A DNA stretch of 63,794 nt, the filler included, from Pelomyxa schiedti (taxonomy: Eukaryota; Protista; Evosea): the NCBI GenBank assembly GCA_020536535.1. It is 8 parts of 8 records of this genome, joined end to end, with 100 filler letters (N's around TTAATTAATTAA, not from the genome) between each part and the next. Parts side by side here need not be neighbours in the genome. Positions count along the whole stretch, not along the records: positions 12,577 to 31,002 come from JAHLWZ010000143.1; 7 more parts are not named here. The stretch is one strand, 5' to 3'. Position 1 is the stretch's first letter. Each line of letters begins with the position of its first letter. Both the position numbers and the translations under genes were made by a program. Under the pieces are notes generated by a model. It was not told the origin of the DNA. It saw only the letters and a list, made by a program, of their open reading frames with translations, and did not search any database. Below, in pieces: positions 1 through 63,794 of the stretch.

Positions 1-3000
1 AATGTTGTAAGTACCCCGTCAGAGGAGATGAAAAATACGATCATAGGAAAAGATCGCTGCAGTTGCTGTCTGAGCTGTGTCAGAATCTGGAATGTAAACA
101 GTAACATTCAAGCCTGCTCCAACTCCTACAGGAGGAGAGCAACCAATCTGTGTGTGGGCAACTTTCACACGTGCAGAGCTGCACACATCCCCATTTATTT
201 TTACTCCTACCTGTTAAACGCATGAACAGAACTGAAAAAAAAAAAAGTACAATACGTTAGTTCCAAGTGGTCCAAAATTGGAGCCATAGATGATAGCCTC
301 TTGTCTTCCGTCAGTCCCTGAACCATCTGCAGAGGACAAGGTCGGGGCTGCCAAAGTTGAGTTGGACAAGAAATTTGACCCACAGTACCATTATAGGAGA
401 AGATCGACTTAGTACTGGAAAGAGGGAAACTGTATCCCGTAGAAGTTGCTGGGATGGAGACTTGAACAGGCAATAATCCTCCAGCCCCTGGAGGCGGGAT
501 ACATGCTATTTCCACATGTGCTCGGCTCACAGAGGCATTAGCGCAGATTTTTCCGTCAATTGTAACAGCAACAGACGAATTCAATGGTCCAAAGTTGCTT
601 CCAGTAAGAATTACAGGGATGCCTCCTTTTGTGTCACAGGAAGTAGTACTATCCAGCTTAGGAGCTATCAGAGTTAGCATTATTTATTTGATTGAAATGC
701 ACACCATTGTATGAAAATACATTGGAGGAGGCATAGTGGTCAAGGCCAGGAACCAATACCTCAGTTTGGGTTTGTTAAGTGCCACGAGTTTATTGATGGT
801 TACCTCCACTTTCAGTGAAGATCCACAGCCTGGTGGAGGGGAACAGGCAATTTGCTTATGTGCTACTTGGACAAAAGCGTTTGGACAATTGACGGAGTTT
901 ATACGAACGGTCACGTTTGCCCCAATGGGACCAAAATTCGCTCCACTTATAACTGTCTTAGATGGGGCATCAGTATCGATTGGGCTTGCAGAAGTTATTT
1001 CAGGAGCTGCGTAATTTCAACCAATTTGGAGGAAAAAGACACCACACCTTTGTAAGAAAAAACAGAGTCTGTATGCTGGGCATGATTTGGATCTGAAGGA
1101 ATCCATAGACGGAGGGGGAGTACACCATATCCAGGTGGTGGGTAGCAAGAAACCTTGGTATGATTCTTGGACACCCAAGGTTCGCGGCAAGGTTGCCCTC
1201 CAATTGTGATATTGAAAGTTGCATCCAGAGATGATCCTAGGTTAAATCCTTCGATTACAAGCGACTCATTTCCATCCGTGTTGGCACGTGAGACAGAGGA
1301 AATTGAAGGTGCTACTAATATTGAGATTGTGCAAAGAATGTGAAAAGCAGACCTGTGTAGTCGAATACAGAAGAACTACAGTTCTGGGAGCCAAACTTTC
1401 CCTCAGCAGGTACCCAAACACCCACCACAACTTCAGCTCCAACACCAGGAGGCGCAATGCATTGAATCTGGAAATGGTCTACCCAGATAGTGGCATTCAA
1501 GCATGGTTTGCCACCAATTCGTACAGAGACACCTCCGGCAGCATCCAAGGTGCCAAAATTAGTGCCATATATCCTTACACTGGTACTTCCTGCTGTATCA
1601 GCAGAGCTGGCGAAAGATACAGTTGGAACTGCAGTGGGAATAGTGTAAAAAAAAAAAAAAAAAAAGTGATCCTGTACAATTGTAAGAAAAAGCACTAGCC
1701 GAGTACTGCAATGAAGGACGCCCAAATCTGGCAACAAAGACAGTAACTGTCAACCCTTCAAAGTTTCAAAGTGAGAAAGCGGCACCATGGGGAAACGGGG
1801 GAAGGACACACCAGCACCAGTAACATTGGCTGGTGGGTAACACTGAATCTCATGATGCGGAACAGAAACGGCAGCCTCAGTGCATTCACTTCCATTAATG
1901 GTTACACGAACCACTGTATCCAGAGGACCAAAGTTTTTCCCTGAAATCTATGAGGGGTCAAAACAAATGAATATATTCTTGGGTCCAACTCGTGTTTGAA
2001 CACGTTCATATGTATTAATACCAGTTGCAGAGTAGACTATTGGGCCTATCAAAAAGGTTGGTAGAGACGAGGAAAGGAGACTGTACCATTGTAAGAAAAA
2101 ATGTCAGCATAACCCTCAGTTTGGTTTCCAGTTTTTGGGAGCACAAAAATAGTTGTTGTGACATTTACACCAATACCGTTAGGTGGGTAACATTGTATTT
2201 CCGTATGAGCAATAGTCACAGTGGCGTTAGTGCACCATTGCCCATCGATCGTAACATTCACTGGCGTACCAACTGGGCCAAAGTTAGTGCCTGTTATAAG
2301 CGTCTTCATTGGGGGGTAGTTCAAGGTATCAACACTGGTGGAACTGAATGGGATCGGATCTTGTATCGACTTAGAGGGAAAAGGGGGTTATGGTGGACTT
2401 ACTATCATATGAAAATATATACGCCTTGCCCACAGTGAAATCGGCACCCGGTGAGGCAACACGGACCAAGACAATAAGATCTGCCCCAGCCCCAGCTTGA
2501 GGTACACATGTTATGTGTGTATGATTGAGTACAGTTGAATTATTGCATTTCTGTCCACCGATTTCAACTTCACTGAGTGTACCAGCAGGACCAAAGTTTT
2601 TCCCAACAATAACAGTAGTACCATTACCGGCTGTTGGAGTGGAACTGGAATAAGATGGAATAGGTGCTTGGGGAAAAGGTTAGGTTGAAAGTACTTCAAT
2701 GGGATTGAACTACCTTCATAAGAAAAAACTGGAGTACTCGGGGAGCTTGCATTAAGGTCTTTATAAATAAAGTATACAACAACAGGAAGATTAGCTCCAG
2801 CTCCAGGTGGAGGAAGGCAAGTTATTTCTGTATCATCTTTCACTACTTGTGGATCTTCACAAGAAAGCCCATTGATTTTTACGTGCACGCCTGTGCCACC
2901 AACTGGGCCAAAATGTTGTCCTAGTATGGTGGTCTGTGTAGTTCCAGTTGTAGGAACTTGTGTGGCATTTGAAATTTCGGGGTCTGGTTTTAGAAATGTT

Positions 3001-6000
3001 GGTTGGAAAGGTAGACATAAGATGATACAAACATGTATATGAAAATAGAGTAGCATTGACTACAACAAAGTCTGAACTCCCTTTAGGGGCAATGCCAACA
3101 GTAACGAGAGCGGCTGTCCCTTCTCCAGGTGGTGGAGAGCAAAGAATTTTCGTGTGTGATACTACTGAGGCATTTTTACAAGATACACCTCTAATAGTGA
3201 CCCACACAGATGTCTCATTTGGCTCTCCAAAGTTTTCTCCATAAATGTACGCCATGAATCCGTTTTGGGTTGGAAAGCTGGAGCCCCCAGTGATAATGGG
3301 ATCTATTAGTGGACAGTGAGGGCAATGGAAAAACTGAGGATCTACCAGCATAGCGGAAAGTAGCATATCCAAACTGTGGGTCATCCAATGGAGTGCCCAC
3401 AGATAAGGCCTTGGTTCCAACCCCTGGGGGTGGGTAACATTTAATTTCCGTATGAGCAACTGTTATGGTAGCAGAGGAACAGTTGTGGAGCCCAATCTGT
3501 ACAAAGACTTGAGTCCCGAGTGGTCCAAAGTTTTGGCCTGTTATGGTGGTTTGGACCAGGCCATTTGTGTTGACAGGTGTGGCATTGATTATGCTGGGTT
3601 CTATTATATTTGTGAGTTTTTTATCTTCCAAAGGGTCATCATACTGCTGTAGTTGAACAGTGTGATGGAAGAAAAAGTTTGGGCGCTAGATCCAGAGGAA
3701 GGAACAGAGACTGAGAGTGGCTTAAATGCACCAGCTCCTGGGGGCGCAATACAGGAAAGGTGCACATGAGGCTCGAGTAAGGATACATTAGTGCAGGGCT
3801 GGCTATTTATTTGCACATCGATACTGTCAACTGGCCCGAAATTAACTCCATAAATATTGATCAGTTCGCCTTGTGTCACAGAATTGTCACAAGAATAAAC
3901 TATTGGTTCTGGAATAAAGTAAATACTCAAGGGCACATGGAACAAAAGATACTTGGGTAATTGAAGGAATTTGAGGTACTGGTGGAAGAATTTAGACCCC
4001 CAGGAAGAAGTACAGTAATTACAACTTCCAAACTTTTGCCGCAACCTGGAGGAGGTGTACATTGAAGTTCCGTGTTATTGGTTATTACAACTATGTCTCT
4101 ACAAGGAGTTCCGCTAATAGTGATGTTAATTTGGGAGCCAGATACACCGAGGTGATCACCGTGAATGGATACCTAAAATTTGAAAGTAAGGCCTATGAGA
4201 AAAAAACTATGTATTACAGTGGAGTTTCCGAAAGTTGAAAGAGGTTCAGATATTGAGGAGATCACAGGGCTGTCAGGAACAAAAACACTTGCAGAGGTTT
4301 GCACCCATGCAGTATCACCAACATTGGACAACCACACAGTAACTAATGGACCTACTTCGATGTAAACAAGGAGGGTTACAGAGTCATTAGAGCTACCCAT
4401 GGTTCCTGGTGCTGGGGTGCATTTAATAACTGTATGTGCCACATATATAATCGAATCAGAGCACTCCTTATCAGGTGCAATGACAACTTTAACCCGGGTG
4501 CCCAGTGGCCCAAAGTTTCCACCATTTATAAGAACAGAGCCATTGTACACTCCAGCAGAAAGAATAACAGGGGCTGACAGAATAAGTTTACGCATGAGTT
4601 GTAAGACATACGGCTGTAGTGGAATACAGTATTACTTCCAGTTTGACCTGATACAGTTACTGCGACTGCCTTATTTTCACCAACACCAGGAACAGGAAAG
4701 CAAGATAATGCCTAAAGCAATTAAGAGAAAAAGAAAAACAAAGGAAAAAACTTACACTGTGTGAAAACAGTGAAACTGGTGAACAATAATCACCTCCAAC
4801 AGTTACAGAGACTAAAGATGCAGAAGCCCCGAAGTTAGATCCAACAATCACCGTAGGATTCTTTCCATCTGTGGATACAGCTGTGGCAGTAATAACGGTA
4901 GGGGCTGAACGGCAATAAGAAAGGGAAAAGAGGCCAAGATTACCTTGGTAAGACAGGAGTGCGTAGTAAGTATTGCTGAGAGGGTAGCTATCTATGGAAC
5001 TACTCAGCCACACATCATGGCTCTGCCCAGAACCTGGCCCAATAACACATGACATTCGAGTATTGTCAACTTCCACAATTGAGAAGTTGCAGTCCTTTCC
5101 GTCAACTTGGACAGCAACCTGCACTTTATTATTACGGAAAAATAATTTTACTGTAACATTACCTTTGTGCCAACAGGGCCGTAGTTAAGGCCTACCAGAG
5201 TAATTCTGCCACCATCAGTTGGTGGTGATGAGATTGATGAAATAGTTGGAACTAAACTATTAAATCACACTTCAAGAAAAACCAATAGTAGGCAGTACCA
5301 CTATAGGAGAAAACCCTTTGAGCAATCGAGGTCTGTGAGCTGACATTCACTTGTACGTTGTGACCCCCTCCTATAACGGCAGGTTAAGTGAAGATTTGCA
5401 TGAGAATTACCGACCTATCCCAGGTGGTGTTGTGCAGGAGATCGATGATTGGCTTAGGACTTGGGCATTAGAACAGGCGGTACTATCTATGAGTGCAGAG
5501 ACAGGTGTTGTACCAGTAGGTCCAAAGTTAGTCCCAGTAATGTACGTTATGGCACCAGTGGTGACCGTACTTGTTGCTGAGGAAACAGACGGCGCTACAG
5601 GGAATTTAATATCATCAAAACTGGTCGATACACGGACCATTGTAAGAGAATACACTTGCATAACCCGTTAAACCTGAAATAGTTACACTAATAGTACGCT
5701 TCACACCAGCACCCGGTGGGGGGTAGCAAGTTATTTGCGTGTGAGAAAGAACGGTAGGATTAGAGCAAGTTCCAGTTCCAATAGTTACAGTGGCCTTCAT
5801 AGAGATAAATAATCAAAAGGAGAAAGTGTTGATACAGTAGTTCCAGCAGGGCCAAAGTTCGTGCCTGTGATGGTTGTAAGGGTGCTACTATCAGTGTTTG
5901 CTGGTGTTGCTAATGAAACAATTGGAGCTGTATTCAGCCGTTAAATAAAAGTTTTTCTAAAAGGGGGGATACCAGGATATGTATAGGATCCTGTTCCGCG

Positions 6001-6634
6001 TCGAGAGTCCCCTGACGTTACTTGAATTGAGACCGTTTTGGTTCCCACACCAACAGGAGGGTTGCACTGAATCTGAGTGTGAGCTACGGTAACAGAAGCG
6101 CCTGTACAAGACACTCCTCCAATCCACACAGCAACTACAGTAACACGGGTTCACAATTGTTGAAACAATAATGGTGTGATACCGTAAGTCCCAGTAGGTC
6201 CAAAATTGTTGCCAGTTATTGTAACTTTAGTTATTCCGTCAGTACTGCCCCCCGTAACACCATAGCATGCTGGAGCTTGTTCCGATTAAGTGCACAAACG
6301 TCAGTAAGAAAAGGAACTTACCATTGTAGTCAAAAATGTTCGCAGAGCAACCACAGGTGCTGATAGAAATAGGCAAATCGACACCAGCACCAGCCGGCGC
6401 CGTGCACGTGACGGTATTTGACATGCCCCAGGAGTTGTAGTCACTTCCGTACTGGTTGGAGCACGTTTTGCCGCCAATGGTGACGGTGAAGTCATTGTTG
6501 TACCTCCAGGAGAGACTTTGCCCTCTGATAGTGATACTAGTGCTTCCGTACGTGTCTGACGACGTAGAGCTGGAAATCCACTGCCCCCAGCCGGCATCGG
6601 CACCACAAAAAAAAAACGCGGCAACGACAACCAT
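1..6634 (-). CDS. Giant multi-exon cell-surface/secreted protein with at least 20 tandem IPT/TIG (Ig-like) domains; 3' end lies beyond the window start
   Basis: Hydrophobic signal peptide MVVVAAFFFCGADAG at 6634 (upstream in-frame ATGs exist). The motif ITGxNFGPxG..V.V.I.G..C....V..HT.I.C..PPG.G recurs about every 330 bp (20 copies counted from about 6530 to 280), split by short introns. Confidence 0.9.
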
Positions 6635-7085
6635 TACTGCCGCTAGTCTGCAGTCGCTGCCGCGGCACCAACGAATACTGCAAGATCTAGATCCGGGTCT
6701 CCACCTGCCATGCCGCACCATCGTTGCCCTCTGCATTTTTTTTAAAAAGGATTCCTTCGATGCTTTTTCCTTTGTTCCAAAATCTTGATAATCCCAGCAT
6801 AAACGGTCCAGTGCTTCGTTGATTTCGGAAAAGTAGGCCCCGATCTGAGCCATCAACTGGCATTCTGCCAACGAATCTTTTGGGCTCGCCATCTCCTTGG
6901 CTCAGAAAAAATCACGGTGCATGTTCATTAGTAGTCTCTCGCAGGCTCAATCAGGATGATGGGACCCCCAGAGCCTCAGTCTTCAAGCCAATTGGGCGAA
7001 ACTCGTTTGAATTCGAATCAATCCCCTTTTCTTCTTTCGAAGCGTCGCGCGCCTTTTCGTCGTGTGCTGTAGTTATCCCATAACG

Positions 7086-9382
7086 ATGTCTTCTTCGTCT
7101 TCTTCGCTGCTGGTTATCAAGAACGGGACGGTCGTCAACCACGACCGCCGGTTCGCCGCGGACGTCTACTGCCGCGACGGCAAAATCGCTGCGGTGGTGG
7201 TGCCGGCCGCCACCCCGGGCGCGAGTGGTGGGATTATGGGAGACGGTGGGGACTGGAGCGGAGCACAAGTGATCGACGCACGTGGGATGTACGTGATGCC
7301 TGGGGGCATTGATCCTCACACTCACTTACAGATGCCTTTTATGGTGTGGCCCAACAATTGGGTTGGGTTGGCTGGGGGCTTGAGTTGTATTATTACTATT
7401 ATTATTATTATTATTATTTTTTTTGTGTTGTGTTTTTTGTGTATGCGAAATGATTGTTGTTGCTGGTGTGTTTGTTTTTTGTTTGAATTTTGTGGTTGTA
7501 GTTCCATTAGCTTATGCTTTGGGTGTATTTGCATACTTACCGTTGTAGGGGACAGTCACCGTGGATGATTGGGAAAGTGGAACTAGGTGTGCTGTGGCTG
7601 GAGGGACAACTACAGTCAGTTTGTATTCAAACTTTCTTTTTTGGTCTCCTAAGGTCTTTCTTAGTTGACTTCATTATTCAGCCAAAGAATAGCAGCCTTC
7701 TTTCGGCCTTTAACAGTTGGAAAGAGCGCGCAGCAGGCAAAGCCCACTGCAATTATGGCTTTCATTGTGCCGGTATACAAACTTTTTTAACCACATGCAA
7801 AGNNNNNNNNNNNNNNNNNNNNNNNNNNNNNNNNNNNNNNNNNNNNNNNNNNNNNNNNNNNNNNNNNNNNNNNNNNNNNNNNNNNNNNNNNNNNNNNNNN
7901 NNCCAAAGAATAGCAGCCTTCTTTCGGCCTTTAACAGTTGGAAAGAGCGCGCAGCAGGCAAAGCCCACTGCAATTATGGCTTTCATTGTGCCGGTATACA
8001 AACTTTTTTAACCACATGCAAAGGACTTACTTTTTTCAGTGACTACTTGGAATCCTAGTGTATCAGAGGAGTATGCATTAATGGCAAAGGAGGGAGTCAC
8101 CTCGTTCAAGCACTTTATGGCATATAAAGGTAAACATCTTGAACAGGGATAGGAAAGATCTTACAAAAAAAAAAGGTGCCCTTATGCTCAATGACACGGA
8201 GCTTATAGAAAGCTTCTTGCGGTGCAAAGAACTTGGTCTCCTTCCTTCTGTTCACGCGGAAAATGGAGACCTTATCTTCTGGGCACAGAAATCGTTAATT
8301 GCGAAAGGAATCACTGGCCCAATTGGTCACCCCCTTTCTCGGCCGTCCCAGGCAACGACGCTCCTTTCGTTTCCCGCTTGATAACACCCATAACTAACTC
8401 ATTTTAAGGTGGAAGGGGAAGCTGTCCAACGTGCTTGTGTGATTGCACGCCAAGTTGGAACTCCCCTTGTTGTGGTTCACAACACATCAGCACCCGCCGT
8501 TGATGCAATTGTGCGTGCTCAGCAGTCTGGCCAAGTCGTTTTTGGGGAGACAACAGCCATTCATCTTACTCTTGATGAGTCGCGGTACAGTGACCCAAAT
8601 TGGGATGTTGCAGCTCACCATGTGTTGTCACCACCACTGCGGTCAAAGGGTATGCATGCCATCCAACAAACTCTTTGCACTTCGCGGTTCTGATTCCATA
8701 CACAGCTGACGTGGAATACTTGTGGAATGCACTCCATGCCGGGGGCCTTCAGTACATTGCAACAGACCATTGCACCTTTTCAACAGAGCAAAAGAGAATG
8801 GGAAAGGTAATGCTGAACAGCTTCTTTGCCCGCCAAATGAACCCAAATAATAACAGGCCGATTTCAGCCGGATTCCAAATGGTTGCCCTGGACTTGAGGA
8901 ACGCATGCTTGTTGTATGGCAAGGTGGTGTTGTTTCAGGCCGCATGTCATTGGAAAAATTTGTTGATTCAACAAGGTACCCTTTTTCTATGTCCAAAAAA
9001 AAAACCTCAAAATACAAAACAGCACATTTGCTGCGAGGCTGTACAACATGTTCCCAAATAAAGGAACCATCATGGCTGGAAGTGACGCCGACATTGTATT
9101 GTGGGATCCAAACACTCCCCGAACCATTTCGTCGAAGGTATTTTTTTTTTTCTTTGCCCAGCCAAGCACTCACTGTCCATAACTCTCTTTTTTTTTTCAA
9201 AACCCACACAGACACACCAGTCCAAGATTGACTACAACGTGTTTGAAGGGTTCACCAGCAGTGGGTCACCCTCAGTCACAATTGTGGGAGGCCGTGTTGT
9301 GTATCAAAATGGTGCTGTTCACCCAAGTTGCACTGGTCACTTTGTCCCACGCACTCCTTTTGGACTGGCCTACAACATGTAA
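7086..9382 (+). CDS. DPYS: Dihydropyrimidinase / D-hydantoinase (amidohydrolase superfamily), multi-exon
   Basis: [10 protein letters not shown]; [24 protein letters not shown] (HxH); AGGTTT; SFKHFMAYK; VHAENGD; VLSPPLR; IATDHCTF; [12 protein letters not shown]; [11 protein letters not shown]; YNVFEG. Confidence 0.95.
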
Positions 9383-9454
9383 TGTAAATGCATTACCACT
9401 TGTGCCAAAACTTAGATTTTCTGTCCTGTGTTCGTTGTGTGACGACAAGGCCAC

Positions 9455-10740
9455 AAGGTCGGGCTTATCAGTACTCGAAAAGATCAGGTGGATTTCCTCG
9501 AACTTGATTTCCTCAGATGTCGGGTGTGCTGTCTCAGCAGTTCAGTCTCTCAGTCTGGGCGTTGGTGCTCGTGCTTGCAGAGAGTTTGCTTGTGTTTTCC
9601 CACTGAATCACAATAACATCTACTTCATTTTTACACCTTTCAGAAACTATGAAAGGAAATTGGTTTTGAGCATTGGGAACACACAGAAGAAACCACAATG
9701 TTCAGAAATCCCAATGTGGAGTAACAATGCATTCTGAACACTTGTTTGACACCATATGGGGATGTCCAATGCCTTAAGTCAACACAACCCAAGTCCAACA
9801 TTTGACTCTGTGAAAGTGAGTCCACTGAATACAGGGAAGTCCTGGGAAGTAACTGCAATTCACACCCACCATAAAAACACTTTGTTTCTACGCAATCTTG
9901 CATCAGTATAAGCATAGTGTGCTGTGTAGTTGTGTTGTTGGGTATTGCCCAACCTGGGGGAAAAAGAAAAAGAAAAAGAAAAAAGGGAAACCACACAAAA
10001 GTGGCTCACCTTGTTCGCACACTTTTGTGTGGAGAATAAAACATGCAAAAACACAACACTTTTTTCTGGAGTGTGCATACAGGCCCTGTGCCATCTGGCT
10101 TAAGGTTGGGATGAATTCCTGCTCAGAATGCGTCACGGCGGGCATCGCCGTGACGCATTTTGAGATGTTTCTCCCTTTTGGGTTTCCCCTGTTCAAATGG
10201 CACATGGGGGAGGGGAGGTGACACTGAGGCCTGTGCAGTGGTGTTGCATTGCAAGTGGGGAAGTGCTCAACAGCTCAAGATAATTGTCTCACTTTGAACA
10301 AAACAAAACCAACAAAAATATCACCTTCATTTTTTGGTTAGAAAGTGTGAATGGCTGTGTAGGGGCACTTTTTTCTGGAGTGTGCATACAGGCCCTGTGC
10401 CATCTGGCTTAAGGTTGGGATGAATTCCTGCTCAGAATGCGTCACGGTGGGCATCGCCTGTGTAGGGGCACTTTTACAGGGTCTGTAGGCACACTCCAGA
10501 ACCAACAAAAACATTCTGTTCTTTGTTCTGTTTGTTTGTTGTTTTGATTTGTATTGTGATTCTAAGGTCAGAGTGTGTTGATAAGGTCTCGCAATCAATG
10601 TGAACAATCAGGTGATTTCCACAAACTTTATTTCCTAAGATGTAAGGTCCAAGTGCTGACTCAGTGGGTCAGTCTCTCAGTCTCAGTGTTTGTGCTCATG
10701 CTCACAGAGAGTTTGCTTGTGTATTCTACAGCATCACACA
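9455..10740. mobile_element. Putative non-autonomous element: diverged direct repeats of about 150 bp (about 9455-9612 and 10581-10740) around a non-coding, hairpin-rich interior
   Basis: ATCAGGTG(G)ATTTCC..AACTT.ATTTCCT.AGATGT...TCAGTCTCTCAGTCT...GTGCTC.TGCT..CAGAGAGTTTGCTTGTGT occurs at both ends. An internal duplication of about 90 bp lies at 10057-10149 and 10366-10458. Confidence 0.45.
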
Positions 10741-10910
10741 CTGTTGTGTGAGGGACAATTTTTTATGCTTGTACAAGAATGGAAAAATGATCAAAAATCC
10801 TTCCAAAACCAGCAAAAACCTGAGTGAGAGTGTGTACAGCTGGGGAGAAAAACAGGGGCTGGAGTGTTTGGCCTTGATCAGGTGTTGACAGCATGGTTTG
10901 GGCAAGTTTT

Positions 10911-12393
10911 TCATGTGTTGCTGCTTGATTGCAAGGACCTCAGTGTGGCAACAGCACCCCTGTGACCCAGGTCAGCAGCCTGACGCCACAATCCAAGTGC
11001 CCTGGCAGTATCCTTGTCAATACCATCAATAACGCCTTGCAAGGTTGAACATTGCCTGGGCATCACCAGCATCAGCAGCCCTCTGATAAACCCTGTGGTA
11101 CAGGGTCATTGCCTTGTGAGTGTCCTTGCCAACACCTTCACCATTGTAATAACATGCACCAAGGTTGCACATTGCACCAGCATCACCAGCATCAGAAGCC
11201 CTCTGCCACAGTGTTGCTGCCTTGTGAGTGTCCTTGCCAACACCTTCACCACTGTAATAACACAGACCAAGGTTGCACATTGCAACAGTGTGACCAGCAT
11301 CAGCAGCCCTCTGGTACAGTGTTGCTGCCTTGTGAGTGTCCTTCTCAACACCAGAGCCATTATTATAACAGACACCAAGGTTGAACATGGCCTTGGGATT
11401 ACTAGCATCAGCAGCCCTCTGATAAAGTGTCACTGCCTTGTCAACATCCTCGTCAACACCATCACCATGGAAATAACACACACCAAGGTTGAACATTGCC
11501 AGGGCGTCACCAGCACCAGCAGCCTTCTGGTACAGTGTCACTGCCTTGTGAGTGTCCTTGCCAACACCTTCACCATAGTAATAACATGCACCAAGGTTAC
11601 ACATTGCCCTGGTATTACCAGCAGCAGCAGCCCTCTGGTACAGTGTCACTGCCATGGGAATGTCCACAGCAACACCAGTGCCACCTCCATAACTAGTACC
11701 AAGGTTGTACATTGCGGTGGCATCACCAGCATCAGCAGCCCTCTGGTACAGTGTAACTGCCTTGTGAATATCCTTCTCAGCACCACCAAGACCAAAATCA
11801 TAGCAGAGGCCCAGAGATGTGACAGAGGAAACCCACCAGTGAAGCTCACCCATGGAAGAAGCAATCAGGGGATTGCTTCTGTCTTCAACAACACTGATGT
11901 TGGTGTAATGTGATGAACTCATTTCAGTAAAAATGTGTGGTGCTGATGAACCTTGGTGTTTGTCCTCAGAAGAGCAGAACATCCTCCACAGGGCAACAAA
12001 GTACATGTGGGACCACAACTGTTCTACTGAACCTTCCATGGGTGTTGATTGTGATTGTGGATCAACATTGCCTCTCGAAGCTGCAGTTGACACAAGGTCA
12101 GTCCATTCAGAAATAACCTCTTTTTTGTGGTAGAGAGTCTCCTGCTGGTCTGATGTTTCACTGAGGTAACTCAACACACGCCTGCAATATGCTCTCATTT
12201 CCTCTGTTGGGAAGGAGATGGCACGAGAGAAATCCAGAGACAGGCACGTTGGAATGTGCTGATGAAGTGACACGTGGTCATTGATGACACAACGGAGACA
12301 AACAAGGAACAAGAGAGCAGGGAGGTATCCACACTGATGGTCATGATGTGATTCTGATTTGTGTTGGTTGGATGAAAACAAGCAAAGACACAT
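10911..12393 (-). CDS. Sel1-like repeat protein (7 complete SLRs plus a frameshifted 8th); 5' end uncertain, near the contig edge
   Basis: 36-aa repeats AMxNLGxCYxxGxGVxKDxxKAxTLYQRAADAG. After the stop at 11026 the repeat continues in another frame (DGIDKDTARALGLWRQAADLGH) to TGA at 10911. Confidence 0.9.
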
Positions 12394-12476
12394 TCACACC
12401 AAACAGGCAGTAGGCGTGGGCAACAAGAGCAAGGGCAGAGTCAATTTTTCCGACTTGCAACTCCACAAGTGCTTCC

Positions 12477-12575
12477 NNNNNNNNNNNNNNNNNNNNNNNN
12501 NNNNNNNNNNNNNNNNNNNNTTAATTAATTAANNNNNNNNNNNNNNNNNNNNNNNNNNNNNNNNNNNNNNNNNNN
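12477..12575. other. Artificial contig linker N-TTAATTAATTAA-N (also at about 31003, 36229, 39545, 42756, 44537 and 52783)
   Basis: Identical six-frame-stop 12-mer embedded in Ns; genes are cut at the linkers and do not resume after them. Confidence 0.95.
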
Positions 12576-13741
12576 NTCTTTGCGATTAGACCGCATCCCG
12601 ATGAATTGTGAACAAGACACCCAAGGGATGAAACTGTCTCACAAATAGTATCTGAATCGCACTCAAAACTCACCTGTTTGTTGTTGCGTAGGTGGTATCG
12701 TGATTAGCATAAAAACTAAAGTTGGTTAGAGCAACTGCAACGTGCCTTCAATTCGGTTGGTGTTGGAGCCTCAGTATCAGCACCAGAATCGCAAAGTTTT
12801 TTGAGACGAGGTGTGAGAGTATCATTGACAGCCACAAGTTGGAGGTCAGTGAACTTCGTTGTTGCCTGTTGTGCATATTCTTGTGCCTCCTGTAAAACCT
12901 TCGTCTTGTTGTCGCATCCTTCAATGCTTTCTTGGAATGGGTCAGTGTGAATTGGTCGGGACAAAAATAATGCCTTTTTGGCAGTCTCTGTGATTGTATT
13001 CACTTCTGAGAGCAGTTGTGCCTCCCTGGCATTGACAAATGCAACAATCTTGGCAAATTCAGTTCGTATTTCTGACTTGACCTTCTCTGAAGCTTCTTCT
13101 GCGTTTTTGCAACACCCCTTGTTATTTGTGGTTTAAATGTCATTTCACAATAAATTTGGACGAGAACGCACAATTGCAGTGAGTTTAGACAGTGAAACCT
13201 TCTCCAGAAGCAATGACAACTTGGCACTAAGTGATGAAATGTTCTCCTTGAACTTTGGGCTCAGGTCACTGACAACAACGAAGTCGTGGTTGTTGTGGTC
13301 GATCTTCCTGATAGAATTGTGTTTGGTGTTGAACAAAAGAGAAAAAGGCACACACGTGCAGCCACGGCAAATCGGCGACTTGTCAGTGTTGCAATACAGT
13401 AGCAACTCCTCATGTGGATGCTTGGAGCATGCGCCTAGTTTTGGCGCCGTTTGTTTCTCGCAATCTTACTTAGTAGGAGGAGAAGGACCTGAGAGTGGCA
13501 CACAGGGCACGTCACTGTTGATGTTGATGAGGTGGGACTCTTCGCCGAGGTCGAGGTTCCGGGCGAATATTGCGAGCATAGAGTGATGCACTCGAGGCAC
13601 AAAGTGTGCAAACACGGCAGGAGCCTGGTGGTCGTGAGGACGTTTGGAAACACGAATTTTCCAAATTGTAGACCTTGGGTCCCGAAAGAAAGAGGAACAA
13701 CAAGGGCACGTTATTTTCCCGATCACATCGCCTCGGTCCAT
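12576..13741 (-). CDS. TRIM-like RING-B-box-coiled-coil protein (copy 1), 3' truncated by the contig end
   Basis: Spliced RING CPCCSSFFRDPR|LLPCLHTLCLECI...VTCPVC; B-box CSKHPHEELLLYCNTDKSPICRGC..HNNH; coiled coil highly similar to 18840-19500. The RING/B-box junction frame is unclear. Confidence 0.8.
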
Positions 13742-14089
13742 TCAAATCCTTGGTTTTTCCCAAGTTCGTTCTGGTCATTTTCAACCACGCAACCCCCTAC
13801 TGGTGATGCGTTCCGAAAACGTTCTGTAGGCGGGCGTAACGACGATGGTGAAGAGTGACTGCAGTTACGAGGCACCGTGGAACGGTAACGGTGTCACTGG
13901 CGATCTCACAGAAAAACGTGCAGTGGTGCACGATGCACAGCCTCGCTTTGGCCCAATGTAGGCAACTAGCCCCCACAAAGGCACCCCATCATCTGCATGA
14001 CAGACTGCCACACCAACACATGTAACTGCACAGTAAGTATTGGGGCAACAGAAAAACAATTTGTGTGATTGTTCCAACATGGAACACCC

Positions 14090-14342
14090 AGGTGGTGCTT
14101 TAAGTGGTAGTGCTTGTGGCAGTGCTCATGGTGGCAACAATGGTGGTAGTGCCTACAGTGGCAGTACTCATGGTGGCACTGCTCGTGGTGGTAGTGCTCA
14201 GAGTGGTGGTGCTTGTGGTGGTGCTCATGGTGGGGGTGCTCATGCTGGCAGTGTGCACAGTGAGAGTGCTCGTAGTGGAGGCACTCAAGGTGGCAGTGCT
14301 TGTGGTGGTGAGGCTTGCAGTGGTGGTGCTCACAGTGGTAGT
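14090..14342 (+). repeat. Degenerate 15-bp minisatellite (GGTGGTAGTGCTCAT-like, about 16 units; reads as GGSAH repeats)
   Basis: Period-15 units visible directly; ORF MEHPGGALSGSACGSAHGG... at 14079-14363. Confidence 0.75.
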
Positions 14343-14834
14343 GTTAGTCAGCTGAAAAAGTGATAATACACTGGGTACTGGTGGGTGGAAGCATATCAAC
14401 AAATAACATGGGCCTGGTAGGTGTTTAAAAAGCTCATTAAAAAGTAAATAGGAAACCACCCAAAAATGGCTCTCTTTGTTCACACATTTTTGGGTGGGTA
14501 CACAGAACAAAAAGCTCTATGTTAAGGAAATGTGCACAGAACACCAGGACCTTTCAGATGTTTACACTCTTAATGCAGTGGCACTGAGTTTGGCCCAGAG
14601 CTACAGTCCTGTTTTTGCCATTGGAACAGGGAAACTCGATCCACAATCAACACCATGACACAATTCGATGGATCTTGTGGCACTGTTCCGAGGTAAGTAT
14701 GTATCGCCCTGTTTGTGCTATGTCACACCAACCTGTTTTGTTCCACCAACAGGGTTCCCTGTAGACTTTTGGAAGGGCAACATGCCGGAAGTTGTTACGC
14801 TTTTTGTTGGGGATGGGCACACCAACCAGGCACG

Positions 14835-15800
14835 ATGACCACGCGCCCACCCAAGTGCACTGTGTGTGGGTCAGATGAGGTTCCGTGGTGGTGCCCGTGC
14901 TGCGGCGTGTCCCTGTGCAACGAAGACCAGGGACACCACTCACGTGCATTGAAGACTGCGCCACACAAGGTTTATTTTTTCATCTTCCATATTGTTTCTC
15001 ATGGGGAACATATATCACTTAGATTGAATGAACACAAGAGGCACGAATATGTTGCTGTAGGTGACCTGAGCCCAAAATTCAAGGACAACATTGCAACACT
15101 CGGATTGTTCACAATTCAATAGCAGGCACACTTATTACCAGGGATTTGCCACTCAACCACTTGATTCATCGCCTACCTTCGGCCACAGCTGACATAGTTT
15201 GAGAACATGACTAGCTTCATCAACAACACTAATTCAAGGTAATCAATTCACACTCAAAGTGGTGCCCCACAACTCCGAGGGCCCGTGCCAGGCCGTGCTA
15301 CGTGTACCGCGCCCCATATAGTACATCCACAATGACAAAGGTGCGTGTGAGTGATGGGGCAACAGTCGCATCAGCCCCACTTCCAAACGCCGGTCACACA
15401 AATCAATCGGCGTGGAGCTGGGGCGGATACACAGACATTTGTTGGTATGTTGATGCAGGGGGTGTGCTGTTCGTGGTCCACGCACCACCAGACAACAACA
15501 ACATACACATCACGAGGGTGGACCCTGCCAACCTTGCAATCCTGAAGTGGGAGGTGCCCCGCGTCAAGAGGAAGACAGGGTTAGCATTTGTTGGTGGGAA
15601 GTTCTACTTTGGAAAGTCGCACAACTAGGTAAGAACCACGTACTTGCTGGGTGTTGGGATGTTTGACACCACAATGCATGCACGATCCCGACTTTGGAAA
15701 GTCGTCTTTAGTGGATTCCGTCTACAAACCAGCTCCTCGTCATTGACCTGATGGCGGCACCGAATTCCGCGCTTTCATCTTTGACAACGTTGCTATGAAA
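14835..15800 (+). pseudogene. Decayed TRIM-olfactomedin gene (copy 2): B-box1, partial B-box2/coiled coil, deleted and frameshifted OLF domain
   Basis: CTVCGSDEVPWWCPCCGVSLC..HH; LNEHKRHEYVAVGDLSPKFKDNI; SWGGYTDICWYVDAGGVLFVVHAPPDNNNIHITRVDPANLAI; stops and deletions relative to 19228-20235. Confidence 0.75.
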
Positions 15801-15889
15801 CGAGCGCTCGTTCCGCTTCGTTTCGAATTCTCCAATTTTTAGCCGAAAACAACAGTTGGAACCAAGTTTTCTCGCAACTGTAAACAACA

Positions 15890-17781
15890 ATGGACATGGA
15901 GCAGCTTGACGCGGCGTTCGCGGCCATCAAGAAGCAGATGGCGGAACAAAAGCAGCGGGACCAGGCGGAGCTGGAGGAAGTCAAAAAGAGAGACATGGCC
16001 GAGCTGGCGGACAAGCGCGACAAGATGATGGCGCAGGTGGAGGAGGAGCGAGCGAGGCTCAAGACCGAGTGGGACTGGGTGTCACTCGCCACCGGAAAAT
16101 CCTCAAGGTCTCCTTGTGACCCCGACGAGGTTGACCCTTATTATTACCCACAAGATCTCTCGTTTTTTTTGGGTTTTCCATGTGGCTTTTATTCGTTCTT
16201 CTATTTCGTTTCTGTTTGTTGCTTTTTGACTAACTTCTATGTACGTTAAATACTACAAATAGGGGGCTGGGGAGACAAAGCTGGGAATTGGTGAAGTTGT
16301 GAAGCTGAATGTTGGAGGAGTCAGATATGACACAACAATAAAAACCCTCCAAAAATATGGAAAGTCCAGGCTTGTCACTCTTTTCAGTGGTGAGCATCCC
16401 CTTCAGCGGGATAGTGATGGCTGCTTCTTTCTTGACACAGACGGAAAGCGCTTTGCATATGTGCTGAATTTCCTGAGGCGTGGATTTGTGTCAATTCCAA
16501 AAGGAAAGGAGCACTTGGTGCGAGAGCTTCTCTATGAGGCAGACTTCTTTGGCCTTGAAGAAATGAAGGTGGAGATTAAAAAAGCAGCCGACTACTTGGG
16601 ACGCACCCAGTTCTACAACCTGTTTCCAAGTGAGAGTATTTTCATCCCTGAAGGGGTAACATTTACCTCTGCCTCTGGGGGTGGCTCCTCTGGGTCACAT
16701 TGGAATTGGAACAATACTAGAAGACCAACTTCTCTTTTTTCTATTCAAGGAAACGAAGTATCAATCAATCAAACCATGAGATTCCTTTGCTTTGTGAGAC
16801 TTCCTGGCGTCTCAAGTGGGAATAATGGCCATGCTGAGATATACCTTGCCGGGTCTTCAATTGCGCATTATTGGCGCAATGAGCCTAGCGGATATGTCAA
16901 CCAAGTTTTCTTCAACCAAGTAATTGAGGCTAACTCTGGAACAAAGTTGAGTGTCTACAACAACTCCCTAGGCCACTGTTACAATCACCAGATCTCCTCA
17001 ACATCATGTCTCCTCCTTCTTCCCCTTCGAGACACAGTTCCCGTATTGCAGTGTTCCTCAACAACCAATTCAGGGAACTGCTGGTACTGGACCCAAAAGG
17101 CCGAGTGCCAACCTTTCACCGTGGCAAACCAAACCATCACAATCAAGCCTGAGGGACTGTACTTCGTTTTGGTAAGGGTGACGGGGCATTCAACCGGTGG
17201 CTATGTTCAATTGAACTGCGCCGGTTCTTCAATTGCACAGTGCCACATGAACGAAGGCAACAGCTACTCCAACTCTGCCATCATTTCCGAGGTTGTGCCT
17301 GCACAGGCTAACACCCAACTCAGTTTCATGCAACAGCTACACTCCATCACAGTACGGCGCAGCCACGGCACTTTCAGTGCTTGGGCCGCTTCCAGGAGAC
17401 TCCTACATTTCCTTTTCATGCAGTGCAGCAGCTTCGCCAAACCAATACTACAAGTGGCAATTCAGGCATGGTTGTTCCGCCCTTGCAAGGGTTGAAAGTG
17501 GCTCTTCCATCTTCATCTCACAGGCAGGGCTCTATCTGGTCATTGTTCGGATCACAGCAAGTTCCAACAGTGCCAACTCTGGGTGGGCGGAACTTCAGGT
17601 AAATGGCATTCCATATGCTCAGGCATTCATCTACAATGCAAATTCTTATTGGAACACGGTGCACTTCTCTGAGGTGCTGGAAGTTCAACCTGGATGCAAT
17701 CTTTCAGTTTGCAACAGGGGCCTCAACACCTACAACATCTGCACTACGGAAGTGCACACCCTCATTCTCATTCGTATGTGA
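15890..17781 (+). CDS. Coiled coil + KCTD-type BTB/POZ + three tandem C1q/TNF-like (BclA-C-like) domains; one frameshift at about 17320
   Basis: Intron 16130-16262; VKLNVGGVRYDTTIKTL...DSDGCFFLDTDGKRFAYVLNFLR (BTB/T1); three repeats of about 130 aa with I.I...GLY.V.VR......L...G..IA..........EV......LS. Confidence 0.8.
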
Positions 17782-18060
17782 CATTTGCTCAAGGAACATA
17801 AAACTCCTTTTGTTTAAAATATTACAGAGCTACATCGTGATATCCGGGAGCCTAACAGATTAGCTGTGAAACCACCAACTCATTCTAACCTCACTCTGCC
17901 TGAGGCAATCCCCAAGAAGCCCAAGCGGACTCGTAAATCGAAATCCAACCCAAGTGCCGTACCGCCGACTCAGACCGCCCATCGAACGTAGGTGCTCGGC
18001 AGAGATTAGCTCCGGTTTGTTGATGGAATTCACGACGTCGCCCTCATGTATTTGCCGGAT

Positions 18061-18117
18061 GTTGGGAGTGTTTTTGTTTCTGCAAGTATCATCATATGTT
18101 TTGCCAAGGTAGAGCAG
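18061..18117 (-). pseudogene. Short inverted fragment of the OLF-domain gene
   Basis: Reverse complement CTACCTTGGCAAAACATATGATGATACTTGCAGAAACAAAAACACTCCCAAC resembles CTACTTTGGCAAG (about 20118) joined to TATGATGACACTTACAGAAACACACTCCCAAC (20181). Confidence 0.5.
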
Positions 18118-18120
18118 GCG

Positions 18121-18162
18121 CAGCAAAACCCGCCTGGCGGGTTTTGGTGAGAGTGCTCTAGT
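18121..18162 (+). mobile_element. Helitron-like 3' terminus (GC-rich hairpin, 11-nt spacer, CTAG|T)
   Basis: CAAAACCCGCC-T-GGCGGGTTTTG (18124-18146) followed by GTGAGAGTGCT and CTAG (18158-18161), then T. Confidence 0.5.
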
Positions 18163-18481
18163 CCTTTTGATTCATCACTTGCATGTTGATACTTTGGGCA
18201 TAGGAACCTGGTGTCAATTAAATTAAATCAGCAGTTGAGACGCAGTCAAGTTTTTTTCTTCTGAAGCGGTCCATAGTTCCATCAACAGTCGCTCTGACAT
18301 CAGGGAATCATAGTAATCCATTAATGAAGTTTATTAAAGAACCACCTTCCGTGTCCCTATTGGCATGCCGATTCAAGTGCGTGTGTGGCCACATTTTGTT
18401 TTGGCTCGTTTTTTACCATCATTTGAAAACGAAAAGATCACCGTCTCTTCCCAGAAAAAGATCAAAAAAAAAAAACGAAGT

Positions 18482-20400
18482 ATGGCGCCATTCTCGTGTA
18501 CCCTTGTTGTTCCTCTTTCTTCCGCAACCTGTGTGTACCATGAATCTCACACACTCTTGCCCTGTTTGCACAGCTTATGCCTCGAGTGCATCCTCCTCAC
18601 CCGACCCCAGCGTAACCTCGTTAAGTGTCTCCCCGCGATCTATCGTTACATGCCCTGTGTGCCCGGAAACAACAAAAAACAGACCACAACTCCACCTGAG
18701 GCGTTCCCCTTTGACTTTTGCGGTTTTATTGCAATACTGACGAGTCACTGATATGCCAGGATTGCACGTATGCTTGTCTAATGGGGAGCATATATATATA
18801 TCATCATTTAGGTTGAATGAGCACAAGAACCATGAATGTGTTGTTGTCAATGACCTGCGCTCCCAATTCAAGGACAACATTGCCTCACTCTGTTCGCAGT
18901 TGTAATTGTACCTGGAGAAGGTTTCAATTTCGAAGCTCACCACAATTGTGTGTCTTCCATTCCATCATCCTAATTCTTTTCTTCCTCACAAACAACAAGG
19001 AGTGTTGCAAAAACACAGAAGAAGCTTCAGAGAAAGTCAAGTCAGAAATACGAACTGAATTTGCCAAGATTGTTGCTGTTGTCAATGCCAGGGAGGCTCA
19101 ACTGCTCTCAGAAGTGAATACAATCACTGGAACTGCGAAAAAGGTCTGTTAATTTTGCTGTTGTCCCCTTTCAACTGACAGAGACCACAAGACATTCCAA
19201 GAACACATTGAGGAATGCAACAACAAGATGAAGGATGCACAAGAGGCGCAAGAATATGCGCAACTGGTGACAACGAGGTTCTATGACCTCCAACTTGTGT
19301 CTGTCAATGATACTCTCACATCTCGTCTTAAAAAACTTTGCGCTTCTGGTGCTGAGAATTGTTCTCAAATACCAAATGAATTTAAGGTATCTTCCCCACA
19401 TCCACAATGTAAAATGCACAAACAAAAGGTGAGATTTGAATGTCATTCCACTTCCGTTTGTGGAACAATTTCATCACTTGGGCGTCTTGTTCACGACTCT
19501 GCCATCAGAAAACGTGATGCTAAGGTAACGACAGAGGCAGCAGAAACTACGACGATGACGAGGACACTCAAACAACTTGACACATTGTCGATGGTGCCCT
19601 CCATTCCACCGCGTCAGGCACACAGGCTGTTTGTTGACAACGCAACTGGAAAAGTGTACTGCGACAGTACGTACCACAATCCAGAACTGACAGAATTCGA
19701 GAACATGACGAACTTCATCAACAACACCAACCCAAGACAATTTACACTCAAAGTGGTGCCCCATTTCCCCCCGGGCCCGGGCCAGGCCGTGCACAACGGC
19801 CACGTGTACTGCACCCCATACAGTACATCCACAATGACCAAGGTGCGTGTGAGTGATGGATCAACAGTCGCAACTGCACAACTCAGAACCGGTCATTCAA
19901 AGCAATCATCATGGAGCTGTGGTGGATACACAGACATTTGCTGGTATGTTGATGCAGGGAGTGTGCTGTACGTGGTCCACGCACCACCAAAGGACCACTA
20001 CCAGAGCAACATACACATCACGAGGGTGGACCCTGACTCCCTCGCAATCCAACAAACGTGGGAGGTGCCCCGCATCAAGCAGCATACTGCCTTTGCATTT
20101 GTTGTGTGTGGGAAGTTCTACTTTGGCAAGTCTGATCGCAGCCAGGAAATCAATGGGTATTTGATACCGCGACTGGTGTTTATGATGACACTTACAGAAA
20201 CACACTCCCAACAACCAGCAAGTATGTGGCTCTGACTGCGTGGATACAGCTCCTCGTCATTTCCCGCTCTAATGACAGCACTGAGCTCCGCTACTTCATC
20301 TTTGACAATGTTGCTCTGTGAACCCAGCACCGGTCGAACTGTGTGTCATCACGGGAAAGTTTGCATCTGTATGTATTCCGGGCCCATTCGCAAGAAAAGT
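18482..20400 (+). pseudogene. TRIM-olfactomedin gene (copy 3): RING, B-box, coiled coil and a nearly complete OLF domain; disabled
   Basis: LLPCLHSLCLECI..VTCPVC; coiled coil; OLF motifs ELTEFENMTNF, GPGQAVHNGHVY, WSCGGYTDICWYVD, NIHITRVDPDSLAIQQTWEV, AFAFVVCGKFY. In-frame TAA at 18903 (TCA in copy 1) and frameshifts near 18600 and 20155. Confidence 0.8.
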
Positions 20401-20497
20401 AACTTTATACACCACGTCATTTTACTGGAACCAACAAGCTGTAAAAGTATGTTTTACAATCATCAATTGTTCATTTTTTCCCTTCTATTTTGTTTTC

Positions 20498-22199
20498 CTA
20501 GAACGTAGACATAACACTGCTGATGTTTAGTGCAGAAGCCATTGAGCCACTGCTAGGTGTTGACTGTGTTGCCAAATTGGCTATTATAAAGGGTATTACC
20601 CCAAGTATCATTGTTCCTGTGATATAAGGATACGCCCGGCTCATTGGCATGTTCCCACCAATGGATTCATTTACCATGGTGGACACTGTTGACAGGCACC
20701 CACAGAATCCGGCTGTGAGACCCCATGACAACTGGTATGCGAGCGAAGNNNNNNNNNNNNNNNNNNNNNNNNNNNNNNNNNNNNNNNNNNNNNNNNNNNN
20801 NNNNNNNNNNNNNNNNNNNNNNNNNNNNNNNNNNNNNNNNNNNNNNNNGGATACGCCCGGCTCATTGGCATGTTCCCACCAATGGATTCATTTACCATGG
20901 TGGACACTGTTGACAGGCACCCACAGAATCCGGCTGTGAGACCCCATGACAACTGGTATGCGAGCGAAGATTCCGGGTTTCTGTGCTGTGCAGGTGAGAA
21001 TGTAGCGTACAGAATACAGGCCAGTGTGTTGCACAACATTGTGTGCCATGGAATTCCAATGTACTTCCAGAGCAGTGCAACTTTTTCGCGTGCAGTGAAC
21101 TCCATGTGTGCGAGCGGTGCGAAGTCCTCACCTTGTAGCTCCCCTTCTTTTAGGAGCTGTTTTGCAATGACCCGCTTGTCTTTTGGAGCCCATGAGATGA
21201 ATTTGGCTGCTCCCTTAGAGACACACCAACGCAAAAGTGCACCATATGGTCCAATTGCCATAGGAACTAAAAATTCCTTGGCGTCATCATTTTTGGCATC
21301 TGACAGTGCGTAGAGCGCTCCAACACATATCTTTTTTTTTGTTGTTGTTGTACTTTTTAGATCGAAACAAAAGAAAACCGTCTTACCGCGATATAAACAG
21401 AGAAGCAGAGCAGTGCAATTATGGTGACTCTCCTTTTAGTTATTACATGACTCTGCCTGCTAACCCTTTTGAGGTTTCTTTTGAAAATCTCGTAGGCTTT
21501 CAAGTGCCTATTTGGAAACAATAATATCTAAGTAAAGCTTAAAAGTGTTGGTGGAAGGAAAAACAAAAGGTTACCTTCCGGACTGGTAACACAAAACGGG
21601 GACAGCCCACCCAATTATCCAACAAGCAATACCTTCCAAAACTCTTGGAGTTGTCATCAAAGATCCAACATGTGACTCCCACCCACTGAATGTTGTGAGG
21701 CTGCCACAAAATCCAATAGACATAGCAATTCCCCAAGGGGATGGTTTTGTACCATCTTCCAAATAAGCCTGCTTGATCGCCAAGAACCCCATTATGAAGC
21801 ACCCCACACTATTCGAGAGTATGTCTCTCGGAATAGCAGTGCTCAAATCTCCCACATAGTAATTCCATGCGAATACAAATACAATCCTAATTGAGGTTTA
21901 ATTTGGATTAACTAACTGCCTTCGCCCCTACGAGCACAACCAAACATTCCAAAATAAAACGGGGGGGAAAAAAAAATCCCAAAAACACACCTGATTGCCA
22001 CACCAGCCACGGAGCACACAGTAATAAGTGCCACAATTTGGATATACGCAGCCCAATCGCACGGTGCATTTGGAGTCACGGCTGAGCTGGTAGTGAACAG
22101 GTCCTGGGGCCTGTGGTCACGCAGCAGCCTTTGCTTTTGCATACCAAGTTCGCTGTTGTACGACTGCCCGATCAACTGCCACATTGGGTGGGCTGCCAT
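20498..22199 (-). CDS. FEX1: Eukaryotic fluoride exporter FEX (two CrcB/Fluc domains)
   Basis: VAGVAIR; ILSNSVGCFIMG; GFCGSLTTFSGW; GPYGALLRW; TMLCNTLAC; GFCGCLSTVST. Confidence 0.92.
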
Positions 22200-22326
22200 T
22201 CCGACTTACGGGTACCCGCGGCCTAGCGAGCGAACAGAAAACCAAACAAACGAAAAGCCGAAAGTAATTTCTCCTTGTTGTTGATTGATTATTCTGTCAG
22301 GTTTGTTTTGTGACAAGTGAAGTGGA

Positions 22327-24918
22327 CTACTGACGAAAGAGGGTGAATAGAAAGAGGAGTAGAAGAATGTGGGTGTGTGGCCCTTTGGGACTTGTGCTGC
22401 CTGTGCTAGTGCTAGTTATAATTGGGGATGACGATGTAGGGGAGGGCGAGGTGTATGACGATGCTGGATTACTGTCTGTGCCAGAGTGGTGGTGATTGGA
22501 AGAGCCGCTGCTATCGCGGCACTCGGATGATGAAACAGGGAGAACTAACTGGAGGAGGTCAGGATACAGTATCAATATCAAATGGTGGAGAGTGAAACCT
22601 TGGAAGTTGGCGATATATATACGTTATTGGAAGCATTGACTGGTGTCACAGTGTAATCTGCCCAAATGTCCACCCCTTAACCGTACTGAGCATAAAATAT
22701 GAAGGACAATCAACTACCGGTATTGGCGTTTCTATCGAATATCGGATAGTTTGATGAAGTTACAATTATCCCAATGCTGTGGCTGGGAAGAAATACCCAC
22801 GAAAGGGGGTTTGTGATCTCAACAATGACTGAATAATGGTTAATACATCCGACCTTGGTAATATTCATCTCTTACGGGAATTCCTCTGCCCCTCTTTATA
22901 ATTTGGGGTGTATTTAAGTCTTTGAGCTCCATCACCAATCAAGTAATGAACTATGGGCATGATAAATTGTATACCAGTGTACTATGTACTACTTTTCTTG
23001 GAGTTGTTCCAATATACATCCACAAGCCTCACCATGAAGTCAGTGTCCACACAGGTTGTACTGACAGAAAGATTGGCGTAGGTATTGCCTTCAATAAGCA
23101 AGCAGGAAGATAGCGGCTGTTGTAGGGGTAATAGAGGCAAAATAAGATTGCTGTATTGACCTCTGACTCAAACAACAAATAGTCATTGCGAATCAGAACT
23201 TGGTCTTGGTCATGGGGTCCATGAAACTCTGTTGACGAGAACGTTGTTCCACCCTCGGTGGGGGATGGATCGTATGGTACGTAATTGATTGATAAGATCT
23301 TTTCCTCTGCTGGGGGAGTGAGTTGTAAAGTACCGTCTGCATGTGGGTACAACTATTTTCTGTTACGGTTTGGAGGGGGAAAAGATAGGGAAAAACAATA
23401 CATTCAGTGCTTCAGATTGAGGGGGAAATTGTTGTACAGAGTGTATTTCTGAGATAGATTCATTGAGTCTTAGATATCTTATTGGCGACCAAGAGTCAAC
23501 ATCATTTGATCTTAGTTGAAGGTGGTCAAAAACTTGCCTTGCACTTGCTGTGGAAACCTACAATCCACGAAGGTAACGATCATAGAATCGAGAAGCATGG
23601 GATTGGATGATGAACGAAGTATCCACGAACATATCTTCTTCAGGGCTCAATGTCGCTCCACCTGTTATTCTTGGATCAGGTAATAAAAAATAAAAGCAGT
23701 ACCAGTTGCAAAGTGTATCCAAGGACCATAAAGTAGTTTATGTTTAAGTCTGATAGCTGAGTCACCGTAATCATGTAACTCTGCAAAACTATCCAACATG
23801 TATGAGTGGTCCCACCAACCACCAACAAGAAGTGCTGGCACCTTAGAAGTATCCAAACATGAACTTAGATGTTTGGAAAGAAATTTATTTTTAATCTAAT
23901 TGAGACAGAGAGGGAATACTGTACATGAATATCAGCTGGATCATATTGCGATTCTATTTGCTTCCATATCAAATTATATGAAGGTACGAGCAAGACATAA
24001 CTCACAGAATAGCCCTATTCTACATTGTTAAGACCTTTTTATACCTGAAAGTCGTGCATACTAAAGAAAGCAAGAAATGGTAGTGGTCAAGATACAAAAT
24101 TCCACCGGGATAATACGTTTTGTATAGAACCTGAGGTTTGTTGAATAAATGCATGAAGACGCAAAATGAGAATGTTCCAACCTGAAAGTCATGAAATACA
24201 GGGACTATACACTTGAGATGAGGAGGGTTTTGTAGTGCTCCCCTGAACTGGGCTTCTGCCAAAGCTGAGGCACCAAACATTCCTATGTTACCATCACTGA
24301 GTGAAGGGTTCCCCGCAATCCACTCTATAATGTCATGGACATCCCAACCTTAAAAAGCAGAGATGTTAACTTACGCATGTCTGAATAAAATAGAAATACC
24401 AAGCTGTGTTGAATTGCCCATTTTGCCACCAGACTTTCCTCTTCCACGCCAGTCACAAACAACTATCGTGTAGTTGCAATTATTGAATACAGGCTGGGAC
24501 TGCCCCCATAGCACACTCGTCCTCAATGACTCTATTCCTTTAAATCCAATAAGACTGATTAACGCCAACTTAAGTTCTCCCCTTCCCCCCGCACAACGTT
24601 TTTACTTTTTTTCAAAACAGATCACAGACCATAAGGCGTGTGCACGTAAACAGCAGGACCAGCCGCAGATCCAGATCTCGTAGCCGCCCAGCACCACAAA
24701 TTCACACCATCTCGCGCAGTCACATTGTAATACGCACCAATCGTAGTGCACGCAGGGGACCCGCCGGCAACTGCAACTGCACCCGCAACGAAACCTCTAT
24801 TCAGAAGATGTGCACCACGATCTGGGCCGTCCTTCTCTGTTGGTGTTTCACACGACTCTATCGCGACTGACGCCAACACCGCCGCTGCGACCCACCATAA
24901 CCGAAAAGATGTTTTCAT
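22327..24918 (-). CDS. Secreted CocE/NonD-family (peptidase S15 / PepX-C) serine hydrolase with an S/T stalk and hydrophobic C-terminus
   Basis: Signal peptide; ARDGVNL; VHTPYG; DWRGRGKSGG; SDGNIGMFGASALA (nucleophile); LLVGGWWDH; LYGPWIH; YDPSPTEGG; TSSNYPIFDRNANTG; tail ...SPKGPHTHILLLLFLFTLFRQ*. Confidence 0.88.
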
Positions 24919-24994
24919 GTACGCCGAAATTGAATCCAAGAAACGTAGTTTAAGTTAAACTCAGAAAGGAAGGTAAGGCAGGAGAGGAGAGCCT

Positions 24995-26438
24995 TTACGA
25001 CACCTTGATGGGGAGAAGCATGACAGTTCCATAAAATGCAATCCCGGCAATGATAGCAATAATAATTGACAACCATCTATTCCGATTTGTCCCTAGTTCC
25101 TGGCAACAAGTGAGTGACAGAATAGCTGGTAGAGGAAAGTAGAATTACTAAGTGTTTTGGTATTGCTGGTGTGGAGTTGATCAAGTTCTGAAGTCTTGCC
25201 ACAATCTCATTTGAAGAAGGCTGCTCACTCACACTCACACTTGTGCACTTAAAAAATCCGTTAGAGCTTCACATTGAGAAGTCATTAACCATTTTCATCA
25301 AATCTTTGAAGCTCTCCTCCCATTGTTTGTTGGCATGAAAATTGCCAAACCCATTCATGGCCTGTCATTCTTCATTACCAGAGTAACACAGTAGAGATGA
25401 TACCTCTTGAATCATTATTCCAAAACTAGTCATATTGAGTGTTTTAATGTAATCATCTGATTTAGCACCTGTAGACATCATCTGATTTGGTTGGAACGTC
25501 ACCACTTGATATGCCTGGAGGGTATATACTCCTCTCTATTATTCCTCGCTTACGTGCAGGTCCCCCTTCAGGGGCAGTCAATCCAAAATCACAAACCTGC
25601 CATAAGTTTTTAAAAAGGAGGAAAAACAGATTGCTACACACCAAATACTTCTCTTTGCCCGATTCTCTGCACACAAGGACATTCCGCCACGCCAAGTCAC
25701 TATATAACATAAGGGGAAAAATAAAGGCAAGTAACTCACCGGTGGACATAGCCTTTCATGTGGAAAAATAGCATTGCATTAGCTACATCCTATTCAACTA
25801 TTACTCACAAGAACCAATGAGAGTAGGGATACATGGAGCATGCATAAAATAGTTTGGAACGGCAGCAACTGACCATAGTACATCATTTGTACACTGCCAT
25901 TTTGGGAGTGACGATCCCCTCGCCTTCAGGGAAATGGAGCACACCCAAGAGGGGCAACGTGTACTCACATGACAGTTCACAGTGCAGCTGAGCTTCTAGT
26001 GCCACTTCAGCCTTCATTTCTTCAGCTCTTCGACATGGCCAGACATCCGGTAGGGGGAAATACTTCACAGCGACAGGTTTTATGACTTTCCTTCTTCTCT
26101 TGGGCTCCCTAGGTCTGCAGTCAGCAGCATAAACCTTACAGTAGATGATTACGACTTTAGAACATATACAGAGGTACGGGAGCAAAACTGCCTGAATCGA
26201 CGTATATGAGGGAATCAAAGGTCACTTGATAAGTCAGGTCTGCAATTGGTTTTGGCACCTGGGCCGAAGCTGAGCAGACACTCACTACGTAAAGAAAACC
26301 CACATCACTGCCAAAGACTACCCGGAAGGCAGTCGATATCAGCCTCTTCGAAGACTGGTTGGGACAGCGCATGTTTTCAGAATTGTATAGGGGTCCTGGA
26401 AACGGGGAATCATAGGATTTTGGAAACGGCGAGTGCAT
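24995..26438 (-). CDS. Divergent tyrosine-kinase-like protein kinase with a C-terminal transmembrane tail
   Basis: VDSGSFA; VAVK; spliced VHR|DLAWRNVLV; CDFGL; last exon NRWLSIIIAIIAGIAFYGTVMLLPIKVS*. Confidence 0.75.
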
Positions 26439-26825
26439 ATGGACGTTAGTTGTCTACTGTGGTGAGGTGACTTCGCGTAGTTCTAAGTACGGTTCTCACT
26501 GATGGATTTTAGGGGAAAACTACCTCGAATCTGATCAAGGTGGGACACCCTGAACAGATTCTAGGGCCTTTATAAGGCCGGCACAACTCCATTGTAGTTA
26601 CTCAAGCAATAAGCAACAAAGTAAAAACACAAAACTTCTGTGTTGGTACTTGTGTCGAAAGTAAGAAGCCCAAGTAAAACAACAACCATCAACACCCCAG
26701 CACACCTCACAGCACTACCTAAGCCCAATCTACCTCGGAACAACTACTTCCTTTTTGTTTTGTTGTACGTATTATGAAACCAACTTGTTTTCCCAAACGA
26801 TGGTTTGAGAATTTATGAGTAAAAA

Positions 26826-28087
26826 TTAACTTCTCCCATTGATTAGCTGTACGGCGGATAAAAACGTGGGATTGGAGAGGAACTCATGGGGTGGTATGTA
26901 TTGGAATGTGTATGGTACCACACATGTTGGATCACAGGTGGTAGTACCAAGTGCCCCGTATGAGGCATTGTCGTAGTCACAAATCTGTTGTGTATTTAGG
27001 GCTGAAGATGGTATATTCGGTTACCTGTAAGTGTGCATTTATGTGTGTGAAGTAGGGTGGGGGCTGAGATGTCACTGAGCGAACTCCGGCAGTTCCCAGT
27101 GCCTTTGACACATGTTGTGATGTACCATTACAGTCACCAAGTACAATGAGAGCTATTGGGGCAGTGGAAACCTCCTATTTAATTATATTAGAAAGGTTCA
27201 CTTGCGTTTTGTTGGTTGTTTGTTACTTGCTCTATATCATGAATGTACTGGGAAAGGATGGAAAGCCCTGATCCGAAAGGAACGTGAGTTCCAACCACTC
27301 TCAACTCAAAGGCAGGATTCCCATCAGCACCAACAACAGTGAATCTGCAGTCAACAATTGCGTTGTGTGGCTTTCCTTCATATGGGACCCAGAACCAGTT
27401 TTGAAGTTGAGTGCGTTCCTTGTTGTACATTACAACCGTGTGATTTGCATCCGCGCCACTGGCTGAGCTCCACACACCTTCCACCTTTGCCGGATCCATT
27501 GATTTAAGCTTCTTCAGCATACCTCCTCCAACTTCTTGTAACGCAAGGACATCCACTCTCCCTTCGTTGAACAAATCTTTGATGACCTGCAAAGTTTTAA
27601 GTTCTCTCACAGTAAGTCCATCTCCATGCTCTGCCCTATAGAAATGTATTTTCTTTAGTTTTCATCAGTTTCAGCATTTCATTCATTTATATATCTACTT
27701 ATTGAAGTTGCTCTTTATAAACAGCCCCCGCTCCAAAACCCATAAGTGACAATTGTAAGAAATGGGCACCATCACTCACGGATGATCGTCAGCCGTGATC
27801 GCACTGCCGTTGAGTCCCTGCTCGTCCTTGTAGATATATCGCATGAAGGCGGTGTTGAGGCAGTTCCAAGACGCAACCCTCGCGGACGCGCCCTGTGGCT
27901 GCTGCTGCTGCAATTGGGGCGCAATTGACACGCAGATGGGCAAGTGGTCCGAGCAAAACTGCCACCTCGATCCCGCCTTGTCCCCGCTGCGCAGTCCCGA
28001 CGACGACGCCGTGGTCGCGCCTCCTCCCCCGCGGCCTCGTCCCGTGGTTGTTGTAGCTGTCGTGGCACCTCTGCCTCGTGCGGCCAT
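26826..28087 (-). CDS. Endonuclease/exonuclease/phosphatase (EEP) family protein, circularly permuted motif order
   Basis: Motif order: SDHLPICVSI, ASWNCL, VDVLALQEV, VGTHVP, IVLGDCN, YFTH, CDYDN, then stop at 26826. Confidence 0.82.
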
Positions 28088-28260
28088 TGCTCTCGTATGA
28101 ACGAAAAAAAAACGAAATAAGGAAATGCGGATCTGACAGAAAGTCGCGTGCCAAGCAAATTCGGAGTTGAGAAAGGTAAGATACAGTGGCATCACTGTTG
28201 AAAACTACATCTTGGGTGCGAATGGAATTCTTATTGTGTTCGTTGTATCGTTGTACTGTA

Positions 28261-29042
28261 CTAGTATCTTCCGTATGTGGATGGGGGTCGGGACTGCATT
28301 GTTGGAATTGCCATTGTTGTGGATTGAACAGGAGCACGGATTGGTTCCCGCAAGTTGCGTGGCTTCCACCACTCGGGGCGGCAGTAATCGTTGCACTCGT
28401 GGTGAACAAAGAAGTCGTTGATTCCTTGTGGTCCGAGGTCTGTGACTCCAAAGCTCCTTGTGGCTGACATGATGACTGGATCGCTGATCACCGCCGCGTC
28501 TCTGTACACTCCACCTTGAAGGTCGCACAGCAGCTTTTTGCCTCGATTGATGTGGTAAGAAAAGTGACTCAGTGCTTGCATGACTTGGCCCCACGGTGTG
28601 CCATCCTCGGACCAACCAGTGTTGGAGTTGAACTTCTCCCAGTTCTCAATGAATGGCTCCACAAGAATCTTCTCACCCTCCCGCTCCCCATAACATTCCC
28701 AGACCTCCGCTCTGTTCACGAGTATCGGTTTGTTGACAAAGTGTGCATCATTCCACTCCTGCACAATTGACACTGCCTCGTCGAGGGCGAGAATATCCCG
28801 TTCATAGAAATGCTCCTCGAAAACGGCACCCTCTTTGAACCACTTTGCCACGCAACGCTGTCCGGAACGAGTCCCTGCACGCCGGTGAAACGGCAAGCAC
28901 AAGTGGGGGGAAAAAAACCTTCGTTGTAAGTGCCCATACCAACCCATCGAAACGCGCCAGACGTGAAGGGACGAAGGTCAACAACAGCATGATTGGACAG
29001 GTTCTCCCTAACCGATGTCCAACGGTAGTCGTGCGCCGCCAT
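28261..29042 (-). CDS. Stand-alone alpha-kinase (eEF2K/MHCK family), one intron
   Basis: PFTSGAFR; CVAKWF; LVEPFIENWEKFNSNTG; QALSHFSYH; LLCDLQG; SDPVI; FGVTDLGPQGINDFFVHHECNDYC. Confidence 0.95.
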
Positions 29043-29147
29043 CAACGAGGAGAGATTCTGAACATTTTCCCAGAATCCATCACTCTTATTTTCGCCGTGA
29101 TGTTGCTGCACACCGACTAAAGCTACGAAACAACTGCACGCAGCGGA

Positions 29148-30882
29148 ATGTGTGGTCTTCATGTTTCGTCACCTGCGCCGCCGTCGTCCGCAGCCGGCGT
29201 CCCACAAGTAGCGACCAAGCCATCGAGCCCACCATCTGTCCTGACCACGAGAGCGGTTCTGTGGTCGCACCAAATGGAGGCGCTCGCCACAGCGACGCAC
29301 GCGCGGTGCGGGGCACAGAGCCCCGCGCGGCGCCTGACCCCGCCGTTGCTCGCTGCGGTGTGCCACGCGTTCTGGGACCCATCTTCATCATCATCTTCAC
29401 CACCATCAACAACGACGCGGCTGAGTGATCACGGCGAAGGTGATACAAATGGTGGTGGCGTCGCCGTGGTGGATGTGGCTCTGGGCGTGCGTGTGAGGCA
29501 AGTTGCGTCGGGAGGAGAGACAGATTCGGCTAAGACACATGGAGATGGATACGGCGACGATGGCGTGGCGGTGGTGTCTAGTGACGTGGTGTGTGTCAGC
29601 GTGTGCGTGCCTCTGCTTGCTGTCTTAAGTGTGAAGAATCTGGATCGCACGAAGGCACTCGAGCAAGAGAAAGCTATTCTCTCGGCCCCGACGGTTGATC
29701 GTCGGAGTGGTTGTGATACAGCTTGTGATGGCTGGAAACTCATTGGCCCACATGGTGACCGTATCATCAAGATGTCGAACTCAAATGGTCCAGGCAGGGG
29801 AACCTTCTACTTTATGCCTGGCGATTGTGATCGTGGTGTTCCACAAGGAGGGGCCGACAAGCCTGTGGTTGGACCCAGGTTTCTGCTTCAGGAAAACTAC
29901 CGTTCAGTTTCGTACAAGTGCCAGGCAGGTACCAGCAAGTGGTGGGCCTGCTGTGACACCAGGGAGCTGTTTTTGGTTGATCTATGCAACAAAGGGAGAA
30001 TTGCAGGGCATCATTTGGAGTATGGCCTCTTTGTTGATCAGCTTTTCCGCAGCGAGGTCAATCCAAACGAGCTTGTTGTTGTTGTGGTTAATTCTTACCC
30101 CCATTTCTTTGTTTTTGATGTGGAGAGCAGCCTCAAAACAGAGAATCTGACCCCTGTGAGTTCAACAAACTGTTGCATTTTTGGCGTTTCCCAGTATCTG
30201 TCAGCCATCATGTGCATGAAGAATTCAGGCAACAGGGTGTTTATTGTTCAATACCGAGACCCAGCTGACAAAACACTGGAGCAGAGCGTCATCTTCAACG
30301 TGGAGGAGGAAACAGGATTTTCCAAGGTTGTGACTGATTCTGTTCTGAAGCTGTGCCATTTGACACAGTCACTGTTNNNNNNNNNNNNNNNNNNNNNNNN
30401 NNNNNNNNNNNNNNNNNNNNNNNNNNNNNNNNNNNNNNNNNNNNNNNNNNNNNNNNNNNNNNNNNNNNNNNNNNNNACTGGAGCAGAGCGTCATCTTCAA
30501 CGTGGAGGAGGAAACAGGATTTTCCAAGGTTGTGACTGATTCTGTTCTGAAGCTGTGCCATTTGACACAGTCACTGTTCTGCACCTTGCACCGTTCCTCA
30601 GGCACCTCCACCACCACATCGCATCAGGGCATGTGTTGCCGAATCTGGGACTGCAATGACACATCAAATCCACTGAGAGTGATCCAGGACGCGGTGGAGG
30701 GTTGTGTGAGCATTGATGCCACTTGTGGCCTGCTGTTTGTCTGCACCAGCAACAACCAAATCAAGGTGGTTGATGCACTCTCTGGTGTTGCGCTCGCCAC
30801 ACTTGAAGTTCCCCCTTCGTTCTCTCTCGAACTCACCCAAGTCGTTGGCTCTGCTTCACTCCACCAGTCCAAGAGTTGCTAA
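29148..30882 (+). CDS. Lineage-specific 'RCGARSPAR-motif' family protein (motif + putative beta-propeller); spans a 100-N gap with duplicated flanks
   Basis: WSHQMEALATATHARCGAQSPARRLTPPLLAAVCHAFW; FFVFDVESSLKTENL; C-terminal IKVVDALSGVALATL. Confidence 0.75.
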
Positions 30883-31102
30883 ATAAGAGCTTTCAAGGGG
30901 AAGAAAAGTTTCCAAACACCATAGAGAGTACCACAGCACCGGAATCATTCTTTTCATTTTCCCAGAAGAAATCTTGTTTCGTTTTTTTCTCAAGATCCTG
31001 CANNNNNNNNNNNNNNNNNNNNNNNNNNNNNNNNNNNNNNNNNNNNTTAATTAATTAANNNNNNNNNNNNNNNNNNNNNNNNNNNNNNNNNNNNNNNNNN
31101 NN

Positions 31103-31493
31103 GCCGGAAATGTCCGCTTCTGTGCCGGTAATCTCCCCCAAAATGAACGCGATTCCACAGTATGACTCTCGTGGTGCAATCACGGTTCCACCATGCCGGA
31201 TTTCTCTATCGGCACTATGATGCCGGTATCTCATGCGCATGATGCCTCAATGTCGCCAAGAGATTGACGATTAATAGAACTGATGCCTTCAAAGACAATT
31301 TTTCATCCGCTTCCACGGTGATGAAGACGACGCGGTACCGCGCAGTGACAACGACGATGCCTATGCCGAGCGTGCGCAAATGGTGGGTACCCGTTGTAGC
31401 ACTCGCCTTTCGGCGACGGTGATGTCCGTGAGGTTGTTCCAGTTGCGATGAAGCGCGTGTGGTGCGCGATACAGAGTGATTGTTAGAACGCAA
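31103..31493 (-). pseudogene. Fragment of the same lineage-specific family
   Basis: SVLLIVNLLATLRH matches the family mid-motif (compare LIVIDLMGTLEH in 54717-55418); stops follow. Confidence 0.35.
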
Positions 31494-31959
31494 CGATCAG
31501 CGATCCACGTGGTGGTTGAGATGATCGTGCTCGAACGCGGTCTCGTCGCGTGCGATGTCGCGTTGTGTGCGGAATTTCTGGCTCAGATCAGAGCCTCTCA
31601 CCAACGTACATCCTCTCTTTTTACAATCAACCCACTCAGCAAATTTTAGATACCACCACTGCCGGAATGAGCAAACACCAGAACAGACTTCAACTCACTT
31701 TCATTCCCCCACACCTCTCCCTCTATCTCACTCTCCACTCCTGCTCTCCACCACTCTCTGGTTCAGCGAAGTTGGCGAGGTTTGCTGCAACACAACAACA
31801 TCGGGAGTGGATAAGGTGAGGCTGTGAGCGAGTCAGCGGCGATGTTGGTTGTGAGTCAGCAACATCAGGAGATCCCTCTGCAATGGCTCAACAAGCTCGA
31901 GCTGGAAGAGGCAAAAAAAATTACAACAAACACTTTGTTCTCTTTATCTTGGCTAAAAC

Positions 31960-33330
31960 TTACAGTGCATGGAACTGAAATGAACCCACCTGGAAGTTGG
32001 GGTGAACCGGAAGGGAAACAACAACCTTGCCAGATGAACAGTCAATGATATCGACGTGAGTGTGCTGCCCCCCATCATCACCACCACCACCACCATGGCC
32101 AGCAACAAGGAATGCAACAAACCCACTTGCCCCAAGCATCGAGAGCACCCTTGCAGGGTCGTAATTGAGGTGGAACACGTTGTGCGGCTCAACGAAATCC
32201 TCATCAGTGGAGAACAGCGCCACGTCCAGGCCGTTGTGGATGCTTGGTGTGACTTCGACAAAGTGCCTCATGTCAACCTTGAGCGGCTCGACTTGGCAAT
32301 TCCTCAGTACCTTGCGTGGATTGAGGCTCCTCACGTCATACTGTGCAGGTTGTTGGCCCGGTCGATGCCTCATGATTCCAATGGCTGGGTACTTCTCAGA
32401 GCAAAGCAGCTTCTTCACCAGGCCCTCTCCGATGCCTGGGAAACTTCCCTGGATGCACAACTTCTTTCTGTTGTAGCTCTGCTTGATATTTATCACCACA
32501 ACCGATTCTCTCTCTCTACAGACCACCCAAACTGCAGCCAAATCCGCTCTGTGGTTCACGAAATCAACGCAGGTGAAGCGGGTGTCAGCTTGGAGGATCC
32601 TTCTCCTCTTGCCCACCACCCACTTTGTGCTGCCGCTTCTGCTATCAGCTTCTCCAACATCAGCCCGTACAGGAACAGGCCACACGCGCAGTCCACCGCC
32701 ACACTGGAGTGCCCACTTCCCATTGCACACATACCAAGGCCACCCCTTCTCATGGTACTCAAGCTGACACACCTCCTCCTCCACATCACCACCACAATTT
32801 ACAACCCGCAGGCAAGAGGTTTTCTGGTTACAGGATGTATCCCTCGGCGCCACCAAGGCCACCTGCCCGCTCAGCCACGTGCACCACCATCCATCAACAG
32901 GCCGCTGGCAGAGGGGCACCAGCACCCCACCAGTGCGTGACACGCCAAAGGCCATGCTGAGGTCTCCCCCATAACGCCATCCATAGTTGAGCTGCACAGC
33001 GAGGGTTGCGGTGCGGTGCAGCACCCACCTCCCAATGTGGGCCAGGGTGGCTGGGGCAACATGGCGCACAGGGCTGATGTGCCCGCATCTGGGCAAGAAA
33101 ACAGCAGAGCACAGGGCAACCATTTGTTCATGGGCCCACACGATGCGGGGTGGAGCAGGCTGCAGTGGGTGGAGTGAGGCCCATGCAGATATGATGGGGC
33201 TGGGTTCGTGGCCACAGGGGAAGGTAATGTTGCGTTCACTGTAACTGACATGATCATTGTCAGCATTGCCTGTCAATTTCATTTTCTGCCCCGGGGTGAA
33301 GTCTACAGTGGCACCACCACAGCACTGCAT
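31960..33330 (-). CDS. 'RCGARSPAR-motif' family protein (intronless 456-aa ORF)
   Basis: WAHEQMVALCSAVFLPRCGHISPVRHVAPATLAHIGRWVL; CNGKW; VVVINIKQSYNRKKL; VDIIDCSSGKVVVSL. Confidence 0.75.
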   Translation of the reverse strand: MQCCGGATVDFTPGQKMKLTGNADNDHVSYSERNITFPCGHEPSPIISAWASLHPLQPAPPRIVWAHEQMVALCSAVFLPRCGHISPVRHVAPATLAHIGRWVLHRTATLAVQLNYGWRYGGDLSMAFGVSRTGGVLVPLCQRPVDGWWCTWLSGQVALVAPRDTSCNQKTSCLRVVNCGGDVEEEVCQLEYHEKGWPWYVCNGKWALQCGGGLRVWPVPVRADVGEADSRSGSTKWVVGKRRRILQADTRFTCVDFVNHRADLAAVWVVCRERESVVVINIKQSYNRKKLCIQGSFPGIGEGLVKKLLCSEKYPAIGIMRHRPGQQPAQYDVRSLNPRKVLRNCQVEPLKVDMRHFVEVTPSIHNGLDVALFSTDEDFVEPHNVFHLNYDPARVLSMLGASGFVAFLVAGHGGGGGDDGGQHTHVDIIDCSSGKVVVSLPVHPNFQVGSFQFHAL

Positions 33331-33339
33331 TTACACCAT

Positions 33340-34633
33340 GTTGCAGGTTAGCTGTTGTTGGATGAGAAGGGAAACGTACATTGTATGCAGTTGTTTGCAT
33401 CAACAAGTATGCCAGCTTTGGTGCCTTCTTTCTGGAAAAGTACTGTGTGAATGGGTTCTCTGGTTCAACCAGTTCTTTAAAGGAATGTGCAATCTAGCAC
33501 AGAATAAGAACAACAAAGATATCTATCAGGTCTTACCCAATACTCCACCATGGCTACAAGATCGCGGTTTGGTGTAATAATAAAATCAATGGCACCCATC
33601 CTGCCTGGCTGTAGCCCAACTTTCGGTAACCCCTGACAGTGTTTCCAGGCAACCTTGAAAATTTCCCAGAACTTGGACATGTGCCTGTGTTATAGTAACA
33701 GGTGGGATGAGTGAAAGAGAGACTAGTCTGAGAAAAAGTGGCAGCTACACACTTATGAATAAATCTCAGGCTCTTTGCATAGTAATCCATAAATTTCGGA
33801 GGGAGTGCAGGTATAAACCCAGCATTGGGCTCCCTCTCAACCATGAGTAAGTACAAACCAGGATCATCTGATGCAAGGTCACGCCAGATTCTTTGTGCCT
33901 GTTAGTTTTCACATAAATAAGACTGGGCACATACATGATAAGAGTTAGTAAAACTCGTTTCCAGTACCAAAGGCTTTCCCTGTCTTTCGGTGATTGGAGG
34001 TTTCTTAATTTACAATACTGCTCAAGTTCAGCCAGATCCATCTTTGCAATTCTGCAGTGGAATGGATTATTTTCCACTGGTAGGTTCTTCTCCTTCAAAT
34101 TATTTGCAGTGACTTGGTGACAGATGTAATTGCACCGCTGCAGAGCCATATGAGCGTCCTGCATTTCGCCTGCAAAGTGGAATGCCAGCAACACAGTGTC
34201 CCTGTGAAACATTAATAATTATGTTCAGTCATAAGTCACTCTGGTGGTGGGTTTTGGTATTGGATTCAAAACAAAATGAGAGATACAAGAGAGAGAATTC
34301 CGCATACGGTGGCAAGAACATGAATCTCTCAACAGTGTAAGGAACAAAGAAACTTCCCACCTTGCCTGACTCCACCCTCCCACAATGGCCAATCACCGTG
34401 GTGAACAGTGTGTTTACATCGGCGTCGTGGCACTGCATCTCGGTGGGGATCTGCGCAGCCAGTGTCACCTCGGGATCCCACAAGTACGGCTGCGTGCGGC
34501 CGGCGTCTACGAGGGCGCGGAGGTCGCGCTCGGACCGGGCCCACCTCGTGTCCACCATCACTTCCCTCATGACAGCCTCTCGCCTCGTGCTCGTGGTAGG
34601 CTCCTCGCTGTTGTCGTTGCCGTCATGCATCAT
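33340..34633 (-). CDS. Hypothetical multi-exon gene of unknown function; possibly the 5' part of the 31960 gene or partly decayed
   Basis: Consecutive protein-like ORFs (34633, 34212, 33856, 33680) with a GC-rich first exon and a plausible intron at about 34305-34202; no family recognised. Confidence 0.4.
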
Positions 34634-35016
34634 CGTGATCTGCCCCTTCTGTCTCGAATTTTTGTGGGTCTAATGATGTCAAAAACCACTGTCAGACAGA
34701 GGGCAGATAGTTGCCCTGGAAGAAACACAGGTGAAGAGGAGGTTAAAACAGAGGAGTTGGTGAGTTGGTTGCAGCAGTCCCCTTGATCAAGTTTTCTGGA
34801 AACATACAAAAACGCGCACAACGACACCTCAACACTCTGTTCAGATCTCAGGAGTCCTTTGTTGGTCAGAGGAATTGTTCCCAACTTCCCAGTCACATCT
34901 GGCATTCATTCAGGGGGGGTCTTCTCAGAGCTCGTTTCAACAGGGGAAAATTCCCCTTTTGATCGGAACGAAATTCAAACAACCATAAAAATCAAAAAAG
35001 AAGAGAGAACGAGACG

Positions 35017-36228
35017 ATGATGAGCACGGGAGCAGCGACGGGGGTCGCCTCCGAAAAGCCGACCGGAGCGACAACAGCGACAAAGAGCGCAACGGCGAGC
35101 GGCGACAAGGTCTCAGAGGCCACGAGAGGGGGCGGGGCCGAAAAGGACAGGGAAAGAGAAAAAGATCGCGAAAGGCATCGGGACAGGGACAGGGAAAGGG
35201 ACCGCGAGAGAGGAGGAGGAGGAGACAGGGACAACAAGGACAAGGACCCCCACGCCCGCGAAAAGAAGAAGAAGACCGACAAGGACCGCGAGCGGGACAA
35301 GGACAGGGACAACAAGGCGAAGGAGTGGGACAGGGACCGAGACAGAGAGAGGGATAGGGATAGGGATAGAGATAGGGAGAGGGACAGGGACAGGGAGAGG
35401 GAGAGGGGGCGGGACAAAGACCCCAGGGGGGCCACCACCAGCAGAGGAGGGGAAAAAGACAGGGACAGGGACAGGGGCAGGGAGCGCGACAAGGGCAGGG
35501 GGGACAAGTCCAGGCCCGCCGAAGGGGGGGAGGAGTTCCAGGGCGACTTTCATGCTGATTTGTCCGTGGAGGAAACAAACAAGATCAGGGCCAAGCTGGG
35601 CATGACCCCGTTGGATACCACCTCCAAGCCCAAAACACCAGGGACCTCCGATTCTGGAGTTGCTGATGTGGTTGTTGTGAGAAACACGAGTATTGGAGTG
35701 GGTGTGGCAAAACGAGTTGATGCACTGAAGAAGATGAGGTTGCAGCGAGAGATGAATGAAAAACTCAGGGCAAGTGCAATGTCGCTCTCTGAGTCCCTGA
35801 AGAAAGACAGTCCTCTCGATGCCTTGGAGTGGATAAAAAAGCAACGAGAATTGGCGCAAAAGAAAGCTGCACAGTTGAATCAACAGGATGAAGAAGACCA
35901 AGCAATCGAGGGGGAGAAGAAAGATTCCACATACTCCTCAAAGGAACTGCAAGGAATTCAGGTGCAATCAATTAATTCTTCAGTGAGTTATTTCTCACCT
36001 CACCTCAGGTTTCACACGATCTCAGATCCCAGCTTCAAGAAGGACAACAGGTCATCCTCACCCTTGCTGATGCCCCTATTTTGGATGATGGCAATCAAGA
36101 TCGACCCAAAGGGGATCTGTTGGAAAATGTGTCACTCGCGGAGGAAGAAAGAAGGGTGCGCGCAATTGAAGAGTCCAAACCACACAAGCCAGCATACGAG
36201 GAGCTCACAGGTGCAAATACAGTTTTGC
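35017..36228 (+). CDS. SART1: U4/U6.U5 tri-snRNP protein SART1/Snu66, 5' part (truncated by linker)
   Basis: RD/RE-rich N-terminus; HIND motif LSVEETNKIRAKLGMTPL; YSSKELQGIQV|.HD; QVILTLADAPILDD...LLENVSL. Confidence 0.9.
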
Positions 36229-36328
36229 NNNNNNNNNNNNNNNNNNNNNNNNNNNNNNNNNNNNNNNNNNNNTTAATTAATTAANNNNNNNNNNNNNNNN
36301 NNNNNNNNNNNNNNNNNNNNNNNNNNNN

Positions 36329-36812
36329 ACACAACCAGGCCAAACCTACAGAATCCCCCACCACCCACACCACCATCCACACCATCATCCACAGAAGCAG
36401 AAGCAGAAGCAGAAGCAGAAGCAGAAGCAGAAGCAGAAGCAGAAGCAGAGGGAACGATCCTCCCTCGTTCGTTGGTGTCTACTTTGTACTTTGGACCAAC
36501 CCAGCCACAGAACTCTGTGAAGAAGAACCCATCGCGGGGAGCAATGGCGAGTGGCGCCGGTGGACTCGCGAGGCCGAGCGTCGGCGACACGGCGAACTGT
36601 ACGTACTCGAAGCTCAGAAAGAACGCGTCTGTCGCCCGCTCCACCACTACGGTTTTCGAGGGGCGCACGACCCACTCGCGGCCGATGTGGGACAGCAGAG
36701 GGGGCGTCAGGGCCGCCGCCTGGCTGCGGGCGCCGCACCGTCCCACAATCACACCCGCTCCCAGTGCGACAAATTGGCTCCGCGCGTCGATGTGTAGGAG
36801 CAAGTCCGTCAC
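36329..36812 (-). CDS. 'RCGARSPAR-motif' family protein, 5' part (truncated); contains a (GCAGAA)n AS repeat
   Basis: MTDLLLHIDARSQFVALGAGVIVGRCGARSQAAALTPPLLSHIGREWVVRP...FAVSPTLG. Confidence 0.75.
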
Positions 36813-36921
36813 GACAAAACAATTCGATTTTGTGGAAAAAAGAGGGAGTGAATGCGAGAATCCGATTCACTTCTGTTCCTTAAGGCCTTTAGAGCAGTCC
36901 CGTCAAAAAGCACCAGGGTTT

Positions 36922-37746
36922 TTAGAGTAGCCCCTTAAAAACCGAGACACAAAACTAAAACCCGAGTCGGAAAAAAAAAAGCGAGTCAGAATTTTAAAAC
37001 CAAGTCGGTACCGTCGGGTTCTGGTAATTTGATGGCTGTCGGTCTTTTTTTCAGGTGTGTGTTTGCTTGCAATGGTCTGTGGTGTGCGAAATTGCATTAA
37101 AAATGCAGGTGTATGTGTGTTAAGGTTGTTGTTGGGTTGTGTGGAGACACTGTGGGAGAGAAGTTGGAAAGGTTTGAAGGTGTGAGATTAAAGGCTGAGG
37201 AATGAGAAGGGAATCCAAGGTGAAGATTAGCAAAACCAGAATGGGACAACATCAAGTTGGGAAAGGAAGAACTGGATACAGGCAATAGAGGGTTCAACAA
37301 TGTTGGTGGAGGCACAACAGAGGGGGTGAAAACGACAGGATGAGGTTCTATGGGTGGATTTGTGTTATTTTTTGCAGTTACTTTTTCATGCATCCAAGTC
37401 ATCAATTTGTCTTTTTGCAGGGGAGTCAACAATGGTGGTCGACCTTTTTGATGCAAAGGACGACCATCCCGATGAGCAAAAAAAGCTCTGTGTATGATTT
37501 AACAACAAGATGAAGTGCTATAAAGCAAGGCCAGCAGGAGTGTCGTCAATATGAAACTCTGGAGGCACAACCAAAGCCCTTACTTGCTCGTCGGTGTACT
37601 TCGTCTTGCGGCCCAATCGATTTTGTCAATTTTAACAGAAATCTGTTGATACCAGCTTGGGTTAAAAATCAGACTTGGGTTGTAGTTTTGCGTCTCGAGT
37701 TTAAAATTCCGACTTGCATTTAGCACCTCGCTTAGGAGGTGCTCTA
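36922..37746 (-). mobile_element. Decayed TIR DNA transposon (pogo/Fot1/Tigger-like HTH remnant between imperfect inverted repeats)
   Basis: AAAACCGAGACACAAAACTAAAACCCGAGTCGGA (36938-36971) is the imperfect reverse complement of TCAGACTTGGGTTGTAGTTTTGCGTCTCGAGTTT (37669-37702). Internal broken frames read GRKTKYTDEQVRAL and KGRPPLLTPLQKDKLMTWM. Confidence 0.6.
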
Positions 37747-37799
37747 CGTTGAGGAATTTCTTGCTGTTTCAAAGTCTTTTCTGTGAAATCAAAAAGGGG

Positions 37800-39076
37800 A
37801 TGATGCCAGACGAACCAACTCTGCGGACACACAAGAGACCGAGGATCGTGTTTGCCCTCAAAAAAAAAGCTGCCGTCTTCGTTACGAAACCAAGCTGGCT
37901 TGGCGACATCGTTTTCCACTGGGTGCTGGTGGCACGCGACCAGTTCGCGTCGTTGGTCGCGGCAGCGCAGTTCCCCGCGGGATGCGGGGCCAGATCGCCT
38001 GCGCGCGTTTTGGGGACGGCCCTGCTCAGGCAATTGTGGGACGACTGGGTCGTTGGCTGCCAAAGGGTGCTGGTGTTGGACACCGGGGTGTTCAAGCAAG
38101 GAGACGAGGAGGAGTCACCGGGTCCCTACAAGAGGTGCATTTTCAGGTTTGGCATCTCGCCACTGCTTATGGGAGTCACAACAGCCCTGCAAGTTGTGCC
38201 GAGAGAGGAACTCCTTCGCGAAGACTCGTTCGAGGGGAGTACCACGTGGATTGACGAAAGCAGGTGCCTCCTGGTGAAGAAACGTGGCAAGCTTCCGCTT
38301 GGAGTGTGGGTCAATAATCAATTCTCTGGGGAGAAGAGGTGCTTGAGGAAAGAATCAGTGGCTGAGAGTCGGACAGAAGCGAATTCAAGGTGGTGTCTGG
38401 AGCTCCAGAAGCACGGCGGAAGTCTCACATTGCCTTGAATAAATATGTTTCATCACAGGCAGTGATCCTCGTGGAGCACTTCGATTCCTGCACAGGAGCA
38501 ATGCTATTCACGTTCTTGGTGGTTGATTTAGCCAAGACCTTCTCATCTGGATGCCTGCAAATCGTGAATAGAGCTACTTCTGTGTTCCCAACACTGGACT
38601 ATGATGAATGGTCAGTTGGAAACATCCTCGTCATGCAAAACGAGGCTGCTCAAAACGTGATCATTGTTCATATCGTCCGCAATCATTCAATGACTTCCCA
38701 TTCCATTGTTGGCGCTGTTCATTCAGATGGGGCTGTGGAATGGCTTTATGCCACATATGAGATTGAGGTTGTGATTGTTGAGTGGGCTCGCTTATACCAA
38801 ATCAGCAGCTCCCTGTTCTCAGTTCACTACAGCGACAGGGACAGACTGGACATCTGGGATGCAAACGAAACCACCAATGGTCGCCCTGTCTGCAGGTCCA
38901 TCCACAGAATCCCCAGCGATAAATTCTTGGTTGGTGGTGGATTCATCATCTATTTTGTAAATAGGGGAAACAGGCAAGTGATTACTGAGGCATCATCAGG
39001 CATCATCCCACTGTACTTTAGGATTGATGGCTGGCGCTTCGATACAGTGGCGAACACCACCTCATTCTTGTGGTGA
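37800..39076 (+). CDS. 'RCGARSPAR-motif' family protein; frame break near 38430 (possible pseudogene)
   Basis: VARDQFASLVAAAQFPAGCGARSPARVLGTALLRQLWDDWVV; FGISPLLMG; ANSRW; FLVVDLAKTFSSGCL; QVITEASSGII. Confidence 0.7.
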
Positions 39077-39643
39077 GCTGGTGACTCCCCTTTGGTTACT
39101 GAACTTTCGTTGGTCGCACAAAAAACGGCACTCACAATCCTCACCTCACACCCTCTGTGGCCTGAAGTCGATTTTCGACTTCAGGCAAAAAAAAAAAAAA
39201 ACATTTTCTGCCACTAAAGCACACAGCACAAACGCCAAACATGCCATTTATGTCGGGGCAGTGATAAGTGGTTTGCACCTAGCTGTTATTCCTAACTGCA
39301 AAAGGCCAGGTCTTGCTTATTTGTCCCAGACAAACAATCAGGGCAAAAATTGTACGACTCAGGGAACAAAAATCCTTGAAGTAACAAAACGTGAGGAATC
39401 GAAGTGTGCAGGGAGTGATGGGGCACACATACCAATCACCAGCGAGGTTTGTTCCACTGGCATAAATGTAAAACGCAGCAGATGACCTGAACAGGGACTT
39501 GAGGGGAGCACCCTTGTTTGATGACGAACTGATGATGCTCGTCGNNNNNNNNNNNNNNNNNNNNNNNNNNNNNNNNNNNNNNNNNNNNTTAATTAATTAA
39601 NNNNNNNNNNNNNNNNNNNNNNNNNNNNNNNNNNNNNNNNNNN

Positions 39644-42438
39644 NCAGCAGCAGAAACATTGTTGGAAAACAAGAAAAAAACCTGGAAATCACTGGAAAAC
39701 AGCATCAGAGTAACACTTCAAATCAAATTTAGCGTTGTGCACACACCCACCACTCACGCTTTGTGAAACAGAAGAAATCACAGAACTGAATGCACGAATC
39801 ACACAATTGGAGGAAGAAAACGCAAAGAACCTGAAGCTTCTCCGTTATGAAAGACAACTCAACCAAGAAAGATTTGTTGACTCAACTGCAAAGAACAAGG
39901 GTTTTAACCTCCTCCTTTTTTCTCTCTTAAACACTTCACACCCACCCAAAAAAAAAGAGCTGATGGAAATGATATCCACACTGGAGGAAGAAAGTGCCAA
40001 GAATTTGAAGCTCTTTTGCGATGAAAGAGCATCTGATCAACAAAGATTTCATAATCTCCAACACTGTTTGTGCCTCACAATACCCCTCAACCAACCTTGC
40101 ATGGCACTAACTGGCAATGACAGACACGAATCATGTGATGTCACATATTGAACAAGGAGAAGGCACATGGTGCAACATTCTCCCTGAAAACAACTGCAAA
40201 CGCTTGCAAACCAGGATTGTATTTGAGGACCTTGCCCCTTTTGAGGAAATTGTGTGTGGCTCCTGTCCACTTCAGATGGTATTTTCATGTCCTTTCCTCT
40301 CTCTTGGATCCCATCCCCCACCCATTTCTCGTTGTTTGTGATTTATTGCTCTGGTTCCTTGTGGAGAAAAAAATCCAACCAAACCCAGGTTGTGAAAATC
40401 ATCATCTCAAGGAAGTTTGGAGTTGAACCTACACAACAAGTCATTTTCGTTGTTGGTCCAGATAACCCCTCAGTGGAACTGTTGACCGACCCATCCAGAA
40501 CCTTGGATGAAATTCAACAGCAACAACAAGGCAACAGCAACAGCACAGACAGAGTTGTATCAATACAAGTCCGAATCAAATCAAGCATGACAGTTCAAGA
40601 GCAAGACTTGAAAGTTGTTTCCACACTTGGGGTTGGATCGTATGGAACTGTTTTCAAGTGCACTTTCTTCCTTCACAACAACACAGCAGCAGCAACACCA
40701 TCCTCCTCCGAAACACCAACAACAACATTGGTGGCAGTGAAATCACTTCACGAAAGCATAAAATCTGAGTTCAACATCACAAGGTTTCATCAAGAAGCTC
40801 TGGTGTGTGTGTCCCTGATTATTCTGTGTGTTGGAAATCACCACTCACACACAACCCCCACAAACACACAGATTTCATCGAGCTTGCGGCATCCAAACAT
40901 TGTGAGATGCCTTGGAACGTGCGTCACGAGCACAGGGTCACTCTGGATCGTCTCGGAACTCATGGAATTGAGCCTCCGGCAGCTCCTTCAACACGTTCGT
41001 TTGGCCTTTTCTTCCTCCTCGAAGTTTACTTCTTTTGACACTGACACACACAACACACACCAGAATAGTTTGACATTTGTGGAAGTTGTTGCGATCTCTT
41101 CAGGAATTGCCAAAGGAATGACTGCACTTCACATGTTTGTGATTTCTCCTTGCCTCTTTTTTGAATTGTTGTTTTCTTTCATGAAAGTAATGTGCTGTGG
41201 TATTTACTATGTTTACAAACACAGGAGGAATATCATGCACCGAGACCTGAGCAGCAACAACGTTCTCCTGGATTCTTGTGGAACTCCAAAAATTGCTGAT
41301 TTCGGTTTCTCTCTCTCTCCAGCCATTTCATTCCAATTTAACGCGATCACCAAAGGAGTGTCAAGAGCCAGCGTTGGAAATTCTCTCCCTGGCCGCGGCA
41401 GAGGAGTTAGACCAACACCACTTGGGACTTTCACAAACGGTGCAGGAACACCGATTTACCTGCCACCACAGATGCACAGTCGTCACTACGGAATTCAAGG
41501 TTGGGGTGAACTCTTGAATTCCGTTGTTGTTCTGACACTGATCGCAGGAGACATGTGGGAGTTCGCGGTTTTGTTGAGTGAACTTCTCCAAGGCACCATC
41601 CCAGAGGTCACACTCCCCAAGTCCTTTGCCAAAATGGGTGAGTTTATGAGGCTCCAGAAGTTATCACTGTCATCCCCTGAAATTGCCGGTTTGTTTCTCA
41701 CAAACAAAAAACACTCACACACAAAACACCGAGTTCTCTCTCCGTCTCATCGCACTCACAACACACACAGAAGTTGACCGGCTTTGTGATGACGTTGGAG
41801 ACATTCCCGTTGCCGAGTGCCTCGGCCGGAGGAGCGCAATTATTTCGGCGTTGCGTTCTGATCCCAAGATGAACAACGTGCACCGTGCGTGCGTTGGTCT
41901 GTTCTCTTTCCTTGTTGAGTCCTGCCTTTCAATCCTCGGTTCGTTTCCCCGCACCCATTCATATTCACTTCCCCCCTCATAAAACACACAGAAACTCACC
42001 GGCCTTCTTTCCCGGCGATTGAGAAAATCATGATGACATGTGCGGAGCTCATATTCTCATCANNNNNNNNNNNNNNNNNNNNNNNNNNNNNNNNNNNNNN
42101 NNNNNNNNNNNNNNNNNNNNNNNNNNNNNNNNNNNNNNNNNNNNNNNNNNNNNNNNNNNNNNCGTTTCCCCGCACCCATTCATATTCACTTCCCCCCTCA
42201 TAAAACACACAGAAACTCACCGGCCTTCTTTCCCGGCGATTGAGAAAATCATGATGACATGTGCGGAGCTCATATTCTCATCACCCAGTCCAGGTGAAGG
42301 TTCCACACCCACAATCACAAGTACAAGCACATGCACACGCAACCTCACACCAACTGGCAGCACCAACGACGTGACGGGACACATTTCGGCATGCCTAGCG
42401 GGAATAGCTGCATCTTTCCCTGCTTCCCGCTCATTTTA
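39644..42438 (+). CDS. TKL-group protein kinase with an N-terminal coiled coil; multi-exon, 5' truncated
   Basis: LGVGSYGTVFK; VAVKSL; LRHPNIVRCLG; IMHRDLSSNNVLLD; KIADFG; AGTPIYLPP; GDMW; HRPSFPAI. Confidence 0.9.
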
Positions 42439-42855
42439 AAACCACCATGTGCTTGTTTGGGGTTCTGTTTTTGATTTACAAGGAACATTATCGTTGTGGA
42501 TCATCAGTGTGCAGCCTCCACCTTTCATGGGGGTGAGTATCCTCCCTGGCATCCATCTTCGTGCCTTAGGGCCATTTGTTGTTGGATATCCAATGGTCAG
42601 GCTGCACTTAGAGCACCAAAATGCTGGCGGGATTGGACGGAGAGGTGCGAGAGAAGGTGATGGGGATGATAACGCAATTACAACAACTCTTGGGGCAGTT
42701 AGCTGTACTGATTAATGTGCACACACTGTTGCCAATCAGTTCAACCCAACAAGTGNNNNNNNNNNNNNNNNNNNNNNNNNNNNNNNNNNNNNNNNNNNNT
42801 TAATTAATTAANNNNNNNNNNNNNNNNNNNNNNNNNNNNNNNNNNNNNNNNNNNN

Positions 42856-44536
42856 GTGAGTAGGGAAGGGAGGGGAACAGGAAGAATACCTGGGGAAGAG
42901 TGAATTTGAATCTGTTGAACAACCACCTCGCACAGCTGCGTTTGTTGTTGGTAAGCATGTGAAAAAGCACTGCATGAATGACTTGTGGTGTGCTCGTAAT
43001 TCTATTTTGTGGTGTGGCTCTGCTTCCACAAAAGAACAAAGAGTAGATCAAGAGCTTCACAATCTTGGAGGACCTTTGGGGGAAGGCACTGTACTCCTGT
43101 AAGGCACTCTCCAGCACAGAACGGGAGAATTGACCAAGGGACAACACTTGCTGAATCTGGGAAGGTGTGCCGACGTGCTTCTTTACTAAGTGGAGAAGCA
43201 ACTTAGAGAGGATCTGAGGGTTGGTCACAGGGCACAAGGAAAACTTCTTCCAAATGGACACTGCCGTGCCCATTTTGAGAACAAAGGAGCTCCCATTGCA
43301 AAAGTCCAACACTTCAGATTGGCTCCATTTGAGATCACAAGCTTCTGAATGATTGGTGAACACCCAGTCGAGCCAGCCATCATCACCTTCAGGGCGATGA
43401 CGAGAAAAGAGTTTTGAGAGAGAAATTTTGGGCTTTGTGCGTGTTGTCGTGAGGATCTGCTTCTCCAACCACTTGCAGATCAAATCCAAACGGTTTGGGT
43501 TGGCCAAAGCCCTGTGAAGTGCTTTTAGAAAATCTGAGGAACTCAGCTCATCAGCCAGTTGCTTGGCCAACCATGCAAAAAACTCCACGTTGTCATGAAT
43601 GCCTGAACAAGTCTCAAAAAAGCTGTCGGTGCTGACAATTGCTCCCTTCTCTTCAACAAGCCACTTTCCCAGTTCAACATTCCCAGCTTTAGAACAGCAG
43701 AAGCTCCAAAGAGAAGAGATTTCATCAGATGCACTAGGGACATCAGAGAGTGCCCACTTGATAACCTTTGCACTCTTTGGCCAAGTGTTTGAGGTATCTG
43801 GACAAACAAAATCCTGCCAAGACAACGAGAAACGATCTTTGAGCCACTGGCACACTTCAATGACTTCATCAGCTGAACAGCCTTTGCAGGATGCTGCCCA
43901 AATGGCCAAGAACTGACCACAGTCACTGAAATCCCAGTGTGGAAAGGTCTCAACGAGGAGTTTCACATCAGAGACTCTGCCTTTCATTGGGTGGAAGTTT
44001 GAAGCCATACCTGTGCTGTCAGCAGTGTCAAAGGTGCTCACCAGCCACTTGAAGATGTCAAGCTGACCGTTGTAAGCCGCCATATACAGGAAGCGTTGAA
44101 CCAATTCATGATTTCTGTTTCTGTCGATCTGAAGCCAGTCTGTTAGAACCCACTGAAGGACATCCAGGTGTCCAGCTGTGAAAATGCACCACAGTAAGTT
44201 GTCAAACCCCCTGCTGCTCCAGAATTCATCACACAGATTAGCATTAGCATCTCCTCCCTGCACAGACCCACTGTAAATGAGGCAACTCTAATAAAAATGG
44301 ACCATACCATTGGTTCATAAGCTTGGAACCCACGGATTCCCTGTGGTGCCGCACCCTCTTTCGGCCACACCACACAACCATCACCACCCTCTTCATCCCA
44401 GCTTGTTGTCTCCACGAACCTCTTTGCCATCTCCAGGTGACCCCCACAGCACAGTCCCGTCAGCACCGCCACCCACTCCCTCTCCCTCCTCATCCTCCTT
44501 CTCTCTTGATCATCATCATCACCACCATCATCACCA
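42856..44536 (-). CDS. Degenerate ankyrin-like helical repeat protein, partial; frame break near 44260
   Basis: GLCCGGHLEMAKRFV; AGHLDVLQWVL; AAYNGQLDIFKWLV; AGNVELGKWLVE. Confidence 0.65.
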
Positions 44537-44636
44537 NNNNNNNNNNNNNNNNNNNNNNNNNNNNNNNNNNNNNNNNNNNNTTAATTAATTAANNNNNNNN
44601 NNNNNNNNNNNNNNNNNNNNNNNNNNNNNNNNNNNN

Positions 44637-45225
44637 AGATGGTGCTCATCAGCGAGAGGGTAGACTTGCTCTTTCCAGTCATTTCCTAATATTATTTTTA
44701 AAGTCTCGCCATTGGTATAAATGAAACCACGAATGTCGGGCACTTCGCAAGAGCAATATTTGAAGCCACGTGCTTTCAAACAAAAGAGGTTGATAAGAAC
44801 TACAGTAAGTACACAAAACACTGTGTAAATGACTTCATATTTCAGGTCTTAGATGCAATGGTAAGTGACAGCTCTGTGGAACTTCAAGTTCTGAGAGTTG
44901 ATGGAGGAATGGTTGTGGCTGATATCATGCTCCAAATCCAAGCCGATTTGCTTGGCATTCCAATCAGTATGTAGCACCAAACACCAAAACAAACACTCTG
45001 ACGCACTCACACATCACAGTGAGACCACTGTGCTTGGAAACCACAGCACTGGGGGCCGCCGTGGCCGCCGGGATTGGCTGCGGCCTCATCGATGTTGATG
45101 CGCTGCCTTCGCTCCTGCAGCAGGACAGCACCACGTTCTCACCCACAATAACCGTGGAGCAACGGGCACTCCGCATGTCCGGCTGGACCAAAGCCGTCGA
45201 AAGGTCACTCAACTGGGCATCATGA
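44637..45225 (+). CDS. GK: Glycerol kinase, C-terminal exons (FGGY family), 5' truncated
   Basis: GHFARAIFEATCFQTKE; LRVDGGM..IMLQIQADLLG; ETTALGAAVAAG; GWTKAVERSLNW. Confidence 0.9.
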
Positions 45226-45687
45226 AACCCCATCCCACAACCAACCAAAGCACCTCGTGATGCACCAACACAATCATCAGTTCAATCGAAAGCCCAGACT
45301 GCTTTTAAACCATCCAACAATCAACACAAAGGGGGTGTAAGAAGCCAAAATAAGCAGCTCAAACAAGGAGAAAAAAAAGCTTCGAAGTGAACTTCTTGTT
45401 GCTGTGAAACCGGAATGAAACCCCGGTGTTGGACTGAAAAACAAAAAGGAAATTCCGGCACATTAATTAGTGCCTCATCACGAAAAAAATCATCGATCCA
45501 TTTAAAACAAACCAAAGATGCTGGGGCTCGCGATGCTGACAACGAACTCTGCTGGTGCGTTTTACATAGAAAACTCGTCGTTAAGTTGCCTGTTGGCAAC
45601 CAAACTAACAACACCCAACAACAAACGAGCTGTGTGCTTTCTTCGTACTTTTTTTTTTCCCTAAAGAAAAAAAATACAGAACAAAAG

Positions 45688-47128
45688 ATGTGGGCGAAAC
45701 TTCCTGGACTTTTTGCGACTTTGATTGCAAAGCCTACGTTGTCAAGTTTACCTCAGTCGACTGAAAATGAAACCGAGGATGACATCGTTGCGACTCTGTC
45801 ATCTGCCGAAGTGAGACACACAAAATCGGAAAATCTGCATCGAAGTTGTCCTGACGACGAGCATTCCACGGAATCTTGTCAAATTCCCCAAATGCACCCT
45901 CATCTGCATCGTCGCGATAGCGCTTATTCCGATGAATCAATAATGTGTCATAATCTCAGCCCTGTTTGCGACGAGGAGTACGAGCAGGAGGAAGTCATTG
46001 ACTGCCAACAACCTGCCGTGGAACAGCAGTACGACGAGTTCGATCTCCTATGTGACTGTTTGTCAACTTCTGAACCAAGAAACAAATATCTTGAGGACTC
46101 TCAAAAATTGCAGTTATTTCCACCAGAAGATACGGAATTGTATGTGACTTTCCACTTGATTATGTTTGTCTCAATTTCTCCTTCAGTCTCTTGCCTCCCA
46201 AAATTTTTTTTTCTCCAAAGAAAACTCTGGTTCTGGATCTTGATGAAACGTTGATGCACAGTTCTCTGGAGGTGTGAAGTGTATCTGAAAATAATGATTT
46301 TAATTAAATACAAGCCATTGCCCCGCATTGACCACAAGTTTGATGTCACGGTTGACGGCGTTTCAGCAACGATTTACATGGTTAAAAGACCTGGAGTGGA
46401 GCAATTTTTGCAACTGCTGAGGAATAAGTATGAACTGGTTGTTTTCACAGCAAGTATTCCGGAGGTGCACAGCCCTTCTAAATCTAATTGAGACTAACTT
46501 CAGCTCAGTATGCTGACAAGGTGATTGATTTTATCGATGTGCATCATGCTATTACTTCGCGGTTGTACCGATCGTCATGCGCGCATATCTTTGGGAACTA
46601 TGTAAAGGTTCGAGGTACCCATGATTTCCACACCTCTTATTTTAACAGGACTTGGACAAACTTGGAAGGGATATGTGCGATACAGTCATCATTGACAACA
46701 CACCAGCCTCGTACATGTTTCATCCTCATAACGCGGTCCCTATCAGTTCCTTCACCACCAATCCGAATGACACAGAACTGATGTCATTGGAGCAGCTCCT
46801 TTGTGACATGTCAGCCTACAACGGAGACGTGAGAACGTATATCTCTGAACACATCGTCACCATTCCCAGTTGCCCCAGCATTACGCACCCCCCCAGCACC
46901 CACAAGTTACCTCCAATTCCATTGTGCCCAGACCACAACCCATCTCAAACAACGGTCACAACCACAAGCACAACCACAACCACAACAGCAGAACTCACTT
47001 CCACAGCCACAGAATCAACAACGTTCAAAAACACGTCTCAACCATGGTTCAAAAGCGAACCCATGGCCCAGCAACCCTCTTTCATTCCACCTTTGGATGA
47101 GGAACCGGAAGCTGAAGACACAAGATGA
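45688..47128 (+). CDS. CTD small phosphatase-like (NIF/FCP1 HAD family)
   Basis: KTLVLDLDETLMHS (DxDxT); VKRPGVEQFL; VVFTAS..YADKVID; RLYRSSC; YVK|DLDKLGRD; IIDNTPASYMFHPHNAVPI. Confidence 0.93.
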
Positions 47129-47340
47129 TGAAGCCCATTGCACATTGACTGATTAATCAGTATCACACCAATACCTCCGCCACATTACACAGTCAGCAAA
47201 TCATGATTCAGGCTGGACGGAATTTGTTGTTTCTGTCCAAACCAAGAGAAGAGATATAAAACACAAGGAATTTTACACTTTTTTTCGCGATGGAAATTGC
47301 AATCACCAGTCGCGATTTTCCGGCCTTTTGAGCCGTTGTT

Positions 47341-47501
47341 TTCATTCACAGGAACGGCCGGAGCGTTCATTCTAATGGTCTTTCCTTGAATCCCCCGCCG
47401 TTGTACCACAGAAAGATTGTAAATAGGAATAATAACAAAAATAATTCTTCCTGATAGACACTATCACGCACCCAACTCAAATGGGAACGAGTCTTATCAG
47501 A
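47341..47501. repeat. Direct repeat of about 160 bp, copy 1 (copy 2 at 49628-49789)
   Basis: TTCATTCACAGGAACGGCCGGAGCGTTCATTCT...AAATGGGAACGAG(AG)TCTTATCAGA present twice with scattered substitutions. Confidence 0.9.
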
Positions 47502-47599
47502 AATCCTCGACTGTCTGGACAGGAGTGCCTCAGGCACACCGCCGCGTTCAACGTCAACTGCTTCTTGAAGGAGATGACTTATCTCTGTGAGGCGCTACT

Positions 47600-48226
47600 T
47601 CAGATGATGTGGGTAACTTTGGTTTCGTTAGGGCCGTTACCAGGAAGCTGGCAGAGCTCGTGCTGCAGGGTTACTCCGAGGAGCTCATGAATGGGGAGTG
47701 TGTGGGGTTCAATCCCCGTGGCACCGAAAAGGTTGTGCTGCAGGGTTACTCCTATGAGCTCATGAATGGGGAGTGTGCGGGGTTCAATCCCCGTGGCACC
47801 AAAAAGGTTTTCGAGAATTTCACCCAGAGTGTTGGAGGTAAACGACGCGTTGTTGTTGCTGCCATGGGTGCTGAGAAGTCAGGCAAGTCCACACTCCTGA
47901 ACACGATGTTCAACCTGAGTTTTGGTGTGAGTGCAACAAAGTGCACCCAAGGCGTAAACATGTAGATTCTCCGGATGGACACAACTGCCTCCTGGATCCA
48001 GGTGGCCACTTCCACTTCAAATCCTGCTAGCTATGGGAATATCATGGTTTTGGATACACAGGGTCTGGCAACAGCAGTAAAAAGTAACATAGATCTCAAT
48101 TGGGCCTCTGACAACAAGCTCACCACTTTCATCACTACAATCGCAGATCTGACAATAATTAACAATGCCAGTCTTGGCGACACTGCAATGCACAGGTTCC
48201 TCGAAGCTCTGGGTTGCTCAAGCTGA
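47600..48226 (+). pseudogene. Very-large-inducible GTPase (GVIN/VLIG, GB1/RHD3 clan) GTPase-domain remnant
   Basis: LAELVLQGYSEELMNGE (75-bp tandem duplication, 47660-47809); MGAEKSGKSTLLNTMFNLSFGVSATKCTQGVNM*; VLDTQGL; DNKLTTFI...LTIIN; in-frame TAG at 47963. Confidence 0.8.
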
Positions 48227-49488
48227 ACAAGGTTGACCCACATTGGTTGCTCCTATCTGGATCAATGGGTGGTGATTTTTTGAATGAATTGGATACCAAA
48301 ATGAAGGGAGTGAAATGTGCTGTCTCAGAATTAGATCACCTGTTGTCTTTGTGTTTGAACAAAGATGGTGAAGTCAAATGGGAGAAAGGAGAAAAGTTTG
48401 TGACAGCATTGAGAGAACTAATTGACCAAAAAAAAGGAAAAAGAGGCAAAGATGAAAATTGAAGAAAAGAAGAACAAAAAAGAAAAGGTGTGTGTGATTC
48501 TGTAGAATACACAAGCAAACTCTCTGCAAGCACAAGCACGAACACCGAGACTGAGAGACTGACCTGCTGAGTCAGCACTCGGACCTGACATCTTAGGAAA
48601 TCGAGTTCGCAGAAATCTACCTGATCGTTCACCTCGATTTCAAGTCGTTTTCGAGTCCTTATAAGCCCAACACACTCCGACCTTAGAATCACGACTTAAA
48701 CCTCACAAATCTAAACAAACAACAAACAAACAGAATAAATAATAGAATCCTTTCTTGATCTCGTTCTTGTTCTCTGCTTCACTGTCACACAACAAACTAC
48801 ACATCCCCACAGAAGCACACAGGTGCATCTTTTCATAAAAAAGGTAAAAAAAAAAAGAAACTCTCACAATTTGTGTTAGTCACTGTATCTGGACTTTGTC
48901 ACAAACAATCCTCACACCTGGAGGTTCTTAATTGTATTTTCATCACCACTCTAAAACACATTTGAAGGTGCTGTTTCTACATAGCCCATTCAGTGCAATT
49001 TGGAGTCAACTCAAAAAAGTGTACATTTGGCAAGATGGAGGTTTAAAAACAATGCAAAATTTAGGCACTATAAACACTGTCTATCCCCAAGTCAATACTT
49101 AAGCTGCTTCGTTTTTAGATTTTAATGAAGTTCACCAGCAGTATCCCAACTCTGAATTGAAGGCTTCTATGCATTTTTTTTGCTCCACATCGTGGACACT
49201 CCAGCAATGTGAAAAAGCATTTGAGAAACAAGCTTTCTGGAAATCTTCTGATGAATAGTAAGATCATAGTAGACACAATGGCTGACCTTCCCCACAGTAC
49301 AGCATTTGAGCTTTCACACAAATTTTTAAGGTGAAGACTACCTCAAGATCATTGGACAAAGAAAACACTCAAAATTACTGAGTCTGCTCAAGTGCACCAA
49401 CAAGCACAAGCAAGACAGTCTAAGCACCACTTTGGCTTAAATGCCTTCAGAGGCCTCAGACCAGAGCTGATTGAAAGAATAAGAAATG

Positions 49489-49561
49489 TGGTTTTGTTTT
49501 AGTCGCGGCTTTTACCCCCCCACAGACGGGGTTCGATCCCGGCCAAACCAATTTTTTTTTT
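49489..49561 (+). ncRNA. tRNA-like remnant (B-box and oligo-T), incomplete cloverleaf
   Basis: GGTTCGATCCC (49530-49540) followed by GGCCAAACCA and a T10 run; TGGTTT/AAACCA could pair; D and anticodon arms not recoverable. Confidence 0.3.
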
Positions 49562-49627
49562 ACATTTGCGCAAATCTGAGCGTGTTATATCTGATGATTT
49601 TTATTTTTGCTCCGAAACTTGTGTTCG

Positions 49628-49789
49628 TTCATTCACAGGAACGGCCGGAGCGTTCATTCTGATGGCCTTTCCGTGAATCCCCCGCCGTTGTACCACGGAA
49701 AGGTTGTAAATAGGAATAATAACAAAAATAATTCTTCTTGATAGACACTATCACACACAGCTCAAATGGGAACGAGAGTCTTATCAGAT
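49628..49789. repeat. Direct repeat of about 160 bp, copy 2
   Basis: See 47341-47501; contains the hairpin CCTTTCCGTG...CACGGAAAGG. Confidence 0.9.
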
Positions 49790-49844
49790 CTCAGAGAAAT
49801 GGTGAAATTGTGTCTATCAAAGAGATATGATGGAAAAGAGCATC

Positions 49845-50442
49845 TCAAGATTTGAGCACTGCTATTTGAGAAGGTGTGAGGGTAGCGCCCTGTATTATAT
49901 CCACACGCATCTTGTATCCAACAATCAGTGTTGATGTTGTTGCACGATTATCTGGGACATCAATGCGAACCACAAACTGTACACGAACATCTTTTTTCCC
50001 TTCAGGTGTTTCAATTGTAAGACAGCGGCACTGGTTCGTTTTTCGTTCAACCCCTTTCAGATACATGAGGTTTTTTCATTTTTGATATAGTGCTGATGAA
50101 GAAGAACCTGTAGTGTCTTGTTTCATCAGAAGTTCAAAGACCTCCTTTCCCATGGTGGTCAGCTCCTTTTTTGTGAGTGAGCGTGCAAAACAAGTGTCAA
50201 CTGTATCCCTGATGTGCTGATCGTTCATTCCAGAAGAAAAAGTTGCTTTCACAACATCTTCCTTTGTTTCCACCACACCCTAGGAATCTTTTACTTGAAC
50301 CATTCGCATGCTTCTTTTGTACCAGGGAATCCTCCATTTTGAAATACTTCTGAGCATCACGTTCCAGGCCATCCTCCACATTCGTAAGACACTGCTGGGT
50401 ATCAATTACCCGGGTCTCCGGCTTGCTGTCACTCCCCCCCAT
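49845..50442 (-). CDS. Unknown protein of about 166 aa with an N-myristoylation motif, paralog A (3 exons)
   Basis: MGGSDSK...MEDSL|GVVETKEDVVKATFSSGMN...LLMKQDTT|GVERKTNQCRCLTIETPEGKKDVRVQFV...STLIVGYKMRVDIIQ; both GT-AG introns restore the frame. Confidence 0.8.
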
Positions 50443-50615
50443 CTCGCTTTTTTTTGTTCCTCATTAACAGTACCAAGTTTAAACCAGCTGAACAAACAAA
50501 AAAATACCTGGTTTCCACGAACTTGGAAGCTATTCAGCGAACACAGAAAAGTTTTTGTTGAGTTGCCTCTGACCAAGTTACACTAATAGAAATTATAAAA
50601 AAGAAGGGGGGAGAC

Positions 50616-51234
50616 ATGGGCTCTTCAGACAGTAAGGTCGAAATACAATGTGTACCCCAGGAGCCATACATCCGGGGACTCGTTAGCAGTTTAGACGCAG
50701 AGTTACAGAACGAGGCAAAAACCTTTTTCAACACCGATCGTACCCTGGTTGCTCCACAATTCTACCAATTTACCCTAATGAAGAGCCTATAGGATCTGGT
50801 GGAGTCAAAAGAAGATGTTGTGCAAGTTTCTTTTTCTTCTGGAATGAATGCTGGGCATATGAACGACACAATTGACTCATGTTTTGCACGTTCACCAGCA
50901 AGACAAGAGCTGGCTGCCATTGGGAAAGAAGTGATACAGCTTTTGATGAAATCTGACGTCAGAGGTTTTCTCTTAGTTTTCTTCACCACACATAGTCATA
51001 TCAAAAACAGAAGTGGTCCGCACAACAAGAGACTGTCGTAACCTCACAATTCATACTGCCGAAGGAAAAAAGCATGTGCGCCTCCAATTTGTGTGTGGAA
51101 TCCGTTCCACAACGGCCAATGGACGCCTCTATGGCTCCTCTTCAACACTCATTGTTGGTTACAAAATGCGGCTGGATATCATTCAAGAAGGTGCACTCAC
51201 TGCTGCTGATCTAAGGTCTGTAGACCTTTTTTGA
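50616..51234 (+). CDS. Unknown protein of about 175 aa with an N-myristoylation motif, paralog B (3 exons)
   Basis: MGSSDSK...TDRTL|DLVESKEDVVQVSFSSGMN...LLMKSDVR|EVVRTTRDCRNLTIHTAEGKKHVRLQFV...STLIVGYKMRLDIIQ; intron 1 at 50748-50792; same intron positions and phases as paralog A. Confidence 0.8.
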
Positions 51235-51840
51235 GATGCTCTAGGACCTGCCAAAAAAAACCAGACTCCTTGTTGTTTTTCTCCAAGTCTTTTTTAACGG
51301 TAAAATTATGCATCGGGACTCATAGATAGAGCACCCGAATCATTGGACAAATAAACTTGGAAGCAATAACTGTGACGACCTGGGGTCAAGATGTAAGAAA
51401 GAAATTACAAACACGAGCAATAACATACTCCCTGGGCACGCGAGGTTTCTTTTTCTCGGGGGCGTGGTTTGCTCCTACGCGTCGTGGCGGCTTCGAGAGC
51501 CAACAACAAACTTGGTGCGATGGTTCCTTCCGACCTGCCTGTGGTGAGTAGCGCGTTACAGCCGACCGTCTATTATTACTGCGACATCTGTATGGTGGCA
51601 CTGCAATCATCATTTTTATAGGAAAACGGGTCGATTTATGTGCTGCAATGGTGACGAACAGCGGCGATTGGGTGGCGAATGAAGTGAAGGGTGACCCAGA
51701 AGCACAGCAACGAATAATTACAAAACTTGCATGTTGTGGCNNNNNNNNNNNNNNNNNNNNNNNNNNNNNNNNNNNNNNNNNNNNNNNNNNNNNNNNNNNN
51801 NNNNNNNNNNNNNNNNNNNNNNNNNNNNNNNNNNNNNNNN

Positions 51841-52362
51841 CACAGAACTGATGTCATTGGAGCAGCTCCTTTGTGACATGTCAGCCTACAACGGAGACGT
51901 GAGAACGTATATCTCTGAACACATCGTCACCATTCCCAGTTGCCCCAGCATTACGCACCCCTCCAGCACCCGCAAGTTACCTCCAATTCCATTGTTCCCA
52001 GACCACAACCCATCCCAAACAACACCAGCAAACCATTCAACAGCCACAACCACAAGCACAACCACCACAACAACAGCAGAACCCACTTCCACAGCCACAG
52101 AATCAACACCGTTCAAAAACACATCTCAACCATGGTTCAAAAGTGAACCCATGGCCCAGCAACCCTCTTTCATTCCACCTTTGGATGCGGAACCGGAAGC
52201 TGAAGACACAAGATGATGAAGCCCATTGCACATTGACTGATTAATCAGTATCACACCAATACCTCCGCCACATTACACAGTCAGCAACTCATGATTCAGG
52301 TTGGATGGAATTTGTTGTTTCTGTCCAAACCAAGAGAAGAGCTATAAAACACAAGGAATTTT
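51841..52362 (+). repeat. Second, diverged copy of the 3' end and downstream flank of the CTD phosphatase gene (46771-47274)
   Basis: Near-identical sequence with several substitutions and an 18-bp in-frame insertion; begins at a 100-N gap. Confidence 0.9.
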
Positions 52363-53047
52363 CTTTTTTTTACCCACTTGAAGAAAAAAGAATACTTTCA
52401 ATAATTCCTTGCAAGGTGTGAGATGGTTGTACAGTCGAACGACCCAATCTAGCCTGTAGAGCTGCTAGAAGTAAAAGTCATGTGCCATCGGAATCTCGGT
52501 GAAAAGAAACTTCGTTGGAATGAAGAGTGGAACACGGATGGAGCTGGTTTCTTATTATTCCCACCTTGCTGAATGACAGTGCAAACATATTGCTTCTGGT
52601 GGTTTTCCGAGTACAAGTGCGTACTTATCCGCAGGTTCTCCAAAGACCAAGTAATGGCGGACTATTATTCCAGCATTGTCGGGGGAAGTAGCACAGATTC
52701 CTACCGGGGATGTACAATCAGTACGAGAGCTATTGCAGCTGCTTGTGGAGGAATGTGACATCAATACGAAAACAAATGCCAANNNNNNNNNNNNNNNNNN
52801 NNNNNNNNNNNNNNNNNNNNNNNNNNTTAATTAATTAANNNNNNNNNNNNNNNNNNNNNNNNNNNNNNNNNNNNNNNNNNNNACTTGTCACCACACTTGG
52901 AGGCACAAATAACGACGTTCCTGTGTCTACCTCAGTTGTTGCTCTCGTTGGTTTATTGCGTCCCATCACTATGCAACAACCAATTTTTTTTTTCTTGTCT
53001 TTAGTACTAGAACAAGATCGTCACTATTATACACAGTAACAAAGGCA

Positions 53048-54400
53048 TCAAAGAACCCCATCGTGTTTACAGGAACTTGATCGGGAAAAAAAATCACCGC
53101 CCATTGATCCAGATATGGTGGCCGGCGGCCCAATCACGCCAACATCAACAACACCGTCAGCAGCAGAAGTAGTAGTAGCAGCAGTAGGAGCAGTAAGTTT
53201 TTCTGCCGCCGGCACCGCCGCAGTTGCTTCACGACTGCTCACGTCACCACTCCGGGGGCTGGCGCCGGTGCGTGGTTGTGGTTGTGGTTGTGCACGTGCA
53301 CGGGGGAGAAGCGAGGGGAGACGATGGAGCGGGCAGGGGCAGGGCGAGGCAGGGCCTTTGTTGATGGTGGCCCCCACCAACCACGAGGCGAGGCCGTAAG
53401 CCTCATTCCTCCTACGAGGAGTATTTTGCCAAACACTTCCGTGTGTCGAATTCCAGGTCCTCAAATGCTACTCAGGTCGGTTATGGGTTGCCGCATCAAT
53501 GGCTGGGAACCTAACATCGGTCACTTTGTCCAAGAGTGCCAATGAGCACAGAAATCGGAGAACCTTCACGTACACGTCAACACACCGAACCACCATCTGC
53601 CAGTGGGGAGCCCAGCGACACCTAGGACCCAAAAAAAGCATCTTTTTCTCGAGAAGTTCTTGCCAACGTTCGCAGTGAACTGGAATTATAAAGCGATCAC
53701 TGGCCATAATAGTATTCAGTACTCGGGGCTGTTACTTTGGGTTGAGTTCTCTTAGAAATACAAAGATACACTTCGCCTGACCTCCTCAGCAACACGTGGG
53801 AGGCAACAGTGAGGTTCCAATCATGACACCAATAAGCTTTTTTGATACATGATTCTTGTGTGATAGACTGTTGCTCACGATAGGTGTTTTCATCACCCTT
53901 TTTCCCATCTAATTTGAGTCCAAAAAAGTGGAGTTCCGTTCTATTTTCATTTGTCCCCGGTGGACTACGCATTGGTAATGTTGTAGCTTGATATTGTCAA
54001 CTCACCTCGATTCAGGCAGAAGGTGGAATCTGACATGGTTAAGGTTGCTGGCTTCCTTGATCGTGGTATTAAGATTGCTGTTGTGTTGAACAAGGATGTG
54101 GACGCAAGTAAGAACCTGACGAAGTTGTTGGTTGGACTAATCCCATAATTAACCCGCTGGGAAAATCTGTGCTGGTTTATGCGCCGAGTTTGTCACATTT
54201 CTTCGGAGGTTGATGCATTTGAGGTGTGCTCCTTCGACTTTAACATCAAGAATTGTGGAGTTGTCCGTTGGAAACCCAACTACAAACCCAAACAGTTTTC
54301 TCGTAAAAAACCCAAGTTTAAAACTTCTTCGAAATTTTGCCCCCAAGGTTGACGATTTCATCGATAATTTGGGGGGCTGATTTTCCTCCGCGAGCCTCAA
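53048..54400 (-). pseudogene. Decayed gene of unknown family, with a possible C-terminal variant of the 'SP..RLP.LL' motif
   Basis: Chain of ORFs broken by stops and frameshifts, ending in LASWLVGATINKGPASPCPCPLHRLPSLL. Confidence 0.35.
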
Positions 54401-54716
54401 ATCAAATGTGTTGTCTCAGGGTCTGCCACTGTGCTCACTGCGAGCAAAATCCGTGGCCCTTTGACTGCCCATGCCCCTCTGGTGATGTGGTTCCCGGCGC
54501 ATCGAGCGCCGTGGGGCCGGTGGCTGAAGGGTCATTTCCCACAGCTCAGTGACAGATCCACGAGGCGGCGCAGGGGTTCGTTGGGGTTGCACACCTCACA
54601 ATCATCTCCTTCTTTTTTGTCAAAATCCGAATTTTTAGGGTGTTGTGGTACATACTACTTCCACAAGGAACTTGTGGTATTTAAGAAGTCTCTTGTACCA
54701 TTGAAATTTTATAGAC

Positions 54717-55845
54717 CTAGGAGACATTGAAGACAAAGTACCTCCCTAGTGTGTCAATAGTGAGAAGAATAAGGCCAGATGCAGCATAAATGACTTGGAT
54801 GAGAGGACCTTTCTCCCTTAGACCCAGTTCATTTCCAAATACTATGTGGTGTGCCTCATCACCCTTGGGAAAATGCCTGAAGCACATATTATTTGGAGCC
54901 ATTACACTGTACACCTCTGTAGTGGGATATGCTTCAGTCAGAGCATAATCTGGACCCCCAATTGGATCCAGTGACATACGGCTCCCTCGTCCCTTTCCTC
55001 TGCCTATTAAGGCAGTTTTCACACCAGTAGTAAGGCAAACAAGCTGAGAATCCCTGCTCATTGTAGTGTACCACTTTCCTGCCCAGCACCACAGCTTTGT
55101 GAAACAGTTGTAATTTTGTGGAAGAGTGTGCTGACTCACAATCCTTAGCTCTTTGTGCTCAAGTGTGCCCATGAGGTCTATGACAATCAGTGCACAGCTT
55201 GATTTATTTGCATCCAGTTGCACCACAAGTGAGTCATCGCCAAGGAACTGCAGGCTGGTTGGCTCCCATGGCAAAGTAATATCAATATTGGTTACGACCC
55301 CAGCCACAATCCCACCAAAATCCCAGATTGTAATAAGAGGTAGGCCTTGTGTAAAAACCACCCACCTGCCCCGAACAGCCCAAGTGTACCTACCACGTTG
55401 TGGATCGATTCCCAGCAACCACAGCCACTACATTGCTGGTCTTTCCACTGCTATTAACGTGATGGTGTTGAGCACACAAGTCAATGACCTTCATGCACTT
55501 TATTCCCTGGGTATCTATTGTACCCAGCAAAGGGAACCTATGGCCAACAGACTGTGGCCCAACCCATCCATAAAACTTCCTCTTCTTTTTGCCAAAGTCA
55601 ACGACGGCCGGGTGGTCACGATCCCCATTGTGGGAGACACGCTGAACTCTAGAGATTGACGAGGAGGTGCTTGGCTGGGTACACGACCCACTCGCGGCCG
55701 ATGAGCGACAGCGACGCGGGCGTGAGCACTCCCGACAGAGCGACCGCAACGTCCCACAAATTGAGTACGTGCGTCGTAGGCATATGTGGAACGGGTCGAC
55801 GGTACGCGACGAGAAAGAACGACGTTCAGCGACGCGGTTCATCAA
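54717..55845 (-). pseudogene. 'RCGARSPAR-motif' family member with a frameshifted 5' end
   Basis: VGRCGRS and LTPASLSLIGREWVVYP and FSVSPTMG are spread over different frames (compare 36812); intact 3' part with LIVIDLMGTLEHKEL and IQVIYAASGLILLTI. Confidence 0.65.
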
Positions 55846-56539
55846 AAGTTTTTCTTGTTGAAAAAGAGGGAATGGGTTGGGCCGTTGTTGCTTGTGCTGT
55901 ATGCGTCGAGGTCTTGTGCGCCAGCGTATCTGACGTTCTATTATGGGTCATGTTAGACTCGTGCGAGCGCCGATCCAAAAACTCCAGGCAACCGCGAGTC
56001 TGTATGCTGGGAGCCGAAAGCGGCTGGGGGGGGAATCCCGGAACGCCACTGTTTTATGCGGGGCTGTGGGGTGTTGGGAGCCTCAGGACGTTGTCCATTG
56101 TGGGACTGGGCGTGGCCGCAAATCTGGGTGTCACTTGGTGTGTAACAATGTGGCGCAGGGGTTTGACCTCCACGAGCATTCAACAATTTGGATTATGTAG
56201 TACTTTTACCTGTGACTGAGGAGTTGTTCTCTTGATGCCAAGGCTTGGCCGGTGAGAGCCCACTCTTTTCATGACCTTCTTACACTTATTATTTCTGTAT
56301 CTTTGTTTGGTTTGGGGCTTAGTTGGATAGGGTGGATGATGGCTTGCGGAATACAGGCTACATGGTTTGCCTCGAATCACTCAGAGGTTTAAGTTAGTTT
56401 TCAACTGTGGGATCAACTGCCACTATTACAGTTGTTCTTTTTGAGACCAACTCACGTCTGGGCATGCAAAAAAGTATCAATGCTTGTGTTGCGGAAAGCT
56501 CATCGTTCCAAGTTCATCTTTCCTACTTATTCTACAGTC

Positions 56540-57816
56540 CTAATTCTTGGGCAGCGCAGTATCGTTACAACTGTGCCTCATGTGAGCACGACGTATCGAA
56601 TTTATGTAGAAAATGTTTCCCCCAAGCTAGTACAGTACATAAAGAGGGACACCATTTTCAGAGGTGTGCTTGTTTCACCTTTCCTTCACTCCTTTCCCAA
56701 ACACACCTTCTTAATACCAGATCCCAAAAGCATCAACTACCTTTATGGCTACACTTGCAAAGAGCTACTATTCTCAGCGTTTCATGTATTTTATCACTTT
56801 CTCCTTGTGCTACTATCAAGCAGGAGTATTCTGCGAGACCTTTCCTTGGTATTCCCTCCCTTGGTGGGGATGATTATATGTGGCTTTCCTATGGAGAAAT
56901 CAACAAACGTGTTGAGGTTTTCTTGTCCAGTCCTATTTCCACTTACTATATCGGAGATTGAGTGATAATCTTTCTCAACTCCATCGTGCAACTCCAGGAA
57001 GCACCGTCGCCATATGTGGTGATAATCATCGTGCTGGATAATATGCGACTATGCTCTTCTCTGTGCCTCGATTGTGTCGGTTCCAATTGACCCACACGCG
57101 AACCCAGAAGTGTCCAGTAGAATAGTGCATTCGGCACAAGCTTCAGTTATTGCTTGTGACGACGAGTTCTTCAACCAAAATATGGAAATGCTTGTACTAA
57201 TTTGACTCCATATACTTTCCTCTAATCCCTCTTAAGAAATCTATCAAAACTCTTCGCAGTATTATTGTGGGGTAAGAACTCTGTGAAAGGGGAATGCACT
57301 TTGAACTGTAAAGGATGGGGAGCTTTAAGAACTTATATGAGATTACAAGGTGAAGGTACCAATGACACTAGTGGTGAAATTTGCGTCGAGAGCAATTCTG
57401 AATATTTTGACAATGCCCCCTTAAATGCATCACAGTTTCTCACAATCAATGGAAAACGATACTTCCGCACAGTGGTGGCAAAATCGCAATTAAGGCACGA
57501 ATTGGTTCTGTTGTCAAGGTATCTATTTCAACCTGTTGCCATTCTAAAATTTTTCCCCAGCTTTCACAAGGTGAATTTGTGCTTGGAAGTGCTTGAGAAC
57601 ACTTTTGAGAAGTCACCTGAAATTCTGCAAGCTTATGTATATGGATCTGCTTTCACTCCATCAGTCGTTGTGTTATTGTTCCAAAAAATCCTTCCCCATC
57701 CAGGAGTGGCATCAGAACTGACATACTCAATCTTTCAACTGAAAATCGACTCAAGCCCTGGGAAATACCACAACACTCGAAGTTATCAAGTTTGCTGCCT
57801 CTGTCTGGTCCAGTGA
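56540..57816 (+). pseudogene. Decayed ZZ-type zinc finger + long-chain acyl-CoA synthetase-like (AMP-binding) gene
   Basis: RYNCASCEHDVSNLCRKCF...HKEGHHF; RPFLG...YMWLSYGEINKRV; SGEICV..EYFD...RYFRT; LENTFEKSPEILQAYVYGS; central adenylation motifs missing. Confidence 0.55.
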
Positions 57817-59063
57817 AGAAACACCTCCATCACATATCAAGTGTGAACGTTTTACGCGGTAAGGGTGCAGAAGATCACCCTGAGACACCCTCTCTGAACT
57901 CAACAATGCACCTGGGTACGCTGCCACCAAATTTGTTTCTGAAGTTCTTTCAGTGTCTGCAGGGCATTCTCTTTCTCTGCCTCGTGTTGTGGTTTATCGC
58001 CCATCTACGATCTCTGCTCACTCTGAAATGCCTGACAAAGGGCTCAACAGGGTTTCGTCCTCAAATGTAAGCCCCAGCTCTCTCATTGTGACTTCAATTG
58101 CAGGTGACCGCAAACCACAAAGTAACCTCGGTCATCGTCGAGGCACCTCAAACCTGTTGTTTAGTGAGTCGATCGATGCAGGTTTTGAAGGAGATACAAA
58201 CCTCATCCAACCTGATGTTGTGATCCCTGATCAACCTCTAAGCCCTGGTGTCGTTGACCTCGATCAAATCATACAGACTCCCACAAGGCTGACCCTCAAA
58301 AGGCTTACACCTATTTCAGGAAGCCAGAATCCCTGCTGTGGCGCAGGGTCCATCACACCTCGCCACACCTGCATTGGCGATTCAACAAGCTTCGACATGC
58401 TCTTCCAATGTAATTTCCTTTCAATGTAGGATGCGATCTCAGCATTACCATGTGTGTGCTTGGGGAAGACCCGTCTGGATACTACTTTCGCTGAGCGTGA
58501 CTGTTTGCATTAAAAACTCCACTAGATCAACACCCTTGATTCTTCTCCGGCGACCACAAACCTCAAAGAAGTGGGACTGATTCAGCTGAATAAAACCATT
58601 TCCAACCATCCACTTGATAAACATCAGAGCACTTCCTGCCTCAAACCCCATTCCCCTTCCCTGCCCCAGCCGCCAACACAGCCGGCCACACCAGGCCAGT
58701 GCCCCTCCACCCTCCCGCTCCCGCTCCCACTCCGCCACCCAACGTGCTCCTGGGCCCGGGAGAGGTGGCCGGCCCCGCACAGGCCCCACAGCACCGCCGC
58801 GCACTCCCTCGCGTTGTCGCTGGTGGCCTTGCCGCCTCATCCGCGGCCGGCCCGGGCGCCGTCGCCCCCGCCGCGCACACGAGCACGGTGTAGCGCGACT
58901 GCTGGTAGCTTCCGCCGCGCCCAGCAGCCCACCCAGACCACGTCATTTGCCTGTCTCCATGTTCGAGATAGAACCAATTTTAAATGACGACATTGTTTTT
59001 TTTTTCCCGCGTATTGGATATGGGGGGAATGAAGTTGACCAAGTAAGTGGGAGGCCACCCAGC

Positions 59064-59441
59064 AGAGAAACGGGCAGAGGATATATGAGCCCCATCAACA
59101 AATGGTGGTAGAAATGAGCGGGGTAGAAATGGGCAAGTGTAGATATGAGCTTCGAACTTCGTAGATATGAGCTTTGCGTTTAGAAACGAGCAGTAAGTAG
59201 AAATGAGCACACAGAGCTCCAAGAGCTCTGCACAAGTACCTGCTTAATGTACATTAAGCAGCGTGATAAAAGTAAAGAGTAAGATACACCCCTTTTTTGT
59301 CTTCAAGAGAATCAGAGGTGTTAGATATGAGCCCCATCAACAAATGGTGGTAGAAATGAGCGGGGTAGAAATGGGCAAGTGTAGATATGAGCCATGGTGG
59401 TAGAAATGAGCGGGGTAGAAATGGGCATAATGAATATGAGC
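59064..59441 (+). repeat. Array of about 15 copies of the 12-bp motif GTAGAWATGRGC, including a perfect 68-bp duplication (59083-59150 and 59325-59392)
   Basis: Direct reading of the sequence. Confidence 0.9.
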
Positions 59442-60978
59442 ATAACACACACCCCACCACTGATATTTTTTTTTTCTCTTTGTTGTGTTTGTTTGTTGTT
59501 GCTTCCCAGCAAAATACTGTTTTCAGCAAACTCGTCTTGGGAAAATTTTAAAAAGAGCGCCAAGCGCTTTTTGTGTTGTGCGTGTCTTTTCAAGAGCTAA
59601 AAAATTCATCACCAAGAACAAACGCCGCACAGAAACGCAACAGCACAACAACGGCTGGCACAGTTGGTGGCGCAGTTGCACGCAGAGAGCGTACACGTCA
59701 TTGCAACAGTGAAACTCCATGTGCGCTGCTCGTAAGTGCATGCCACGTGCACCACGCCATGCATCAGAGGGGCAAAAAAACAACTGCAAACAAGCAAACA
59801 ACCGAAGTACAAAACAAGGAAACGGTGTAAAAGGGGGAATGGATGGGACGATGTGGTTGATGTGGGAGGAACCGTGGTCAACACACAAATGTTCGGCTCC
59901 GGTTTTGTGCAATTTGGAGTGGATTCAGTATGCTGGGGACACAGAAGAGTGCCAGATGAAACAGGACTTGCGAGAAAGGAGCGGATTTACTAGCACTATA
60001 TAGTTGGAGGTGTGGAGGGAGTAGCCTGGGAGGCTTGGAATCCACCACCGCACGCAACCCGCCGTCACGGAACGAACATTCGCCGCTCACCACACCAGAG
60101 CCCATTTCTCTCTGAACTGTCCACCAACAATAACCGCATCGGCGCAAGGGAAGCTCACAATCAGCAACTCTTCGAGTCCTCTTTGTGAGAAGCCATTTGG
60201 ATCCCGTGGGGACTTGATAAAACTTTCTCCTGCAATCTTTACTATTAGGGGATAATACAAGAAAATAAACAAGGTGGTCCTCATCAGCAAGGTACCTGTT
60301 TTCCACGTGGGCTCAACTTTTTCTGTTCCAGATTGACTGAGTACCAGTTGCCACTACAGTACCATCCTTGCCTTGCGCTTTTGAATTCAAGAAAACTTTC
60401 TTCTAAAGATAGTATAGAAGCCAACTCTTCTAGTCTTGCCGGTAAGCTCCCTAAAAGAATGTACTGCTTCATTGGATGTGTAAAAACCAACCTTTCTTGC
60501 AGATTGTGCCCTTCAAAGGGAAGATAATAAAAAGTTTCATGCCAAGTGCGAGAACTTGATACCAGTATCATTAGACGCCAGTAAGTTTTTACATTCTGTA
60601 ATTCTGAGCCCCCTGACCTTTGTACCCAAGATAAAGTGACTGTGTGACCCGAATTTCTTGTGGTGTACCCATTCGAAAAAAACACTTTTTTTTTGTTTTT
60701 TTTCCCCACAAGTAGCTCACGGAAACCGGAAACACAACAGAATTCCGTGGGTGTAAGGAATATAATACATTACTTACTCTTTGGTGGGGAGATACAAAGA
60801 AAGAAGTGTGGAGATACTACTTTTTTTTTGTATCACTCGTATTACATTCCGATTATTGTGGGAACCCAATAGATTAATTGAGTGACGCGATTCACGGACC
60901 GTCGGGGCAAACGAAATAAGTACTAAGGGTCAATAGAGTGTATGAAGCAAAAGGGCATGGGATTGTGTTTGTTTGTTA

Positions 60979-63408
60979 CTATGGATTTTGTGTTAAGTGG
61001 GGGGGAGGGAGAGACGATTGAGGTGTGTATGTGGATGTGGAGGTGATTGCAGTTGTGTTGGAAATTAGTGGTGCTGTGGTGCTTGTGGTGGTGGGGGCTC
61101 CTGTGGTGTGACTTGGCTTGCCTTGTGGTTTCTTTTTCTTGTTGCGGGGATCGTGGATTTCGTAGTTCTCCTCTGTTCTTGTCATGGGATCCTGTGGTAA
61201 TTTGTTTAGTTATTTGCTATCCAAGTAGGTTTTTTGGCTTACAATGACTTCTAGATCCTTTTCGAAGACTAGTTTATGGTGCTTCCAGTCATCCTGTGCG
61301 GGATGCGACAAAGCGTCGCGGAATTTGTCAAGTTTCTTCATGATCTGTTTCAAAATGAGAAGTGGAACAATCATAAGAAAAACCATACTGCATCTTCGTC
61401 TGTTCGATTCAGTCTCGCGTACTTTCTCTTTACTACTACAGCCGCAGCTGTGGCTGGAGGTGGTTCAATGGAATCTGTCTCCACTGGCTCTGGGGGCTTT
61501 TCAATTTTCTAGGACCACGTTTTGGTCAACTGCTTTCTTATATTATTACAAACCTTCAGGACAAGCTTCTCGGCTTTCACGGCAGCAAGTTTAGTCAATT
61601 TAACTGTAACAACTGGTCAGAAAGAGGCAGCACAGAAGAGTTGTGATGTTACCTACAGATGGTTCTGAAGCCGTTGGGGTGGTGCTTGCTGGTACTGGTT
61701 TTGGGTTGATTGAAGTGACATCCCCAAAGAGCTTCCTCTTCTTGTTGATTTGGCTTCTCATGTGCTCCAAGAAAGCATTGCTGTCCTTGTTTGTCCTTTT
61801 TCTTTCCATTTCTTCAATCTCAGCAGGGGTTAGTGTTGAACTATCCTTCGCAGTTTCTGCGGCCTCTGCCAAGGTGGGTGGGGCAACAGAAATATCAGTT
61901 TCCGTGGAAGGTTGAGTATCAGAAGGCTGTGTGGTGTTGTTAAGTTCTGAGTGGGGACTTGGGGGTGCATTCACGTGCTCCCCCTTGATAGCAGGGGTAG
62001 CCTCAGTTTCAGACAACGTGGTGGTGGAGGTGACAGCATCAGTGGCAGAAGTGGCATCAACTGCGGGGGTAGCCTCACCATTGGTGGAACTTGGGGGAGG
62101 GGTGGAAATTGCAGGTAGCTGTGTTGAGGAAGACGTGGGTGTAGGATCAGGTTGTGTGTGCGCTTTTCTTTGCTCCCGTAATGCTGATATCTAATAGAAT
62201 TGAGCTCAAAAATTCTTCCAAGATGTTTCCCTCTTTACCTCTTCCCGTATGTAATAATTGTCAGGATTGAGAAGCATGTCCTGTTCTTGTTTCTTCTTTG
62301 CTTCCTCTCCCTCGACTGCATGATGTGATTTCATTTTCATTGCCGTGGTTGTGAACACAACTTCTTCTTGCTCAGCCTCTGTTCCAAAGGAAAGGAGTCC
62401 AAAATCTCTAAGAAAAGTGAAAAAAGGCTAAAATCAGGGGAAATAGACTCACTTTTTGGGAGGTGGACCCTTAGGTTTCTGTGCTTTAGTGGCAGTGGGC
62501 GCAGGTGCTGGTTTTTTGGCTGTGGGATGTGGGACAATGTCTGGAAATGGGTTGTACAGAACGTCGACACTGAGAATTTTTGGAGGGAAGACAGGTCTGT
62601 CATTTTCACCAATTTCCATGTCATTTACTTTGAGGAGGTTGTACATTGTATCTCCAGTCACCTGCCAAATATGTCATGCCAATATTGGTGTGAGTTTTAT
62701 GTGGTTGTACTTTGGCAAATATAGTGTGCTTTCCATTGAGTTCCTCACAAGCAGTCAACGTAATAAAAAATTGGCTGCGATTGTCATCCCGGTCTACTAT
62801 GTGTCACTGAAGAAGACCAACAGAACAAGGCATGGTGCATTTAACTTAAATCAAATAAAAAGGTGTCGTACCCAGACCAGCCATAGCCACAATTCCTCTG
62901 TGATTAAATCTCAACCTTTGGTGAATTTCACCAGGAAATGGCTCTCCATATATTGACTGACCTCCTTTTAGGGAAATCACGTAAGGTTAGGGCGGAAAAA
63001 AGGAACAAAACAAAGGGGGACCTTCTCCTGTTCCCGTTGGGTCCCCGCCCTGTATGATGAAGTCCTTTATAACTCGGTGGAATATCGTGTTGTCATAATA
63101 CCCATTCAAAGCGTGTTGCACGAAATTTCTGCACGCGCGTGGTGTCTCTTTTCCCCAAAGTTCTATGTCAACATCCCCTGTTTTCACCAAGATAAATACG
63201 ATGTATTCACCACAGCAACAAAAGTCGAACAACAACCCACAAACGACAAGCACTGAGAGGACTCCAAATAACAGCAACAAAAAAACAAAAAAAAAAAATA
63301 CGAAATAAAAACAGCAAACACGCAAGATCTGATTGTCGTACCCAGAGTGGTCTTGAGCACCACTTTTCCCTTGGTCACTGGTTCCGTAACATACGAAGCT
63401 CCGGACAT
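60979..63408 (-). CDS. CWC27: Spliceosome-associated cyclophilin CWC27
   Basis: MSGASYVTEPVTKGKVVLKTTL|GDVDIELWGKETPRACRNFVQ..YYDNTIFHRVIKDFIIQGGDPTGTGEG; RLRFNHRGIVAMA; VTGDTMYNLL; NPFPDIVP; C-terminal WKHHKLVF..IHDPR. Confidence 0.93.
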
Positions 63409-63517
63409 CGTACCCACCTTGGGTTTCTTTTTTTTTGTGGAAAGATAGATGATGATCAACAGCGAAATAGAATTAACTCTAAACGACAGGAAGAGGAAAA
63501 GAGGAAAATTCGGCGTC

Positions 63518-63794
63518 TCAGAGACGTTTCTTCTTGTTGGACCGTTTTTGCTTTTTGCGTATGATGTTGGCCGGGGAAGGAGGCGGTGGCGAGGGTGCCG
63601 CTTCACGTGCTGTTTTCATTTTCCCTGAACACACTCCAATGGGCAGTACCTTTTTGTGTTTGTTTAGTTGTGAGTTTGGTGGTGAAGAAGCCAGCGGCTC
63701 GGTGGTTGCGGTTGTGGATGTGGAAACAGATTGTACTGGCCACACCAGCGTATCGTTGCTGCTGTCGTACATGGGGGTCTCTGCCTCTGTATGC
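63518..63794 (-). CDS. Probable 3' end of an upstream gene (low complexity, basic NLS-like tail)
   Basis: Open frame ending IRKKQKRSNKKKRL* about 110 bp before the CWC27 ATG. Confidence 0.35.
   Translation of the reverse strand, partial: HTEAETPMYDSSNDTLVWPVQSVSTSTTATTEPLASSPPNSQLNKHKKVLPIGVCSGKMKTAREAAPSPPPPSPANIIRKKQKRSNKKKRL

Follow-up and report, generated by a model that had tools for sequence, protein, structure and literature searches.

The stretch of DNA analysed here (the window, 63,794 nucleotides) comes from the anaerobic amoeba Pelomyxa schiedti and includes part of contig C143 (JAHLWZ010000143.1, positions 12,577 to 31,002). This contig carries three members of a gene family, here called TRIM-OLF, with the domain order RING–B-box1–B-box2–coiled-coil–olfactomedin (OLF). 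The first-pass annotation had described three paralogous RBCC genes within 8 kb. We found all three loci (Table 1), but copy 2 retains only a fragment of the RBCC part.

Table 1. Features on the Pelomyxa schiedti contig, in positions of the window
Feature	Position	Strand	Content
TRIM-OLF copy 1	12577..13741	-	Ends at the contig edge, shortly ahead of the expected OLF start
Copy 1 content			RING exons 13741-13674 and 13624-13470, then B-box2, coiled coil and start of the last exon
Dispersed repeat DNA	13830..14720	.	Between copies 1 and 2; includes a Gly/Ser-rich low-complexity stretch
TRIM-OLF copy 2, pseudogene	14740..15797	+	Post-RING linker, B-box1, half of B-box2, broken OLF
Neighbouring gene	15890..17781	+	Coiled coil, BTB_2, repeated beta-rich domains of ~120 aa
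TRIM-OLF copy 3, pseudogene	18469..20321	+	Degenerate RING, B-box deletion, coiled-coil exons
Copy 3 last exon	19429..20321	+	Post-coiled-coil linker and whole OLF (about 19570-20318), OLF intron-free

Copy 1 had been reported as cut off before its C-terminus, and the contig does end there. It has lost its B-box1 exon, though in-frame splicing is still possible. Its paralogue L029 on contig C854 is 95% identical in DNA and runs on into an OLF domain. The neighbouring gene (Pfam BTB_2, E=1.5e-18) has an 88% identical copy at C854:1602-2255. It lies head-to-head with copy 1, and its C854 paralogue lies likewise with L029, so the block of copy 1 and the BTB_2 gene is a segmental duplicate. The repeat has 50 genome-wide matches of about 68-100% identity and is probably transposon-derived.

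Copies 2 and 3 had been called disabled, and stops, frameshifts and lost domains were confirmed in both. Copy 2 lacks the RING and the coiled coil, and its broken OLF (about 15174-15797; Pfam match 15302-15625, E=3.2e-10) contains at least four frameshifts and two TAG stops. In copy 3 a Tyr replaces the first RING Cys (18499), B-box1 and half of B-box2 are deleted with a frameshift near 18717, and further along lie a TAA stop (18903) and another frameshift (near 20158); the conserved introns at 18768-18811, 18948-18999, 19144-19191 and 19387-19428 are still recognizable. Contigs from DNA runs, which are probably the assembly's own source, cover the lesions of both copies with zero differences. 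The lesions are therefore not assembly slips, and assembly error as their cause was not supported.

Domain composition of the TRIM-OLF proteins

The order of RING, B-boxes and long coiled coil is that of TRIM/RBCC proteins. All eight RING zinc ligands (C12, C15, C27, H29, C32, C35, C58 and C61) are invariant in the six full-length proteins, five of which match Pfam RING at or just below the cut-off. The RING matches those of TRIM2 and TRIM34 in the PDB and was modelled poorly by AlphaFold (AF2). Its E2-contact residues are non-canonical, usually with Cys where Ile or Val is typical and with His or Gln at the Arg 'linchpin' position. The B-box1 pattern is present, its sixth ligand being an Asp, and B-box2 matches Pfam at E about 1e-10 to 1e-11. 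The full-length AF2 model places a continuous helix at residues 211-321, after B-box2, and another at 324-347. Overall, the RBCC part matches TRIM28 (E=5e-16 for its RBCC) and TRIM2/3 in the PDB. The N-terminus is a zinc finger, and the TRIM-OLF proteins have no signal-like or transmembrane segment.

The C-terminal domain is olfactomedin. Pfam OLF (PF02191) scored E 1e-22 to 1e-28 and 81-99 bits against a gathering cut-off of 23.9. The olfactomedin motifs picked out in the first-pass annotation are present, and OLF was found in two window copies. The interval singled out for checking, 19228-20235 in copy 3, matched at E=1.3e-22 over 19228-20232. The AF2 model of the domain (pLDDT 93.6) is a predicted five-bladed propeller that aligned with noelin at TM 0.81-0.83, and 50 of the 50 Foldseek matches listed were OLF structures. 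No NHL or Kelch family was matched by Pfam in the window genes, and PF01436 is absent from every member. The Pfam OLF match and the Foldseek matches rule out an NHL or Kelch identity.

The Pelomyxa domain shares fold (TM 0.8) and motifs with animal olfactomedins (noelin, myocilin, latrophilin and gliomedin; PF02191), and the coiled coil followed by OLF is common to TRIM-OLF, noelin and myocilin. Unlike the animal proteins, those of Pelomyxa lack a signal peptide, and their OLF falls in a separate clade. The animal Ca2+ triad, D380/N428/D478 (PMC6719662), is replaced by Cys519/Phe567/Ser616 in protein P0008, and the N-terminal Cys needed for the N/C disulfide is absent from Pelomyxa OLF. Bacterial relatives have the same Ca2+-free pattern, and it is therefore not a cytosolic adaptation.

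We compared this architecture to known TRIM classes. TRIM-NHL (class VII) proteins such as TRIM2, TRIM3 and TRIM71 also combine a RING, two B-boxes, a coiled coil and a C-terminal beta-propeller, and the best non-Pelomyxa full-length matches are mostly TRIM-NHL/filamin proteins. However, the NHL propeller is six-bladed, whereas that of Pelomyxa is a five-bladed OLF, and filamin is missing. The NCBI name 'TRIM71' on Pelomyxa models reflects no more than similarity. Outside animals, the recognised TRIM class is subfamily A (TRIM37-like, with RING-B-box-MATH; Marin 2012, PMC3503706); it includes Dictyostelium, where the gene is single copy (PMC5758549); it differs in having one B-box and MATH. 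Our database searches used single exons or database proteins as queries and found no RING-B-box-OLF protein outside Pelomyxa. In the ESM Atlas the matches were generic TRIMs (score 0.86) or OLFs of animals and bacteria; a TRIM-OLF cluster was not among them. Literature searches on TRIM/B-box with olfactomedin, OLF with HGT, protist OLF, and OLF with myxobacteria gave nothing relevant. These results are in line with the suggestion that OLF is absent from the recognised TRIM C-terminal domains.

Gene structure, turnover and selection across the family

The genome contains about 23 OLF loci. The first-pass annotation had called for a search of the genome and transcriptome for an intact RING-B-box-coiled-coil-OLF transcript. 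Spliced alignment to the genome identified at least seven lesion-free loci elsewhere in the genome that encode 634–656 aa proteins, each with seven introns whose positions and phases agree between loci. Three more loci are lesion-free but truncated by contig ends, and at least six are broken, a pattern that shows the proposed birth-and-death turnover. RING, two B-boxes and OLF are also joined in six NCBI models of 634-656 aa, which are ab initio predictions. The eight-exon structure recurs on at least seven contigs with 55-85% protein identity. In all paralogues a single last exon joins the post-coiled-coil linker to OLF without a splice. The intron at residue 290-293 is of the GC-AG type in L030, L032 and L034. 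Sister RBCC loci without a nearby OLF occur on C1667, C1348, C1124 and C615.

We tested the OLF domain for selection among 11 paralogues with our own codon-model script. Comparison of M1a with M2a gave 2dlnL=50.7, with w=3.25 on 10% of codons, an omega that gene conversion can inflate. The signal persisted after indel removal and with separate trees per blade, and no positive selection was detected in the coiled-coil exons, a short control. Overall OLF dN/dS was 0.41-0.43. Eleven of 13 positively selected sites fell on loops of the putative top face, which make up 37% of columns, and entropy was 1.06 on the top and 0.37 on the bottom of the propeller (p=2e-6). Positive selection is confined to one face of the propeller.

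Origin of the OLF domain and OLF fusions in other protists

The nearest relatives of the Pelomyxa OLF are bacterial, scoring 199-229 bits against about 90 for animal OLFs. They are secreted Myxococcota proteins of 40–43% identity, from Polyangium and from Myxococcales and Polyangiales MAGs. These Cys-rich or lipoprotein-OLF proteins (e.g. MSP62909.1) differ from TRIM-OLF in being exported to the surface, in having STIG1-like or Ig-like stalks and in lacking RBCC. Grouping the Pelomyxa clade with animal OLFs was rejected (AU p=4e-5), which, together with the OLF tree, rules out an animal origin or a contaminating animal. A search for viral relatives found none, and a metagenome scan returned only bacterial-type or unassigned OLF loci. 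The phylogeny suggested earlier to separate horizontal transfer from ancient origin thus identifies a non-animal lineage nearest Myxococcota, but the sister group within its clade lacks resolution in the tree.

The Pelomyxa OLF was probably taken from bacteria. It contains no introns where about five are expected, and its GC3 is 64-69% against 40-46% in a coiled-coil exon. An intron-free bacterial OLF gene of the Myxococcota type may have been added, as a new last exon, to an RBCC gene that Pelomyxa already had, and the resulting gene would then have been amplified.

OLF has also joined other protist scaffolds. We identified B-box1-B-box2-coiled-coil-OLF without a RING in the ciliate Nyctotherus ovalis, as a transcript and on C4A4-telomere nanochromosomes, and BTB-BACK-OLF in the cercozoan Mataza sp. 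Both resemble TRIM-OLF in placing a C-terminal OLF on a cytosolic ubiquitin-system scaffold; they differ in that the ciliate proteins have no RING and BTB-BACK is a CUL3-adaptor module. In the tree the ciliate OLF clusters with other bacterial OLFs (98/96); its grouping with Pelomyxa was weakly rejected (p=0.036). The ciliate and cercozoan fusions are possibly separate from that of Pelomyxa.

Function and significance of TRIM-OLF

We somewhat favor a reading in which the TRIM-OLF genes form a Pelomyxa-specific TRIM family with the OLF propeller replacing PRY-SPRY or NHL as the target-binding module, and in which the products are candidate cytosolic ubiquitin-ligase sensors in an arms race with foreign targets. 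Reasoning from TRIM biology, the ~110-residue helix would form an antiparallel coiled-coil dimer bearing two propellers, whose variable top-face loops would bind a fast-changing cytosolic ligand. B-box-driven clustering on a repetitive surface would gather the RINGs and lead to ubiquitination, and the target would then be disposed of by autophagy or the proteasome. The most likely foreign targets would be prey bacteria that have escaped from vacuoles, endosymbionts living in the cytosol, or viruses. Endosymbionts do lie free in the cytosol of P. schiedti (PMC10579272).

The proteins could instead be real ligases for host substrates, their loop variation reflecting sub-functionalisation of paralogues rather than an arms race. 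The at least 150 scored B-box hits in Pelomyxa indicate that TRIM genes have expanded generally in this genome and, with the overall dN/dS and the resemblance of the cercozoan BTB-BACK-OLF to an ordinary KLHL-type substrate adaptor, speak for host substrates. We nevertheless consider this unlikely: omega of about 3 on one face and frequent pseudogenisation follow RBCC-B30.2 families (TRIM5, fish finTRIM/btr), in which site-specific selection and pseudogenes are typical of immune families (PMC3137616). Those families share with Pelomyxa lineage-specific amplification, pseudogenes, a positively selected C-terminal binding domain and the origin of new classes through acquisition of a C-terminal domain; they differ in sensor fold and in belonging to vertebrates rather than an amoeba.

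Slightly less probable again is a role as scaffolds or receptors with weak or no catalytic activity, resembling autophagy receptors or partnering other E3s, in which the RING is kept for its structure. The atypical E2-contact and linchpin residues and the RING-less ciliate proteins fit this idea, whereas the invariance of the zinc ligands argues against it. In a single-cell amplified genome from a polyeukaryotic culture, an artificial fusion created by assembly, whole-genome amplification, gene prediction or animal contamination deserves consideration. This reading is largely refuted, and very improbable, given the recurrent exon structure across diverged paralogues, the unspliced linker-OLF exon, the non-animal OLF, and short GT/GC-AG introns that fit P. 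schiedti.

TRIM-OLF as a candidate sensor family adds a further C-terminal class to the TRIMs. The TRIM literature consulted places diversifying multigene families in animals (PMC3503706, PMC3137616); here such a family is found in an amoeba, where single TRIM37-like genes alone were described. OLF domains have been regarded as extracellular components in multicellular organisms (PMC4488277); the sequences show that bacteria and protists have OLF clades too, and they point to a use of the domain inside cells. In a broader scenario that we offer tentatively, protists captured OLF, an old bacterial surface propeller, several times to make cytosolic ubiquitin-system receptors, and the Pelomyxa genes would be a diversifying repertoire for cell-autonomous immunity that keeps bacteria or symbionts in the cytosol in check, TRIM5-like without PRY-SPRY and outside animals. 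Little is known of the ligands of the OLF fold, and these natural OLFs, which lack Ca2+ and the disulfide and vary strongly on the top face, offer a map of its ligand-binding surface. As a testable candidate, the family may also help to explain how an amoeba whose cytosol houses symbionts distinguishes resident from invader.

TRIM-OLF genes on contig C143 and in the genome

The first-pass annotation described three paralogous RBCC genes on Pelomyxa schiedti contig C143, two of which continue into an olfactomedin (OLF) domain. The contig occupies positions 12577-31002 of the window. Six-frame reading and protein-to-genome alignment recovered all three, and Pfam recognized OLF in copies 2 and 3. 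The copies are clearly paralogous, but an RBCC module in every copy does not hold, as copy 2 is left with B-box1 and half of B-box2. In copy 3, the first cysteine of the RING, B-box1, and half of B-box2 are gone, a TAA stop interrupts the gene at 18903, and the frame shifts near both 18717 and 20158. Contigs from three DNA runs, probably the source of the assembly itself, span the lesions in the window with zero differences. Copies 2 and 3 are dead genes, as had been proposed. Copy 1 does lose its C-terminus at the contig edge; an in-frame splice is possible, and its paralogue on contig C854 (95% identical) runs on into OLF.

Features of the window and related loci
Feature	Position	Strand	Description
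TRIM-OLF copy 1	window:13741-12577	-	No B-box1 exon; contig edge cuts where OLF would start
TRIM-OLF copy 2	window:14740-15797	+	B-box1, half of B-box2, broken OLF (E=3e-10)
TRIM-OLF copy 3	window:18469-20321	+	Degenerate RING, coiled-coil exons, OLF (E=1.3e-22)
BTB gene	window:15890-17781	+	Coiled coil, BTB_2, repeated ~120-aa beta-rich domains; paralogue G000:C854:1119-2255
Repeated ~100 bases	window:20649-20748 and 20870-20969		Identical, either side of N gap
Fluc/CrcB fluoride-channel exon	window:21571-21855	-	E=2e-11
Alpha-kinase gene	window:28261-28947	-	Pfam E=3e-45
Divergent Pelomyxa OLF	L039:2769-3926 (G000:C867)		45% to TRIM-OLFs; unrelated ~150-aa N-terminal domain
Ciliate nanochromosomes	L050, L044-L054, L098		C4A4 telomeres; B-box-CC-OLF without RING; one two-gene tandem chromosome included

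The genome contains two copies of the BTB gene, each head-to-head with a TRIM-OLF gene. The pair it forms with copy 1 recurs on C854; on C143, repeat DNA and copy 2 lie between the partners. Its beta-rich domains had no confident Pfam or PDB match, and the gene could possibly encode a CUL3 adaptor with a putative sensor domain. The alpha-kinase gene further along the contig and the fluoride-channel exon bear no relation to TRIM-OLF. The duplicated ~100 bases are likely a scaffolding overlap.

P. schiedti, an anaerobic archamoeba, averages about 7.4 introns per gene, and its assembly comprises 52.4 Mb in 5337 scaffolds (PMC8887013). A search of this genome for intact RING-B-box-CC-OLF genes found seven lesion-free predicted genes, which share seven introns at identical residues and phases in our own spliced aligner. 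Three further lesion-free loci are cut by contig ends, and at least six, including the window's two, are broken. The family thus duplicates and decays, with intact, cut, and broken copies side by side, in keeping with the birth-and-death evolution suggested earlier. Six NCBI models (634-656 aa, named 'TRIM71') combine RING, B-box1, B-box2, coiled coil, and OLF. The family sits inside a B-box/TRIM-like expansion that is very large for a protist: of 309 candidates, at least 150 gave scored B-box hits. The divergent OLF at L039 has no RBCC upstream and may be an unfused outgroup. P0068, an NCBI model at the end of contig C167 with a partial OLF and DEP/RasGEF domains, is probably a gene-prediction chimera.

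Structure of and selection on the propeller

Structure prediction upheld the assignment of the domain to OLF. With the AF2 model (pLDDT 93.6, pTM 0.92), all 50 listed Foldseek matches were OLF structures (top TM 0.81-0.83). A full-length model predicted two modules the size of B-boxes, a helix of 110 residues, and the propeller; its RING, built on a shallow alignment, was low-confidence. No TM or signal-like segment was seen in TRIM-OLF proteins. The myocilin Ca2+ triad (D380/N428/D478; PMC6719662) aligns with Cys/Phe/Ser in the Pelomyxa OLF, and the N-terminal disulfide cysteine is missing. This pattern is common to bacterial relatives, so the Pelomyxa OLF inherited it.

To test for selection, we applied our own implementation of site models to the one exon that encodes OLF in each of 11 paralogues. 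Overall dN/dS was 0.41-0.43, and the models favored a site class with omega about 3.2 that takes in about 10% of codons (2dlnL 50.7 for M1a vs M2a and 49.6 for M8a vs M8). Faces were assigned from model strand order, with b-c and d-a loops counted as 'top'; the long B-10/C-11 loop likewise lies on the OLF top face (PMC4488277). Of the 13 selected sites, 11 lie in top-face loops, as do 15 of the 18 columns whose entropy reaches 2 bits or more; these loops account for 37% of columns. In these tests, which control gene conversion only in part, the signal persisted once indel-rich loops were taken out, and also when blades 1-2 (p=2e-5), blade 3 (p=0.002), and blades 4-5 (p=0.047) were each given their own tree. 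Two coiled-coil exons, serving as short control exons, gave no positive selection. TRIM-OLF is a soluble RBCC protein whose C-terminal propeller diversifies on one face.

Distribution and origin of the OLF domain

A word-seeded, hence limited, search with a full-length profile found no B-box plus OLF protein outside Pelomyxa; its remaining matches were TRIM-NHL, filamin, or plain RBCC proteins. RING-less ciliate B-box1-B-box2-CC-OLF proteins emerged from an exhaustive search with the OLF profile; their sources include a Nyctotherus ovalis transcript (P0200), a tandem pair of genes, and chromosomes of gene size that carry C4A4 telomeres. BTB-BACK-OLF proteins, which are KLHL-like with OLF replacing Kelch, occur in the cercozoan Mataza sp. 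and one read assembly (L042, L043; P0080, P0081). No further RING-containing case was present in the best 150 OLF profile matches. The OLFs of the ciliate and cercozoan fusions form branches separate from Pelomyxa's, and a Pelomyxa-ciliate grouping was weakly rejected (p=0.036), so OLF and ubiquitin-system scaffolds may have been fused on more than one occasion.

Bacterial proteins topped the exhaustive search at 199-229 bits, and animal OLFs scored near 90 bits. These bacterial OLFs belong to secreted proteins that are either rich in Cys or built on an Ig stalk, one of them from a Myxococcales MAG, and a GTDB scan added Polyangium, Myxococcales, and Polyangiales OLFs at 40-43% identity. Phylogeny answered part of the earlier question of horizontal transfer versus ancient origin: a Pelomyxa-animal grouping was rejected (p=4e-5), but the tree settles neither the sister group of the Pelomyxa OLF nor the direction of transfer. 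The OLF-coding region has 0 introns versus about 5 expected at the same gene's density, and its GC3 is 64-69% versus 40-46% in a coiled-coil exon. Both features fit a bacterial gene captured as a terminal exon.

Many bacterial OLFs are secreted, among them Myxococcota/Deltaproteobacteria lipoproteins and PEP-CTERM proteins (P0070-P0077, P0091, P0098, P0111, P0208; L057-L059). Animal OLFs nest with another bacterial group (100/100). One bacterial group lies nearer than the Pelomyxa clade to animal OLFs, a point relevant to where animal olfactomedins came from.

Novelty and role of the TRIM-OLF family

A literature search covering few subscription papers found no TRIM-OLF. A pan-eukaryote survey never mentions olfactomedin and recognizes MATH-type proteins as the sole TRIMs outside animals (PMC3503706). 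The architecture is already visible in public Pfam annotation of Pelomyxa proteins. TRIM classes are known to arise by gaining new C-terminal domains, and TRIM-OLF is therefore not a new kind of system.

It is highly improbable that the fusion is an artefact: a single last exon encodes the post-coiled-coil linker and the entire OLF, making the fusion independent of any predicted splice. An inactive scaffold is unlikely. Each of the eight zinc ligands in the RING is invariant. The first zinc loop mostly has Cys at an E2-contact position where Ile or Val is usual, and the 'linchpin' position is His or Gln; given these atypical residues, ligase strength is only putative. Regulation of host substrates is also unlikely, though slightly less so than a scaffold role. 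We moderately favor a non-self sensor, because the family matches the evolutionary pattern of RBCC-B30.2 immune families (PMC3137616) and the P. schiedti cytosol houses free bacterial and archaeal endosymbionts (PMC10579272).

The earlier observation is confirmed, and its interpretation is supported and extended. By analogy with TRIM biology, a protein of this design would dimerize through its coiled coil and present two propellers; binding of a repetitive target would cluster the RINGs via the B-boxes, and the ubiquitin added would lead to autophagy or degradation.

What the first reader, a model, noticed from the sequence alone, without database searches (positions are those of the whole stretch)
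15890..17781. BTB adaptor fused to three tandem C1q/TNF-like domains inside the TRIM-OLF cluster
Seen: a KCTD-type BTB followed by three beta-rich repeats with the I.I...GLY.V.V...L..NG pattern, and no signal peptide. Established: KCTD BTBs often recruit Cullin-3, and C1q/TNF domains act as trimers. Inference: a single-chain pseudo-trimeric C1q head used as a cytosolic recognition module. Together with TRIM-OLF, this gives two normally extracellular recognition folds wired to ubiquitin-ligase modules at one locus, a possible cell-autonomous defence or symbiont-control system.
Basis: partly seen in the sequence, partly recalled or inferred. Interest (0 to 1): 0.7.

Follow-up and report, generated by a model that had tools for sequence, protein, structure and literature searches.

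The report
BTB adaptor with single-chain TNF/C1q trimer
This amoeba gene is a frameshifted copy of a gene whose intact twin joins a protein-pairing (BTB) domain to three TNF/C1q-type domains predicted to fold into one three-part binding head, a build also found in unrelated protists that likely marks targets inside the cell for ubiquitin tagging, although a defence role and a partnership with the neighbouring genes are untested.

Summary
The architecture is real: coiled coil, KCTD-type BTB (Pfam E 6e-19) and three ~125-residue repeats. The window copy carries a 2-base frameshift in repeat 2, present unchanged in contigs of three runs, so it is not an assembly slip. A 90%-identical intact copy exists (P0001, Pelomyxa schiedti, 586 aa). 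Its AlphaFold model (pLDDT 74) superposes residues 206-586 on an engineered single-chain TNF trimer (Z 44, 2.6 A, 374 residues), supporting the pseudo-trimer idea. The repeat belongs to a wider TNF/C1q/BclA-like family mostly without signal peptides: 128 of 137 sequences examined, 45 with a BTB, 6 with BTB plus three repeats, including records labelled as dinoflagellates. My literature searches found no description. The locus-level story is weak: two of three neighbouring TRIM copies are broken, the third runs off the contig before any OLF domain, the four other OLF paralogues lie on other contigs, and B-box-OLF hits came only from Pelomyxa. One real link: the second copy sits head-to-head, about 76 bases from a TRIM start codon. 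Cul3 binding, ligand and defence role are untested. Verdict: an undescribed protist adaptor family, seen here as a broken duplicate.

The parts
15890..16129 (+). Exon 1: charged helical (coiled-coil-like) N-terminus, 80 aa, no signal peptide
   Evidence: helix 3-66 in model; 76 of 77 residues identical to P0001
16130..16262 (+). Phase-0 GT..AG intron (inferred)
   Evidence: donor GTTGAC, acceptor AAATAG; junction matches the P0001 model; no spliced RNA contig seen
16299..16571 (+). KCTD/T1-type BTB domain
   Evidence: Pfam BTB_2 E 5.6e-19; KCTD7 E 2e-16; TM about 0.8 to KCTD BTBs
16605..17030 (+). TNF/C1q-like repeat 1
17031..17394 (+). TNF/C1q-like repeat 2, broken by a 2-base loss at about 17320
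   Evidence: second version has 2 more bases behind 17320; window version in X1, X2, X3
17395..17781 (+). TNF/C1q-like repeat 3 and original stop; out of frame in this copy
   Evidence: single-domain Z 15-17 to APRIL, EDA, BAFF, C1QL, CD40L
17493..17495 (+). Premature stop reached after the frameshift
   Evidence: (ORF 16263-17495), P0002 ends here
12580..13741 (-). TRIM copy C: RING, B-box 2, coiled coil in six in-phase exons, cut by the contig end; no OLF seen
   Evidence: zf-C3HC4 E 3e-4 on exon 2 alone, zf-B_box E 5e-7
13757..15859 (.). 2.1-kb stretch absent from the second copy (low-complexity repeat plus broken B-box/OLF copy B)
   Evidence: joint 13756 to 15860 with 31 other letters in X1 and X2
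14900..15797 (+). Copy B: fragmented B-box and OLF remnant with frameshifts and a stop
   Evidence: annotators' stitched model is P0007
18480..20318 (+). Copy A: RING-B-box-coiled-coil-OLF gene with disrupted RING and B-box exons and a frameshift at about 20157 in OLF
   Evidence: (OLF E 1.5e-22)

Best explanation
The window holds a frameshifted duplicate of a Pelomyxa gene whose intact copy (P0001) encodes a coiled coil, a KCTD-type BTB domain and three TNF/C1q-like domains predicted to close into one single-chain trimer, and the intact protein likely works in the cytosol as an oligomeric substrate receptor for a Cullin-3 ubiquitin ligase. Shown: domain order, the frameshift, the second intact copy, the family in other protists. 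Predicted: fold and trimer packing. Inferred: the BTB (helped by the coiled coil) would oligomerise, most often as a pentamer in KCTDs, and bind Cul3; the trimer head would bind the target. Putting three domains on one chain would give every subunit a complete head, remove the clash between five-fold BTB and three-fold TNF symmetry that single-repeat relatives face, and let the three faces diverge. The ligand is unknown. The window copy was under purifying selection until recently and then broke, inside a patch of decaying TRIM-OLF duplicates.
For: Fold: VIA Z 44.1, rmsd 2.6 A, 374 residues to single-chain APRIL-BAFF-BAFF and Z 36-37 to single-chain C1q, Cbln1 and adiponectin trimers, next rows 17 or less; Foldseek E 4e-19, TM 0.77 by target; the same entries led even with the alignment-free, low-confidence model. 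Sequence: family profile hits CD40L (E 6e-5), EDA, collagen X; 44 of 76 aligned members match BclA_C, 6 TNF, 4 C1q at E 0.01. Family: 137 hits among 1.84 billion representatives; by my HMMs 45 of 137 carry a BTB, one more (P0028) carries a RING, so the domain is repeatedly tied to ubiquitin-ligase modules; P0008 is colinear with P0001 over the whole length (26%, E 3e-55). No convincing member has more than three tandem repeats. Selection between the two copies: BTB 13 silent and 2 replacement changes (dN/dS about 0.04), repeats 0.15 to at least 0.3; 3 of 189 versus 49 of 393 residues differ, p 3e-6. The loop after helix 2 has the FSG start and the length of the Cul3 binders KCTD7 and KCTD10. 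16 of 25 human KCTDs bind Cul3 (PMC10856315, passages).
Against: Cul3 binding was not modelled or measured. The same loop has a proline at the position of KCTD1, a non-binder, and PMC10856315 (passages) says global similarity does not separate binders from non-binders. The trimer is an AlphaFold prediction from 14 sequences (pTM 0.64) and may echo trimers it was trained on. 83 of 128 family members have no detectable BTB (some are fragments) and 11 have two repeats, so neither the BTB nor the number three is obligatory. Differences between copies are not enriched in loops (24 of 49 in strands against 221 of 395 residues, p 0.36) and dN/dS stays below 1: no sign of diversifying selection. Expression is not shown.
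Confidence: 0.52

Rival explanations
1. Same fold, but a Cul3-independent scaffold like KCTD1/12/16: the BTB only oligomerises and the multivalent heads cluster a partner protein or membrane.
For: KCTD1 is among the closest solved BTBs and shares the loop proline; 9 of 25 human KCTDs do not bind Cul3 (PMC10856315, passages); most family members lack a BTB and use other N-termini, one a dynamin-like GTPase (P0051).
Against: FSG loop start and loop length match binders KCTD7 and KCTD10; a RING-fused member exists (P0028), which suggests the domain can serve ubiquitin ligases.
Confidence: 0.28
2. One reading: the gene and the TRIM-OLF genes form one co-regulated cell-autonomous defence or symbiont-control unit that recognises foreign surfaces in the cytosol.
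For: Second copy is head-to-head, about 76 bases between start codons, with a RING-B-box gene; faster change in the repeats than in the BTB; two P. schiedti symbionts live free in the cytosol (PMC10579272, abstract); invertebrate C1qDC proteins bind microbial patterns (PMC6835236, PMC10672478, passages); Dictyostelium uses the ligase TrafE and cytosolic discoidins in infection (PMC11552500, passages).
Against: Window copy and copies A and B are broken; OLF is not seen on the head-to-head TRIM (contig ends); 0 of 4 other OLF paralogues lie on the 72,443-base contig of P0001; the second copy diverges 110 bases after its stop, so copy A is not shown downstream of it; the BTB-repeat build occurs in taxa where no B-box-OLF hit was returned; no positive selection.
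Confidence: 0.14
3. The window copy is not dead but a truncated form (coiled coil, BTB, one and a half repeats) that joins oligomers of the intact copy, or the two copies are diverged alleles with one loss-of-function allele.
For: BTB still almost unchanged at protein level; the new stop lies in the last exon; one 184-base contig of RNA-library run X4 matches the window version.
Against: Repeat 2 loses its last strand and the trimer cannot close; a 2.1-kb stretch separates it from the head-to-head arrangement of the other copy; flanks of the two copies do not align beyond 17892; the X4 contig is short, depth 3.6, unspliced and may be DNA.
Confidence: 0.06

Closest known systems
KCTD family BTB proteins (KCTD7, KCTD10/13, KCTD1, SHKBP1; PMC5664961 abstract, PMC10856315 passages)
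   Same: T1/KCTD-type BTB (E 2e-16 to KCTD7; TM about 0.8), N-terminal to a separate C-terminal module, no signal peptide.
   Different: C-terminal module is three TNF/C1q-like jelly rolls; an N-terminal helix precedes the BTB; Cul3 binding and oligomer state untested.
Engineered single-chain TNF/C1q trimers (PDB 4zch, 5hkj, 4dou, 5kca) and TNF ligands APRIL, EDA, BAFF, CD40L
   Same: Predicted fold and three-domain packing (Z 36-44; single domains Z 15-17).
   Different: Natural rather than engineered, 8-19% identity, very short linkers, no collagen stalk or transmembrane anchor, fused to BTB.
Bivalve multi-C1q proteins (smultiC1q; PMC6835236 and PMC10672478, passages)
   Same: Three tandem C1q-clan domains in one natural chain, sometimes with a coiled coil.
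   Different: Those are classed as secreted and match Pfam C1q; 'BTB' does not occur in the main text of PMC6835236; the repeats here do not score on Pfam C1q.
Caprin-2 C1q domain (PDB 4ous, 4oul; cytoplasmic location recalled, not from a call)
   Same: C1q-fold domain used inside the cell; Z 14.5.
   Different: Single domain that trimerises between chains (recalled); no BTB.
Bacillus BclA C-terminal domain and predicted viral multi-C1q proteins
   Same: BclA_C is the commonest Pfam match in the family (44 of 76); BFVD holds three-domain look-alikes from a mimivirus, Hyperionvirus and phages (TM 0.55-0.70 by target for several).
   Different: Surface or virion proteins by their labels; structural similarity only, no sequence relative found in viral contigs.

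Membership tests
KCTD/T1-type BTB proteins | BTB_2 (PF02214) domain above the curated cut-off | tested here: met
   68.7 bits against cut-off 21.4
KCTD/T1-type BTB proteins | Soluble, no channel or transmembrane segment | tested here: met
   highest 19-residue hydropathy 1.13
KCTD/T1-type BTB proteins | BTB-driven oligomer (mostly pentamer) | not tested
Cul3 substrate adaptors | BTB binds the Cul3 N-terminal domain | not testable with these tools
Cul3 substrate adaptors | Permissive alpha2-beta3 loop | tested here: inconclusive
   length and FSG as in KCTD7/KCTD10, proline as in KCTD1 (criteria from PMC10856315 passages)
TNF/C1q/BclA superfamily | Jelly-roll beta sandwich of TNF/C1q topology | tested here: met
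   model-based: Z 15-17, rmsd about 2 A over 120-127 residues; profile E 6e-5 to CD40L
TNF/C1q/BclA superfamily | Trimeric packing of three domains | tested here: met
   predicted only: 374 residues at 2.6 A on a single-chain trimer; pTM 0.64; cannot hold for the frameshifted window copy
C1q domain family proper (PF00386) | Match to the Pfam C1q model | tested here: not met
   no match for any repeat or P0001 at E 10; only 4 of 76 relatives match
TNF ligand family proper (PF00229) | Match to Pfam TNF and type II membrane anchor | tested here: not met
   no match, no transmembrane stretch
Bivalve smultiC1q | Signal peptide | tested here: not met
   acidic helical N-terminus, no hydrophobic core (simple hydropathy test, not a trained predictor)
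TRIM (RBCC) for neighbour copy C | RING, B-box, coiled coil in order | tested here: met
   six in-phase exons; zf-C3HC4 21.1 bits on one exon, zf-B_box 30.3 bits
TRIM-OLF as one intact gene | RING to OLF in one open frame | tested here: inconclusive
   copy A has all parts but is broken; C is cut before OLF; P0003 and P0004 are B-box-coiled-coil-OLF with no RING in the deposited models

The most novel reading that the evidence does not exclude
Protists have an undescribed family of cytosolic ubiquitin-ligase receptors that use the TNF/C1q trimer, known mainly as an extracellular signalling and immune fold, to recognise foreign or damaged surfaces inside the cell; single-chain trimers arose several times from one-domain ancestors, and in Pelomyxa the gene shares a promoter with a TRIM ligase to police cytosolic symbionts.
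Probability: 0.15. Interest if true: 0.82.

Novelty: new variant of a known kind. Interest (0 to 1): 0.52.

Why it matters
It shows a TNF/C1q-type trimer head, in a natural single-chain form, on a KCTD-type adaptor in amoebozoan, dinoflagellate-labelled and other protist records, a pairing that Pfam misses in this protein and that my searches did not find in print. If the Cul3 link holds, it adds a new substrate-binding module to Cullin-3 ligases and gives non-animal, intracellular relatives with which to ask what the TNF/C1q fold did before animals. P0001 is a ready test protein, and a natural short-linker single-chain trimer is of some engineering interest. The gene at these coordinates is itself a broken duplicate, and the defence-cluster reading is not established.

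Tried and rejected
Assembly error as the cause of the frameshift: rejected, the window version stands in contigs of X1, X2, X3 (one sample, so not independent populations). An intron removing the break: no need, P0001 is colinear across it. Uniqueness of the repeats: the word-index search returned only P0001, but the full HMM scan found 137 hits. DNA-pattern scans for relatives in viral, metagenome and prokaryote contigs found none (64, 282 and 59 pattern matches, 0 confirmed); these scans are insensitive. PKD, Ig_2 and Amidase_5 Pfam hits are below cut-off and contradicted by the fold. Alignment-free model was low confidence (pLDDT 40). Alignments A2 and A4 were mis-registered between repeats and not folded; A3 (14 three-repeat proteins) was used. 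Nine hits were left out of HMM building (8 Ig, FG-GAP or other repeats with no family domain, and P0135 with four weak scattered matches). Expression: X4 gave one 184-base unspliced contig at depth 3.6, no evidence either way. Loop enrichment of differences: none. The 23 of 23 count of charged proline-free stretches before the BTB is a loose rule with no control. No whole genome was held, so genome-wide co-clustering could not be counted. Literature searches without a relevant hit: BTB/C1q/Pelomyxa, C1q domain/tandem/intracellular/protist (39), olfactomedin/TRIM/amoeba/RING, 0 papers (46), C1q/three tandem/single chain (65), BTB/TNF-like/oomycete/C1q (100), C1q TNF superfamily/BclA/origin/unicellular (105); the library lacks most subscription papers and no supplements were read, where domain lists might hold this architecture. 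Earlier scan notes held nothing on this sequence.

Full report
What is in the sequence. The gene starts at ATG 15890. Exon 1 (15890-16129) encodes 80 charged residues with no hydrophobic N-terminus; after a phase-0 GT..AG intron, exon 2 runs from 16263 to a stop at 17779-17781. It holds a BTB_2 domain (E 5.6e-19) whose nearest solved relatives are KCTD7, KCTD1 and KCTD10, then three repeats of about 125 residues that are homologous to each other (15-23 SD above 500 shuffles).

The window copy is broken, a second copy is whole. The frame shifts at about 17320. Contigs of runs X1, X2 and X3 (one sample) carry 17264-17688 exactly as in the window, beside a second version with 35 other letters and 5 more bases; the indels of that version (6 fewer at 16118, 3 more at 16814 and 17307, 2 more at 17320) are those expected from P0001, a 586-aa protein named Pelomyxa schiedti KAH3745885.1 on a 72,443-base contig. 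I therefore take the second version to be the gene of P0001 (inference). The window copy would give about 490 residues, losing the last strand of repeat 2 and all of repeat 3; the deposited model for it is P0002, 310 aa from an internal Met. Between the copies the BTB exon part shows 13 silent and 2 replacement changes (dN/dS about 0.04); the first part of repeat 1 shows 15 and 9 (0.15); three further stretches give lower bounds of 0.17-0.31 (using the 39 listed differences between 16268 and 16883, of 111 in the table, and contig totals elsewhere). Both copies were thus constrained for most of their history and the break is likely recent. The repeats change faster than the N-terminal half (49 of 393 versus 3 of 189 residues, p 3e-6), but not above neutrality and not preferentially in loops. 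Whether the copies are paralogues or old alleles cannot be settled; their flanks part at 17892.

Fold. An alignment-free model was poor (pLDDT 40), yet its top five Foldseek rows were single-chain C1q/TNF trimers. With a colinear alignment of 14 three-repeat proteins the model reached pLDDT 73.8, pTM 0.64. Residues 206-586 superpose on single-chain APRIL-BAFF-BAFF (Z 44.1, 2.6 A, 374 residues) and on single-chain C1q, Cbln1 and adiponectin trimers (Z 36-37); single domains match APRIL, EDA, BAFF, C1QL and CD40L at Z 15-17. Independently, a family profile hits CD40L at E 6e-5, then EDA and collagen X, and 44 of 76 aligned members match BclA_C, 6 TNF and 4 C1q. The repeats are therefore TNF/C1q/BclA-superfamily domains, not members of Pfam C1q or TNF proper, and the pseudo-trimer is a well-supported prediction, with the caveat that AlphaFold has seen such trimers.

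Distribution. A profile of the three repeats found 137 proteins at E 0.001 or better among 1.84 billion representatives. With my own repeat and BTB HMMs on 137 sequences (P0001 in place of P0002): BTB plus three repeats 6 (one with a partial third), BTB plus two 4, BTB plus one 35, no BTB with three 6, two 7, one 70, 8 false and 1 doubtful. Of 10 looked up, 4 had taxon labels: Tripos fusus cluster (P0008, BTB plus three, colinear with P0001 at 26%, E 3e-55), Dinophysis acuminata (P0039, BTB plus three), Mesostigma viride (P0011, BTB plus two), Paulinella micropora (P0014, three, no BTB); transcriptome labels may hide prey or contaminants. One member has a RING, one a dynamin-like domain. Only 3 of 102 Met-starting members have a hydrophobic N-terminal stretch by a simple test. 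In a tree of 62 repeats from 30 proteins, repeats of one protein often group together with strong support (P0014 100/99, P0051 98/90, P0016, P0028, P0109, P0026), which suggests repeated duplication or homogenisation; the Pelomyxa repeats are long branches of unsure place and no constrained test was run. Three-domain look-alikes also appear among predicted viral structures.

Neighbourhood. Spacers in the window show that the gene lies on a contig spanning 12577-31002, 18,426 bases, the length given for P0002 and P0007. Three TRIM-type copies surround it. Copy C (minus strand, ATG 13741) reads as RING, B-box 2 and coiled coil over six in-phase exons, one with a GC donor (such introns are 1.59% in this species, PMC8887013, passages), and is cut by the contig end before any OLF. 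Copy B is a fragmented B-box/OLF remnant; copy A has disrupted RING and B-box exons and a frameshift in OLF. A search with copy A returned 5 proteins of 625 candidates, all P. schiedti: P0007 is the stitched model of copy B, and the other four lie on contigs of 3,554, 163,912, 1,539 and 1,206 bases, none on that of P0001 (only 198-630-residue proteins were searched). P0003 and P0004 are B-box-coiled-coil-OLF. One positive link: a contig in X1 and X2 joins 13756 to 15860 through 31 other letters, so in the second copy the TRIM start and the BTB start face away from each other about 76 bases apart, as for a shared promoter (inference); only about 74 bases of that TRIM are seen.

Mechanism. Most likely the intact protein is a cytosolic adaptor: BTB oligomer plus Cul3 at one end, trimer head at the other. 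KCTD BTBs take several oligomer forms and reassemble 5:5 with Cul3 (PMC5664961, abstract); 16 of 25 human KCTDs bind Cul3, and the alpha2-beta3 loop decides much of it (PMC10856315, passages). The loop here has binder-like length and FSG but a KCTD1-like proline, so sequence does not decide. A single-chain trimer would give each subunit of a five-membered ring its own complete, asymmetric head (inference). A defence role is plausible context only: two symbionts of P. schiedti lie free in the cytosol (PMC10579272, abstract), invertebrate C1qDC proteins bind microbial patterns (PMC6835236, PMC10672478, passages), and Dictyostelium uses TrafE and discoidins and has a single TRIM (PMC11552500, passages). 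Nothing tested here ties this protein to such a role.

Comparison and verdict. Each part has precedent: KCTD adaptors, natural three-C1q chains in bivalves (21 oyster genes, three domains in most, classed as secreted; PMC6835236, passages), and a C1q domain in Caprin-2. The fusion of a KCTD BTB to TNF/C1q-like heads was not found in six searches, which cover open-access text only, without supplements. I rate it a new variant of a known kind. Interest 0.52.

Noticed in passing
window 12580-13741 (-), 18480-20318 (+); P0003, P0004: B-box-coiled-coil-olfactomedin proteins in an amoebozoan, with a RING in the window copies: a TRIM-type gene with an OLF propeller as C-terminal domain; only P. schiedti hits and 0 papers. 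Possibly the more unusual architecture at this locus.
   Followed up: partly
window 13742-13756 and 15860-15889: In the second copy the TRIM and BTB start codons are head-to-head about 76 bases apart, a candidate bidirectional promoter; the window copy has 2.1 kb in between.
   Followed up: partly
window 12477-12576, 31003-31102 and five more: 100-base spacers of N around TTAATTAATTAA mark joins of separate contigs; genes across them are not neighbours.
   Followed up: yes
P0028: RING, a Cys/His stretch that looks by eye like TRAF zinc fingers (recalled likeness), a helical stretch and two TNF/C1q-like repeats: a TRAF-like build with a different trimer fold at the end.
   Followed up: no
P0051: Dynamin-like GTPase fused to three TNF/C1q-like repeats.
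   Followed up: no
window 14067-14360 (+) and 14436-14669: Gly/Ser/Ala-rich low-complexity repeat and an adjacent stretch on which many other contigs lay, perhaps a dispersed repeat that came with the 2.1-kb stretch.
   Followed up: no
window 11029-12393 (-), 28264-28977 (-), 40245-41774 (+): Sel1-repeat protein (7 repeats), alpha-kinase (E 4e-45) and a protein kinase; ordinary amoebozoan genes, the first and last on other contigs.
   Followed up: no
window 2514-6901 (-): Multi-exon gene with repeated beta-rich units that look by eye like IPT/TIG domains (recalled likeness, not scanned).
   Followed up: no
BFVD rows: Predicted three-domain C1q/BclA-like proteins in a mimivirus, Hyperionvirus, Terrestrivirus and phages match the whole trimer head; a possible route of spread, untested.
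   Followed up: no

Follow-up and report, generated by a model that had tools for sequence, protein, structure and literature searches.

What two small genes placed head-to-head in the genome of the anaerobic amoeba Pelomyxa schiedti encode, and whether their products work on membranes jointly or singly, is the question raised by this locus. The window (the whole stretch of DNA analysed, 63,794 nucleotides) consists of several records joined by N spacers and the pair lies in one of them (44637-52782, 8146 bases). A first-pass annotation made from the sequence alone had described two genes of about 170 aa with ATGs 173 bp apart and had proposed a two-component membrane system. The gene structures are borne out by the sequence analysis: both genes, here called A and B, are intact, have three exons and lie head-to-head with 173 nt separating their ATGs. 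Gene A (minus strand, 50442-49845, ATG 50442) encodes 166 aa and its protein is identical to P0002 (Pelo_5693, KAH3762466.1 of Pelomyxa schiedti), while gene B (plus strand, 50616-51234, ATG 50616) encodes 175 aa, identical to P0001. The two proteins align end to end with 49% identity. The parts of the pair are:

49845..50053, minus strand: gene A exon 3, with long amphipathic strands, a C-terminal helix and the stop TGA
50054..50107, minus strand: gene A intron 2, 54 nt, GT-AG, phase 1, aligned with B intron 2
50108..50279, minus strand: gene A exon 2, 172 nt, with the predicted edge strand of residues 45-53 (B contact) and the helical hairpin
50280..50322, minus strand: gene A intron 1, 43 nt, GT-AG, phase 0, whose removal the frame requires, aligned with B intron 1
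50323..50442, minus strand: gene A exon 1, codons 1-40, opening with the N-myristoylation motif MGGSDSK; protein matches P0002
50443..50615, no strand: divergent intergenic region of A and B, 173 nt, 37% GC, presumed to serve as their shared promoter, with TATAAAA at 50594
50616..50747, plus strand: gene B exon 1, codons 1-44, opening with the N-myristoylation motif MGSSDSK, covered by spliced contigs
50748..50792, plus strand: gene B intron 1, 45 nt, GT-AG, phase 0, absent from contigs of X3, X4, X5 and X6
50793..50964, plus strand: gene B exon 2, 172 nt, forming an inverted repeat with A exon 2 at 73% complementarity
50965..51010, plus strand: gene B intron 2, 46 nt, GT-AG, phase 1, absent from contigs of X3, X4, X5, X6, X7 and X9
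51011..51234, plus strand: gene B exon 3, with the predicted edge strand of residues 102-110 (A contact), long strands and the stop TGA at 51232-51234

The introns of A and B fall in the same aligned columns and phases, as had been noted, and the five shared sequence blocks and the MGxSDSK start recorded by the first-pass annotation are present in both proteins. Splicing of gene B was seen directly in transcript contigs, for intron 1 in four and for intron 2 in six of the eight runs used, out of nine listed. Moreover, an unspliced contig (X3 record 3) crosses the stop of B and reaches 51260, and in one run an unspliced contig of depth 19 spans 49758-51366. Gene A is represented at 49767-49968 by a single 202-nt contig of run X3 (one of the six runs with spliced B) and none of its splice junctions was seen in the contigs of the eight runs, so that its introns rest on the sequence and frame, on paralogy and on the identical NCBI model. 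As the contigs indicate presence only, the sparse coverage of A was not counted as bearing on co-expression. A 218-nt contig of run X8, labelled bee metagenome, is identical to B exon 3 at 51009-51226 and begins at the splice boundary; it is most likely a carry-over between libraries and not evidence of habitat.

Two other readings of gene B were rejected. The in-frame TAG does not need read-through, being part of an intron acceptor. The 252-aa NCBI model (Pelo_5694, P0003) splices B onto a copy of a phosphatase tail further downstream, and a transcript contig passes B's own stop; this public gene model is a chimera and needs correction. The usual distance from a TATA box to the transcript start is 25-30 nt. 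The TATAAAA reported at 50594 is indeed there, but a transcript contig of B (X4 record 9) already starts at 50602, which is too near for a canonical TATA box, and this role for gene B was discarded.

Because the window is made of joined records, genes beyond 44637-52782 are not true neighbours of the pair. The record itself holds a NIF/CTD phosphatase gene, a broken GVIN/URGCP-type fragment, repeats flanking the pair, a gap and the phosphatase-tail copy. Three of its features lie close to A and B:

47500..48226, plus strand: broken remnant of a GVIN/URGCP-type GTPase (Pfam PF25683, E 1.5e-17 and 2.7e-08)
49613..49825, no strand: high-copy dispersed repeat just past the A stop (contig depth summing to about 900-1600, with 19 over the genes, X1)
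51246..51440, no strand: lower-copy repeat just past the B stop (depth 59-160 against 19, X1)

The GVIN remnant noticed at first reading is thus recognised by Pfam. Its P-loop is intact, 75 nt are tandemly duplicated, an in-frame stop lies at 47963-47965, and the remnant starts right at the edge of a dispersed repeat (47341-47501). It lies about 1.6 kb from the A stop and, beyond this distance, nothing appears to tie it to the pair. The same repeat recurs at 49628-49788 with 92.6% identity. Inside the high-copy repeat, inverted arms of 24 nt (49733-49756 and 49802-49825) are 79% complementary, and the element 49733-49825 could be a small non-autonomous transposon. Beyond a gap of 100 N, 51841-52370 is a 92.9% copy of the phosphatase 3' end (46771-47285), which may be a duplication, the other haplotype or a soft scaffold join. 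No tRNA or credible Rfam match was found near the pair. The stretch 44680-45226 resembles the 3' end of what we take to be a glycerol kinase gene, and the one exon scanned in Pfam gave no supporting match for that enzyme. In the other records of the window Pfam recognised a multi-IPT/TIG protein (2511-6901), an olfactomedin-like domain (19153-20235), a CrcB/Fluc fluoride channel (20671-21435) and an alpha-kinase (28261-28977). According to PMC8887013, also the source of the intron statistics of the species, the published assembly was scaffolded with RNA reads. Pelo_5693 and Pelo_5694 are absent from the text supplements of that paper (two files) and of PMC10579272 (six files).

Comparison of A with B gave a pN of 0.31 and a pS of 0.67 (JC dN 0.40, dS 1.72), with pS<=pN in none of 5000 bootstraps, which indicates that the pair is old and that both proteins are conserved. 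Different codons are used at 40 of the 77 identical residues other than M and W. Judged by their sequences, A and B are real paralogs, both evidently under purifying selection as the first reading had supposed, and the pair most likely arose through an old inverted duplication of a gene that already carried introns.

No third member of the family was found in any sequence collection searched. Word-seeded searches returned A and B only (two of 1907 and two of 665 candidates), and HMMER over 1.84 billion representatives gave three matches at E<=0.001, namely A, B and P0028. The latter, a bacterial peptidoglycan-binding repeat protein matched over 32 residues, was rejected as a homologue. Pattern matches in metagenome and viral contigs were confirmed in 0 of 228 and 0 of 41 cases, plasmids and phages gave nothing better than E 7-9, PHROGs and NCBIfam gave a best E of 0.21, and PDB sequences gave no match to A or B. 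The search profile was built on two sequences and is weak, so distant relatives may escape it. A thioredoxin-like (TXNDC16) Pfam match of A was set aside, as it lies below the cut-off (E 0.0067) and B does not have it. A and B appear to match no known housekeeping family, in agreement with their description as unknown.

Cytolysin chains rank first in all six PDB fold searches made with the models of A and B, both models have volvatoxin A2 as their best VIA match (5-12% identity in the structural alignments), and the ESM features of A indicate this rare Cyt/cytolysin family as well, the matches of A including a cluster (0.94) in which 15% of the members are Evf. In the cytolysin fold two helical layers enclose a central antiparallel sheet, and two helical hairpins and three long amphipathic strands are characteristic. 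Three long C-terminal amphipathic strands are predicted in A (98-113 with a break, 116-129 and 137-150) and in B (102-117, 120-136 and 146-158), with a high beta hydrophobic moment and a pLDDT of 42-62 in both models. The second helical hairpin is the best-modelled part, and in the N-terminal layer one helix is modelled with a pLDDT <50. A Cyt-like fold is the best structural match predicted for A and B. The tests on sequence gave no such signal: no PF01338 match at E<=10 for either protein, -1.3 and -2.3 bits (shuffle-like) against our own profile of 20 Cyt sequences, which is mostly Bacillus-type and without fungal or actinobacterial members, and 0.2% in hhalign against the Cyt family. Membership of the Cyt family thus fails on sequence and is suggested at most tentatively by the low-confidence models. 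Kinship is nevertheless compatible with this lack of signal, since Cyt and volvatoxin are reported to have the same fold at <17% identity (PMC4179158). Of the cytolysin-like styles first suggested (Cyt, aegerolysin, gasdermin) the Cyt-like one agrees with the models; aegerolysin and gasdermin have no Pfam match in A or B, nor has Evf (PF18270), and no chain of these three is among the matches listed in the PDB fold searches with these low-confidence models.

The likeness to Cyt might be an artefact of poor models, A and B having in reality another alpha/beta fold (PAS, hotdog, START or a new one) and forming a myristoylated signalling or ligand-binding pair. The cytolysin alignments, however, extend over 104-135 residues against 75-95 for PAS, and with the unanimous first rank and the ESM features of A this makes such an artefact quite improbable. 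In the viral fold search no match to the model of A reached E<=0.001. The giant virus Borely moumouvirus has an uncharacterised protein of 192 aa (A0A6G6ADX5) that was matched at E 0.02 with a probability of 0.94 and an rmsd of 16, and one ESM cluster, with 95 proteins of 205 aa that are mostly viral, scored 0.95 to A; these are possible viral relatives of the Cyt fold and are given as leads only.

The N-terminus suggests where these proteins would act. The N-myristoylation pattern (PROSITE PS00008) has Gly2, Ser at 6 and Lys at 7, and A and B both fit it. Among the 1661 open ATG 7-mers of the whole window 31 match a loose form of the pattern and two, those of A and B, match MGxxx[ST]K. The putative myristoylation motif of the first-pass annotation also stands out by its conservation, A and B agreeing at five of the six positions that follow Met against 5 of 33 in the remaining exon 1 (p 0.002). 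Neither protein has a hydrophobic segment fit for a signal or transmembrane helix, and both are likely N-myristoylated and cytosolic. Two aligned cysteines (A70/B74 and A106/B110) are common to them. The usual target of an exposed N-terminal myristate is the cell's own membranes, and residues 1-20 are unstructured in both models. These two points weigh against a stored toxin resembling volvatoxin A2, directed at predators or competitors, inactive in the cytosol and acting on foreign membranes once the cell is eaten or ruptured, for which the VIA matches and the missing signal segment could be invoked. Its myristate would possibly be tucked in the lipid pocket, as the palmitate of Evf is described to be buried in the equivalent pocket (PMC5390079, PMC5780409). 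We regard such a stored toxin as distinctly unlikely.

Modelling of hetero-oligomers, which had been suggested as a check, predicted a contact between A and B. The ESMFold2 score was 0.75 (runs 0.75, 0.73 and 0.77) against 0.00 for the best control, the runs sharing at least 64% of contacts with a partner pLDDT of at least 68; B has a pLDDT of 68-71 beside A and of 33 beside an unrelated chain. In a calibration without close relatives 51 of 78 solved microbial pairs attained this mark, as did 2 of 108 mismatched ones; for eukaryotic pairs the figures were 39 of 65 when solved and 2 of 126 when unrelated. A passing score does not tell which family member binds. The best-defined contacts place A 45-53 antiparallel to B 102-110. 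Since each chain contributes a different strand, the contact is head-to-tail, which would leave the opposite edges free for growth. Both paralogs have the KEDVV block as donating strand, and in the accepting strand four of nine residues are identical. The result speaks for polymers and for A and B being compatible partners, and not for an obligate heterodimer.

Both type and obligation of the proposed pairing were considered. NLR-type head-to-head immune pairs have nucleotide-binding and repeat or integrated sensor domains in an asymmetric architecture, and aegerolysin/MACPF two-component pores combine an aegerolysin domain with an unrelated large MACPF protein. A and B are single-domain proteins of the same size (166-175 aa) that align end to end, and neither has a Pfam match to an extra sensor, nucleotide-binding or repeat domain, or to aegerolysin or MACPF; they are of neither type, and a sensor/executor immune pair finds no support here. 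An obligate pair, active only when A and B are joined in an alternating polymer or when one gates the other like volvatoxin A1/A2, would agree with the presumed common 173-nt divergent promoter region, the purifying selection on both genes, the predicted contact and the divergence of the accepting strand, and VVA1 is reported to regulate VVA2 through direct contact (PMC9230820). Self-assembly fits the head-to-tail interface and the common donor equally well, however, and neither protein has the extra sensor domain. In Dickeya, moreover, four Cyt paralogs are clustered and the three tested are described as toxic singly (PMC5390079), and two Cyt-like genes of Rhizoctonia bear consecutive locus tags (PMC4014442). 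We consider obligate pairing unlikely; of the two-component proposal the predicted contact is supported and the obligation is not.

The reading that we prefer, tentatively and at somewhat less than even chance, is that A and B are myristoylated proteins of Cyt/volvatoxin fold that dock on the cytosolic face and form edge-to-edge arcs or filaments damaging or permeabilising the cell's own membrane. Two selected genes, one of them (B) spliced and transcribed, are what is observed. Given the motif, myristoylated A and B would dock on the cytosolic side of the amoeba's own membrane, and their sheets are predicted to extend edge to edge, A and B together and probably also alone. If they behave as the Cyt family does in lipid binding, sheet-to-sheet assembly and lesion formation, the helical hairpin would open and the long strands insert, giving arcs, filaments or lesions such as those proposed for Cyt1Aa (PMC7052140) and seen for Cyt2Aa2 (PMC11951046). 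The target, at a guess and as the weakest step, might most plausibly be the food vacuole or a symbiont-containing vesicle. Pelomyxa schiedti is reported to keep one symbiont inside membrane vesicles, and the passage of nucleotides across the host membrane around a bacterial symbiont is described as unexplained (PMC10579272). A narrower version, an alternating A-B hetero-polymer pore opening food vacuoles or symbiont vesicles from the cytosolic side as a gasdermin analogue of different fold, seems to us very doubtful.

The same anchored polymers could instead shape or coat membranes as lipid-binding scaffolds without puncture, a domesticated use of the Cyt fold. A and B are more polar than Cyt toxins, a cytosolic lytic protein anchored to the cell's own membranes would have to be tightly controlled and neither protein shows an evident inhibitory domain, and splicing of B in six of the eight runs is compatible with routine expression. 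The lipid pocket is also described as conserved in the family, and Evf as lipidated and without known lytic action (PMC5390079, PMC5780409). Nevertheless A and B retain the long amphipathic strands that characterise the inserting part, and orphan status would be unusual for a core trafficking protein, so that a non-lytic role is rather unlikely. Should the fold of the preferred, membrane-damaging reading be right, the Cyt family would extend to Amoebozoa as a sequence-orphan branch with a new mode of targeting, in which a lipid anchor would hold the protein on the cytosolic side of the very cell that makes it. No cytolysin-fold protein that is amoebozoan or N-myristoylated, and no inward-facing use of the Cyt toxin shape, was found in the literature covered, most of it outside subscription journals. 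The pore structure of Cyt is described as still open (PMC7052140), and A and B, small paralogs with a predicted edge-to-edge interface, would offer a tractable test of the sheet-to-sheet model as well as a candidate for how the amoeba handles membranes around prey and endosymbionts.

Proteins of cytolysin fold that act on other organisms have been described in bacteria (Cyt and Evf) and in fungi (volvatoxin and those of Rhizoctonia and Fusarium); the Cyt, volvatoxin and Evf clades are reported to have the fold and a lipid pocket in common (PMC5390079), fungi too carry PF01338 proteins (PMC4014442) and yeast killer toxins are said to resemble the fold (PMC13211469). The best structural matches of A and B are the membrane-damaging toxins Cyt1Aa, Cyt2Aa and Cyt2Ba of the insect-killing bacterium Bacillus thuringiensis (PF01338; PDB 3RON, 6T1A, 1CBY, 2RCI). 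The single domain is shared with these toxins, as are, in the models, the order of elements (strand, helix, strand, helical hairpin, three long strands, short helix) and the predicted sheet-to-sheet assembly. Unlike them, A and B have no detectable sequence similarity to Cyt, are shorter (166-175 aa against about 200-280) and more polar, are modelled with one N-terminal helix and not a hairpin, carry an N-myristoylation motif in place of a cleaved propeptide and come from spliced eukaryotic genes. Volvatoxin A2 of the mushroom Volvariella volvacea (PDB 1PP0, 1VCY) with its regulator A1 provides a eukaryotic cytolysin fold and a two-component precedent, but A and B are paralogs of equal size and VVA1 is a distinct protein of 44.8 kDa, and in the available text of the sources no myristoylation of VVA2 is reported. 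The CytA-D cluster of Dickeya dadantii (PDB 2MLW) likewise consists of short Cyt-fold paralogs side by side after duplication that need no proteolytic activation, as would hold for A and B. Evf of Erwinia carotovora (PF18270; PDB 2W3Y) combines the cytolysin fold with a covalent fatty acid and binds lipid vesicles, as A and B would, although it is larger and its lipid is an internal S-palmitate on a cysteine (PMC5780409), in contrast to the N-terminal myristate predicted here.
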